DNA from: Escherichia coli
GTDB lineage: Bacteria > Pseudomonadota > Gammaproteobacteria > Enterobacterales > Enterobacteriaceae
Length of the DNA stretch: 64,000 nt
Direction: 5' to 3' (one strand)
Assembly: GCF_045037415.1 (NCBI RefSeq)
Contig: NZ_CP173438.1
Every line of letters begins with the position of its first letter. Position 1 is the stretch's first letter. Below the pieces are notes generated by a model that had not been told where the DNA came from, did not search any database, and worked only from the letters and a program-made list of their open reading frames with translations. A program made the position numbers and the translations under genes. Below are positions 1-64,000 of this stretch, in pieces.

Positions 1-78
1 TAAACAAGCAGTATTTACTCACAGCGCCCCGCTTTCCGCAGGGCGCGTTACGCAAATACTGCTTTCTCTGGCTCAGGA

Positions 79-2511
79 TTACAACAACTGCGCCAGTCGG
101 TTAATATCCGACTGAATCGCCCCGGCGGTGACGTCGCGCCCTGCACCTGGCCCGCGGATCACCAGCGGGTTGTCGCGATACCAGCGGCTTTCGATGGCAA
201 AGACGTTATCGCATGGCAGTAGTGATGCCAGCGGATGGTCTTCACGCACCGCTTCCACGCCCACACGCGCTTTGCCATTGGCATCGAAACGCGCCACGTA
301 GCGCAGCACCAGCCCCATTTCGCGGGCCGCTTCCAGTCGTTGCACCATCTGCTCGTTAAGTTCATCGCCATTTTCAAAGAAATGGTCGATGCTGCCGCCT
401 TCGCAATGGGCAGGCACCAGTGATTCAACACGTACCTGGTCCGGTTCAATGTTGTAACCCGCTTCACGCGCCAGAATCACCAGCTTGCGCATTACGTCTT
501 TGCCGGAAAGGTCATCACGCGGGTCAGGTTCGGTTAAGCCTTGCTGCCACGCCTGATCCACCAGTTCGGTAAACGGCACGCTACCGTCGAATTGCAGGAA
601 CAGCCAGGAGAGCGTGCCGGAGAAGATCCCACTGATCGACAAAATGGTATCGCCGCTGTCGATCAGATCGCGCACGGTATGGTTGATCGGCAAACCCGCA
701 CCGACGGTGGCGTTGTACAGCCAGTGACGCCCGGTTTTTTCGAAGGCGTCGTGGATCTGGCGATATTTATTGCTGTCGCTTGCTCCTGCCAGTTTGTTGG
801 CACTGATGACGTGGAAACCGTGGCTGGCGAAATCAAGATACTGGTCAGCGAGCTGCTGGCTGGCGGTAACGTCCAGCACCACTAAATCATCATACGGATG
901 GGCGCGCATCCACAGGAACAGCGACTCTTCATCCTGCTCGACCGCTTCATCGTTGAAGAAGGCTAACGCGCGGCTGGCGTCCAGACCGTCATAGCTCAAC
1001 AGGCTACGGCGGCTGTCCACCACGCCTGCCAGCACAAATTCAAAGCCGGTACGTGCCGAAAGCGTACTCTGCTCACGGGCGAACAGTTCCAGCCAGCGGG
1101 AACCGATATTGCCCTTGCCGAACAATACCAGGCCGATGCGTTTTTCCGCGCGGAAGACGGACTGATGCAGCCCCTGAATCAGGCTTTCGGTCGGGCCGGT
1201 GCGCAGTACTGCCACCAGGCTGATGCCGTCATCGGACTGCCAGGTAAATTCGACCGGCTGGCCTTTCAGTTGCTGCCAGAAGCGGTGGCAATGCAGCGGG
1301 TTACGGGTGACGCCCGCCCCAACCATCGCCACCAGCGCCAGCCCCTGACGCAGGCGCAGTTCGCCAGGTAATCCCGCTTCGTCGAGGATTTTCAGCGCAC
1401 TGTCGGCCACTTCTGAGGTGTAGCAAAATTGCAGCAACTGGCGATCGTTATGCACGCCAACCGCCAGTGGACGTACCTGAGCACGTTTCAGGATCTGGTC
1501 GATCTCTTTATGCGCCAGTTTGAAATCCTGGCTGGCGGGCACCTGAAACTCAATCAAGCAGACATCATCATGGCTGGTGACAATACGCGCACCAGTACCG
1601 GAGGCCAGCACGCGTTCAATGCGCGTGGAACCTTGATCCGGCGTGTAGCTACAGCGCAGTTGCAGGTCGATTTCGCTGCCAGAAACGGGCTGTAAAGTAC
1701 GGGCATGAAGAACGGGAGCCGCCAGACGCGCCAGTTCGCTGGCTTCATCCAGACGCAGCAACGGCAGCAGGCAGGCATCTTTCACTTTACGCGGGTCGGC
1801 GCTATATACCCCGGCGACGTCGCTCCAGATGGTTACGCGAGAAACACCCGCCAGCGCACCGATTTGTGTCGCGGAATAGTCGGAACCGTTACGCCCCAGC
1901 AGCACCGTTTCACCGGCGTTGTTACGGCTGATAAACCCGGTCACCACCAGACGTTTGCCCGGATGTTGTACCAGTAGCTGTTGCAGCAACGGGTAAGAAA
2001 GCCCTTCATCAACCTGCGGTTGCGCAGCGCGTTCAGCGCGTAAAAACTCGCGGGCATCAAGCCAGGCCGATGGCAGCCCTTGTTGATTAAGCACCGCAGA
2101 CATCAGGCGCGCCGACCACACTTCACCGTGGCCCACCACTTCCGCATACACCGCATCGTTAATACCGCTGTCGAGCAACGCCGCCAGGCGCTCAAGATCG
2201 CTGACAAAAGCGCTAATGAGGTTATCGGCTTCTTCGGCGGGTAGCAGGCCGCTAATCAGATCGCACTGATAACGACGTAATGTTTGTTGAACCTGATGCG
2301 CAGAGAGACGATCGGTCTGGCTTAGTTTCAACCAGTTAATCAACTGGTTAGTGGTGCTACCGGCGGCGGAAACCACCATCATATCGTCAGGCTGAGAGTA
2401 CTCCGCCATAATGCCCGCGACACGCAAATAACACTTCACATCAGCCAGACTACTGCCACCAAATTTATGCAGTTGACGACCTTTCGCCCCTGCCTGCGCA
2501 ATCACACTCAT
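79..2511 (-). CDS. metL: bifunctional aspartokinase II / homoserine dehydrogenase II
   Basis: 810-aa ORF with N-terminal aspartokinase and C-terminal homoserine dehydrogenase regions; starts 2 nt after the metB stop, as in the metBL operon. Confidence 0.93.
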   Translation of the reverse strand: MSVIAQAGAKGRQLHKFGGSSLADVKCYLRVAGIMAEYSQPDDMMVVSAAGSTTNQLINWLKLSQTDRLSAHQVQQTLRRYQCDLISGLLPAEEADNLISAFVSDLERLAALLDSGINDAVYAEVVGHGEVWSARLMSAVLNQQGLPSAWLDAREFLRAERAAQPQVDEGLSYPLLQQLLVQHPGKRLVVTGFISRNNAGETVLLGRNGSDYSATQIGALAGVSRVTIWSDVAGVYSADPRKVKDACLLPLLRLDEASELARLAAPVLHARTLQPVSGSEIDLQLRCSYTPDQGSTRIERVLASGTGARIVTSHDDVCLIEFQVPASQDFKLAHKEIDQILKRAQVRPLAVGVHNDRQLLQFCYTSEVADSALKILDEAGLPGELRLRQGLALVAMVGAGVTRNPLHCHRFWQQLKGQPVEFTWQSDDGISLVAVLRTGPTESLIQGLHQSVFRAEKRIGLVLFGKGNIGSRWLELFAREQSTLSARTGFEFVLAGVVDSRRSLLSYDGLDASRALAFFNDEAVEQDEESLFLWMRAHPYDDLVVLDVTASQQLADQYLDFASHGFHVISANKLAGASDSNKYRQIHDAFEKTGRHWLYNATVGAGLPINHTVRDLIDSGDTILSISGIFSGTLSWLFLQFDGSVPFTELVDQAWQQGLTEPDPRDDLSGKDVMRKLVILAREAGYNIEPDQVRVESLVPAHCEGGSIDHFFENGDELNEQMVQRLEAAREMGLVLRYVARFDANGKARVGVEAVREDHPLASLLPCDNVFAIESRWYRDNPLVIRGPGAGRDVTAGAIQSDINRLAQLL

Positions 2512-2513
2512 TT

Positions 2514-3674
2514 TTACCCCTTGTTTGCAGCCCGGAAGCCATTTTCCAGGTCGGCAATTAAATCTTCGCCATCTTCAATACCGGTGGAGATACGCAGCAG
2601 CGTCTCGGAGATCCCGGCGGCAGCACGCGCTTCTGGTGCCATGCCTGCATGTGTCATGGTTGCGGCGTGAGAGATTAAACTTTCCACTCCCCCTAATGAT
2701 TCCGCCAGCGTAAACAACGACAGCCCGCCCAGGAAACGACGCAGCGTCTGCTCATCGCCATCCAGTTCAAAACTCAACATTGCGCCAAAGCCTTTTTGCT
2801 GGCGCGCGGCAATTTCATGCCCCTGATTTTCCGGCAGCGACGGGTGATACAGTTTCTTCACCAACGGCTGGGTTTGCAGATATTTCACAATCGCCTGCGC
2901 GTTGCGCTGCGCCAGCTCCATACGCGGCACCAGCGTTCGCAACCCGCGCAGCAGCAGATAGCTGTCAAACGCGCCGCCCGTCACGCCAATATTGTTTGCC
3001 CACCAGGCAAGTTCAGTGACAACGTCCGGGTCTTTAGCAATCACTACGCCTGCCACCACGTCAGAGTGACCGTTCAGATATTTCGTGCATGAATGCAACA
3101 CCAGATCGGCACCTAATGCCAGTGGATTTTGTAATGCCGGGCTTAAGAAGGTGTTATCCACCACGCTCACCGCCCCGACTTCCCTTGCCAGATGGCAAAT
3201 TTTCGCAATATCCACGACGCGTAACAATGGATTACTTGGGCTTTCTACCAGTACCAGTTTGGGTTTTTCTGCCAGCGCTGCCCGTAATGCCTGTTCATCG
3301 CTTTGATCAACAAACAACACGCGATAGCAACCGCGTTTCGCCAGGCTGTCGAACAGGCGATAGCTACCGCCGTAGCAGTCGTGCGGCGCAACCAGCAGAT
3401 CGCCAGGTTTCAAAAAGACGGTCGTTACCAGGTGAATCGCGGACATGCCGGTATTAGTAAGTACGGCACCGGCACCGCCTTCCAGTTCTGCCAGCGCACG
3501 CTGAACCACATCGCGCGTTGGGTTGCCGCGACGCGAGTAATCATGCGCACGTGGTTCATTAAATCCGGTAAAGTTATAGGTACTGGAAAGATGGATGGGA
3601 GGGACAACGCAACCATACTGTTCGTCGTCATTTAACCCGCTACGCACTGCGATGGTGGCCTGTTTACGCGTCAT
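2514..3674 (-). CDS. metB: cystathionine gamma-synthase (PLP-dependent)
   Basis: ORF track gives 445 aa from 3851; the internal start MTRKQATIAVRSG at 3674 gives the expected 386 aa and leaves the operator region free. Confidence 0.92.
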   Translation of the reverse strand: MTRKQATIAVRSGLNDDEQYGCVVPPIHLSSTYNFTGFNEPRAHDYSRRGNPTRDVVQRALAELEGGAGAVLTNTGMSAIHLVTTVFLKPGDLLVAPHDCYGGSYRLFDSLAKRGCYRVLFVDQSDEQALRAALAEKPKLVLVESPSNPLLRVVDIAKICHLAREVGAVSVVDNTFLSPALQNPLALGADLVLHSCTKYLNGHSDVVAGVVIAKDPDVVTELAWWANNIGVTGGAFDSYLLLRGLRTLVPRMELAQRNAQAIVKYLQTQPLVKKLYHPSLPENQGHEIAARQQKGFGAMLSFELDGDEQTLRRFLGGLSLFTLAESLGGVESLISHAATMTHAGMAPEARAAAGISETLLRISTGIEDGEDLIADLENGFRAANKG

Positions 3675-3737
3675 GTGATGAAGTTCCCTGGGCTTTGTCG
3701 GTGAAATGTCAGGCACCAGAGTAAACATTGTGTTAAT

Positions 3738-3769
3738 GGACGTCAATACATCTGGACATCTAAACTTCT
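3738..3769. promoter_or_regulatory. four tandem 8-bp Met-box-like repeats (MetJ operator) in the metB-metJ divergent promoter region
   Basis: GGACGTCA ATACATCT GGACATCT AAACTTCT, each 6/8 to the AGACGTCT Met-box consensus, about 65-95 bp upstream of the metB start. Confidence 0.5.
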
Positions 3770-3950
3770 TTGCGTATAGATTGAGCAAATCCCAAATAGC
3801 CGTTAAAATTATATGCATTATCACGCCGACAGGTGCATTACACGATGTCACGGTAACGCCTGTACGGTAAACTATGCGGGTTTACGGTCAGTACCCACAT
3901 TAACTGTGTGGTCTGGTCTCAATTTATTGACGAAGAGGATTAAGTATCTC

Positions 3951-4268
3951 ATGGCTGAATGGAGCGGCGAATATATCAGCCCATACGCTGAGCACGGCAA
4001 GAAGAGTGAACAAGTCAAAAAGATTACGGTTTCCATTCCTCTTAAGGTGTTAAAAATCCTCACCGATGAACGCACGCGTCGTCAGGTGAACAACCTGCGT
4101 CACGCTACCAACAGCGAGCTGCTGTGCGAAGCGTTTCTGCATGCCTTTACCGGGCAACCTTTGCCGGATGATGCCGATCTGCGTAAAGAGCGCAGCGACG
4201 AAATTCCGGAGGCGGCAAAAGAGATCATGCGTGAGATGGGGATTAACCCGGAGACGTGGGAATACTAA
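3951..4268 (+). CDS. metJ: methionine repressor MetJ
   Basis: ORF track starts at 3813; the internal ATG at 3951 ([18 protein letters not shown]) gives the 105-aa MetJ. Confidence 0.93.
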
Positions 4269-4279
4269 AGCGGAAAAGA

Positions 4280-4308
4280 GCGGCGCGGAGTTAACCAGCC
4301 GCTTTTTT
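4280..4308 (+). terminator. rho-independent terminator downstream of metJ
   Basis: GCGGC / GCCGC stem followed by TTTTTT. Confidence 0.5.
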
Positions 4309-4327
4309 CATACATGGACGTTTAACG

Positions 4328-4936
4328 ATGAAAATCAGGCTACTGATCCCCGGCCTGCTGGTTTCTGTGCCTGCATTTGCCTGGCAACCACAAACCGGCG
4401 ACATCATCTTTCAGATCTCTCGCTCATCGCAAAGTAAAGCGATCCAACTGGCGACCCATTCCGATTACAGCCACACCGGTATGCTGGTGATACGCAACAA
4501 AAAGCCCTACGTCTTTGAAGCCGTCGGCCCGGTAAAATATACCCCGCTGAAACAGTGGATCGCCCACGGTGAAGATAGCAAGTACATCGTGCGTCGCGTT
4601 AAAGGCGAGCTAAATGCCGAACAACAGCAAAAACTGGCGCAAACGGCAAAACGTTATCTCGGTAAACCGTATGACTCCAGCTTCTCGTGGAGCGACGATC
4701 GCCAGTACTGTTCGGAAGTGGTGTGGAAGGTCTACCAGAATGCGCTGGGAATGCGTGTGGGCGAGCAGCAGAAGCTGAAAGAGTTCGATCTTAGTAACCC
4801 GCTAGTTCAGGCAAAGCTCAAAGAACGCTACGGCAAAAATATTCCGCTTGAGGAAACGGTAGTTTCACCACAAGCCGTTTTCGACGCGCCACAACTCACC
4901 ACGGTCGCCAAAGAATGGCCGCTGTTTTCCTGGTAA
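4328..4936 (+). CDS. yiiX: YiiX-like putative secreted hydrolase
   Basis: 202-aa ORF with N-terminal signal peptide (MKIRLLIPGLLVSVPAFA); sits between metJ and rpmE as yiiX does in K-12. Confidence 0.8.
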   Translation: MKIRLLIPGLLVSVPAFAWQPQTGDIIFQISRSSQSKAIQLATHSDYSHTGMLVIRNKKPYVFEAVGPVKYTPLKQWIAHGEDSKYIVRRVKGELNAEQQQKLAQTAKRYLGKPYDSSFSWSDDRQYCSEVVWKVYQNALGMRVGEQQKLKEFDLSNPLVQAKLKERYGKNIPLEETVVSPQAVFDAPQLTTVAKEWPLFSW

Positions 4937-4955
4937 TACGACCAAAATTCAGGCA

Positions 4956-4985
4956 CAAAAAAAGCGCCGTGCGGCGCTTTTTTCG
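4956..4985. terminator. bidirectional terminator between convergent yiiX and rpmE
   Basis: AGCGCCG / CGGCGCT inverted repeat flanked by an A-tract on one side and a T-tract on the other. Confidence 0.55.
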
Positions 4986-4996
4986 GAAATCCGGTC

Positions 4997-5248
<252 letters not shown>

Positions 5249-5252
5249 CTAA

Positions 5253-7610
<2,358 letters not shown>

Positions 7611-7765
7611 ACCGCTCACGATGCGAGGCGGATCGAAAAATTCAATATTCATCACACTTTTCATGAAAATTCTGTAACCGTTTTCACGCGCTATCTGCTA
7701 AAAATGTTGCCGATGTGAAGTAAACATGGATGTAGTACGCCTGACGTGCCAGGCGAGGAGTGAGT

Positions 7766-8791
7766 GTGAAAGCGAAGAAGCAGGAAACTGCCGCGACCAT
7801 GAAAGACGTTGCCCTCAAGGCAAAAGTCTCTACAGCGACTGTCTCCCGAGCATTAATGAATCCCGATAAAGTCTCCCAGGCCACCCGTAATCGGGTTGAA
7901 AAAGCGGCCCGGGAAGTGGGTTATTTACCGCAGCCTATGGGGCGCAACGTCAAGCGTAATGAATCCCGCACCATTCTGGTGATTGTCCCGGATATCTGCG
8001 ACCCTTTCTTTAGCGAAATTATTCGCGGTATCGAAGTTACGGCGGCAAATCACGGATATCTGGTGCTGATTGGCGACTGTGCGCATCAAAATCAGCAGGA
8101 AAAAACCTTTATCGATTTGATCATCACCAAGCAAATTGATGGCATGTTGTTGCTGGGTTCAAGGCTGCCGTTTGATGCCAGCATTGAGGAACAGCGTAAT
8201 CTGCCGCCGATGGTGATGGCGAACGAATTTGCACCGGAACTGGAGCTGCCTACCGTTCATATCGACAATCTGACCGCCGCATTTGATGCAGTAAATTATT
8301 TATATGAGCAAGGGCATAAACGGATTGGCTGTATAGCCGGTCCCGAAGAGATGCCGCTGTGTCACTACCGCCTGCAAGGCTATGTTCAGGCGCTGCGTCG
8401 CTGCGGCATTATGGTTGATCCGCAATACATCGCCCGTGGCGACTTCACCTTCGAAGCCGGAAGCAGAGCAATGCAACAGCTGCTTGATCTTCCACAACCG
8501 CCTACTGCTGTCTTCTGCCATAGCGATGTGATGGCGCTCGGCGCACTTTCTCAGGCAAAACGTCAGGGGCTGAAAGTCCCGGAAGACCTTTCCATAATCG
8601 GTTTTGATAACATCGACCTGACGCAATTTTGTGATCCGCCGCTGACAACCATCGCGCAGCCGCGTTACGAAATCGGTCGGGAAGCTATGCTGTTATTGCT
8701 TGATCAAATGCAGGGGCAACACGTTGGCAGTGGCTCTCGTTTAATGGACTGCGAACTTATCATCCGGGGATCAACACGCGCGTTACCTTAA
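7766..8791 (+). CDS. cytR: LacI-family transcriptional repressor CytR
   Basis: N-terminal HTH (ATMKDVALKAKVSTATVSRAL) plus periplasmic-binding-protein-like effector domain; GTG start at 7766 gives 341 aa. Confidence 0.9.
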   Translation: MKAKKQETAATMKDVALKAKVSTATVSRALMNPDKVSQATRNRVEKAAREVGYLPQPMGRNVKRNESRTILVIVPDICDPFFSEIIRGIEVTAANHGYLVLIGDCAHQNQQEKTFIDLIITKQIDGMLLLGSRLPFDASIEEQRNLPPMVMANEFAPELELPTVHIDNLTAAFDAVNYLYEQGHKRIGCIAGPEEMPLCHYRLQGYVQALRRCGIMVDPQYIARGDFTFEAGSRAMQQLLDLPQPPTAVFCHSDVMALGALSQAKRQGLKVPEDLSIIGFDNIDLTQFCDPPLTTIAQPRYEIGREAMLLLLDQMQGQHVGSGSRLMDCELIIRGSTRALP

Positions 8792-8882
8792 AGTAAACCT
8801 TTAAGACTGCCGTGACTGGTCAAAGGCCCGCCGCTTAAGTAACATGGCGGGCTGACGAACGAATAAATACAGCGAAACGATA

Positions 8883-9842
8883 GTGGCACAACGAGATTAT
8901 GTACGCCGCAGCCAACCGGCACCTTCGCGGCGAAAAAAGAGCACCTCACGGAAAAAGCAACGAAATCTGCCTGCGGTTTCTCCCGCTATGGTCGCTATTG
9001 CTGCCGCCGTTCTTGTGACCTTTATCGGTGGTCTGTACTTCATTACGCATCACAAGAAAGAAGAGTCCGAGACGCTGCAAAGCCAGAAAGTGACCGGAAA
9101 CGGACTACCACCAAAACCAGAAGAACGCTGGCGCTACATTAAAGAGCTGGAAAGTCGCCAGCCGGGTGTGCGTGCGCCCACAGAACCTTCTGCCGGTGGT
9201 GAAGTGAAAACGCCGGAGCAACTGACACCAGAACAACGCCAGCTTCTTGAACAAATGCAGGCCGATATGCGCCAGCAGCCAACGCAGCTGGTTGAAGTTC
9301 CGTGGAATGAGCAGACGCCGGAACAGCGTCAGCAAACGCTACAGCGCCAGCGTCAGGCGCAGCAATTAGCGGAGCAGCAACGCCTGGCTCAGCAGTCGCG
9401 TACGACTGAACAAAGCTGGCAGCAGCAGACGCGTACGTCGCAAGCCGCGCCGGTACAGGCGCAACCGCGCCAGTCTAAACCGGCTTCTACTCAGCAGCCG
9501 TACCAGGATCTGCTGCAAACCCCTGCGCACACGACCGCGCAGTCGAAGCCGCAGCAAGCTGCGCCGGTTGCTCGTGCCGCTGACGCGCCAAAACCGACGG
9601 CGGAGAAAAAAGACGAACGCCGCTGGATGGTGCAGTGCGGTTCGTTCAGAGGCGCGGAACAGGCAGAGACGGTACGTGCTCAGCTGGCGTTCGAAGGCTT
9701 TGACTCAAAAATTACCACCAACAATGGCTGGAATCGTGTGGTGATTGGCCCGGTGAAAGGCAAAGAGAACGCAGACAGCACCCTCAATCGCTTGAAGATG
9801 GCGGGTCATACAAACTGCATTCGGCTCGCCGCCGGGGGTTGA
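8883..9842 (+). CDS. ftsN: cell division protein FtsN
   Basis: 319 aa, GTG start; short cytoplasmic tail, one TM helix, Gln/Pro-rich linker, C-terminal SPOR domain. Confidence 0.9.
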   Translation: MAQRDYVRRSQPAPSRRKKSTSRKKQRNLPAVSPAMVAIAAAVLVTFIGGLYFITHHKKEESETLQSQKVTGNGLPPKPEERWRYIKELESRQPGVRAPTEPSAGGEVKTPEQLTPEQRQLLEQMQADMRQQPTQLVEVPWNEQTPEQRQQTLQRQRQAQQLAEQQRLAQQSRTTEQSWQQQTRTSQAAPVQAQPRQSKPASTQQPYQDLLQTPAHTTAQSKPQQAAPVARAADAPKPTAEKKDERRWMVQCGSFRGAEQAETVRAQLAFEGFDSKITTNNGWNRVVIGPVKGKENADSTLNRLKMAGHTNCIRLAAGG

Positions 9843-9866
9843 AACCCTCAAAATCCCCCCCATCTA
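9839..9866 (+). promoter_or_regulatory. sigma-32 heat-shock promoter of hslVU
   Basis: TTGAAA (9839-9844) then 12-13 nt spacer then CCCCATCTA, matching the sigma-32 consensus; the -35 overlaps the ftsN stop codon. Confidence 0.6.
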
Positions 9867-9879
9867 TAATTGCATTATG

Positions 9880-9899
9880 CCCCGTACTTTTGTACGGGG
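9880..9899 (+). other. perfect 8-bp stem-loop in the hslVU 5' leader
   Basis: CCCCGTAC-TTTT-GTACGGGG, 35 nt upstream of the hslV ATG. Confidence 0.45.
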
Positions 9900-9934
9900 T
9901 TTGTACTCTGTATTCGTAACCAAGGGGTCAGCTC

Positions 9935-10465
9935 GTGACAACTATAGTAAGCGTACGCCGTAACGGCCATGTGGTCATCGCTGGTGATGGTCAGGCCACG
10001 TTGGGCAATACCGTAATGAAAGGCAACGTGAAAAAGGTCCGCCGTCTGTACAACGACAAAGTCATCGCGGGCTTTGCGGGCGGTACTGCGGATGCTTTTA
10101 CGCTGTTCGAACTGTTTGAACGTAAACTGGAAATGCATCAGGGCCATCTGGTCAAAGCCGCCGTTGAGCTGGCGAAAGACTGGCGTACCGATCGCATGCT
10201 GCGCAAACTTGAAGCACTGCTGGCAGTCGCGGATGAAACTGCATCGCTTATCATCACCGGTAACGGTGACGTGGTGCAGCCAGAAAACGATCTTATTGCT
10301 ATCGGCTCCGGCGGCCCTTACGCCCAGGCTGCGGCGCGCGCGCTGTTAGAAAACACTGAACTTAGCGCCCGTGAAATTGCTGAAAAGGCGTTGGATATTG
10401 CAGGCGACATTTGCATCTATACCAACCATTTCCACACCATCGAAGAATTAAGCTACAAAGCGTAA
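9935..10465 (+). CDS. hslV: ATP-dependent protease subunit HslV
   Basis: 176 aa; N-terminal Thr ([20 protein letters not shown]) typical of proteasome-like HslV. Confidence 0.95.
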
Positions 10466-10474
10466 GGATCTCCC

Positions 10475-11806
10475 ATGTCTGAAATGACCCCACGCGAAAT
10501 CGTCAGCGAACTGGATAAGCACATCATCGGCCAGGACAACGCCAAGCGTTCCGTGGCGATTGCTCTGCGTAACCGCTGGCGTCGCATGCAGCTCAACGAA
10601 GAGCTGCGCCATGAAGTGACCCCGAAAAATATCCTGATGATCGGCCCGACCGGTGTCGGTAAAACTGAAATCGCCCGTCGTCTGGCTAAGCTGGCGAATG
10701 CGCCGTTCATCAAAGTTGAAGCGACCAAATTCACCGAAGTGGGCTATGTCGGTAAGGAAGTGGATTCTATTATTCGCGATCTGACCGATGCCGCCGTGAA
10801 AATGGTACGCGTCCAGGCTATCGAGAAAAACCGTTATCGCGCTGAAGAACTGGCAGAAGAACGTATTCTCGACGTACTGATCCCACCGGCTAAAAATAAC
10901 TGGGGACAGACCGAACAGCAGCAGGAGCCGTCCGCTGCTCGTCAGGCATTCCGCAAAAAACTGCGTGAAGGCCAGCTTGATGACAAAGAAATTGAGATCG
11001 ATCTTGCCGCAGCACCGATGGGCGTTGAAATTATGGCTCCTCCGGGCATGGAAGAGATGACCAGCCAGCTGCAGTCCATGTTCCAGAACCTGGGCGGTCA
11101 GAAGCAAAAGGCGCGTAAGCTGAAAATCAAAGACGCCATGAAGCTGCTGATTGAAGAAGAAGCGGCGAAACTGGTGAACCCGGAAGAGCTGAAGCAAGAT
11201 GCTATCGACGCTGTTGAGCAGCACGGGATCGTGTTTATCGACGAAATCGACAAAATCTGTAAGCGCGGCGAGTCTTCCGGTCCGGATGTTTCTCGTGAAG
11301 GCGTTCAGCGTGACCTGCTGCCGCTGGTAGAAGGTTGCACTGTTTCCACCAAACACGGGATGGTCAAAACTGACCACATTCTGTTTATCGCTTCTGGCGC
11401 GTTCCAGATTGCGAAACCGTCTGACCTGATCCCGGAACTGCAAGGTCGTCTGCCAATCCGCGTTGAGCTGCAGGCACTGACCACCAGCGACTTTGAGCGT
11501 ATTTTGACCGAGCCGAATGCCTCTATCACCGTGCAGTACAAAGCACTGATGGCAACTGAGGGCGTAAATATCGAGTTTACCGACTCCGGTATTAAGCGCA
11601 TCGCGGAAGCGGCATGGCAGGTGAACGAATCTACCGAAAACATCGGTGCTCGTCGTTTACATACCGTTCTGGAGCGTTTAATGGAAGAGATTTCCTACGA
11701 CGCCAGCGATTTAAGCGGTCAAACTATCACTATTGACGCAGATTATGTGAGCAAACATCTGGATGCGTTGGTGGCAGATGAAGATCTGAGCCGTTTTATC
11801 CTATAA
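10475..11806 (+). CDS. hslU: ATP-dependent protease ATPase subunit HslU
   Basis: 443 aa AAA+ ATPase; Walker A GPTGVGKT; 9 nt after hslV. Confidence 0.95.
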
Positions 11807-11835
11807 TCGCGTTCAATCATTTTCATCATTGTTTG

Positions 11836-11860
11836 ATGGGGCTGAAAGGCCCCATTTTTA
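11836..11860 (+). terminator. rho-independent terminator after hslU
   Basis: ATGGGGC / GCCCCAT stem followed by TTTTTATT. Confidence 0.55.
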
Positions 11861-11872
11861 TTGGCGCGTATT

Positions 11873-12799
11873 ATGACTGAACAACAAATTAGCCGAACTC
11901 AGGCGTGGCTGGAAAGTTTACGACCTAAAACCCTCCCCCTCGCCTTTGCTGCAATTATCGTCGGGACGGCGCTGGCATGGTGGCAAGGTCACTTCGATCC
12001 ACTGGTCGCCCTGCTGGCATTGATTACCGCCGGGCTATTACAGATCCTTTCTAACCTCGCCAATGATTACGGCGATGCGGTAAAAGGCAGCGATAAACCT
12101 GACCGCATTGGGCCGCTACGCGGCATGCAAAAAGGGGTCATTACCCAGCAAGAGATGAAACGGGCGCTCATTATTACCGTCGTGCTCATCTGTCTCTCCG
12201 GGCTGGCACTGGTTGCAGTGGCGTGCCATACGCTGGCCGATTTTGTCGGTTTCCTGATTCTTGGCGGGTTGTCGATCATTGCCGCTATCACCTACACCGT
12301 GGGCAATCGTCCTTATGGTTATATCGGTTTGGGTGATATTTCCGTACTGGTTTTCTTTGGCTGGTTGAGCGTCATGGGGAGCTGGTATTTACAGGCTCAT
12401 ACATTGATTCCGGCACTGATCCTTCCGGCAACCGCATGCGGCCTGCTGGCAACGGCAGTACTGAACATTAATAACCTGCGTGATATCAATAGCGACCGCG
12501 AAAACGGCAAAAACACGCTGGTGGTGCGCTTAGGTGCAGTAAACGCGCGTCGTTATCATGCCTGCCTGCTGATGGGCTCACTGGTGTGTCTAGCGCTGTT
12601 TAATCTCTTTTCGCTGCATAGCCTGTGGGGCTGGCTGTTCCTGCTGGCGGCACCGTTGCTGGTGAAGCAAGCTCGTTATGTGATGCGCGAAATGGACCCG
12701 GTGGCGATGCGACCAATGCTGGAACGCACTGTCAAAGGAGCGTTACTGACTAACCTGCTGTTTGTTTTAGGGATATTCCTAAGCCAGTGGGCAGCATAA
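11873..12799 (+). CDS. menA: 1,4-dihydroxy-2-naphthoate octaprenyltransferase
   Basis: polytopic UbiA-family membrane protein; ORF track begins at a TTG at 11861, I prefer the ATG at 11873 (MTEQQISRTQAWLESL). Confidence 0.88.
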   Translation: MTEQQISRTQAWLESLRPKTLPLAFAAIIVGTALAWWQGHFDPLVALLALITAGLLQILSNLANDYGDAVKGSDKPDRIGPLRGMQKGVITQQEMKRALIITVVLICLSGLALVAVACHTLADFVGFLILGGLSIIAAITYTVGNRPYGYIGLGDISVLVFFGWLSVMGSWYLQAHTLIPALILPATACGLLATAVLNINNLRDINSDRENGKNTLVVRLGAVNARRYHACLLMGSLVCLALFNLFSLHSLWGWLFLLAAPLLVKQARYVMREMDPVAMRPMLERTVKGALLTNLLFVLGIFLSQWAA

Positions 12800-12891
12800 C
12801 TGACAAATATCAATTAACAATTGATGATTTTGCCAACAGCCCACATAGCGCGATATACTGAAAATTCTCGCAGCAACTGAATGTTAAGCCT

Positions 12892-13377
12892 ATGAAATAC
12901 GATACTTCCGAGCTTTGTGACATCTATCAAGAAGATGTTAACGTCGTGGAACCGCTGTTCTCCAACTTTGGCGGACGGGCGTCGTTTGGCGGACAAATAA
13001 TCACGGTAAAATGTTTCGAGGACAACGGGTTGCTGTACGATCTGCTCGAACAGAATGGCCGTGGTCGTGTTCTTGTCGTCGATGGCGGAGGTTCTGTTCG
13101 CCGCGCACTGGTCGATGCTGAACTGGCGCGTCTGGCAGTACAAAATGAATGGGAAGGCCTGGTCATTTACGGCGCGGTGCGTCAGGTAGATGACCTGGAA
13201 GAGTTGGATATCGGCATCCAGGCGATGGCGGCAATTCCGGTTGGTGCCGCTGGCGAAGGCATTGGCGAAAGCGATGTCCGCGTCAATTTTGGCGGTGTCA
13301 CCTTCTTCTCCGGCGACCATCTTTATGCCGACAATACCGGGATTATTCTTTCAGAAGATCCGCTGGATATTGAATGA
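12892..13377 (+). CDS. rraA: RNase E regulator RraA (MenG-like)
   Basis: 161-aa [32 protein letters not shown]... Confidence 0.92.
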
Positions 13378-13378
13378 T

Positions 13379-13407
13379 AAAAAAGGCACCGCAAGGTGCC
13401 TTTTTTC
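13379..13407. terminator. bidirectional terminator between convergent rraA and zapB
   Basis: GGCACC-GCAA-GGTGCC hairpin flanked by A6 and T6. Confidence 0.6.
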
Positions 13408-13461
13408 TGCGTTACCTGTTGGCCTACACAGTAAAGAAATTACGCGAAAGATGAAGTGTAA

Positions 13462-13755
<294 letters not shown>

Positions 13756-13999
13756 TTACCGGTGACGCCTTAATAAATACGAGCGCACTTTAGTTAGCTC
13801 CGATTGTATGAAGCCGCGCCATCGCTGTCCAGCGGCACGCCTTGCAGATTACGGTTTGCCACACTTTTCATCCTTCTCCTGGTGACATAATCCACATCAA
13901 TCGAAAATGTTAATAAATTTGTTGCGCGAATGATCTAACAAACATGCATCATGTACAATCAGATGGAATAAATGGCGCGATAACGCTCATTTTATGACG

Positions 14000-14060
14000 G
14001 AGCACACACATTTTAAGTTCGATATTTCTCGTTTTTGCTCGTTAACGATAAGTTTACAGC
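14000..14060 (+). promoter_or_regulatory. glpFKX promoter region with GlpR-operator-like half-sites
   Basis: AAGTTCGATA and CGTTAACGATAAG elements resembling GlpR operator half-sites, 70-130 bp upstream of glpF. Confidence 0.4.
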
Positions 14061-14131
14061 ATGCCTACAAGCATCGTGGAGGTCCGTGACTTTCACGCAT
14101 ACAACAAACATTAACTCTTCAGGATCCGATT

Positions 14132-16508
<2,377 letters not shown>

Positions 16509-16516
16509 TAATGATT

Positions 16517-16612
16517 GCCTGATGCGACGCTTGCGCGTCTTATCAGGCCTACGAGTCGGATACACATCCGGCATCACGCAGACTCTGAAACCGTGCGGGG
16601 GCAACCCCGCAC
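16517..16612. repeat. REP element plus GCAA-tetraloop hairpin in the glpK-glpX intergenic region
   Basis: GCCTGATGCGACGCTTGCGCGTCTTATCAGGCCTAC (16517-16552) and GTGCGGGG-GCAA-CCCCGCAC (16593-16612). Confidence 0.6.
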
Positions 16613-16678
16613 ACATCAATAATCCCGCCCTTCCCCTGTGCTACACTTCGCGCCATTCCTTACTGCTTAGAGTTTGCT

Positions 16679-17689
16679 ATGAGACGAGAACTTGCCATCG
16701 AATTTTCCCGCGTCACCGAATCAGCGGCGCTGGCTGGCTACAAATGGTTAGGACGCGGCGATAAAAACACCGCGGACGGCGCGGCGGTAAACGCCATGCG
16801 TATTATGCTCAACCAGGTCAACATTGACGGCACCATCGTCATTGGTGAAGGTGAAATCGACGAAGCACCGATGCTCTACATTGGTGAAAAAGTCGGTACT
16901 GGTCGCGGCGACGCGGTAGATATTGCTGTTGATCCGATTGAAGGCACGCGCATGACGGCGATGGGCCAGGCTAACGCGCTGGCGGTGCTGGCAGTAGGCG
17001 ATAAAGGCTGTTTCCTCAACGCGCCAGATATGTATATGGAGAAGCTGATCGTCGGACCGGGAGCCAAAGGCACCATTGATCTGAACCTGCCGCTGGCGGA
17101 TAACCTGCGCAATGTTGCGGCGGCGCTCGGCAAACCGTTGAGCGAACTGACGGTAACGATTCTGGCAAAACCGCGCCACGATGCCGTTATCGCTGAAATG
17201 CAACAACTCGGCGTACGCGTATTTGCTATTCCGGACGGCGACGTTGCAGCCTCAATTCTCACCTGTATGCCGGACAGTGAAGTCGATGTGCTGTACGGCA
17301 TTGGCGGCGCGCCGGAAGGCGTGGTTTCTGCGGCGGTGATCCGCGCATTAGATGGCGACATGAATGGTCGTCTGCTGGCACGTCATGACGTCAAAGGCGA
17401 CAACGAAGAGAATCGTCGCATTGGCGAGCAGGAGCTGGCACGCTGCAAAGCGATGGGCATCGAAGCCGGTAAAGTATTGCGTTTGGGCGATATGGCGCGC
17501 AGCGACAACGTCATCTTCTCTGCCACCGGTATTACCAAAGGCGATCTGCTGGAAGGCATTAGCCGCAAAGGCAATATCGCCACCACCGAAACGCTGCTGA
17601 TCCGTGGTAAATCACGCACCATTCGTCGCATTCAGTCCATCCACTATCTGGATCGTAAAGACCCGGAAATGCAGGTGCACATTCTCTGA
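16679..17689 (+). CDS. glpX: fructose-1,6-bisphosphatase class II
   Basis: 336-aa ORF, third gene of the glpFKX operon. Confidence 0.93.
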   Translation: MRRELAIEFSRVTESAALAGYKWLGRGDKNTADGAAVNAMRIMLNQVNIDGTIVIGEGEIDEAPMLYIGEKVGTGRGDAVDIAVDPIEGTRMTAMGQANALAVLAVGDKGCFLNAPDMYMEKLIVGPGAKGTIDLNLPLADNLRNVAAALGKPLSELTVTILAKPRHDAVIAEMQQLGVRVFAIPDGDVAASILTCMPDSEVDVLYGIGGAPEGVVSAAVIRALDGDMNGRLLARHDVKGDNEENRRIGEQELARCKAMGIEAGKVLRLGDMARSDNVIFSATGITKGDLLEGISRKGNIATTETLLIRGKSRTIRRIQSIHYLDRKDPEMQVHIL

Positions 17690-17711
17690 GTGATTTGATC
17701 GATTGAGCCTT

Positions 17712-17738
17712 CCAGTCCTTCGGGACTGGAATTTTTTT
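17712..17738 (+). terminator. rho-independent terminator after glpX
   Basis: CCAGTCC-TTCG-GGACTGG followed by a T7 tract. Confidence 0.65.
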
Positions 17739-17785
17739 GTTCGGAGAACGAAGATAAGGCAAGTCAATCAAAACAGGAGAAAAAC

Positions 17786-18532
17786 ATGGCTGATTGGGTA
17801 ACAGGCAAAGTCACTAAAGTGCAGAACTGGACCGACGCCCTGTTTAGTCTCACCGTTCACGCTCCCGTGCTTCCGTTTACCGCCGGGCAATTCACCAAAC
17901 TTGGCCTTGAAATTGAAGGCGAACGCGTTCAGCGTGCCTACTCTTACGTTAACTCGCCCGACAATCCCGATCTGGAGTTTTACCTGGTCACCGTCCCCGA
18001 TGGCAAATTAAGCCCGCGACTGGCGGCGCTAAAACCGGGTGATGAAGTGCAAGTGGTTAGTGAGGCGGCAGGCTTCTTTGTGCTGGATGAAGTCCCTGAC
18101 TGCGAAACACTGTGGATGCTGGCGACTGGTACGGCGATTGGCCCTTATTTATCGATTCTGCAATTGGGCAAAGATTTAGAACGCTTCAAAAACATGGTGC
18201 TGGTTCACGCCGCACGATATGCCGCCGACTTAAGCTATCTACCTCTGATGCAGGAACTGGAAAAACGCTACGAGGGGAAACTGCGCATTCAGACGGTGGT
18301 CAGTCGGGAAACGGCTGCGGGTTCGCTCACTGGGCGGATACCGGCGTTAATTGAAAGTGGTGAACTGGAAAGCGCGGTTGGCCTGCCGATGAATAAAGAA
18401 ACCAGCCATGTGATGCTGTGCGGCAATCCACAGATGGTGCGCGATACACAACAGTTGCTGAAAGAGACCCGGCAGATGACGAAACATTTACGTCGCCGAC
18501 CGGGCCATATGACAGCGGAGCATTACTGGTAA
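17786..18532 (+). CDS. fpr: ferredoxin/flavodoxin-NADP+ reductase
   Basis: 248 aa; FAD-binding RAYSY motif. Confidence 0.92.
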   Translation: MADWVTGKVTKVQNWTDALFSLTVHAPVLPFTAGQFTKLGLEIEGERVQRAYSYVNSPDNPDLEFYLVTVPDGKLSPRLAALKPGDEVQVVSEAAGFFVLDEVPDCETLWMLATGTAIGPYLSILQLGKDLERFKNMVLVHAARYAADLSYLPLMQELEKRYEGKLRIQTVVSRETAAGSLTGRIPALIESGELESAVGLPMNKETSHVMLCGNPQMVRDTQQLLKETRQMTKHLRRRPGHMTAEHYW

Positions 18533-18536
18533 GCGG

Positions 18537-18965
18537 TTACTTGTCGATAAACGGCACGATCAAGAGATCCGCACTCAACTTATTGATCATCCCGCGATAT
18601 GCCGGCATCAAACGGTTGATAAATGAGTGGTGATGACCACAGACAAGGAGGTCGCACTGCTCTTTTTGCATAATTTCCAGCAGTGTTTCCGGCATTTCTC
18701 CGCGTTCAATACGCAGTTTTGTCTTCGGCCATTGAATATTTTTCGTCAGTTTATACAGCTTGTTATCCGACTTATTCTTCAACAATTGAAGAATATCTTC
18801 TGTTGCAGGGAAGTAGATACCCGGATACAACTCGCTTAAGCCATCATCAATATGAATTAACGTCAGGTGAGCGTCATTATGTCTGGCGAGCTCCAGGGCT
18901 TTATTCACCAGTAAGGCATCTTCTTCATTCCCGGAAATTGCCACGCCAATGTGTTTATAAGCCAT
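18537..18965 (-). CDS. uspD: universal stress protein D
   Basis: 142-aa UspA-fold ORF; convergent with fpr with only 4 bp between stops. Confidence 0.88.
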
Positions 18966-18991
18966 GTTTAACTCCTTCTAAAGCAACTCCA

Positions 18992-19291
18992 TCAAGCTAA
19001 CGAACGCAGTGATAACTCAAAAATAATCATCTCGGCCTGGCATGAGAAGGTGAAGGCCGCATCAAGCTCAACTTGCCCTTCCAGATCTTTAATCTTATAG
19101 GCCACGCTGGCCCCTTCATCTGCAGAGGATGCAGCGGCGGCAAGCTCTTTCAGTTTGGTCATAAAGGACTCTGCTTCTTCGCGGGTGGCAAAAAAGCGCG
19201 AAAACTTACTGGTACAGTTGTCGTTATCAATCACCGTACCGATATCAATCGCACATCCTTTAGTACTGCATTTATCTACGACATCTTTCAT
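18992..19291 (-). CDS. yiiS: YiiS-like small conserved protein
   Basis: 99-aa ORF in the K-12 yiiS position. Confidence 0.8.
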
Positions 19292-19502
19292 AGGGCACCT
19301 CTGTATATTCGCCTCTCTGTCGATTACGACTTAAGAATAATGCGCCGTTAAAGGAAGAACAAACAAGTAATGATCTTATGGATTACCATTTTTTTTGATA
19401 TTGCTTAAGGTGAAGAGTTCAGAAGGATTTTCCGGGCATTGTCACTTGCATCGTGGAAATAACAATCCCGGAAAAAAATAGCGATAAGAGATATATTAAA
19501 GG

Positions 19503-19943
19503 TTAATTACTTGATTTATTGTCGGCTTTATACTTCACATCCTGGGTATCTTTACCATATTTATTTTCGCCTTGTGTGCCAACAAACGCACCAAGATCGA
19601 TAAGCATCATCACCAGAATCAGTGTTGGGATAAAACGCCCCACCGCCCATTGCCATACCCCCGGCAAAATTGCCCAGTTACCCGCCAGCAGCATCCACGC
19701 CACAATCATCAGAAATGCCCATGCGCCGGAACGCCCGCGATCATGCAAGCGCTTAACGGTTACTGCCGCTGTTGGCCAAAGCAAGCACACAAGGCAAAAC
19801 GCCGCGGTCTGAATATCGAGTAAATTTTTACCCGCCAGTGAGAAAAGCACCAGCATGCCTGCGAACCACAGGCCTATCCAAATCCAGAAATCACGGCGTC
19901 CAATACGCCCTTTAAATGAGAATAACCATTGCTGTATGGTCAT
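19503..19943 (-). CDS. yiiR: YiiR-like inner membrane protein
   Basis: 146 aa with about four hydrophobic helices. Confidence 0.8.
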   Translation of the reverse strand: MTIQQWLFSFKGRIGRRDFWIWIGLWFAGMLVLFSLAGKNLLDIQTAAFCLVCLLWPTAAVTVKRLHDRGRSGAWAFLMIVAWMLLAGNWAILPGVWQWAVGRFIPTLILVMMLIDLGAFVGTQGENKYGKDTQDVKYKADNKSSN

Positions 19944-20043
19944 GTAAGTTCCTTGATGGTTGTCTTTTCCAGGATTCTACCCTTTTGACAAGGGCGACAG
20001 ATATCGTTTTAATCGGAGCCAGTCATAACAAAAGGTACTGTCA

Positions 20044-20643
20044 ATGAAGCCAGGGTGTACGCTGTTTATTCTCTTATGTTCTGCATTAACCGTTACAACA
20101 ACGGCGCATGCACAAACACCAGATACGGCAACGACCGCGCCTTATCTGCTGGCTGGAGCCCCTACTTTCGATCTCTCCATCAGCCAGTTTCGAGAAGACT
20201 TTAACAGCCAGAATCCCAGCCTGCCACTGAACGAATTTCGTGCCATCGACAGCAGTCCCGACAAAGCCAATCTCACTCGTGCAGCAAGTAAAATTAACGA
20301 GAACTTGTATGCTTCTACTGCGCTGGAGCGCGGTACCTTAAAAATCAAAAGCATTCAAATAACCTGGCTACCCATCCAGGGGCCAGAGCAAAAAGCCGCG
20401 AAAGCGAAAGCTCAGGCATACATGGCAGCGGTGATCCGCACACTCACCCCATTAATGACCAAAACTCAAAGCCAGAAAAAACTGCAGTCGCTACTAACGG
20501 CGGGGAAAAACAAACGTTATTACACCGAGACAGAAGGTGCACTGCGTTATGTTGTCGCGGACAACGGCGAAAAGGGGCTGACCTTCGCTGTTGAACCGAT
20601 TAAGCTGGCGCTATCTGAATCGCTTGAAGGTTTGAATAAATGA
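20044..20643 (+). CDS. yiiQ: YiiQ-like periplasmic protein
   Basis: 199 aa with signal peptide (MKPGCTLFILLCSALTVTTTAHA). Confidence 0.8.
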   Translation: MKPGCTLFILLCSALTVTTTAHAQTPDTATTAPYLLAGAPTFDLSISQFREDFNSQNPSLPLNEFRAIDSSPDKANLTRAASKINENLYASTALERGTLKIKSIQITWLPIQGPEQKAAKAKAQAYMAAVIRTLTPLMTKTQSQKKLQSLLTAGKNKRYYTETEGALRYVVADNGEKGLTFAVEPIKLALSESLEGLNK

Positions 20644-20750
20644 CAAAAAGCAAAGCCTTTGTGCCGATGAATCTCTATACTGTTTCACAGACCTGCTGCC
20701 CTGCGGGGCGGCCATCTTCCTTTATTCGCTTATAAGCGTGGAGAATTAAA

Positions 20751-21518
20751 ATGCGACATCCTTTAGTGATGGGTAACTGGAAACTGAACGGCAGCCGCCA
20801 CATGGTTCACGAGCTGGTTTCTAACCTGCGTAAAGAGCTGGCAGGTGTTGCTGGCTGTGCGGTTGCAATCGCACCACCGGAAATGTACATCGATATGGCG
20901 AAGCGTGAAGCTGAAGGCAGCCACATCATGCTGGGTGCGCAAAACGTGGACCTGAACCTGTCCGGCGCATTCACCGGTGAAACCTCTGCTGCTATGCTGA
21001 AAGACATCGGCGCACAGTACATCATCATCGGCCACTCTGAACGTCGTACTTACCACAAAGAATCTGACGAACTGATCGCGAAAAAATTCGCGGTGCTGAA
21101 AGAGCAGGGTCTAACTCCGGTTCTGTGCATCGGTGAAACCGAAGCGGAAAACGAAGCGGGCAAAACTGAAGAAGTTTGTGCACGTCAGATCGACGCGGTA
21201 CTGAAAACCCAGGGTGCTGCGGCATTCGAAGGTGCGGTTATCGCTTACGAACCTGTATGGGCAATCGGTACTGGCAAATCTGCAACTCCGGCTCAGGCAC
21301 AGGCTGTTCACAAATTCATCCGTGACCACATTGCTAAAGTTGACGCTAACATCGCTGAACAAGTGATCATTCAGTACGGCGGCTCTGTAAACGCGTCTAA
21401 CGCTGCAGAACTGTTTGCTCAGCCAGACATCGACGGCGCGCTGGTTGGCGGTGCTTCTCTGAAAGCTGACGCTTTCGCCGTGATCGTTAAAGCTGCAGAA
21501 GCGGCTAAACAGGCTTAA
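20751..21518 (+). CDS. tpiA: triosephosphate isomerase
   Basis: 255 aa; catalytic IGHSERR and [11 protein letters not shown] motifs. Confidence 0.96.
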
Positions 21519-21527
21519 GTCTGACAG

Positions 21528-21550
21528 GTGCCGGATTTCATATCCGGCAC
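21528..21550. terminator. hairpin between convergent tpiA and cdh
   Basis: GTGCCGGAT / ATCCGGCAC 9-bp inverted repeat. Confidence 0.5.
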
Positions 21551-21572
21551 TTACTTTCCTAAACTCCTCGCC

Positions 21573-22328
21573 TTAACGCAAAATCTCACACTGATGATCC
21601 TGGATTTCTTCGGCTGAAGCACGGTTCAGCGTCAGTAGATTTCGTTGTGTCGCCAGCAATACAAATGAGTTATCACTCTGCCGTACCATCGCCAGCCCGT
21701 AGCTTCCCATATGTTCCCGCGCCTCAGGCACTTCTTCCGCCAGCATCATAAATGGGCTGCGTTGTACCAGTTCGCTTTCCGTTACCCGACGCGCCAGGTA
21801 CTCATGCCCACGCAAACCACCTGGCAGTGGCAACCAGCGGCTACTGATGTTCGCCAGATTGTTATCCAGCTGTTCGCGCACATCAGGACGAATACAAGAA
21901 ATATGAATATGAAAATGGTTTTGCGTACGCCCGGTGCGGGAGTTGATCGCCAGAGATACCGCGCGATCGGGAACAGGCTGGCCGTATTTTTGGCTCATAA
22001 AATCACGCGCCTGCCAGGCTAACCAGAAAAAATTAGGCGTTGACGGATCGGTCAACAATGGGCTTTCAGTACCGTTAATACGGTACGTTGGCATTAACAG
22101 ATATTGCAGTGGGCCATGACGATCTTTTAAAACCACGTATCCGGCGTTGGGTTTGACTTCCGCACATGGCGACGGGTTTTGGTTTTCCTGCTGGTTGGGC
22201 AAACATTGCTCAAGAACTATCTTACGTAACGTGTCTGACTCTTCACCGGTTAATTTCCAGTAACCAATACCGGCAGTCACAACGGCGATAACTATCATCA
22301 CCAAAAAAAGAAGACCCGCTTTTTTCAT
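21573..22328 (-). CDS. cdh: CDP-diacylglycerol pyrophosphatase
   Basis: ORF track starts at 22520 inside sbp; internal start [17 protein letters not shown] at 22328 gives 251 aa with an N-terminal membrane anchor. Confidence 0.9.
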
Positions 22329-22434
22329 CTTTTTTTCCCTGTACCTCAAAGAGATGCAAGGGTAACGCAAAATCGTGACAAATAAAAAACCCAGTGGCGA
22401 GAAACCACCGGGCTTGATAATTATCCTGGGGAAA

Positions 22435-23424
22435 TCAGCGTTTGCTGATCTGATCGAACGTACCGCCGTTAGCAAAATGCTCTTTTTGCGCTTTCGTCCA
22501 GCCGCCGAACTCTTCATCAATGGTGAATAACTTCAATTTTGGAAACGCATTTTCGTACTTTTTCGCTACCTCAGCGTCGCGCGGACGGTAGTAGTTTTTC
22601 GCTGCAATTTCCTGACCTTCTGGCGAGTAGAGATATTTCAGGTAGGCTTCCGCCACCTCTTTGGTGCCTTTTTTCTCGACCACTTTATCGACCACCGACA
22701 CGGTTGGCTCTGCGAGGATAGACTCACTCGGCGTGACGATTTCGAATTTATCTTTCCCCAGTTCATTCGCTGCCAGCAGAGCTTCGTTTTCCCAGGCAAT
22801 CAGTACATCGCCAATTCCGCGCTCGACAAAAGTGTTAGTGGATCCACGCGCGCCAGAATCCAGAACTTCGACGTTTTTATACAGTGCCCGAACAAAATCC
22901 TGTGCTTTTGCCTGATCGTTGTTGTTGTGATGAAGCGCGTAGCCCCAGGCTGCCAGGTAATTCCAGCGCGCGCCACCAGAGCTTTTCGGATTAGGCGTGA
23001 TCACCGAAACACCCGGTTTAATCAGATCGTTCCAGTCATGGATCTGCTTCGGATTACCCTTACGTACCAGGAAAACAATGGTGGAAGTGTACGGTGCGGA
23101 GTTATCCGGCAGACGTTTGATCCACTCTTTATCAATCCGCCCGCGTTCCGCAATTGCGTCCACGTCATAGGCCAGAGCCAGCGTGACAACATCAGCTTCA
23201 ATACCGTTGATTACCGACGTCGCTTGTTTGCCTGAACCACCGTGTGACTGACGAATCACCACGTTATCGCCAGTTTGCTGTTTCCAGTGGGCGCTGAATG
23301 CCTTGTTGTACTGTTCGTACAATTCGCGCGTTGGATCATATGAAACGTTAAGAAGCTGAATATCCTTTGCCATAACGCTGGTTGCCACCAGCAAAAATGT
23401 TAACCCTACGCCCCACTTTTTCAT
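22435..23424 (-). CDS. sbp: sulfate/thiosulfate-binding periplasmic protein
   Basis: 329 aa with signal peptide; periplasmic binding protein fold. Confidence 0.92.
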
Positions 23425-23532
23425 CGCCCGACTCTCTTATGTTGTGTTGTGATGAGCAAAGCGTGCCAGAAGGTTGACCAAACATTAAAGAATAAAAAAA
23501 GATTGGCTATAACTTGCGAGTATATGTTGGGG

Positions 23533-23559
23533 GATTAAAAAGGCGGAAGAAATCCGCCT
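23533..23559 (-). terminator. rho-independent terminator after pfkA
   Basis: AGGCGGA-AGAAA-TCCGCCT hairpin followed on the minus strand by TTTTAAT. Confidence 0.5.
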
Positions 23560-23589
23560 CATATTGCTGACAAAGTGCGCTTTGTCCAT

Positions 23590-23686
23590 GCCGGATGCGG
23601 CACAAACGCCTTATCCGGCCTACAAAAGTTTGCAAATTCAATAGATTACAGAATTCATGTAGGCCTGATAAGCGAAGCGCATCAGG
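23590..23686. repeat. REP pair (BIME) between pfkA and sbp
   Basis: GCCGGATGCGGCACAAACGCCTTATCCGGCCTAC and inverted GTAGGCCTGATAAGCGAAGCGCATCAGGC. Confidence 0.65.
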
Positions 23687-23743
23687 CCTTTTTGCTTCTG
23701 TCATCGGTTTCAGGCTAAAGGAATCTGCCTTTTTCCGAAATCA

Positions 23744-24706
23744 TTAATACAGTTTTTTCGCGCAGTCCAGCCAGTCGCCTTTGAACGGACGCTTCATGTT
23801 TTCGATAGCGTCGATGATGTCGTGGTGAACCAGCTGTTCGTTCTGGATACCTACGCAACGACCACCGTAACCTGCCAGCAGCAGATCGATAGCGTAAGCG
23901 CCCATACGGGAAGCCAGAATACGGTCGTAAGGCACCGGAGAACCACCGCGCTGGATGTGGCCCAGCACAGTTGCGCGGGTTTCACGACCGGTTTCTTTCT
24001 CGATGAAATGCGCCAGTTCGTCAACATCACACATATGTTCGGTAATCGCCACGATCGCGTGTTTTTTACCTTTCGCGATACCCGCTTTGATTTCGTTTAC
24101 CAGGTCTTCACGGCTGAATTCAACTTCCGGAACCACAACGAATTCACAGCCACCGGCAATGGCCGCAGCCAACGTCAGATCGCCACAATAACGGCCCATC
24201 ACTTCCACCACGGAAATACGCTGGTGAGAAGAAGAGGTGTCACGCAGACGGTCGATCGCTTCTACAACGGTGCTCAGCGCAGTGAAGAAACCGATAGTGT
24301 AGTCAGTGCCTTTGATGTCGTTGTCGATAGTGCCCGGCAGGCCGATGCACGGGAAGCCCATTTCGGTCAGACGCATTGCACCCATGTAGGAACCGTCACC
24401 GCCGATAACCACCAGCGCGTCGATCCCACGTTTTTTCAGGTTTTCGATAGCCACGGCGCGGATGTTCTCGTCGCGGAATTCCGGGAAACGCGCAGAACCG
24501 AGGAACGTACCGCCACGGTTGATCATGTCAGAAACGCTGTAACGGTCTAGCTGTACCATACGGTCTTCATACAGACCCAGATAGCCGTCATAAATGCCCA
24601 TTACTTCCAGACCTTCTGTCAGCGCAGAACGAACAACCCCGCGAATTGCGGCGTTCATGCCTGGCGCATCACCGCCGCTTGTCAACACACCGATTTTCTT
24701 AATCAT
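23744..24706 (-). CDS. pfkA: ATP-dependent 6-phosphofructokinase I
   Basis: ORF track starts at 24802; internal start [23 protein letters not shown] at 24706 gives 320 aa. Confidence 0.96.
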
Positions 24707-24886
24707 GACTACCTCTGAACTTTGGAATGCAAAATGAAATCTGTTGCCGGAAGTCTTCTTGCACATCGAAGTGATCCAACGAATGTGCAAATAGTATAAC
24801 AATCACTTCCTGCTGAATTGATTCAGGTCAGGCCAAATGGCGGTATTTTATACACAAAATGCGGGTCTGGCTCTCTTTTATACTGA

Positions 24887-25789
24887 TTATGAAAGCATAG
24901 ACCGTTTACCCTCCCTGGGTACGACGGAACAGGGGTCCTGATGGATAATCACATCCGATCCCGGAAAACGCCGTAAAATAGCCTGCTCTACCTGATCCGC
25001 CACCATATGTGCCTGAACCAAAGGCAGAGAGTCTTCCATTTCCAAATGAATCTGAATAAAGCGGGTCGGCCCTGACTGCCGCGTGCGAAGATCGTGAGCG
25101 CCGCTAACACCCGGCCAGGAAGTCACGATATCAATAATTTCTTGCCGTTCCTCATCAGGCAATGCGCGATCCAGTAATGACTGTACCGCCTCATATCCCA
25201 TGCGTAACGCGCTATATAAAATATAGATGCCGATCCCCAATGCAAACAGAGCATCGGCGCGATGCCAGCCGTACCAGGACAACCCCAGCGCCAGCAGAAT
25301 TGCGCCGTTCATCATAACATCAGACTGGTAATGTAGCATATCAGCCCGCACCGCCTGGCTTTGCGTCCGGCGCACCACCCAACGCTGAAACGAGACAAGG
25401 ATAATCGTACAAATTAGCGCCACAATTGTCACGATAACCCCGACGCCTGGATCTGTCATCGGTGTTGGAGATACCAGATGTTGAATACCCGTCAAAAACA
25501 GGAATAGTGCCGAACCGGAGATAAACATACTTTGCGCCAGCGCCGCGAGGGACTCAGCTTTACCGTGACCAAACGAGTGATTATCGTCGGCAGGTTGCAG
25601 GGAATATCGCACCACCAGTAAATTCGTCAACGACGCACCGATATCCACCAGCGAATCCACCAGCGCGGCGAGAATACTCACCGACCCGGTATACCACCAT
25701 GCAAAAATTTTAATCAGCAATAGCAGCGAAGCCATCGCCGTCGCAGCAATCGCCGCCCGACTGACCAGCCGTCCATAAGATTGATTCAT
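24887..25789 (-). CDS. fieF: cation-diffusion-facilitator Fe/Zn efflux pump
   Basis: CDF-family membrane protein; internal start [23 protein letters not shown] at 25789 gives 300 aa. Confidence 0.9.
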
Positions 25790-25870
25790 AAATACTCCCG
25801 CTATCAACTGACGGTAGTATAACGGAAGCAAATCATCTGCAATGCATTAAGCAGCAGGCAAATTGAGGAT

Positions 25871-25930
25871 AAAAAAAACCCCCACATCATGTGGGGGAAG
25901 ACAGGGATGGTGTCTATGGCAAGGAAAACA
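25871..25930 (-). ncRNA. cpxQ: CpxQ-like sRNA derived from the cpxP 3' UTR, including the cpxP terminator
   Basis: minus-strand sequence ...UUUCCUUGCCAUAGACACCAUCCCUGUCUUCCCCCACAUGAUGUGGGGG + U8 lies just 3' of the cpxP stop; hairpin CCCCCACAT-CATGTGGGGG at 25879-25897. Confidence 0.55.
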
Positions 25931-25937
25931 GGGTTTA

Positions 25938-26438
25938 CTACTGGGAACGTGAGTTGCTACTACTCAATAGCTTCAACGATGAACTTTTTTGCCATTGCGT
26001 CACGTCGCGCAACTGCTCCATTCGTTGTTGATGTTTCTCGTTTAAAACCGCTTGCTGCTCCGGCGTTAACAGGCGATACATTTGGTTGCGGACTTTTGCC
26101 ATCTCAACCTGACGAGCAATTTGCTCATTCGCCATTTTTTCTGCCTGTGCGCGCACAGCGTTTTCATCAAAATTTTCTGCGGTGACAAGGCGATGCATTG
26201 TCTCCAGTTCGCTAACATTAACAGGAGGCTGTTCGTGCCGGGCCTGTTGCATAAGATCTCGCATCTGCTGACGCTGATGTTCGGTTAAACTTATGCCGTC
26301 GAACATATGGCTCTGCGTACTGCGCTGCGTAAGTTCTTCACCCGGATGCCAGTTATCGCCTGAACCGACTTCAGCAGCGTGGCTTAATGAACTGACTGCC
26401 AGCGTTGAGGCCATGACGGCAGCGGTAACTATGCGCAT
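25938..26438 (-). CDS. cpxP: periplasmic envelope-stress adaptor CpxP
   Basis: 166 aa with signal peptide and two LTxxQ motifs. Confidence 0.93.
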
Positions 26439-26517
26439 CATTTGCTCCCAAAATCTTTCTGTCGCGATTCAACGATAGAGAGTTTACGATTCAGGCTGCA
26501 AACATGCGTCAGGGGGT

Positions 26518-26532
26518 GTAAAACAACGTAAA
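26518..26532. promoter_or_regulatory. CpxR box in the cpxP-cpxR divergent promoter region
   Basis: GTAAA-ACAAC-GTAAA, exact match to GTAAA(N5)GTAAA. Confidence 0.65.
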
Positions 26533-26587
26533 GTCATGGATTAGCGACGTCTGATGACGTAATTTCTGCCTCGGAGGTATTTAAACA

Positions 26588-27286
26588 ATGAATAAAATCC
26601 TGTTAGTTGATGATGACCGAGAGCTGACTTCCCTATTAAAGGAGCTGCTCGAGATGGAAGGCTTCAACGTGATTGTTGCCCACGATGGGGAACAGGCGCT
26701 TGATCTTCTGGACGACAGCATTGATTTACTTTTGCTTGATGTAATGATGCCGAAGAAAAATGGTATCGACACATTAAAAGCACTTCGCCAGACACACCAG
26801 ACGCCTGTCATTATGTTGACGGCGCGCGGCAGTGAACTTGATCGCGTTCTCGGCCTTGAGCTGGGCGCAGATGACTATCTCCCGAAACCGTTTAATGATC
26901 GTGAGCTGGTGGCACGTATTCGCGCGATCCTGCGCCGTTCGCACTGGAGCGAACAACAGCAAAACAACGACAACGGTTCACCGACACTGGAAGTTGATGC
27001 CTTAAGTCTCAATCCTGGTCGCCAGGAAGCCACCTTCGACGGGCAAACGCTGGAGTTAACCGGTACGGAGTTTACCCTGCTCTATTTGCTGGCACAGCAT
27101 CTGGGTCAGGTGGTTTCCCGTGAGCATTTAAGCCAGGAAGTGCTGGGCAAGCGCCTGACGCCTTTCGACCGCGCTATCGATATGCACATTTCCAACCTGC
27201 GTCGTAAACTGCCGGATCGTAAAGATGGTCACCCGTGGTTTAAAACCTTGCGTGGTCGCGGCTATCTGATGGTTTCTGCTTCATGA
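26588..27286 (+). CDS. cpxR: OmpR-family response regulator CpxR
   Basis: 232 aa; receiver domain plus winged-helix output domain. Confidence 0.95.
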   Translation: MNKILLVDDDRELTSLLKELLEMEGFNVIVAHDGEQALDLLDDSIDLLLLDVMMPKKNGIDTLKALRQTHQTPVIMLTARGSELDRVLGLELGADDYLPKPFNDRELVARIRAILRRSHWSEQQQNNDNGSPTLEVDALSLNPGRQEATFDGQTLELTGTEFTLLYLLAQHLGQVVSREHLSQEVLGKRLTPFDRAIDMHISNLRRKLPDRKDGHPWFKTLRGRGYLMVSAS

Positions 27287-28656
27287 TAGGCAGCTTAACC
27301 GCGCGCATCTTCGCCATCTTCTGGCTGACGCTGGCGCTGGTGTTGATGTTGGTTTTGATGTTACCCAAGCTCGATTCACGCCAGATGACCGAGCTTCTGG
27401 ATAGCGAACAGCGTCAGGGTCTGATGATTGAGCAGCATGTCGAAGCGGAGCTGGCGAACGATCCGCCCAACGATTTAATGTGGTGGCGGCGTCTGTTCCG
27501 GGCGATTGATAAGTGGGCACCGCCAGGACAGCGTTTGTTACTGGTGACCACCGAAGGCCGCGTGATCGGCGCTGAACGCAGCGAAATGCAGATCATTCGT
27601 AACTTTATTGGTCAGGCCGATAACGCCGATCATCCGCAGAAGAAAAAGTATGGCCGCGTGGAACTGGTCGGTCCGTTCTCCGTGCGTGATGGCGAAGATA
27701 ATTACCAACTTTATCTGATTCGTCCGGCCAGCAGTTCTCAATCCGATTTCATAAACTTACTGTTTGACCGCCCGCTATTACTGCTGATTGTCACCATGCT
27801 GGTCAGTACGCCGCTGCTGTTGTGGTTGGCCTGGAGTCTGGCAAAACCGGCGCGTAAGCTGAAAAACGCTGCCGATGAAGTTGCCCAGGGAAACTTACGC
27901 CAGCACCCGGAACTGGAAGCGGGGCCACAGGAATTCCTTGCCGCCGGTGCCAGTTTTAACCAGATGGTCACCGCGCTGGAGCGCATGATGACCTCTCAGC
28001 AGCGTCTACTTTCTGATATCTCTCACGAACTGCGCACCCCGCTGACGCGTCTGCAACTGGGTACGGCGTTACTGCGCCGTCGTAGCGGTGAAAGCAAGGA
28101 ACTGGAGCGTATTGAAACCGAAGCGCAACGTCTGGACAGCATGATCAACGATCTGTTGGTGATGTCACGTAATCAGCAGAAAAATGCGCTGGTTAGCGAG
28201 ACCATCAAAGCCAACCAGTTGTGGAGTGAAGTGCTGGATAACGCGGCGTTCGAAGCCGAGCAAATGGGCAAGTCGTTGACGGTTAACTTCCCACCTGGGC
28301 CGTGGCCGCTGTACGGCAACCCGAACGCCCTGGAAAGTGCGCTGGAAAACATTGTTCGTAATGCTCTGCGTTATTCCCATACGAAGATTGAAGTGGGCTT
28401 TGCGGTAGATAAAGACGGTATCACCATTACGGTGGACGACGATGGTCCTGGCGTTAGCCCGGAAGATCGCGAACAGATTTTCCGTCCGTTCTATCGGACC
28501 GATGAAGCACGCGATCGTGAATCTGGCGGTACAGGTTTGGGGCTGGCGATTGTTGAAACCGCCATTCAGCAGCATCGTGGCTGGGTGAAGGCAGAAGACA
28601 GCCCGCTGGGCGGTTTACGGCTGGTGATTTGGTTGCCGCTGTATAAGCGGTCATAA
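27283..28656 (+). CDS. cpxA: envelope-stress sensor histidine kinase CpxA
   Basis: 457 aa; two TM segments, H-box SHELRTPLT, ATPase G-boxes; 4-nt overlap with cpxR. Confidence 0.95.
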   Translation: MIGSLTARIFAIFWLTLALVLMLVLMLPKLDSRQMTELLDSEQRQGLMIEQHVEAELANDPPNDLMWWRRLFRAIDKWAPPGQRLLLVTTEGRVIGAERSEMQIIRNFIGQADNADHPQKKKYGRVELVGPFSVRDGEDNYQLYLIRPASSSQSDFINLLFDRPLLLLIVTMLVSTPLLLWLAWSLAKPARKLKNAADEVAQGNLRQHPELEAGPQEFLAAGASFNQMVTALERMMTSQQRLLSDISHELRTPLTRLQLGTALLRRRSGESKELERIETEAQRLDSMINDLLVMSRNQQKNALVSETIKANQLWSEVLDNAAFEAEQMGKSLTVNFPPGPWPLYGNPNALESALENIVRNALRYSHTKIEVGFAVDKDGITITVDDDGPGVSPEDREQIFRPFYRTDEARDRESGGTGLGLAIVETAIQQHRGWVKAEDSPLGGLRLVIWLPLYKRS

Positions 28657-28679
28657 CGTCAACCTTCAGGTAAAAAAAT

Positions 28680-28816
28680 GCCTGATGCACTACGCTTATC
28701 AGGCCTACAAAACCTGTTGAATTTATGGGTTTTGTAGGCTGGATAAGGCGTTTACGCCGCATCCGGCATTTGAGCAGGATGCCTGATGCGACGCTGATAG
28801 CGTCTTATCAGGCCTA
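28680..28816. repeat. cluster of three REP elements (BIME) downstream of cpxA
   Basis: GCCTGATGCACTACGCTTATCAGGCCTAC, GTAGGCTGGATAAGGCGTTTACGCCGCATCCGGC and GCCTGATGCGACGCTGATAGCGTCTTATCAGGCCTAC. Confidence 0.65.
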
Positions 28817-28826
28817 CACTCCGGGG

Positions 28827-29501
28827 TTATTTTCCCCACAAACGGCGGGAAAAATCTTCGATCTTGCCGCTCAGTCGGCGCTTTTGCATCGTTCGCGTCC
28901 AGCTTTTCGATAACCCTGCAACGGAGAGTAAACGGTGATACTGATCGTCATCAAACGGCATATGCCATGCGATGGCGGCAGCCTCCTGCACGGTCACATC
29001 GCTGACACGGGAAACCAACTCCAGTGGCGCATCAGCAGATACCAACCCTGGTGCAATTACGCTATACAACCACCCCACTTTACCCGTGTTTTGCATCAAC
29101 TGCGCTATATCGCTGATATCAAAATGGTAATTGAGTTTATAGCAAGGTGAGCGTGGCTGGCTGACCTGAATTAATGCCTCTCCCCAGCGGAAAATATCAC
29201 CAATATAAACATTACTTTCCGTCAGACCGTCGGTTGAGAGATTTTCGCCAAACGCAGGCGCAACAAACAGCTCCGCCTGTTCCGGAAATTCCCGCGCCCA
29301 GTAGAGATAATGCTCACGAGGATAATGACACAGCGCTCTGTCTGGCCCGCCGTGGATCTTTTTCTCCGCCTGTTCGTCACCTTCCAGCCCCAGGTCCGTC
29401 AGCATCAACTCACCATCAACCTGGATTTTGGCAATTGCGCTGGGTTTGCCTTCGGGATAAGCCTGAATCTTGCCTGTGTATACATCAACCGGATATCGCA
29501 T
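28827..29501 (-). CDS. yiiM: MOSC-domain protein YiiM
   Basis: internal start MRYPVDVYTGKIQAYPEG gives 224 aa; ORF track begins 10 codons earlier. Confidence 0.8.
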   Translation of the reverse strand: MRYPVDVYTGKIQAYPEGKPSAIAKIQVDGELMLTDLGLEGDEQAEKKIHGGPDRALCHYPREHYLYWAREFPEQAELFVAPAFGENLSTDGLTESNVYIGDIFRWGEALIQVSQPRSPCYKLNYHFDISDIAQLMQNTGKVGWLYSVIAPGLVSADAPLELVSRVSDVTVQEAAAIAWHMPFDDDQYHRLLSVAGLSKSWTRTMQKRRLSGKIEDFSRRLWGK

Positions 29502-29649
29502 CTGTTCCCTCTCCACGAGAAATTTCCCCATTAGACCATATTTATTTTATGTCAGGCGTGCTGTTTTCGCGGTAAGTATCCAGGCAGAAACGCAATTGAA
29601 AACCGGACGAACGTTAGTTCATCCGGCTGTGGGGATTAAGGAAGCTGGT

Positions 29650-30633
29650 TTATTTCACCGTACCTAAAATTTCGATTTTCGCCGCTCTGGCTTTGACTTT
29701 ACGTGACCAGATAGAGGTAAGAATTGGCACCAGAATCGAAGTCACAATGACCGCCGTCGCTACCAGCGAAGTTGCTGCCGGAGCCATAGGTTTAAACGCA
29801 GGCACCATTTCTGCAATCAGCACAGGTGTCGCTACCGCGGCCCCAGCGGAACTGGAAGCGGCAATTCCGGCAGTGCCATCGCCACCGCCAATCAATTTAT
29901 CGGCGATAATCAACGGAATACCGGTCACGATAATTACTGCCACACCCAACAGGATCCCCAGCAAACCTGTCTGGGCAATTACAGTCAAATCAATGGTATT
30001 GCCCAGTGCGAAGGCAAAGAATGGAATCAGCGTCTGCACCGCTTTGCTGAAAAATTCTCGTAACTCAGGGTCAAGGTTCCCCAGGGCAAAGCCCACCAGG
30101 AACGGCAATACTGCGCCGACGAAAACATGCGGTTCAAACGAGGCAATCCCGGCAGTGCCCAGAATAATCATCGTCATGAGCGGCCCGGACTCCAACGACA
30201 TCAACACAAATGCCCCAGCTTCTTCTTTTGTGCCGTACTGCTGCATGATGGAAGCGTAAAGTCCGCCGTTGGTCATATCCATCGCCGCCACCAGCGCCAA
30301 CGTTGAAAGTCCGGCAAAAAATCCAACTTCAACACCATGTTCCGGAATAATGCGCGAGGCAATTGCCGCAACCACCCACGCGACGGCAATTTTAGTTACC
30401 ACCAGCGTACCGGATTTACGCAGTACCGTTCCCGTCGCGCTTAATTTTATTGACGCCCCCATGCAAAAAAACCACACCGCCAGAATGGGCACCGTACCGG
30501 TAATCATCCCGTTGGTGAATGATCCAAAATATTTCCCCGCCCCCGGCGAGAAGGTGTGGCACAGTGCGCCAAGGAATAGCGGGACGAGCATCATCCCCCC
30601 CGGGATTTTCTCAATCGAGCGTTTTATCTGCAT
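29650..30633 (-). CDS. kdgT: 2-keto-3-deoxygluconate permease
   Basis: polytopic membrane protein; internal start [23 protein letters not shown] gives 327 aa. Confidence 0.85.
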
Positions 30634-30892
30634 TTCCATCACCTGTCGGCATATTTTTAAGGGCTGATGCGTCATTCCTCAACGGAGCATCAGTGTTGAT
30701 GGAAACGAAGATAAACATTCATTTGATCAATAAAAGTGATCAAAACCACATCAATTGAAACGATGTTTTATTTTTATCGGATCGTTGTTTTTATTTTGAA
30801 AGTGATCACAAAAAAACCACCGCCGTTGGCGATGGTTCATTTTTTAAGCTGCAATGCGGCGTAAACGCCTCATTGCAGCAGGCGTCAAATGA

Positions 30893-31513
30893 TTATTTTT
30901 TCGCCGCGAAACGTGCCGCTGCTTCGTCCCAGTTCACCACGTTCCAGAACTCTTTAATGTAGTCCGGACGGCGGTTCTGGAATTTCAGGTAGTAAGCATG
31001 TTCCCACACATCCAGGCCCACAATCGGGAAGCCGGAAGCGCCAGAAATGGCTTCGCCCATCAGCGGAGAGTCCTGGTTAGCAGTAGAAACCACCGCCAGT
31101 TTATCGCCTTTTTGCACCAGCCATGCCCAGCCGGAACCAAAGCGGGAAGCTGCCGCTTTTTCAAATTCTGCTTTGAAATTATCAACGGAACCGAAATCAC
31201 GTTCGATAGCCGCTTTCAGGTCGCCCTGCAGGGTGGTGCCTTTTTTCAGACCTTTCCAGAACAGACTGTGGTTAGCGTGACCGCCAGCGTTATTGCGCAG
31301 TACGGTTTTCTTGTCTGCTGGCAGCTGGTCCAGTTTGGTGATCAGCTCTTCAACCGGCAGGTTAGCGAATTCTGGCAGGCTTTCCAGCGCCGCATTGGCG
31401 TTGTTAACGTAGGCCTGATGGTGTTTGGTGTGGTGGATTTCCATGGTCTGCTTATCGAAGTGCGGTTCCAGGGCATCGTAAGCATACGGCAGGGATGGCA
31501 GGGTATAACTCAT
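30893..31513 (-). CDS. sodA: manganese superoxide dismutase
   Basis: 206 aa from [33 protein letters not shown]; Mn/Fe SOD signature. Confidence 0.96.
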
Positions 31514-31570
31514 ATTCATCTCCAGTGTGGTCGGGCGGCCGATTGTTAATGCCGCGTAAGCAGTTGGTTC

Positions 31571-31606
31571 ATTATAGTTAATTAAATGATATTGAAAATG
31601 ATTATC
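31571..31606 (-). promoter_or_regulatory. sodA promoter with Fur box
   Basis: minus strand reads GATAATCATTTTCAATATCATTTAATTAACTATAAT: Fur-box-like AT-rich palindrome overlapping a TATAAT -10. Confidence 0.6.
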
Positions 31607-31797
31607 AATGCCGTACTTTTCATAAGGGTATGGTTTTGCAGGAAAATGCCCAAGATGTGAAGCAAATCACCCACTTAATGCCGTGATTGCCAGTAAATCG
31701 GCAGCGGCGGCAACAGGCGAAAGGTTAATCGACAGCTCAATTTTTACACTCATCTCGTCGGAGATGTGACGCGACGAAAAATGATGAGGATAAGAAG

Positions 31798-32832
31798 ATG
31801 AGTAACGCGATTACGATGGGGATATTTTGGCATTTGATCGGCGCGGCCAGTGCAGCCTGTTTTTACGCGCCGTTCAAAAAAGTAAAAAAGTGGTCATGGG
31901 AAACCATGTGGTCAGTCGGTGGGATTGTTTCGTGGATTATCCTGCCGTGGGCCATCAGCGCCCTGTTACTACCGAATTTCTGGGCGTATTACAGCTCATT
32001 TAGTCTCTCTACGCTGCTGCCTGTTTTTCTGTTCGGCGCTATGTGGGGGATCGGTAATATCAACTACGGCCTGACCATGCGTTATCTCGGCATGTCGATG
32101 GGAATTGGCATCGCCATTGGCATTACGTTGATTGTCGGTACGCTGATGACGCCAATTATCAACGGCAATTTCGATGTGCTGATTAATACCGAAGGCGGAC
32201 GCATGACGTTGCTCGGCGTTCTGGTGGCGCTGATTGGCGTAGGGATTGTAACTCGCGCCGGGCAGTTGAAAGAGCGCAAGATGGGCATTAAAGCCGAAGA
32301 GTTCAATCTGAAAAAAGGGCTGGTGCTGGCGGTGATGTGCGGCATTTTCTCTGCCGGGATGTCCTTTGCGATGAACGCCGCAAAACCGATGCATGAAGCC
32401 GCTGCCGCGCTGGGCGTCGATCCCCTGTATGTCGCTTTGCCAAGCTATGTTGTCATCATGGGCGGCGGCGCAATCATCAACCTCGGCTTCTGCTTCATTC
32501 GTCTGGCCAAAGTGAAAGATTTGTCGCTAAAAGCCGACTTCTCGCTGGCAAAACCGCTGATCATTCACAATGTGTTACTCTCAGCACTGGGCGGGTTGAT
32601 GTGGTATCTGCAATTCTTTTTCTATGCCTGGGGCCACGCCCGCATTCCGGCGCAGTATGACTACATCAGCTGGATGCTGCATATGAGCTTCTATGTATTG
32701 TGCGGCGGTATCGTCGGGCTGGTGCTGAAAGAGTGGAACAATGCAGGACGCCGTCCGGTAACGGTGTTGAGCCTCGGTTGTGTGGTGATTATTGTCGCCG
32801 CTAACATCGTCGGCATCGGCATGGCGAATTAA
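31798..32832 (+). CDS. rhaT: L-rhamnose:H+ symporter
   Basis: 344-aa 10-TM membrane protein next to rhaRS. Confidence 0.92.
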
Positions 32833-33677
32833 TCTTTCTGCGAATTGAGATGACGCCACTGGCTGGGCGTCATCCCGGTTTCCCGGGTAAACACCACCGA
32901 AAAATAGTTACTATCTTCAAAGCCACATTCGGTCGAAATATCACTGATTAACAGGCGGCTATGCTGGAGAAGATATTGCGCATGACACACTCTGACCTGC
33001 CGCAGATATTGATTGATGGTCATTCCAGTCTGCTGGCGAAATTGCTGACGCAAAACACGCTCACTGCATGATGCCTCATCACAAAATTTATCCAGCGCAA
33101 AGGGACTTTTCAGGCTAGCCGCCAGCCGGGTAATCAGCTTATCCAGCAATGTTTCGCTGGATGTTGGCGGCAACGAATCACTGGTGTAACGATGGCGATT
33201 CAGCAACATCACCAACTGCCCGAACAGCAACTCAGCCATTTCGTTAGCAAACGACACATGCTGACTACTTTCATGCTCAAGCTGACCGATAACCTGCCGC
33301 GCCTGCGCCATCCCCACGCTACCTAAGCGCCAGTGTGGTTGCCCTGCGCTGGCGCTAAATCCCGGAATCGCGCCCTGCCAGTCAAGATTCAGCTTCAGCC
33401 GCTCCGGGCAATAAATAATATTCTGCAAAACCAGATCGTTAACGGAAGCGTAGGAGTGTTTATCGTCAGCATGAATATAAAAGAGATCGCCACGGGTAAT
33501 GCGATAAGGGCGATCGTTGAGTACATGCAGACCATTACCGCGCCAGACAATCACCAGCTCACAAAAATCATGTGTATGTTCGGCAAAGACATCTTGCGGA
33601 TAACGGTCAGCCACAGCGACTGCCTGCTGGTCGCTGGCAAAAAAATCATCTTTGAGAAGTTTTAACTGATGCGCCAC
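32829..33677 (-). CDS. rhaR: AraC-family activator RhaR
   Basis: ORF track gives 319 aa from 33788; the GTG at 33677 ([13 protein letters not shown]) gives 282 aa; C-terminal AraC HTH. Confidence 0.85.
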
Positions 33678-33750
33678 CGTGGCTACCTCGGCCAGAGAAC
33701 GAAGTTGATTATTCGCAATATGGCGTACAAATACGTTGAGAAGATTCGCG

Positions 33751-34587
33751 TTATTGCAGAAAACCATCCCGTCCCTGACGAATATCACGCGGTGACCAGT
33801 TAAACTCTCGGCGAAAAAGCGTCGAAAAGTGGTTACTGTCGCTGAATCCGCAGCGATAGGCGATGTCAGTAACGCTGGCCTCGCTGTGGCGTAGCAGATG
33901 TCGGGCTTTCATCAGTCGCAGGCGGTTCAGGTAACGCTGAGGCGTCAGTCCCGTTTGCTGCTTAAGCTGCCGATGTAGCGTACGCAATGAAAGAGAAAAT
34001 TGAGCCGCCACTGCATCCCAATTCACCTCATCGGCAAAATGGTCCTCCAGCCAGGCCAGAAGCAAGTTGAGACGTGATGCGCTGTTTTCCACGCTCTCCT
34101 GCAAACTGCTTTTACGCAGTAAGAGCAGTAATTGCATAAACAGAATTTCACGACTGGCGGTCGAGGGTAAATCATTTCCCTCTTCTTGTTGTTCCAACTG
34201 TGCAACCAGTTGGCGCACCTGCTGTAATACGCAATGGTTAACGCGCCAGTGAGACGGATACTGCCCATCCTGCTCTTGTGGCAGCAACTGATTCAGCCCG
34301 GCGAGAAACTGAAATCGATCCGGCGAGCGATACAGCACATTGGTCAGACACAGATTATCGGTATGTTCATACAGATGCCGATCATGATCGCGTACGAAAC
34401 AAACCGTCCCACCGGTGATGGTATAGGGCTGCCCATTAAATACATGAATACCCGTGCCATGTTCGACAATCACAATTTCATGAAAATCATGATGATGTTC
34501 AGGAAAATCCGCCTGCGGGAGCCGGGGTTCTATCGCCACGGACGCGTTACCAGACGGAAAAAAATCCACACTATGTAATACGGTCAT
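33751..34587 (-). CDS. rhaS: AraC-family activator RhaS
   Basis: 278 aa; cupin sensing domain plus AraC-type HTH. Confidence 0.93.
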
Positions 34588-34750
34588 ACTGGCCTCCTGA
34601 TGTCGTCAACACGGCGAAATAGTAATCACGAGGTCAGGTTCTTACCTTAAATTTTCGACGGAAAACCACGTAAAAAACGTCGATTTTTCAAGATACAGCG
34701 TGAATTTTCAGGAAATGCGGTGAGCATCACATCACCACAATGAAGCAAAT

Positions 34751-37600
<2,850 letters not shown>

Positions 37601-37605
37601 ACACT

Positions 37606-37823
37606 GCCGGATGCGGCACAAGTGCCTTATCCGGCCTACGGGTCGGCAATAGTTGTAGGCCTGATAAGACGCGACAGCGTCGCATCAGGCATTGATTGCC
37701 GGATGCGGCACGAGTGCCTTATCCGGCCTACGGGTCAGCAACAGTTGTAGGCCTGATAAGACGCGACAGCGTCGCATCAGGCATTGATTGCCGGATGTGG
37801 CGCGAGTGCCTTATCCGGCCTAC
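37606..37823. repeat. tandem BIME array (five REP elements, 92-bp period) between rhaA and rhaD
   Basis: alternating GCCGGATGCGGCAC(A/G)AGTGCCTTATCCGGCCTAC and GTAGGCCTGATAAGACGCGACAGCGTCGCATCAGGC units at 37606, 37655, 37698, 37747 and 37790. Confidence 0.75.
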
Positions 37824-37866
37824 AGGTCGTGCATCCGACAACACCGAATTAACAGGAACACAGAAC

Positions 37867-38691
37867 ATGCAAAACATAACCCAGTCCTGGTTTGTCCAGG
37901 GAATGATCAAAGCCACCACCGATGCCTGGCTGAAAGGCTGGGACGAGCGCAACGGCGGCAACCTGACGCTGCGCCTGGATGACGCCGATATCGCACCATA
38001 TCACGACAATTTTCACCAACAACCGCGCTATATCCCGCTCAGCCAGCCCATGCCTTTACTGGCAAATACACCGTTTATTGTCACCGGCTCCGGCAAATTC
38101 TTCCGTAACGTCCAGCTTGATCCTGCGGCTAACTTAGGCATCGTAAAAGTCGACAGCGACGGCGCGGGCTACCACATTCTTTGGGGGTTAACCAACGAAG
38201 CCGTTCCCACTTCTGAACTTCCGGCTCACTTTCTCTCCCACTGCGAGCGCATTAAAGCCACCAACGGTAAAGATCGGGTGATCATGCACTGCCACGCCAC
38301 CAACCTGATCGCCCTCACCTATGTACTTGAAAACGACACCGCGGTCTTCACTCGCCAACTGTGGGAAGGCAGCACCGAGTGTCTGGTGGTATTCCCGGAT
38401 GGCGTTGGCATTCTGCCGTGGATGGTGCCCGGCACGGACGAAATCGGCCAGGCAACTGCACAAGAGATGCAAAAACATTCGCTGGTGTTGTGGCCCTTCC
38501 ACGGTGTGTTCGGCAGCGGGCCGACGCTGGATGAAACCTTCGGTTTAATCGACACCGCAGAAAAATCAGCACAAGTATTAGTGAAGGTTTATTCGATGGG
38601 CGGCATGAAACAGACCATCAGCCGTGAAGAGTTGATAGCGCTCGGCCAGCGTTTCGGCGTTACACCACTCGCCAGTGCGCTGGCGCTGTAA
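37867..38691 (+). CDS. rhaD: rhamnulose-1-phosphate aldolase
   Basis: ORF track start at 37696 runs through the REP array; the ATG at 37867 ([21 protein letters not shown]) gives 274 aa. Confidence 0.93.
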
Positions 38692-38700
38692 GGAGCAAAC

Positions 38701-39015
38701 ATGATCCGCAAAGCCTTTGTCATGCAGGTAAACCCCGACGCCCACGAAGAGTATCAGCGTCGGCATAATCCCATCTGGCCGGAACTGGAAGCAGTGCTGA
38801 AATCTCACGGTGCGCATAACTACGCCATCTATCTCGACAAAGCGCGTAATCTGCTATTTGCCACGATAGAGATTGAATCTGAAGAGCGGTGGAATGCGGT
38901 TGCCAGTACAGATGTTTGCCAACGTTGGTGGAAATATATGACCGACGTTATGCCCGCTAATGCGGATAACAGCCCAGTCAGTAGCGAACTGCAAGAAGTG
39001 TTTTACCTGCCTTAA
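38701..39015 (+). CDS. rhaM: L-rhamnose mutarotase
   Basis: 104-aa [49 protein letters not shown]. Confidence 0.9.
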
Positions 39016-39055
39016 TGAGTTGCGGTGCCGGAAAATATCCAGCACCGCCCTTTCA

Positions 39056-40450
39056 TCAGAAGAAGTATTTAAAGCGAACGCGTGCGCCGTAACGGTCATC
39101 ACTATCGTCGCCGTGTATCTTATCGCCGTCGCTATCCAGAATGGAGTAATACGTGCCGAGGTAAATATTAAAGTTCTCCATATCCATCACATTAGCGAAC
39201 TGATAAGACGCATGAATGGTGTGAATGTTGTATGTTCCTTCATCATCAATCCAGCAATCGTTATCACAAACCACGCCACTAAATTCATCAATCTTATTAT
39301 GTGCGTAGATATAACCCAGCTCGAAACGTTTCCACAGCGCGTTAATCCCAGCGGTGAAATCTTTCTCATTATTAGCATCTAAATAGGCGGTATTAAGATT
39401 AACCACGATGCCATTTTCCGGATCGGTTTTCAGGCCATTCCAGGTCATGCTCATGCCATAACCGGTACGATCGGACTGATCGACAAAATTACCCTTGCTA
39501 TCGGTATAACCATAAGCATTATTTACCACGTTCGCTTCCATCGCTGCGGAAACGGTGAATTCTTCCGTCGGCGACCAGGCAATTACCGGACGCAGATAAG
39601 CAACATTTTTCTGCTGTTCCATATCGCGTCCATGATAATTACCGTCGTTATATAAAGATGTTCCGTCTTCCAGTAACGTGTTTAATTCAAAATACCAGTT
39701 ATCGAGTTGTTTGCTGACGAGGAAATTACCGCCAGCGTTAGAACGCCCGCGGCCCTCTTTCATCATATAGATATAACCGCTGCCATCGTCATAAAGATCG
39801 TTCGCAGTATTACCGGAATGTTCAACAAAGGTATCCTGATTCAGCGGGAACATATCGTAGGCTTCAAAACGGCCTACTTTGACCTTCCAGTCGTTTTCTT
39901 TGCCAAAGAAGAAAACCGCATCATCGATATTTACTGAACCGTGCATATCCCCCAGCGGTTGTGCGGAGAACCCAGCGAAATAGCCATTATCCAGTTTTCG
40001 CATACCATCAAAACCTAACAGAATACGACCATTGAGATTCCACTGTTCATTAGTGGGATCGCTATTCACATCAGCGTTGGTCATTGCCAGCAGGCCATGA
40101 TTACTTTCCGCATCCATATTAAATTCTACGTCACCGTAGATTTTTAAATCGCCATACCCTGAAAGCAGGAGATTAGGCGGGGTGGCGTTTTTCTTCTCTG
40201 ACTCCGTCGTTGATTGACCGTTTACCGGCGTGTTGCCCTGTGCGGTTTTAATTTCGCGGATCTCGGCGGCTTGTTGTGTCTGAAGCTGTTTAACCTGCCC
40301 CTCTGCTTTTGCTGCCCGCATTTCTGCCGCTTCCAGGCGTTCTTCCAGCAATGCCATGCGTTGTTCCAGCGTTAAATGCTGTGTTTTTGCCATACCGGTA
40401 CTACATGCCAATAATAAACCGATGGCTAAAGATAATGTCGATTTTTTCAT
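39056..40450 (-). CDS. putative outer-membrane sugar-porin-like protein with N-terminal coiled-coil
   Basis: 464 aa; signal peptide MKKSTLSLAIGLLLACSTGMA, about 50 aa of heptad-like Ala/Glu/Gln-rich sequence, then an aromatic-rich region ending in the C-terminal FKYFF typical of beta-barrel OMPs; AGGGAA Shine-Dalgarno 8 nt upstream; family assignment is from memory of ScrY/RafY-type glycoporins and is uncertain. Confidence 0.65.
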   Translation of the reverse strand: MKKSTLSLAIGLLLACSTGMAKTQHLTLEQRMALLEERLEAAEMRAAKAEGQVKQLQTQQAAEIREIKTAQGNTPVNGQSTTESEKKNATPPNLLLSGYGDLKIYGDVEFNMDAESNHGLLAMTNADVNSDPTNEQWNLNGRILLGFDGMRKLDNGYFAGFSAQPLGDMHGSVNIDDAVFFFGKENDWKVKVGRFEAYDMFPLNQDTFVEHSGNTANDLYDDGSGYIYMMKEGRGRSNAGGNFLVSKQLDNWYFELNTLLEDGTSLYNDGNYHGRDMEQQKNVAYLRPVIAWSPTEEFTVSAAMEANVVNNAYGYTDSKGNFVDQSDRTGYGMSMTWNGLKTDPENGIVVNLNTAYLDANNEKDFTAGINALWKRFELGYIYAHNKIDEFSGVVCDNDCWIDDEGTYNIHTIHASYQFANVMDMENFNIYLGTYYSILDSDGDKIHGDDSDDRYGARVRFKYFF

Positions 40451-40803
40451 TATTTACGTTCCCTGAAATAAAGGAGACCCTACGCTTTCCAAAAGGAATA
40501 CGTATATAGAGAAATATAAGGTGTGCACTTTCGAATTTTTAATCCAACTTCAGCAGGCCGATGGATAGTATCCCGCCATATAATATGAGTAAATCCGCTG
40601 ATTTCCTGGAACGTGAGGAATATAACAATAGTGCCGTTTTTAACTAAATATCGTAAAAAATATTAGATATGATTCACGCTGACTCATAAGCCACAAATAT
40701 AAATAACGCTTAAACAAATTATCTGAGATATTTTAACATTCACAAAATCATTAAATAATGATACTTTATTCACAAAATTTATCCTTCACTCTGCTTTATA
40801 TTG

Positions 40804-41349
40804 TTACGACTTCGTGACATATCCGTGCTCATCACAAACCCGCCCCGCGATTACAATTAACTGAAATATTTCATCGACCATTTCGTTGTAATCGCATAAC
40901 GCTCGTGGAAATGAGTCTTCGGCCATCCAGCTTGAGTTTGCGTCCTGAAGTTGCTCTTTATCCCAGTCAGAGTACGGGACTTTATCTCTGATGCGGCGAA
41001 CGTATTTTTTAGCCTCGAGTTGATACTGGCCTGCCGAATTAATAAACGAGAAATTCATGCCGCTTTTATCCGCTTCTTTGGCTTGCGCCACCAGCGTTTC
41101 CAGTTCAGACACTTTCTTCATTGCCGCTTCTGCATCAAACTTATCTTGCGATATCAGGTTATTAATTTGTTTCGCTGAAATCATGACTGCCAGAGAGTAG
41201 TAGTGGAATGTTTTCCCTTTCGCAAACGCATCGTCTTTATAATTTTCCTGGGTGTAATATTTATCCATTTCGTTAATGGTATTACCCAACGCTACGGCAG
41301 CATCAATATAACTCACCGCCACGCCATCAATAGGTTGCAGCGCAGGCAT
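40804..41349 (-). CDS. hypothetical helical protein (K-12 yiiG position; homology unverified)
   Basis: 184-aa ORF from a GTG at 41358, or 181 aa from the ATG at 41349; no signal peptide; begins just after a hairpin downstream of fdhD. Confidence 0.45.
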   Translation of the reverse strand: MPALQPIDGVAVSYIDAAVALGNTINEMDKYYTQENYKDDAFAKGKTFHYYSLAVMISAKQINNLISQDKFDAEAAMKKVSELETLVAQAKEADKSGMNFSFINSAGQYQLEAKKYVRRIRDKVPYSDWDKEQLQDANSSWMAEDSFPRALCDYNEMVDEIFQLIVIAGRVCDEHGYVTKS

Positions 41350-41402
41350 TAACGCCACTACACGCGTTTTGTTTATAAAAAAATAACAAAATTCACGAAA
41401 TG

Positions 41403-41441
41403 AATAAGTCCTGTAATTTAATATATATCGCAGGACTTATT
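41403..41441 (-). terminator. long inverted repeat downstream of fdhD
   Basis: AATAAGTCCTG - 17 nt - CAGGACTTATT, followed on the minus strand by a T-rich stretch. Confidence 0.45.
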
Positions 41442-41445
41442 TTAA

Positions 41446-42279
41446 TTAATTGCTCAAACGCTGCGGATGGGTATAAACCGTCGCCCGACCCGGTTTACAA
41501 AAGCCCACCAGCGTCAGATTACAGCGCTCAGCCACTTCTACAGCAAGTGTGGTCGCGGCAGACACCGCAAACAAAATCTCTACGCCGCACATCGCCGACT
41601 TTTGCACCATTTCATAACTGGCACGGCTGGAAACCAGCACCGCACCTTGCTGCCAGCTTTCCCCTTCTTGTGATCGGCGGCCTAACAGTTTGTCCAGCGC
41701 CACATGGCGACCCACGTCTTCATGCCCGCCGACCAGTTCGCCAGATGGCAACATCCATGCAGCGGCGTGAGTACAACCAGTCAGTTGCCCCACTGGCTGG
41801 AAATCATTGAGATGACGTAATGCATCATCCAGTTTGTTGAGATCAAACGTCTGGGTGAACGGCAGCGGCTGCACCGGTTTACCGATATCGTTAAGCTGTT
41901 CTACACCGCATACGCCACAGCCCGTACGTCCCGCCAGCGCCCGGCGACGTTCCTTCAACCCCATAAAGCGGCGGCTGGAAAGCTCAATTTGTACTTCCAG
42001 GCCATTACAGGAAGGAACGACATCCATGCCGAAGATATCGCGCGGGCTTTCGATAATTCCTTCGGAAAGCGAAAAACCGAGCGCAAAGTACTCAAGGTCT
42101 TTGGGCGACGCCATCATCACCACGTGCGAAATGCCGTTGTAGACCAGCGCAACGGGAACTTCTTCCGCCACCTCATCTAACCGTGGGTGTTGTAAATCAT
42201 CACGCCGCCATAACTCAATTTGACGAACACCTGTGATATTTGTCACATTCTCGATTTCTTTTTGCTGTGTTTTTTTCAC
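41446..42279 (-). CDS. fdhD: formate dehydrogenase sulfurtransferase/accessory protein FdhD
   Basis: 277-aa ORF divergent from fdoG. Confidence 0.92.
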
Positions 42280-42472
42280 TTTCTATTAACCAGATAAGAA
42301 CACACACACCAACATTATGGTATTCTGTTACAAACCCTTCCTGGATGGAGGGAAATTGAGCCAATTCTGGACCTTTGCGGCCCCTTCCGCAAAGAAAAAT
42401 AACTCCCACTCCCTGCACACGCAGCAAGCGAATGTAAATGGGACGTGACAATGTCGAAACAAGGAGCAATCC

Positions 42473-45400
42473 ATGCAGGTCAGCAGAAGGCAGTTCTTTA
42501 AGATCTGCGCTGGCGGTATGGCAGGCACCACGGCAGCGGCACTGGGTTTTGCACCCAGCGTAGCACTCGCGGAAACCCGGCAGTATAAACTGCTGCGCAC
42601 CCGCGAAACCCGTAATACCTGCACCTATTGTTCCGTAGGCTGTGGGCTGTTGATGTACAGCCTCGGTGACGGAGCAAAAAACGCCAAAGCATCTATCTTC
42701 CATATCGAAGGTGACCCGGATCACCCGGTCAACCGCGGAGCACTTTGTCCGAAAGGCGCTGGCCTGGTGGATTTCATCCACTCCGAAAGCCGTCTGAAGT
42801 TTCCGGAATACCGTGCGCCAGGTTCTGATAAATGGCAGCAAATCAGTTGGGAAGAGGCGTTTGATCGCATCGCCAAACTGATGAAAGAAGACCGCGATGC
42901 AAACTACATTGCGCAAAACGCCGAAGGCGTGACTGTTAACCGCTGGCTCTCCACCGGGATGCTGTGTGCTTCCGCGTCGAGCAACGAAACCGGCTATTTA
43001 ACGCAAAAATTCTCCCGCGCGCTGGGTATGCTCGCGGTCGACAACCAGGCGCGTGTCTGACACGGACCAACGGTAGCAAGTCTTGCTCCAACATTTGGTC
43101 GCGGTGCGATGACCAACCACTGGGTCGACATCAAGAATGCCAACCTCGTCGTGGTGATGGGCGGTAACGCCGCTGAAGCTCACCCGGTCGGGTTCCGCTG
43201 GGCGATGGAAGCCAAAATTCACAACGGCGCGAAGCTGATTGTGATCGATCCTCGCTTTACGCGTACAGCGGCGGTGGCTGACTACTATGCCCCTATCCGT
43301 TCCGGTACTGACATTGCTTTCCTGTCAGGCGTATTGCTGTACCTGCTGAACAATGAAAAATTCAACCGCGAATACACCGAAGCCTATACCAACGCTAGCC
43401 TGATCGTGCGTGAGGATTACGGCTTTGAAGATGGCCTGTTCACCGGCTACGACGCGGAAAAACGCAAGTACGATAAGTCCACCTGGACTTACGAACTGGA
43501 CGAAAACGGCTTCGCCAAACGCGATACTACCCTGCAACATCCACGTTGCGTGTGGAACTTGCTGAAACAGCACGTTTCCCGCTACACGCCAGATGTGGTT
43601 GAAAACATCTGCGGTACGCCAAAAGACGCATTCCTGAAAGTCTGCGAATACATCGCAGAGACCAGTGCTCACGATAAAACTGCCTCGTTCCTTTACGCCC
43701 TCGGCTGGACGCAACACTCCATCGGTGCGCAGAACATCCGTACGATGGCGATGATCCAGTTGCTGCTCGGCAATATGGGGATGGCTGGCGGCGGCGTTAA
43801 CGCCCTGCGCGGTCACTCCAATATTCAGGGGCTGACGGACCTGGGGCTGCTGTCGCAGAGTCTGCCAGGTTACATGACGCTGCCAAGCGAGAAGCAGACC
43901 GATCTGCAAACTTACCTTACCGCCAACACGCCGAAACCACTGCTGGAAGGCCAGGTTAACTACTGGGGCAACTACCCGAAATTCTTCGTCTCTATGATGA
44001 AGGCCTTCTTTGGTGATAAAGCGACGGCGGAAAATAGCTGGGGCTTTGACTGGTTGCCGAAGTGGGATAAAGGCTACGACGTCCTGCAATACTTCGAGAT
44101 GATGAAAGAGGGCAAGGTCAATGGCTATATCTGCCAGGGCTTTAACCCTGTTGCCTCATTCCCGAACAAAAACAAAGTGATCGGCTGTCTGTCGAAGCTG
44201 AAATTCCTCGTGACTATCGACCCGCTGAACACTGAAACCTCTAACTTCTGGCAGAACCACGGTGAACTGAACGAAGTTGACTCGTCGAAGATCCAGACCG
44301 AAGTGTTCCGTCTGCCATCGACCTGCTTCGCGGAAGAGAACGGTTCAATCGTTAACTCTGGTCGCTGGTTGCAGTGGCACTGGAAAGGTGCGGACGCCCC
44401 GGGGATTGCGCTGACTGATGGCGAGATCCTCTCCGGTATCTTCCTGCGCTTGCGCAAGATGTATGCCGAACAGGGTGGCGCGAACCCGGACCAGGTGCTG
44501 AACATGACCTGGAACTACGCCATCCCGCATGAGCCGAAGTCGGAAGAAGTGGCGATGGAGAGCAACGGTAAGGCGCTGGCCGATATTACCGATCCGGCAA
44601 CCGGTGCGGTTATTGTCAAGAAAGGCCAACAACTTAGCTCGTTCGCTCAACTGCGCGATGACGGTACAACCTCCTGTGGCTGCTGGATTTTCGCCGGTAG
44701 CTGGACGCCAGAAGGCAACCAGATGGCGCGTCGTGATAACGCCGATCCGTCTGGCCTCGGTAACACGCTGGGCTGGGCATGGGCATGGCCGCTTAACCGC
44801 CGCATTCTGTATAACCGCGCCTCCGCAGATCCGCAGGGTAACCCGTGGGATCCGAAGCGTCAGTTGCTGAAATGGGACGGCACTAAGTGGACCGGCTGGG
44901 ATATTCCGGACTACAGCGCAGCGCCTCCGGGCAGTGGCGTCGGGCCGTTTATCATGCAGCAGGAAGGCATGGGGCGTCTGTTTGCCCTCGATAAGATGGC
45001 GGAAGGTCCGTTCCCGGAACACTACGAGCCGTTTGAAACGCCGCTGGGAACTAACCCGCTGCATCCAAACGTTATCTCGAATCCGGCGGCGCGTATCTTT
45101 AAAGACGATGCCGAAGCATTGGGGAAAGCCGATAAGTTCCCGTATGTCGGAACCACCTATCGTCTGACCGAGCACTTCCACTACTGGACCAAACACGCGC
45201 TGTTGAACGCGATTTTGCAACCAGAGCAGTTTGTGGAAATCGGGGAGTCGCTGGCGAATAAACTTGGCATTGCCCAGGGCGATACTGTGAAAGTCTCCTC
45301 CAACCGTGGCTATATCAAAGCCAAAGCGGTAGTGACCAAACGTATTCGCACGCTGAAAGCAAACGGCAAAGATATCGATACCATCGGTATTCCGATTCAC

Positions 45401-45523
45401 TGGGGCTATGAAGGTGTTGCGAAAAAAGGCTTTATTGCCAATACGTTGACGCCATTCGTCGGTGATGCGAACACGCAGACGCCGGAGTTTAAGTCCTTCC
45501 TTGTGAATGTGGAAAAGGTGTAA
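42473..45523 (+). CDS. fdoG: formate dehydrogenase-O major subunit (selenocysteine-containing)
   Basis: ORFs 42473-43060 and 43109-45523 are in the same frame, separated only by TGA at 43058-43060, read as Sec; combined 1016 aa; Tat motif RRQFFK; N-terminal 4Fe-4S Cys cluster. Confidence 0.92.
43061..43110 (+). other. putative SECIS stem-loop directing Sec insertion at the fdoG UGA
   Basis: immediately 3' of the in-frame TGA; contains AGCAAG-T-CTTGCT inverted repeat. Confidence 0.5.
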
Positions 45524-45535
45524 CGGAGACGACAT

Positions 45536-46438
45536 ATGGCTTATCAATCGCAAGATATCATTCGTCGTTCCGCGACTAACGGTCTGACCCCCGCGCCTCA
45601 GGCGCGGGACTTCCAGGAAGAAGTGGCGAAACTCATCGACGTTACCACCTGTATCGGCTGTAAAGCCTGTCAGGTGGCGTGTTCAGAGTGGAACGACATT
45701 CGCGATACCGTCGGCAATAACATTGGGGTGTATGACAACCCCAATGATTTAAGTGCCAAATCGTGGACGGTGATGCGATTCTCGGAAGTGGAGCAGAACG
45801 ACAAACTGGAATGGCTGATCCGCAAAGACGGCTGTATGCACTGTTCCGATCCAGGCTGCCTGAAAGCATGCCCGGCGGAAGGGGCAATTATTCAGTATGC
45901 CAATGGTATCGTCGACTTCCAGTCCGAGCAGTGCATCGGCTGCGGTTATTGCATCGCAGGGTGCCCGTTCAACGTGCCACGCCTCAACCCGGAAGACAAC
46001 CGCGTCTACAAATGTACGTTGTGCGTTGACCGCGTGGTGGTTGGGCAAGAACCGGCCTGCGTGAAGACCTGCCCAACGGGCGCGATTCACTTCGGTACGA
46101 AAGAGTCGATGAAAACGCTGGCGAGCGAGCGCGTGGCGGAGCTGAAAACCCGCGGTTACGACAATGCGGGTCTGTACGATCCGGCAGGCGTCGGTGGTAC
46201 ACACGTTATGTACGTACTGCACCATGCTGACAAGCCAAATCTGTATCATGGCTTGCCGGAGAACCCGGAAATCAGCGAAACCGTGAAATTCTGGAAAGGC
46301 ATCTGGAAACCACTCGCAGCTGTTGGCTTTGCGGCTACCTTCGCAGCCAGTATCTTCCACTACGTGGGTGTCGGTCCGAACCGTGCGGATGAGGAAGAGA
46401 ATAATCTGCACGAAGAGAAAGACGAGGAGCGCAAATGA
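45536..46438 (+). CDS. fdoH: formate dehydrogenase-O iron-sulfur subunit
   Basis: 300 aa; four CxxCxxCxxxCP ferredoxin motifs; C-terminal TM anchor. Confidence 0.95.
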
Positions 46439-47070
46439 AACGACGTGACACCATCGTGCGCTACACCGCGCCGGAACGTATCAACCACTGGATCACCGCC
46501 TTCTGCTTCATCCTGGCGGCGGTGAGCGGGCTGGGCTTTTTGTTCCCGTCCTTCAACTGGTTGATGCAAATCATGGGCACACCGCAGCTGGCGCGAATTC
46601 TGCATCCGTTTGTCGGCGTGGTTATGTTTGCCTCGTTCATCATCATGTTTTTCCGTTACTGGCATCACAACCTAATCAATCGGGATGATATCTTTTGGGC
46701 GAAGAATATTCGTAAGATCGTCGTCAACGAGGAAGTAGGTGACACCGGGCGTTATAACTTCGGTCAGAAATGCGTTTTCTGGGCGGCGATTATTTTCCTG
46801 GTCCTGTTGCTGGTGAGCGGCGTGATTATCTGGCGTCCTTATTTTGCGCCTGCTTTCTCAATCCCGGTGATCCGATTCGCGTTAATGCTGCATTCATTTG
46901 CCGCAGTGGCGTTAATTGTGGTTATCATGGTGCATATCTACGCCGCCCTTTGGGTGAAAGGCACGATTACCGCCATGGTGGAAGGATGGGTGACCAGCGC
47001 ATGGGCAAAGAAACATCACCCGCGCTGGTACCGTGAGGTCCGCAAGACAACGGAAAAGAAAGCTGAATGA
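46435..47070 (+). CDS. fdoI: formate dehydrogenase-O cytochrome b556 subunit
   Basis: 211-aa four-helix membrane protein with conserved His; 4-nt overlap with fdoH. Confidence 0.95.
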
Positions 47071-47996
47071 GTATTCGCATAATCCCGCAAGATGAGCTGG
47101 GTTCGAGCGAGAAACGTACGGCGGATATGATTCCGCCGTTATTGTTCCCTCGGCTCAAGAATTTATACAACCGCCGCGCCGAGCGTCTGCGCGAGCTGGC
47201 AGAACATAATCCGCTGGGTGATTACCTGCGCTTTGCTGCGCTTATCGCCCACGCCCAGGAAGTGGTGCTGTACGACCATCCGCTGGAGATGGATCTGACC
47301 ACGCGCATTAAAGAAGCCAGCGCACAAGGCAAGCCCCCGCTGGATATTCACGTTCTGCCGCGTGATAAGCACTGGCAAAAGCTGCTGATGGCGCTGATTG
47401 CTGAGCTGAAACCTGAAATGAGCGGCCCGGCGCTGGCAGTGATTGAGAATCTGGAGAAGGCATCGACTCAGGAGCTGGAAGATATGGCCAGCGCACTGTT
47501 TGCCTCTGATTTCTCGTCCGTCAGCAGCGATAAAGCGCCGTTTATCTGGGCTGCGCTGTCGCTCTACTGGGCGCAGATGGCTAATCTGATCCCCGGCAAA
47601 GCCCGCGCTGAATACGGCGAACAACGTCAATATTGCCCGGTATGTGGCTCTATGCCGGTGTCCAGCATGGTGCAAATTGGCACCACTCAGGGTCTGCGTT
47701 ACCTGCACTGCAACCTGTGTGAAACTGAATGGCACGTAGTGCGCGTAAAATGCAGCAACTGTGAACAGAGCGGCAAACTGCATTACTGGTCGCTGGATGA
47801 CGAACAGGCCGCGATTAAAGCCGAAAGCTGCGATGACTGCGGCACTTACCTGAAGATTCTTTATCAGGAAAAAGAACCGAAAGTTGAAGCCGTGGCAGAT
47901 GACCTCGCCTCTCTGGTACTGGACGCGCGAATGGAGCAAGAAGGCTATGCCCGTAGTTCCATCAACCCGTTCCTGTTTCCGGGTGAAGGGGAGTAA
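47067..47996 (+). CDS. fdhE: formate dehydrogenase maturation protein FdhE
   Basis: 309 aa; CPVCG...CNLCETEWH...CSNCEQ...CDDCGTYLK cysteine pairs. Confidence 0.93.
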
Positions 47997-48177
47997 TCTC
48001 TGACGTTTTCCGGGTGGCGCAGGTCGCCCGGATTACAGTTCATAGGGTGTGACGACACTATCTCTCGTATTCCGCGTTACCTCCTCAAGCTATGCCGCCA
48101 GTGCCTGTTTGGCCTCAATTTTCACGCTGAGAAAATCGATAAGGATATCGATATCAAATAGCCAAATCTTTTTGCCA

Positions 48178-48396
48178 TTACCATTTCTCGCGCAGCTTAC
48201 GCAGGTATTCGACACCATCTTCCTCACACCCTTGCCAGATGCCAGGAACACTGGTTCTTGCTGTTTGCGATTGATTTACCAGGTATTGATCTACCGCTTC
48301 CCGTAATAGGTCTGCACGCGGAAGATTACGCTGCACCTCAAGATCATCAAGTTGCTTAATCACCTCATTCGATAAATCGAGTAAAATTCTGCTCAT
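48178..48396 (-). CDS. ribbon-helix-helix (CopG-like) DNA-binding protein, yiiF-like
   Basis: [39 protein letters not shown] has the RHH beta-strand/helix pattern; 72 aa from the ATG at 48396 (alternative starts 48402, 48420); paralogous to the ORF at 50508-50726. Confidence 0.75.
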
Positions 48397-48510
48397 ATCC
48401 ATACCTGCCAGAGGGTTCATAAATATCTCGCCAATATCATTTTGAATCTATGGAGAGAAAAGTACCCTTGTCGAATCTTTAAAGAAAGCGCATTTACGCA
48501 TCACTTTTTA

Positions 48511-48556
48511 TTTTTGCGAGGCGTTTTCCAGATACGATGTAACAGTTGCAGTTATT
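48511..48556. promoter_or_regulatory. conserved promoter/operator-like motif, copy A
   Basis: TTTTTGCGAGGCGTTTTCCAGATACGATGTAACAGTTGCAGTTATT, recurring at 50820-50866 and in part at 52483-52504. Confidence 0.4.
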
Positions 48557-48709
48557 ACGAAAACCAGTAAAAAATGGAAGTGAAAACAGTCGTGTGAAAA
48601 TTTCTACTCTTTCTGAATTTACTCTATAAAGTTGCCTTTCTCACATCCAATAGCTTAATGTCATCTACCAAGAAAAAACGATAAGTCGTCAGGGAACGGA
48701 ACAGATATA

Positions 48710-49558
48710 ATGAATAAAAACGAATCAATTTCTTACACCGAAATGCAAAAATTTTTTGCCAGAGAAATTAAGGAAGTAGGCGGTAGGCCCATCACTTCTA
48801 AGAATTTAGAGTTAAGTCTGCTACCCATTCACGCCAGGGAAAACCTTTCTGCGCCAGAAATGCCGTGGTATACCGAAGTTAATGATATCTATATGGAGTT
48901 CAGACGCTCACCATTCTGGATGGTTGCCGGTTATGTATTCCTGGGATTTATGCTTTCACTACTTTCCATCTCGATATTATCTATTGTTGCATTCTCATTT
49001 TATGAGATGGGCTTTAATAGTGACTTGTTATTTCTGTATCTACTTGCATTTGTGCTTGGCTGTTTTATATTACCTGGCGCTGCAAAAATTGCTTTTTTCA
49101 CGCCACATTATCTTCCTATAAGATTTAACAGAAAAACACAAAAAATTTATGTTTCAGATTTAATTATTGAAGGCAATATCTTCTTTGGAAAAATAAAACT
49201 CACTTTTCATGAATATGACTGGAAAGATGTTGAAGGTTGGGAGGTGAGTAGACATTTCAGTAAAAGTATGCCTTACAATGGATTACATCTGGTAGTTAAT
49301 AGAGAAAATGATATAAATGCACTGCGACAGACACGCGTTTATACAACCCGTGCACCGTGGAGTGCACAAGAAATGGCAAGACAAAAGAACTATATCCCCC
49401 AAATATGGCTTTATTGCCATAATTATATGGCTTATAAAACTGTGTCTGGTGCAAAGAACAAACCACAACCATTTATTTTTTTAAGAAACAATTGGCTATT
49501 TAAATGGCCAAAAGAAATGGATAAACGTTCCAGAAGCTCAAAGATACTGTCTGAATAA
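48710..49558 (+). CDS. hypothetical membrane protein (two adjacent TM helices), unknown family
   Basis: 282-aa ORF in low-GC DNA (first 200 nt of the ORF about 38% GC by hand count); TM hairpin FWMVAGYVFLGFMLSLLSISILSIVAFSF / LLFLYLLAFVLGCFILPGAAKIAFF; purine-rich SD-like stretch upstream; no family recognised. Confidence 0.6.
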   Translation: MNKNESISYTEMQKFFAREIKEVGGRPITSKNLELSLLPIHARENLSAPEMPWYTEVNDIYMEFRRSPFWMVAGYVFLGFMLSLLSISILSIVAFSFYEMGFNSDLLFLYLLAFVLGCFILPGAAKIAFFTPHYLPIRFNRKTQKIYVSDLIIEGNIFFGKIKLTFHEYDWKDVEGWEVSRHFSKSMPYNGLHLVVNRENDINALRQTRVYTTRAPWSAQEMARQKNYIPQIWLYCHNYMAYKTVSGAKNKPQPFIFLRNNWLFKWPKEMDKRSRSSKILSE

Positions 49559-49582
49559 GCATAATAATGAAGGATTTCGACT

Positions 49583-50323
49583 ATGATTAACAAACTTACT
49601 CTTCCTTGGCCGGTATTATTTTTAGAATTTTTTGTGCGAGAAGTTGCCTTTAAGGGTAAGGGAATTGTTCGTTCTACATTACCAGCAGATGCCCATTTTT
49701 ATACCGGTGGGTCAAAAGCCCTGCGTTATCACCTACAACCAGGAAACCAATGGCCAAACTATATATGGCATGATGATATAGGTGATATTGTACCGTTTCC
49801 TCTACCCTCACTTCCGCTTACATTTACCGCTAACCGACCCACATTTAATTCCAGAGAATTAGCGGATAAATGGATGAAGGATAATATTCATACCGCTGTC
49901 ATCATGGCGGGGGAATTTCTGTCTGCTAATGAATGGATTCGCCGCAAAAACCAGCTTAAAACTAGTGTACACCCTGCGTCAGTTGCTTCTTTCGCACCCT
50001 ATGGCTTTAACATTAACCAGTGTGATGACGATGGCAATCTTTGGACTAATTTCCCACGTCCCCACATCAAATTAAAAATCGCACCAGGAAAAACAGCTTG
50101 TTTTCTCTGCCGCCGGGAAGAGCTTTTATTTGGTTATGATGAAGCACATAATCACTACCAGCCGAATCTTAATCTGGTTTTATTTGTGAAAAATCATGGG
50201 TTGCATAAGGATGTTTACCTAAAATCTCATGACGATAAAAGTGAATACGATAGCAGAATATTATGTAACGAAAAATTTACCACTTATGATTTCCGTAAAA
50301 ACCGGTCCAGATACAGCTTTTGA
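49583..50323 (+). CDS. hypothetical soluble protein, unknown family
   Basis: 246-aa ORF starting 24 nt after the upstream gene with a GAAGGA Shine-Dalgarno; AT-rich codon usage; no motif recognised. Confidence 0.6.
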   Translation: MINKLTLPWPVLFLEFFVREVAFKGKGIVRSTLPADAHFYTGGSKALRYHLQPGNQWPNYIWHDDIGDIVPFPLPSLPLTFTANRPTFNSRELADKWMKDNIHTAVIMAGEFLSANEWIRRKNQLKTSVHPASVASFAPYGFNINQCDDDGNLWTNFPRPHIKLKIAPGKTACFLCRREELLFGYDEAHNHYQPNLNLVLFVKNHGLHKDVYLKSHDDKSEYDSRILCNEKFTTYDFRKNRSRYSF

Positions 50324-50507
50324 TAGTTTATTATCCTGGATGATATCAGGAGCGATATCTATAAAGTTTATGCATTCCCTGTGATCAATTTTTCCTGTTA
50401 GTGAGCACAAATTCAATCTGATTGATGCCAGAATAAAGGCATCTGGCATGTTGATTTTATGTTCCAGAATGACAAAACATTGCTGTTAATAAGCACGACT
50501 CTTTTTG

Positions 50508-50726
50508 TCATTCCTCATGCCACTTACCCTGTTCTTCAACACCAACTACCTCACCCCTTTGCCTGTCACTTTTTGCCTTACGCACCGGAAATTGCTGACG
50601 CTCCAGATATTGCTCTACCGCTTCGCGTAAAATTGCAGAGCGCGAAACCTTACGCCAGCCCCGAAGCTTGTTCAGCCGTTTAATTGCCTCTTCTGATAAA
50701 TGAAGAAAAACCGTATTCATCGCCAT
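50508..50726 (-). CDS. ribbon-helix-helix (CopG-like) DNA-binding protein, yiiE-like
   Basis: MAMNTVFLHLSEEAIKRLNKLRGWRKVSRSAILREAVEQYL; 72 aa from the ATG at 50726 (alternatives 50720, 50753). Confidence 0.75.
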   Translation of the reverse strand: MAMNTVFLHLSEEAIKRLNKLRGWRKVSRSAILREAVEQYLERQQFPVRKAKSDRQRGEVVGVEEQGKWHEE

Positions 50727-50819
50727 TGCCACCACCTTACATATATTACTCATTAATGTATGTGCGAAAATTACGCCGAAAAATCATTTAAAAAAAGCGG
50801 ATTTTTGCATGTCGTTTTG

Positions 50820-50866
50820 TTTTTGCGAGACTGCATCCAAAGATAATGTAACAGTTGCAGTTATTT
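50820..50866. promoter_or_regulatory. conserved promoter/operator-like motif, copy B
   Basis: TTTTTGCGAGACTGCATCCAAAGATAATGTAACAGTTGCAGTTATTT; shares TTTTTGCGAG and ATGTAACAGTTGCAGTTATT with copy A. Confidence 0.4.
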
Positions 50867-51122
50867 CAATTGTTACTCAAAAATGGTTTATTACTTTTAA
50901 TTAAGCGGGGGCACATCTACAGAAAAGAAACAACAAATAATAAGGATGAATTATGGATGCTATAAATATTTTATATTCAAGAATATTTTTTTGATTGGGT
51001 CTTCATTTGCTTCATCAGGATGGTGTACCCGAAAAAGTCAGCAGCTTTACCGCACCAGGGGTTAAGGTGAAATCTACCATTCATAACGACCGGTCAGTGC
51101 CGCACCAACCGGTCTTTAATTG

Positions 51123-51401
51123 TTAGTAGTAGTAAATTTGTGGATAACAGTCCGGGAACCAGACGATTCCTTCCGGATCATCCCCCTGCATTACCCGATG
51201 ACATTGGCGTCGATCATCTGCGCGACGGCGAAGCGTAGTATAGAGCCGCTTCCATTCATGATCGCCCGGTGTACTGTAGTTTACCCAACAATCCATTGAA
51301 GGGTGACGCCATTTACCTGTAAGTGTTGGGATCCCTGAATGCTTATGCGGCTTCGCTTTACCATTACGATCCCTATCTTTACGCGTATTAAACGTGGACA
51401 T
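51123..51401 (-). CDS. hypothetical small basic Cys/His-rich protein
   Basis: 92-aa ORF; no recognisable family; may be a fragment. Confidence 0.3.
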   Translation of the reverse strand: MSTFNTRKDRDRNGKAKPHKHSGIPTLTGKWRHPSMDCWVNYSTPGDHEWKRLYTTLRRRADDRRQCHRVMQGDDPEGIVWFPDCYPQIYYY

Positions 51402-51462
51402 TTTTAGTCTCCTGTTAAGAGTTCTAAAAATGTGCTTCCTTAAAATAGTTCATCATTTTCCC

Positions 51463-51675
51463 TTAATTCGCATAGCGTGCTTTTGCACGAATTTCCGATA
51501 CGCGGGGACCATTATGATAGCGTCGATGCCCACACATCCAACAAGAACAAATACAGGGAGTACGAAAGCAAATACCTGATGCTTTTTTGCTTCCATCGCC
51601 TGCAGTGCGATAACGACAGCGGATTTTTTTTAATCGCACCATATGATGGCGACGTTCAGCACGATTACGGGTCAT
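51463..51675 (-). CDS. hypothetical small basic Cys-rich protein (possible zinc ribbon)
   Basis: 70-aa ORF with CxC...CxxC spacing (CICSCWMCGH); no recognisable family. Confidence 0.3.
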   Translation of the reverse strand: MTRNRAERRHHMVRLKKIRCRYRTAGDGSKKASGICFRTPCICSCWMCGHRRYHNGPRVSEIRAKARYAN

Positions 51676-51759
51676 AGCAAAACTCCTGAACAGGCGGCAC
51701 TATGCCGCTTTCATAGGAGTTCTGAATGCTGGTGCTTTCTGTATGGCATAACCATGCCT

Positions 51760-52050
51760 CTAACGGTTAAGTGCTTGCAGCACATGTTGCGGATCATTGG
51801 CAATCGCTCGCAGCAAAGCCTTTGCAGGCCCGGTCGGTGAACGTCGCCCCTGCTCCCAGTTACGCAACGTGTCTACGCTTACGGAAATAAGATCGGCAAA
51901 TTTAGATTGTGACAACCCTGAAGCGCGGCGTATTTCTTTGATTTTCATAGCATCAACTTCAAAAGTCCGTGAAGGCTGTCGCGTTCCTTCAATAATTTCA
52001 TTCATCTGGGCCATGCTGTGAGTCAACCGCTCAAAAAGTGCCTTATCCAT
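51760..52050 (-). CDS. HTH (XRE-type) antitoxin, HigA-like
   Basis: 96 aa; helix-turn-helix IRRASGLSQSKFADLISVSVDTLRNWEQGRR; ATG directly abuts the upstream toxin stop (TAA-ATG). Confidence 0.75.
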   Translation of the reverse strand: MDKALFERLTHSMAQMNEIIEGTRQPSRTFEVDAMKIKEIRRASGLSQSKFADLISVSVDTLRNWEQGRRSPTGPAKALLRAIANDPQHVLQALNR

Positions 52051-52362
52051 TTACCACCTCGTATTTAACAACCGGAGCATTGCTTTTTCCTGGGGAGACA
52101 GATCATCTTTAATACCCTTACGATAAATAAGCAGTAATCTGATCTCATAATGTTTAACCTGATGAAAGTAAATAACCCTGACACCAGCACGTTTCCCCTT
52201 TCCTCCTGAGACCCATCGAACCTTTCTTAACCCACCAGTTTCAGGTATTACCTCACCATAGTCAGGATTCAAGGCCAGGAAAAACTGAAAACGACTGAAT
52301 TCATCGTCGTTCAGCAGTTTTTGAACATCTTCAGTAAAAATTTCCGTTTCGATGAAGAGCAT
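52051..52362 (-). CDS. RelE/ParE-superfamily toxin, HigB-like (toxin-first arrangement)
   Basis: 103 aa, MLFIETEIFTEDVQKLLNDDEF...GGLRKVRW...GVRVIYFH...IRLLLIYRKG; size, basic patches and coupling to a downstream HTH partner. Confidence 0.7.
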   Translation of the reverse strand: MLFIETEIFTEDVQKLLNDDEFSRFQFFLALNPDYGEVIPETGGLRKVRWVSGGKGKRAGVRVIYFHQVKHYEIRLLLIYRKGIKDDLSPQEKAMLRLLNTRW

Positions 52363-52482
52363 AATTATACGCCATTGGCTTAGAGCAACAATCCTTTTTG
52401 TACGTCATTGACGTACCATTGAAACCACTAGCTTACTGATAGTGCTCCAGCAAAACCACGTCTCTGCCGGGTTTGTCTTTAC

Positions 52483-52504
52483 ATTTGCGAGGCGCTTTCC
52501 AGAT
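52483..52504. promoter_or_regulatory. conserved promoter/operator-like motif, partial copy C
   Basis: ATTTGCGAGGCGCTTTCCAGAT, one mismatch to the first half of copy A. Confidence 0.35.
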
Positions 52505-52578
52505 TTTTCACGCCCGTGAATTTCCCTGTATCCATCCAGCAAAAACGGGTGTATAAAACTGTACATTCATACAGCAAA

Positions 52579-53499
52579 ATGAGTTCTACTATGGCACTGG
52601 AAAAAGGAATTGCAGAGTTAGTCGAAGAGTTTATCGCTGCGGGTCGCCCCTCATCGCGCCAACAAAGTATTACGCAGCGCAGAGAGGGCTATATCGCCAG
52701 CGCTGTCCTTGCGGGTGAGACAGAAACGCGGGTAGATATTCAGACTATCGAACTTGAAGGGATGACCTTACGAATAGTGTCACCGCTGAATGCCCCGACA
52801 TTACTCCCGACGATAATTTATTACTACGGTGGCTGTTTTGTTAGCGGCGGGTTCGCAACTCACGACAACCAGCTGCGCCAGTTAGCCTATTACGGGCAAT
52901 GTCGGGTTATTGCCGTCCAGTATCGGCTGGCACCGGAACATACTTTCCCCGCCGCCCATGATGATGCACAACGAGGTGCAGAATTAGTCCGGCAACACGC
53001 CGAACGACTCGGCGTTGATAAACAACGAATAACTCTTGCCGGTGACAGTGCGGGAGGGCATCTGGCGCTGGTAACTGCTTTGCGATTGAAGCGTGCTGGC
53101 GAGTGGCAACCAGCACAACTCATCTTAATTTATCCTATGCTTGATGCGACTGCGCATTTCGAAAGCTACATACGCAATGGTCACGATTACATCATCACAC
53201 GCGACACTTTACTGAGCGGCTTTGAGATGTACCTGCCAGGCATTGAACGCAGGCATCCTGAAGCCAGCCCTATTTGGCGCAATGATTTCAATGGCTTGCC
53301 ACCTGTACATATCATTACCGCTGAATACGACCCACTTTGCGATGAAGGTGAAGCGTTGTATCACCGCATGACAGGGCAAGGAGTGCAATGCACCTGCCAA
53401 CGCTACCTTGGCGTTATCCACGGATTTTTTCAGTTAGGTGGTATCAGTGAGGCTGCGCGATCGGCGTTACGGGATGTTGCCTGGAGAGCGGGAAGGTAA
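52579..53499 (+). CDS. alpha/beta-hydrolase-fold esterase/lipase
   Basis: oxyanion-hole region YYYGGCF and nucleophile elbow GDSAGG; ORF track starts at a GTG (52516) inside the conserved motif, ATG at 52579 or 52591 preferred. Confidence 0.7.
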   Translation: MSSTMALEKGIAELVEEFIAAGRPSSRQQSITQRREGYIASAVLAGETETRVDIQTIELEGMTLRIVSPLNAPTLLPTIIYYYGGCFVSGGFATHDNQLRQLAYYGQCRVIAVQYRLAPEHTFPAAHDDAQRGAELVRQHAERLGVDKQRITLAGDSAGGHLALVTALRLKRAGEWQPAQLILIYPMLDATAHFESYIRNGHDYIITRDTLLSGFEMYLPGIERRHPEASPIWRNDFNGLPPVHIITAEYDPLCDEGEALYHRMTGQGVQCTCQRYLGVIHGFFQLGGISEAARSALRDVAWRAGR

Positions 53500-53562
53500 C
53501 TCCGGACCAGGGCCCAGAAAAGGTTTTCAGATTGAAAACCTTTTCAGTCAAGTAAAACGCCC

Positions 53563-54552
53563 CTACTCTTCTTCGTTCCCGCCCTCTTCATACGGGCCAA
53601 ATGGCTTCGCGGGCAGAACGATATACGTGCCTTCAAACACTGCACCCGGCGTCTCGTCGCCAAAGATTTCTACTTGCATCTGCACCCGTGCTTTTCGTCC
53701 GCGCGCCAGACGGTCGAGATCGCCACTTAAGGCACCAAGGTCGGCTACCGCATGGGGTTTTCCGCTAATCGGCTTGCTGTAGCGGATATGCGCATCCGCC
53801 AGAATAATCGTTCCGCCGAGGTGGCGTTCGCGCAGCATCAGCCAGATAAGCCCCCAACCGGTGAGCGTAGCCAGCGAGAATAAACTCCCGGCAAACAGCG
53901 TGTGATGCGGATTCTGATTGCCGGTTTCCGGCATGGTGGTGATAAATTTTTGCCCGGTATATTGCTGAATGCGCACACCCATTTTTTCGCTTAACGGGAT
54001 ATGTTCATACCACGCTTGCTGGAGCTGGGCGCACCAGTCGCCGCGATGAAGAATATCATCCAGAGTGGCGACGGGTTTAATCATCAGAAAATGGCGAATC
54101 GGCGTGGTGGTTGGCGTGGTGATTTCACCCTGATTAACAAACCCCAGCTTGGCGAAAAACTCCACCGCGTCTTCACGGGCGCTACAGGTCACGCGCTTAA
54201 CGCCTTCCTGACGTGCCACCGACTCCAGGGTCATCGCCATCAGCGTGCCTAACCCTTTGTCCTGCACGTCGGGATGAACGGCCATAAAGCGAATGGACGC
54301 TTCATTGTCGGCATTAATATACAGTCGGCCTACCGCTACCAGATTACCCTGCTCGTCGACGACCATCTGGTGATGCGCCATCGCATCCCACGCGTCGCGT
54401 TCCGAACCTTTTGGTTGATGCAGGGGCTTACGCAACATTTCCCAGCGAAACTGATAGTAACGCTCTAATTCTTCTTCTGTTTGTGGAACCCGAAGGTGAT
54501 ACATAGCGATACTCTCTCTTGTTTCCCGTGACAACCCTGGAAGCTGGCTCAT
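53563..54552 (-). CDS. yiiD: GNAT acetyltransferase / hotdog-fold fusion protein YiiD (FabY)
   Basis: 329 aa; N-terminal GNAT region and C-terminal thioesterase-like region. Confidence 0.88.
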
Positions 54553-54986
54553 ACCTGCAACCAGAATGTCACGGGGCCATCATTGACCAGCGATACCTGC
54601 ATATCCGCAGCGAAGCGTCCTGTTTGCGTGTTCATATCTTGCTGACGGCAGCGTTCGACGAAATAGTCATATAACGCCTCTGCGCGATCCGGTGATGCGC
54701 CTTTGGAGAAACTTGGGCGCATCCCCCGTTCGGTATCTGCGGCAAGGGTAAACTGGGAAACCACCAGTACACTGCCGCCCGCCTGTTGCACGTTGAGATT
54801 CATCTTGCCTTCGGCATCGCTAAAGATGCGGTAGCCGAGTACACGCTCGCACAGACGGTTTGCTTTCTGTTCGTCGTCATCCTTTTCGACACCCAATAAC
54901 ACCAAAAGTCCCGCGCCAATTTCACCCGTCACTTCTCCCTCCACGGTGACGCTGGCACGGGTTACGCGTTGAATTAATGCAATCAT
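54549..54986 (-). CDS. dtd: D-aminoacyl-tRNA deacylase
   Basis: 145 aa [17 protein letters not shown]...; SQFTL motif; 4-nt overlaps with both neighbours. Confidence 0.93.
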
Positions 54987-55855
54987 GGTTCGTCGTCTTC
55001 TTCTTGTTCAGCAGCTTGTTTTAATTTGCGGTATTCCCCGAGAGTGACAGTAATTTCCGCGCCAAGCAAGACGATACACCATGTCCAGTAGACCCAAACA
55101 AAGAGAATGGGGATCACCGCCAGCACGCCGTAAATGAGCTGATATGACGGGAACATGGTGATATAAAGCGCGAAACCTTTCTTTCCTGCTTCGAACAGGA
55201 GCGCGGCGACAAACGCGCCGACAATCGCGTCGCGGTTAGGTACGCGAATGGTAGGAACGATGCTGTACAGCAACCAAAAGGAGATCCACGATAACAGCAG
55301 CGGAAAAATACGCAGCACGTTGTCGATGACAGTATTGAGATCGCTCGCCCAGCGCAGGGAAAGCAGATAGGAGCTGATCGCCAGACTGGCCCCTGCCAGC
55401 AGCGGCCCCAGCGTTAAAATCATCCAGTACACGGCAAACGAGTAAATTTTGGGTCGCGCTCGTTTACTGCGCCAGATGGTATTCAACGCGCTATCGATGG
55501 AGTACATCAACAATAACGCCGTGACGATCAGCCCGCACGCCCCGACGGCGGTCATTTTGTTGGAATTGGCGACAAACTGTTCGATATATCGCTGGATAAC
55601 ATCGCCAGTAGCAGGCAGAAAGTTGGCAAAAATAAAGTGACGCAACTGAATGCTGACGTCGGAAAACATGGGAAAAGCGGCGAAAAGCGCAAAAACAACG
55701 GCAACCAGCGGCACTAATGAGAGCAACGACACATAGGCAAGGTTACCTGCCAGGGTTGTCATGTTGTCCTCATCAATGCGTTGCCAGAGTAGTTTTAGCC
55801 AGGCCCATAGTGGACGGGTACGATGCCTGGCTTTGTCCTGAATGGTTTTTAGCAT
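54983..55855 (-). CDS. yihY: YihY/BrkB-family inner membrane protein
   Basis: 290-aa polytopic membrane protein. Confidence 0.88.
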
Positions 55856-56448
55856 AACACCTTCGCGAAATAGTCCGGGATGGTGGTTTTATCTTTCACC
55901 AGAATACTAGTAATGCCTAGCCGATTAGCTCCTTCTATATTATCGGCGTTATCGTCGAAAAAGACCGTATCGTCTGGTGAAAAACCTTCTGCCCGCAAAA
56001 CATGCTGATAAATTCGTGCTTCAGGTTTGCGCATACCCAAGTCTTGCGACAGATAGATATGGTCAGCAGCATCACGGATTTCCGGGTATTCCTCCGGCCA
56101 GAAGGTAGTATGCAGGCGGTTAGTATTGGAAAGCACCACCACGCGATGCCCCTGCTCACGCAGTTTATGCATGATGGCGATCACTTCCGGTCGTAGCGCA
56201 ACAAATACCGCCTGCCAACCGTGGGAGAACTGCTCATAGCTTAGCGGCAGGGCCATCTCATGACACAGTGCCTCTGCGAACGCTTCGTCGCTAATTTCCC
56301 CACGCTCATGCTGATGAAACGCCTCGCCCATGTGGAAACTCTTCTTAAGCGTAGCCAGTGGAACACGCGTTAAATCGCTCCAGGCCCCCAGCACACGGTT
56401 AAAGTCGATATCGACAATCACATTACCTAAATCAAAGATATAGAGCAT
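55849..56448 (-). CDS. yihX: HAD-family sugar phosphatase YihX
   Basis: internal start [15 protein letters not shown] gives 199 aa with the HAD motif I DxG. Confidence 0.88.
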
Positions 56449-56588
56449 TTTTGCCTCCTTTCGCGCCACAAGAAATTAACTGTAGCGGGAAAGGATGGGT
56501 TTGGCTATGTGGCAATAAGGGTAATCTTGTGATGCTGATTGCGAAAAAGCAGAGTAATTTCACTGGCTTTTTCGCAATAGATGAATGG

Positions 56589-57521
56589 TTAAGATTCAGG
56601 TGTAAATTGCCAACGAGTTTCGATGACCAGCGGCTTATCTGGTGTCACAAATTCCGGCGTTAGATTTATTGCGTTAGGTGCCTGAGTCAGCGGGTTAATA
56701 CAGGTGGCATCGGGCTGTTTATCAAATACCACCAGACTGTTTGCAGAAGAGGTCATGGTCATCGCGAGTTTACCAGGCCACAGTAACTTAACCTTCACCC
56801 CGTCATAAAAACCAAAACAGTCATCCCAGGGACCAACTTGAGGAGAGATACGATTTCCAGTTGGCAGTTCATCACTACCCGCTTCTTCTTGCCAGTCCGC
56901 ATCAAAAAGCACCTGCAACGATTCTGTATTTTGCGGAGTCAGCTTTTTCGCAAACCACGGATGCCAGCCTGCGGAGGCCGGGAATGTATCGGCATATGAA
57001 TGGACTTCCAGTTGCAAAACCAGCGCATCGTTCTCCAGCAAAAAAGTCTGAATCACTTCCCCTTGCCAGGGCCACGGTGAAGTCAGGGGCATACGTAAAG
57101 TCAGGGAATCTGCTGTTTTGTCGATGATTTCCCACGTTGAGTAACAAGCCATACCATGCAACGCATGTGGTGGTTTATTGGCGGGTAAAGAATAACATTG
57201 CCCACCAGCATTCAGCGTCGCATTCCCCAGTCGCCCTGCCCACGGCACCATTGGGAAACAGCCATACTGAAAAGCTCTGCGCTGCGGCTGCCATTGGCGT
57301 AATACTTCAGAACCAAATGCCTTTAACGAGGTTATCCTGGCACCATCATGCGGATAAATCTGCAGGTGAATATTGCCTTTTTCCAGCGTCACTAACTCTC
57401 CTACAGGCCCAGGCCATGGCGCGTCAAACGCCTGTTGTAGCGCCAGGTAATGCTCGTTTTTTCGTTCAGTTTTCATGAGATTGTTCCCTGATGTAGCGGT
57501 AAGAAGCGGTTTCTTGTTCAT
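56589..57521 (-). CDS. aldose 1-epimerase-family protein, YihR-like
   Basis: GWHPWF and CFPMVPWAGR motifs resemble mutarotase-family YihR; start ambiguous (57521 gives 310 aa, 57476 has the better SD); either start overlaps the stop of the upstream MFS gene. Confidence 0.7.
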   Translation of the reverse strand: MNKKPLLTATSGNNLMKTERKNEHYLALQQAFDAPWPGPVGELVTLEKGNIHLQIYPHDGARITSLKAFGSEVLRQWQPQRRAFQYGCFPMVPWAGRLGNATLNAGGQCYSLPANKPPHALHGMACYSTWEIIDKTADSLTLRMPLTSPWPWQGEVIQTFLLENDALVLQLEVHSYADTFPASAGWHPWFAKKLTPQNTESLQVLFDADWQEEAGSDELPTGNRISPQVGPWDDCFGFYDGVKVKLLWPGKLAMTMTSSANSLVVFDKQPDATCINPLTQAPNAINLTPEFVTPDKPLVIETRWQFTPES

Positions 57522-58815
57522 CGGTTGGCTCAATCAGCCAGACGCAAACAAAGGAAAGAACTGAGACAGCAAATAAAAACAGAGCGACATACCACGGTTT
57601 TCCTCCCCCTAGCGCCAGCAAACTTGAGGCGATAAGGGGGCTTAGTCCGCCAAGAATCGCGGAAAATTGATAAGCAAAAGAAAGGCCGGTATATCGTACT
57701 TTGGTACCGAACATGCGGGTGAAAAGTGTTGGCTGCACGGCAAACATCATCGTCGGACCTAAGTTGTAGCCAAGGATCATACTGCACCAGATGATGAGCG
57801 TACTTTTGCTATCCAGTAATAAGAAGAAAGGAAACGCGAACAGGACACAAAACCCTGCTCCCGACAAATACAGACTTTTTTGACCTATACGATCTGATAA
57901 CCATCCAACCAATGGACAACTGAAAATACCGATCGCCGAGGCAATCAACATACCCGTCAGGGGAATATCTCGCGACAATGCTAATTGGCTGGAAATATAG
58001 ACAATACCAAAGGCGTTAATAATATTAGAGGAGACACTTTCCGCCAGCCTCGCACCCAGTGCCAATAAAATATTTCGTGGATGTTTTTTGAATAATTCAA
58101 TCAACGGAGGAACGGACTTTTCTTTATTATTCGTCGTTTTTTGCTTTTGAAAATCCAGCGTTTCTTCGGTATGCAGGCGGATAAACAGCCCAACGATCAA
58201 CATCACCGCAGAAAGCCAAAACGGAATGCGCCATCCCCAGGAGAGAAACTGCTCCGAAGTAAGAAAATGGTTACAGAGAGCAAAAATACCGGTTGCCAGC
58301 ATAATACCCACAGACGCAGCCGTTTGCGGGAGTGAACCTAAAAATCCGCGTCGGGATTCGGGCGCTGATTCTATGGTCATCAATGCCGCTCCGCCGTACT
58401 CGCCACCAAGACCAAAGCCCTGAATTAAACGTAGCACCATTAATATGAGCGGTGCCCAGATCCCAATTTCCTGATACGTCGGAATAAAACCAATCAAAAA
58501 TGTGGAGCAACCGACAATAGCCAACGTCCAGATAAGCGTTATTTTTCGCCCTATTTTATCGCCAAAATGACCAAAGACGATGCCACCTAAAGGACGAGTC
58601 AGAAAACCGACACCAAAGGTCGCAAAGGAAGCTATAAGACCTATAAAAGGATCGCTGTCTGGATAAAACAGCGGTGCAAATACCAGTCCTGCTGCCGTGC
58701 CAAAAATAAAGAAGTCATACCATTCCATTAACGCGCCTGCGAAACTGCCCATAACGACACGTCTCATGGCTTTACCGGAAAGCCCTTCACGCGGTGCGGG
58801 TAACTTTTCAGACAT
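57466..58815 (-). CDS. MFS transporter, metabolite:H+ symporter (MHS) type
   Basis: 449 aa, about 12 TM; EWYDFF motif and GDKIGRK loop typical of ProP/KgtP/ShiA-type carriers. Confidence 0.8.
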   Translation of the reverse strand: MSEKLPAPREGLSGKAMRRVVMGSFAGALMEWYDFFIFGTAAGLVFAPLFYPDSDPFIGLIASFATFGVGFLTRPLGGIVFGHFGDKIGRKITLIWTLAIVGCSTFLIGFIPTYQEIGIWAPLILMVLRLIQGFGLGGEYGGAALMTIESAPESRRGFLGSLPQTAASVGIMLATGIFALCNHFLTSEQFLSWGWRIPFWLSAVMLIVGLFIRLHTEETLDFQKQKTTNNKEKSVPPLIELFKKHPRNILLALGARLAESVSSNIINAFGIVYISSQLALSRDIPLTGMLIASAIGIFSCPLVGWLSDRIGQKSLYLSGAGFCVLFAFPFFLLLDSKSTLIIWCSMILGYNLGPTMMFAVQPTLFTRMFGTKVRYTGLSFAYQFSAILGGLSPLIASSLLALGGGKPWYVALFLFAVSVLSFVCVWLIEPTDEQETASYRYIREQSHEN

Positions 58816-58913
58816 AATTTTCCTCTCCTGGTAGGCGAGAAATCTGGGATACGAACCACTAAACGTGGGCAGTTTGAATTAATGCGCATCGGCTTAAACC
58901 GATGCGCATTAAA

Positions 58914-60347
58914 TTATTTCTTCAATTCAGCCAGAACCTCTGCGTCCTCAGCATCAACATTTGCACCCAGTGGTTCCCAATTAATCAATACACAGGTCAG
59001 GAATCCCAGGAATGGCACGATTGCCAACCAGTAAAACGCTTCGGTTTTCAACGCACCCCACAGCATCGGCCAGAAAATGAGTCCTGCAATTGCCCCTGTG
59101 CGCATAATAGCGCGGGCAAATCCGACCCCAGTAGGGCGAATAGCGGGAGGATAAGAGAGTGTGGCAATGGTCATGCCCAGCCCACCAGGACCCGCTGAAT
59201 GGAAGAAAATAATTGATCCCAATAACCCTAAAGACAGCCAGGGATTAGTCGTTGCCAGTGCGCCTAACGACAGCAATGCTAAGGTCACAACAGCAAATCC
59301 ATACATCGACTGTCGGCGAGTACCCAGTCGTTGGAGAATAAACGAGCCGATCATCCCGCCTGTCACCCCACAAAGGGCATTCACGACGGCAGAACCGGTC
59401 AACGCGCCAGTAAGCCCGCCACTTATTATTCCCGCCAACGTAAGAGGAAGATAAACACCTACGGCGTTATATTGCCACGCCTGCATGGTTGCCACGACAC
59501 AGCCAAGAATGGTGCGTTTGCGGTAACGATCATTAAATAAGATGCCATATCCACCACTGTATTTATTCTCTGCTTTTTCCGAGAATTTCGCTTCTGTTGT
59601 ACCCGATGCCGCAACGCGAGCCTGAACACCATAACGTTTTCCCAGAATGTCGCACGCTTCCTGGTAACGCCCGACGCGTGCGGCCCACATTGCGGATTCA
59701 CCAATAAAGAAGTAACGCAAAATCATGAAGATGACTGCAAAAATAGCTCCGATGAATATTCCGTAACGCCACAATTGTTCTTCAGCGATACCCGACAGAA
59801 GCAGCGGCAAAAGCACCAAATAAACAACGGTTGTCGAAACATACCAGGCCATTTGCCAGAGGTTGACCGACGTTCCGGTTTTCTTCGACGTTGAACCACG
59901 AAGCTCTGCCACGGCATTGGTTGCCAAAGGGAAGTCGATGCCTAAACCAAAGCCCATGATGACGCGGCACACCAGCACCCACCAGATACTGGGAGCAATA
60001 GCTACCGCTGCAGCACCGATGGTGCACAGCCCCATGCCAATAATAAATGCCCGCTTTTGCCCAAAGCGGTTTATTACTCGGTTCGCTAATAAACCGCCAA
60101 TTAACGCGGCGATTAATACTGATGCATTGACGGTTGCAGCAAGACCCGGCGAAATGCCGAATTGAGCGGCAATGTATTTATTACCAAACCCCACCATCGC
60201 CGCCTGGTAGGCATCAATCAATATGCCGCCCAAAGCAATAAAAATAACGCCGATACTGGTGTTGATTGCAGAGTTCTTATTAACAATATCAATTACGTCC
60301 TGTGGCCGACTAATTGAATAAGTTGCAGGACTGGTGATTTGACTCAT
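58914..60347 (-). CDS. MFS transporter, sugar-porter type
   Basis: 477 aa, about 12 TM; NRFGQKR loop. Confidence 0.8.
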   Translation of the reverse strand: MSQITSPATYSISRPQDVIDIVNKNSAINTSIGVIFIALGGILIDAYQAAMVGFGNKYIAAQFGISPGLAATVNASVLIAALIGGLLANRVINRFGQKRAFIIGMGLCTIGAAAVAIAPSIWWVLVCRVIMGFGLGIDFPLATNAVAELRGSTSKKTGTSVNLWQMAWYVSTTVVYLVLLPLLLSGIAEEQLWRYGIFIGAIFAVIFMILRYFFIGESAMWAARVGRYQEACDILGKRYGVQARVAASGTTEAKFSEKAENKYSGGYGILFNDRYRKRTILGCVVATMQAWQYNAVGVYLPLTLAGIISGGLTGALTGSAVVNALCGVTGGMIGSFILQRLGTRRQSMYGFAVVTLALLSLGALATTNPWLSLGLLGSIIFFHSAGPGGLGMTIATLSYPPAIRPTGVGFARAIMRTGAIAGLIFWPMLWGALKTEAFYWLAIVPFLGFLTCVLINWEPLGANVDAEDAEVLAELKK

Positions 60348-60416
60348 CGCAGTGTCCTTTTTAATTGTTGTAGGGTGGCGCTGACGTGACGCAGCGCCAG
60401 ACAGAGATTTAGAAAA

Positions 60417-61427
60417 TCATTCCGGCGCAAATTGCAGCATGACCTTTATGGAGTCATTTTGCTGCGCGCGTTCGAATGCCGCCGCTGCATCCTCAATGGC
60501 AAATAAATCGGTAACCAGTTCACTGGTATCAAACCGCCCATCCGCCAGCCATTCGATAACAGCATCGAAATCTTCAGGGATGTACATGCCAGAGTTGAGC
60601 AAGTCACGCTCGAAACGTTGCATCATCGGTAATGGTATTTCACGCGGCCCACTTGGTACGCCCATGCACACGACGGTGCCTCCGGCATATACACGGGTAC
60701 ATGCATCGTTAAGCGTGGCCTGCGCTGCAACGACATCAATCGCCCCCGTAAATCGCACATCTGCGGCCAGCTCACCTGGTGCCCAAACTTCTGCTGCGCC
60801 CAGTTTTAACGCCAGCGCGCGTTTGGCAGCGTCAGGTTCAATCACGGTAATCTTACCTGCCCCCATAATGCGCAGTGCCTGCACGATGGATAAGCCTATC
60901 GTTCCGGCACCAATCACCAGTACGCTTTCCAGAGAAGCTTTCGGCATTCGGTTAACGCAGTGACGAGCACAAGCCGCCGGTTCGGCAAAGGCCAACACTT
61001 TTAGCGGTAAAGAGGCTGGTGCGACATGGCAATTACGCGCAGGAACAATGTGTTGTGAGCGAGCAAAGCCCGGTGCGCGAAAACCAGCAACCTGCGGTGG
61101 TTCACAAAGATTAAAACGTCCTGCTTTGCAGGCTCGGCATTCCATGCAAGCCATGATGGGATCGACCACAACATGATCGCCCGGCTGTACATTTTTAACG
61201 TCGCTGCCCACTTCCGTAACGCGCGCTGCAATTTCATGACCGGGGACGACAGGCGGTTTGGCAAACGGATGACCGCCTTTCAGAACATGCAGATCCGAAC
61301 CGCATATCCCGTAGAACACGGGCGCAATCCGTACTTCGTGCGGTTTAAGTTGCTGGTGTGGTACTTCAACATATTGAGTGGTGACTTTCCCAATATCTGA
61401 AAATAAAACCTGGGTAATTTTATCCAT
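60417..61427 (-). CDS. zinc-dependent medium-chain alcohol/polyol dehydrogenase
   Basis: GICGSDLH and PGHE zinc-ligand motifs; structural-zinc CxxC pair; VIGAGTIG NAD fold. Confidence 0.85.
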   Translation of the reverse strand: MDKITQVLFSDIGKVTTQYVEVPHQQLKPHEVRIAPVFYGICGSDLHVLKGGHPFAKPPVVPGHEIAARVTEVGSDVKNVQPGDHVVVDPIMACMECRACKAGRFNLCEPPQVAGFRAPGFARSQHIVPARNCHVAPASLPLKVLAFAEPAACARHCVNRMPKASLESVLVIGAGTIGLSIVQALRIMGAGKITVIEPDAAKRALALKLGAAEVWAPGELAADVRFTGAIDVVAAQATLNDACTRVYAGGTVVCMGVPSGPREIPLPMMQRFERDLLNSGMYIPEDFDAVIEWLADGRFDTSELVTDLFAIEDAAAAFERAQQNDSIKVMLQFAPE

Positions 61428-61459
61428 TGTTATTCTCCAGAATCGATATCCATAGGGGA

Positions 61460-62347
61460 TTAGCGTTGCGCGATACCTTCATCGACAATTTCAGCCAGCC
61501 GTTGCAAGCGTGGAACGGAGACATCGCGCAGCATGGTTTGTGGATCTTGTGCACCAACAACCGACGCCCAAACCGCTCGTCCAGCCAGGAAGCCCGACGC
61601 ACCACCTTTCATGGCAATACTTACTGCACGGCCAAAAATATCGGCATCAACGCCAGAAGAAAGAATTACCCACGGCATCTTCATCTGATCGTTAAGTTGC
61701 TGACAGGCAGCAAGTAAGGTTTTTTCATCGCCTTTGCCCCCTAATGGCATCTCGGCTTTGTAAAGATCAGCCTCTGTTCCACCAAGCTCTGCGGCGGCGG
61801 CAACAATGGCGCTTTCACGATCAAAGTCCCAACCGCGACGAGGTGGACGCACCACAGGTTCAATAATGCTAACCAGCCCGGCACTACGGCAGCGACGAAC
61901 AAATTTATCAACCATTGCCAGACGTTCCTCTGCGGGTTCATCTTCACGCCAGAGTACAAGTAATTTCATTGCCTTAGCCCCCATTTCACGGGCTTTATGC
62001 GGGTCGACGGACATATCTATTTCAACGCTATCAACCGGGATGCCATTACCTGGGATAAAAAGATCGGCAGCGACAATCAGGCCGCAAGAATTAGCCACAG
62101 CGCCCTGCTCGACTATTTGTTCAAGACAAAATTGTTTATCCGCCAGAACGGCAGAAGCATAAGGAGAAAGGATTCGGGTCGCGGCAACTTTAAAATCGGT
62201 GAGTACACTGTCGGCGATGGGTTTTGGCTGCCCTGCTGCCGCAAACATCAGGCGCATGGCCTCACGCTGATCGACAGCTAACATGGCGAATCCACCACCT
62301 GGGCGGGAGATATCTTTCAGCGTAAATGGGGTGAAGTGGGATGACAT
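61460..62347 (-). CDS. class I aldolase, YihT-like (sulfofructosephosphate / tagatose-bisphosphate aldolase family)
   Basis: 295 aa; [15 protein letters not shown] and [10 protein letters not shown] blocks recalled from YihT/LacD-family aldolases. Confidence 0.78.
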
Positions 62348-62371
62348 AGAAACTCCTGTTAATAGATAAAA

Positions 62372-63250
62372 TTAAAGACCAGCCTGCTGGCGAACCTGAT
62401 TTAGCAGGGCGCTCCAGTCCTGCCGCCCTTTGCCGTCTTGACTTGCTGCGGCGTAATAACTTTCTGCTGCAATCCCCATATTGAGCGGCGCCCCCGTTTT
62501 CCGAGCGACGTCAACTGCAATACGCAGATCTTTCAATGCCAGGTCCACCATGAAGGCGGGAGAAAGATCGCCTTTCAGCACTTTGCCAGGCCAGGTGGTC
62601 GTAAAATGTCCTTTCCCTGCTGCCGTACCACTCATCACCTTAATTGCGACATCAAGATTTAATCCCAGTGACTCACATAACACAGCGGCTTCGGAGGACA
62701 GCGCATTAAGCGCAATGCTCATATAGTTGTTAATTAGCTTCACGCGGATCCCCATTCCTGGGCCACCAGCCTCGACCAGCTCATTACCCATGCACATGAG
62801 AATCGGGCGTGCACGCGCAATCTGCTCATCAGTGCCGCCCGCTAAAATCAGCAATGTGCCATCAATCGCATTCACTGACGTTCTGCCCACGGGGGCGTCC
62901 ATCATATTGATGCCTTTTTCTTGTAATTCCCGTATTAATGCATCGGTCTGTAAGGGATGAATAGTCGACATATCAATCACTAACGCGTCAGATGAAACAG
63001 TTTCACAGACGCCTTTTTCCCCCAACAGCACCTGTCGAACAATGTCCCCATTGGGAAGCATAGTGATGATAAATTCAGCGCTTGCTGCCGCTTCCGCTGG
63101 GGTTTGTGCCGCAGTGGCCCCCTGCGTAACTAGCGCATCGACGGCCTGTGTATTGACATCAAATACCTGTAATGAATGCCCTTTTTGCAATAGATTGTTA
63201 GCCATTGGGCTACCCATCTGCCCCAGCCCGAGAAATGCAATGGTTGCCAT
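62372..63250 (-). CDS. NAD(P)-dependent 3-hydroxyacid/aldehyde reductase, YihU-like (HIBADH family)
   Basis: ORF track starts at 63451; internal start [21 protein letters not shown] at 63250 gives 292 aa with a Rossmann GLGQMG. Confidence 0.8.
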
Positions 63251-63422
63251 GAATACTCTCCTGTCTGACATTGACAAAATAATGACAATTGAAAATTCGT
63301 TTTCGTCTGTTTTTGAGCATATTTGTAATTTATGTTCAAAAACACGACACGCATCACTAATTTGATCATTTGTGTCATTTAAATTGACCAAAGACGACAA
63401 AATTAAACAGGACAAGACAAAT

Positions 63423-64000
63423 ATGACCAGAATTGCATGCGTGGGTATCACAGTTCAGGACAGAATTTATTCTTTGCCCACTCTGCCGGAGGGTGGCGGG
63501 AAATATCAGGCAAATCATTATCTTGAGATTGGTGGCGGCCCGGCAGCAACAGCCGCTGTTGCAATCGCAAAGCTTGGCGTGGAGGTTGATTTCATCGGTC
63601 GCGTCGGCGATGACAGTTGTGGAAATACCTTACTTGCAGAACTTGAGGGTTGGGGCGTCAATACCGCATTTTGCCGCCGATATCCTAACGCCCGTTCGTC
63701 GCAATCAGCGATCCTCGTTGATCAGCATGGCGAACGGATTATCGTTAATTATCCAAGTCCTGATCTCGGTACTGATGCCGAATGGTTAGAAGCGATCGAT
63801 TTCTCTCGTTATGATCTGATTCTGGCCGATGTTCGCTGGCATAGCGGTACTGAAAAAGCATTCTCGCTAGCGCGCCTTGCGGGTGTGACAACGCTTTTAG
63901 ACGCCGATATGACACCGCAGGATATTTCTCCACTTGTCGCGCTTGCCGATCACGCCGTGTTCTCAACACCAGGGCTGAAACGCATGACTGGCCTGCAGTC
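63423..64000 (+). CDS. PfkB-family sugar kinase, YihV-like (3' end beyond the window)
   Basis: my translation from the ATG at 63423: [52 protein letters not shown]...; ribokinase-type GG motif; divergent from the reductase gene; runs off the window. Confidence 0.75.

Follow-up and report, generated by a model that had tools for sequence, protein, structure and literature searches.

A short overlap between a transporter gene and an aldose-1-epimerase-like gene in the short yih cassette of Escherichia coli

A mutarotase-family gene that stands last in a sugar operon and shares a few nucleotides with the co-directional gene before it is known from E. coli K-12, in which galK (788831-789979) and galM (787797-788837) overlap by 7 nt. 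The pair described here, the gene of a 449-aa MFS transporter (MFS449) followed by an aldose-1-epimerase-like gene, is arranged likewise but overlaps by 11 nt, has a transporter instead of a kinase as the upstream partner, and ends in a protein 22% identical to GalM, a canonical 346-aa mutarotase whose catalytic Glu is replaced here by Asn. Short overlaps of the coupling type (-4 ATGA, -1 and -8; Huber et al. 2019, PMC6728339; PMC10666635) also combine a shared strand and transcript with a stop codon near the start codon, and termination-reinitiation in native E. coli gene pairs is efficient at stop-to-start distances of -8 to about +6 nt, with the 'phase 1' series of -8, -11 and -14 favoured and long phase 1 overlaps rarer (PMC10666635). 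The present pair is unlike these in that its distance of -11 falls just outside the -8 to +6 nt window of re-initiation (PMC10666635) and in that its products are not known as subunits of one complex.

YihR, the sulfoquinovose mutarotase of the long yih cassette of K-12, belongs to the same superfamily and fold as the epimerase-like protein, is encoded at the same typA/bipA-yihX site and, as here, in a cassette with YihT/U/V/W-type genes. The epimerase-like protein is however 27% identical to YihR over 164 aa (BLASTP), falls far below the YihR equivalog model NF011719 (33.9 bits against a cutoff of 251), carries a conserved extra motif at its N-terminus, and has Asn261 in place of the catalytic Glu of YihR. 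YphB (b2544; PDB 3nre), a putative aldose 1-epimerase of E. coli K-12, is the solved structure nearest in sequence (E = 9e-12; 22% identity) and also the closest in fold (Foldseek E = 9e-21, TM 0.73/0.78), but 3nre is without the 24-residue N-terminal helix-plus-motif extension, as its alignment begins at query residue 29. The locus as a whole corresponds to the 'short yih cassette' (yihTUVW) of E. coli Nissle 1917 (Kaznadzey et al. 2025, PMC12608037), which was found to be inverted relative to K-12 and not induced by sulfoquinovose, and which was seen as a truncated four-gene yihTUVW set (PMC12608037). The Zn-dependent alcohol/polyol dehydrogenase-like gene (Zn-ADH), the two MFS genes and the epimerase-like gene of this cassette are not mentioned in that paper, and neither MFS449 nor the epimerase-like gene is listed in its RNA-seq supplement.

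In the 64,000-nt stretch of E. coli DNA analysed here (the window), the sequence and its ORF list place both genes on the minus strand, MFS449 first and the epimerase-like gene after it (Table 1). The 3' end of the MFS ORF reads ...CAT GAA AAC TGA, and the epimerase-like ORF, open over 56589-57533, contains the in-frame start candidates TTG 57533, ATG 57521 and ATG 57476, together with a fourth, GTG 57392, which follows an AGGAG and was absent from the preliminary description of this DNA. The positions given there for the MFS stop codon and for both ATGs, and the overlaps of 11 nt from ATG 57476 and 56 nt from ATG 57521, agree exactly with the sequence and the ORF list. RefSeq/PGAP has the MFS coding sequence at 57466-58815 and an "aldose 1-epimerase" at 56589-57476 in four of four genomes (SK1144, Nissle 1917, FCI5 and O104:H4), so that the overlap and the start were already in public annotation. 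Of 5426 complete E. coli genomes, 1342 have this junction at an identity of 98.5% or above, those of Nissle 1917 and O104:H4 among them, and the window holds other co-directional overlaps between dtd and yihY (4 nt) and between yihY and yihX (7 nt). Upstream of 57476 the frame runs for 15-19 codons without a stop, as expected by chance (probability roughly 0.4-0.5). The junction is real but ordinary, an already annotated co-directional 11-nt overlap in a catabolic operon.

Table 1. Features of the operon and of the junction between the MFS449 gene and the epimerase-like gene (window positions)
Feature	Positions	Strand	Remarks
Aldose-1-epimerase-like gene, 295 aa	56589..57476	-	Start ATG 57476-57474; PF01263; PGAP WP_001296609.1 with the same coordinates
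Rejected start GTG	57390..57392	-	AGGAG upstream; overlap would vanish
Codons 12-24 of the epimerase-like protein, ALQQAFDAPWPGP	57405..57443	-	Conserved N-terminal motif; anchors the start
11-nt overlap, ATGAAAACTGA	57466..57476	-	Epimerase start codon plus 8 nt, MFS stop codon (TGA 57468-57466) at the end
MFS transporter, 449 aa, metabolite:H+ symporter (MHS)-like	57466..58815	-	Pfam, NCBIfam, PGAP WP_001291196.1
Weak SD-like purine patch AGGGAA	57484..57489	-	8-13 nt upstream of ATG 57476; within MFS codons AGG GAA (Arg-Glu)
Rejected start ATG	57519..57521	-	56-nt overlap; in the indel-rich, non-alignable part of the MFS tail
Second MFS transporter, 477 aa (MFS477)	58914..60347	-	Upstream, same operon; ORF, Pfam, PGAP, synteny
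Zn-dependent alcohol/polyol dehydrogenase-like gene, 336 aa	60417..61427	-	ORF, Pfam, NCBIfam, PGAP, synteny
YihT-like aldolase, 295 aa	61460..62347	-	67% identical to K-12 sulfofructose-phosphate aldolase
YihU-like sulfolactaldehyde reductase, 292 aa	62372..63250	-	First gene of the operon; 72% identical to K-12 YihU

The start of the epimerase-like gene could be fixed by comparison with its homologues. A database search with the longest ORF (314 aa) returned 469 homologues, of which the full-length ones are mostly 290-305 aa long; homologues of this length span 93-94% of the query, indicating that they begin at Met20, which is ATG 57476. Met20 is invariant in an alignment of 25 homologues ranging from Citrobacter to Rhodopseudomonas, Sutterella and Streptomyces, and the motif ALxxAFDxPWPGPxG, encoded between ATG 57476 and GTG 57392, is kept in all proteobacterial members (Alpha-, Beta- and Gammaproteobacteria). 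From 80 loci of reference genomes, 20 proteobacterial loci were analysed and 19 were resolvable; every one of these 19 has an ATG equivalent to 57476 at 15-25 codons before the Trp of the WxGP motif, the spacing being exactly 20 codons in 11. When the DNA of the orthologues was aligned, ATG 57476 was again invariant and indels were located upstream of it, including a 1-nt indel among Citrobacter. Variation per codon position in 11 enterobacterial sequences was 0.045/0.056/0.371 over codons 11-23 after ATG 57476 and flat (0.21/0.26/0.21) in the 30 nt upstream; polymorphism within E. coli was too scarce to discriminate the frames, with one informative SNP in 1342 genomes. Judged by these sequence comparisons, the true start of the epimerase-like gene is ATG 57476, as in RefSeq, and the N-terminus that the preliminary description had left to be resolved is thereby settled.

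If the gene instead began at ATG 57521, its product would have 310 aa, with the N-terminal peptide MNKKPLLTATSGNNL, and the overlap would be 56 nt. In favour of it, no stop codon interrupts the frame as far back as TTG 57533, ATG 57521 is retained in Escherichia sp. MOD1-EC7003, its SD-like duplex (-5.9 kcal/mol) is no worse than that of 57476, and 310 aa is close to the 308 aa of YihR. The "homologue-like length" formerly credited to this start rested on YihR, which is a distant relative only and, by its NF011719 score, not an orthologue; the orthologues, mostly 290-305 aa, fit the 295-aa form from 57476. Among the 19 orthologous loci, a counterpart of ATG 57521 is confined to Escherichia, a stop codon occurs between the positions of ATG 57521 and 57476 in seven, and a frameshifting indel is seen among Citrobacter. 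The only variable site in E. coli near 57521 (CCA/CCG) leaves the MFS protein unchanged and would turn Gln into Arg in the epimerase frame, the epimerase frame upstream of 57476 is without codon periodicity, and no homologue carries the extension. A start at ATG 57521 is thus very improbable, and TTG 57533 is ruled out by the orthologue stops and indels and by the flat periodicity. The AlphaFold2 (AF2) model gives the hypothetical 19-residue extension a pLDDT of about 52, which is circular as evidence because no homologue covers the extension.

A start downstream of 57466, which would remove the overlap and which had been named as evidence against it, was considered in the form of GTG 57392. 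Initiation there would leave a protein of 267 aa and a 73-nt intergenic spacer with zero overlap; the SD of this codon is the strongest of all candidates (-7.6 kcal/mol, 5-nt spacing), and Pfam, the PDB entry 3nre and Streptomyces homologues start near it. Against this, the 28 codons before GTG 57392 encode the motif conserved in the alpha-, beta- and gammaproteobacterial orthologues, third-position-dominated variation marks these codons as coding, and the stretch was modelled as a helix plus loop (block pLDDT 69-92). Since codon periodicity starts at 57476, GTG 57392 is excluded as the main start, and we give the 267-aa reading next to no weight; a minor internal initiation product could still arise at this codon. 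The strength of the SD was also considered as a start selector and dropped, as the values of -3.1, -5.9, -5.2 and -7.6 kcal/mol rank a rejected candidate best and are therefore uninformative.

The epimerase-like gene appears to be the last member of a six-gene operon (yihU-like, yihT-like aldolase, Zn-ADH, MFS477, MFS449, epimerase-like), a reading that is well supported by gene order in related genomes. MFS449 adjoins the epimerase-like gene in the same orientation in 18 of the 19 orthologous loci, and tblastn against fetched loci found the six genes colinear in Citrobacter, Mixta, Phytobacter, Trabulsiella and Enterobacter. In Budvicia the same cassette genes were matched by tblastn except the aldolase; in Alphaproteobacteria and Propionivibrio the order is aldolase, Zn-ADH, MFS477, reductase, MFS449 and epimerase, and Sutterella has the alphaproteobacterial order with the reductase match missing at its place. 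No promoter-like or terminator-like site was found at the junction of MFS449 and the epimerase-like gene. The single operon proposed in the preliminary description is consequently upheld by the conserved order and by this lack of a promoter-like or terminator-like site, and its statement that the two genes are translationally coupled with either start is an inference and not a finding. A palindrome at 58879-58912, in the 58816-58913 spacer between the two MFS genes, was considered as a repeated element and set aside, being present as a single copy in the window and, among 86 loci, in Escherichia loci only.

The epimerase-like protein matches Pfam PF01263 with 79.1 bits (cutoff 27; E = 4.9e-22), the match covering profile positions 2-196 of 299 only. 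The AF2 model of the 314-aa query (pLDDT 90.3, pTM 0.87) has a mutarotase beta-sandwich fold, and every one of the top 28 Foldseek matches in the PDB is a mutarotase or a mutarotase-like protein (TM 0.59-0.76, normalised to query length). Residues 18-34 of this query, from just before Met20 onwards, were modelled as a helix; the conserved motif comes next, and block pLDDT climbs here from 69 to 92. Active-site residues of the family are two histidines, His92/His162 in HsSQM and His96/His170 in Lactococcus lactis GalM, and a catalytic Glu, Glu254 in HsSQM and Glu304 in L. lactis GalM (PMC5902678). The family histidines H107 (ALHG) and H172 (GWHPWF) of the epimerase-like protein are invariant in an alignment including GalM and YihR. 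Asn261 (CINP) stands at the position of the catalytic Glu, aligning with the Glu of YihR (AVEP) and of Glu-type orthologues (CVEP), an assignment made from sequence alignment, in which the placement of GalM itself by MAFFT leaves an uncertainty of 2 residues in register. Among 91 scorable homologues, this position is Asn in 67 and Glu in 24. The predicted structure thus points to a mutarotase fold, and the epimerase activity is putative. For the upstream partner, MFS membership is clear (Pfam Sugar_tr 122 bits, MFS_1 111 bits); MFS449 matches the metabolite/H+ symporter model TIGR00883 over its full length with 407.3 bits (E = 7e-122), below the cutoff of 443.45, and its best equivalog match, the shikimate transporter PRK09952, reaches 410 bits against a cutoff of 538.

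Stop-to-start distances at the orthologous junctions vary widely. Across the 19 loci they are -11 (seven loci including the window), -4 (two), +1, +2, +4, +11, +19, +30 (two), +38, +82 and +100 nt, and 12 of the 19 are +4 nt or closer. The -11 junction also occurs in Escherichia sp., C. amalonaticus, C. sedlakii, Mixta, Phytobacter and Enterobacter sp. 10-1, and the canonical ATGA overlap is found in two orthologues, those of Trabulsiella and Pleomorphomonas. Orthologues thus differ in whether the two genes overlap at all (range -11 to +100 nt), and the overlap as such is not a conserved feature. The +30 nt spacing of two Citrobacter goes back to an indel through which the MFS frame meets a TAA sooner; what used to be tail sequence, an AGAGAA patch included, survives there as spacer.

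The best explanation as a whole, to which we assign a probability of about 0.88, is an ordinary overlap with the start at 57476, arising because the variable transporter tail extends through the initiation region of the next gene. The C-terminal tail of the MFS protein, poorly conserved, hydrophilic and variable in length, runs through the translation-initiation region of the epimerase-like gene, so that the MFS frame continues for 8 nt beyond ATG 57476 before it meets TGA 57468-57466; in relatives whose tail stops earlier, the same initiation region lies within a spacer of 1-30 nt.

The initiation region itself is A-rich and has a weak SD. The "good SD" claimed earlier for 57476 is not borne out by a duplex with the 16S 3' end of -5.2 kcal/mol (bulged, with an AGGG core), a value that 28% of random 20-mers from the window equal and that is the weakest in the operon. 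An 'AGrrA' patch is kept in all enterobacterial orthologues, including the two Citrobacter in which that stretch lies outside the MFS tail. The mean SD was -4.8 kcal/mol at overlapping junctions vs -6.9 kcal/mol at spaced ones (one-sided Mann-Whitney p=0.064, for lineages that are not independent), and weak SDs at overlapping junctions are compatible with some reliance on upstream ribosomes. A 7-bp hairpin pairing the SD with the AUG was predicted in E. coli; shuffled sequences folded just as well as the junction did (z = -0.12), and RNAalifold on 10 orthologues found no conserved base pair at the junction. A regulatory hairpin sequestering SD and AUG was accordingly dropped, since shuffles fold equally well and the pairing is not conserved. 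The second codon of the epimerase-like gene is AAA, in A-rich surroundings. Such A-rich contexts, an AAA second codon among them, favour SD-independent initiation.

Two views of how this site is used were weighed. In one, the A-rich, unstructured initiation region of the epimerase-like gene would suffice for its translation, without functional coupling, and the overlap would have come about neutrally as the MFS stop codon drifted. Orthologues with spacers of +30 to +100 nt must initiate on their own, -11 lies beyond the experimental re-initiation window (PMC10666635), and the 30 nt upstream of the ATG are conserved even as non-coding sequence in Citrobacter Cu233 and MGH106. The AAA second codon and its A-rich surroundings, and the absence of a conserved structure that would need melting, also favour this view. 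It is opposed by the SD of the epimerase-like gene being the weakest in the operon, by most junctions lying within 4 nt, by SDs that tend to be weaker where junctions overlap (p=0.064), and by the terminating MFS ribosome being released just 8 nt from the AUG. Fully independent translation is a possibility that we put somewhat short of even odds. It is slightly better than an even bet, by inference, that initiation at ATG 57476 in E. coli is aided by ribosomes that have just translated the MFS gene, either through local re-initiation or by holding open the A-rich, weak-SD site. Such coupling would link the amounts of the two proteins on one mRNA and would be helpful but not obligatory; the spacers of +30 nt with equally weak SDs in the two Citrobacter, and those of +38 to +100 nt in more distant taxa, indicate that the downstream gene can initiate independently.

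The cassette around the junction was compared with the sulfoquinovose genes of K-12. The kinase, aldolase, reductase and regulator of the short cassette are 67%, 67%, 72% and 72% identical to K-12 YihV, YihT, YihU and CsqR, respectively, and the YihU-like protein passes the NCBIfam equivalog NF012005 (583 bits, cutoff 348). Structural studies have assigned sulfonate-pocket and catalytic residues to YihV (K27/N109/R138/D244), YihT (A26/K193/S226/S227/R253) and YihU (R123/N174/S178) (PMC8006165). All of these residues are kept in the short-cassette proteins in global pairwise alignments, the YihT-like aldolase keeping the Schiff-base Lys as well as the sulfonate/phosphate-pocket residues. The retained pocket residues together with the conserved synteny suggest a distinct eight-gene cassette, probably for a sulfonated sugar, which we offer as a lead from sequence and not as a conclusion. 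As a side observation, the eight genes of the short yih cassette seem to form a conserved unit and not a truncated version of a longer one.

A more specific and tentative proposal, which we consider rather unlikely, is that the Zn-dependent polyol-type dehydrogenase, the two MFS transporters and the mostly Glu-less mutarotase-fold protein could form an unrecognised front-end module, with the MFS-epimerase pair at its distal end, and that with the sulfonate-competent YihV/YihT/YihU paralogues and the CsqR-like repressor they could make up a complete pathway of eight genes for a sulfosugar other than sulfoquinovose. If this were true, the published 'truncated short yih cassette' would not be a truncation, and the tight junction would co-produce a transporter and its cytoplasmic sugar-handling partner.

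Our results confirm the public annotation of the junction, with the start at 57476 and an 11-nt overlap, and remove two alternative starts. The overlap is best seen as a side effect, labile in evolution, of the transporter's variable tail and should not be equated with translational coupling, given that the orthologous junction spans -11 to +100 nt. More worthy of attention than the junction is the cassette in which it lies: roughly one E. coli genome in four (1342 of 5426 complete genomes, with Nissle 1917 and O104:H4 among them) has it in place of the sulfoquinovose genes of K-12.

In the same operon as the short yih cassette, yihTUVW is followed by a Zn-ADH gene, genes for two MFS transporters of 477 and 449 aa, and the epimerase-like gene, none of the four being mentioned in the paper describing the cassette (PMC12608037). 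The six-gene block runs from the yihU-like and aldolase genes through Zn-ADH and the two MFS genes to the epimerase-like gene; all of it, or the greater part, keeps a colinear arrangement in at least 19 genomes of Gamma-, Alpha- and Betaproteobacteria. This conservation of gene order suggests that the short yih cassette is a conserved unit in its own right and not a truncated one. Sulfoquinovose has been reported not to induce it (PMC12608037).

Coordinates of the features discussed
Feature	Position	Strand	Detail
fabY/yiiD	53563-54552
dtd	54549-54986
Short yih cassette	56589-63250	minus
Codon Asn261 of the 295-aa epimerase-like protein	56694-56696	minus
Motif ALxxAFDxPWPGPxG	57405-57443	minus	epimerase-like codons 12-24
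Palindrome	58879-58912		perfect, 14-bp stem; TTAATGCGCATCGG-6 nt-CCGATGCGCATTAA
Cassette kinase gene	from 63423, past the window edge	plus
Short yih cassette in L001, one of the loci compared	9190-17748

Among the loci compared, the order of MFS gene followed by epimerase-like gene has a sole exception, a Telmatospirillum MAG (L015, 6001-8351), in which the homologue of the 449-aa MFS lies downstream, not upstream, of the epimerase-like gene. In E. coli AVS0747 (NZ_CP124467.1), an IS4-like ISVsa5 element interrupts the MFS region; the match there falls into two pieces, and the annotation shows three MFS features.

The 98-nt spacer leading from the 477-aa to the 449-aa MFS gene holds a palindrome that starts two bases past the stop of the former and is not followed by a T-run on the coding strand. 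It occurs once in the window and, among the 86 loci compared, in Escherichia loci only. Its possible roles include those of an mRNA-stabilising hairpin, an attenuator or a protein-binding site.

Near the N-terminus of the epimerase-like protein, whose gene overlaps that of the 449-aa MFS by 11 nt, a predicted helix precedes the motif ALxxAFDxPWPGPxG, which is kept in proteobacterial members of the subfamily and is absent from the Streptomyces homologues, YphB (3nre), YihR and GalM. Another overlap with a disputed start in the same window is that of fabY with dtd: annotations give fabY either 329 aa (K-12 record), overlapping dtd by 4 nt, or 313 aa (PGAP, strain SK1144), leaving a 44-nt spacer.

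The catalytic Glu of the family is present in YihR and about one quarter of the epimerase-like orthologues, whereas the window protein carries Asn (Asn261), as do 67 of the 91 epimerase-like homologues at this position, the local motif being CINP in the Asn type and CVEP in the Glu type. Since both types share one operon context, either the Glu can be done without in this subfamily, or the Asn forms differ from conventional mutarotases.
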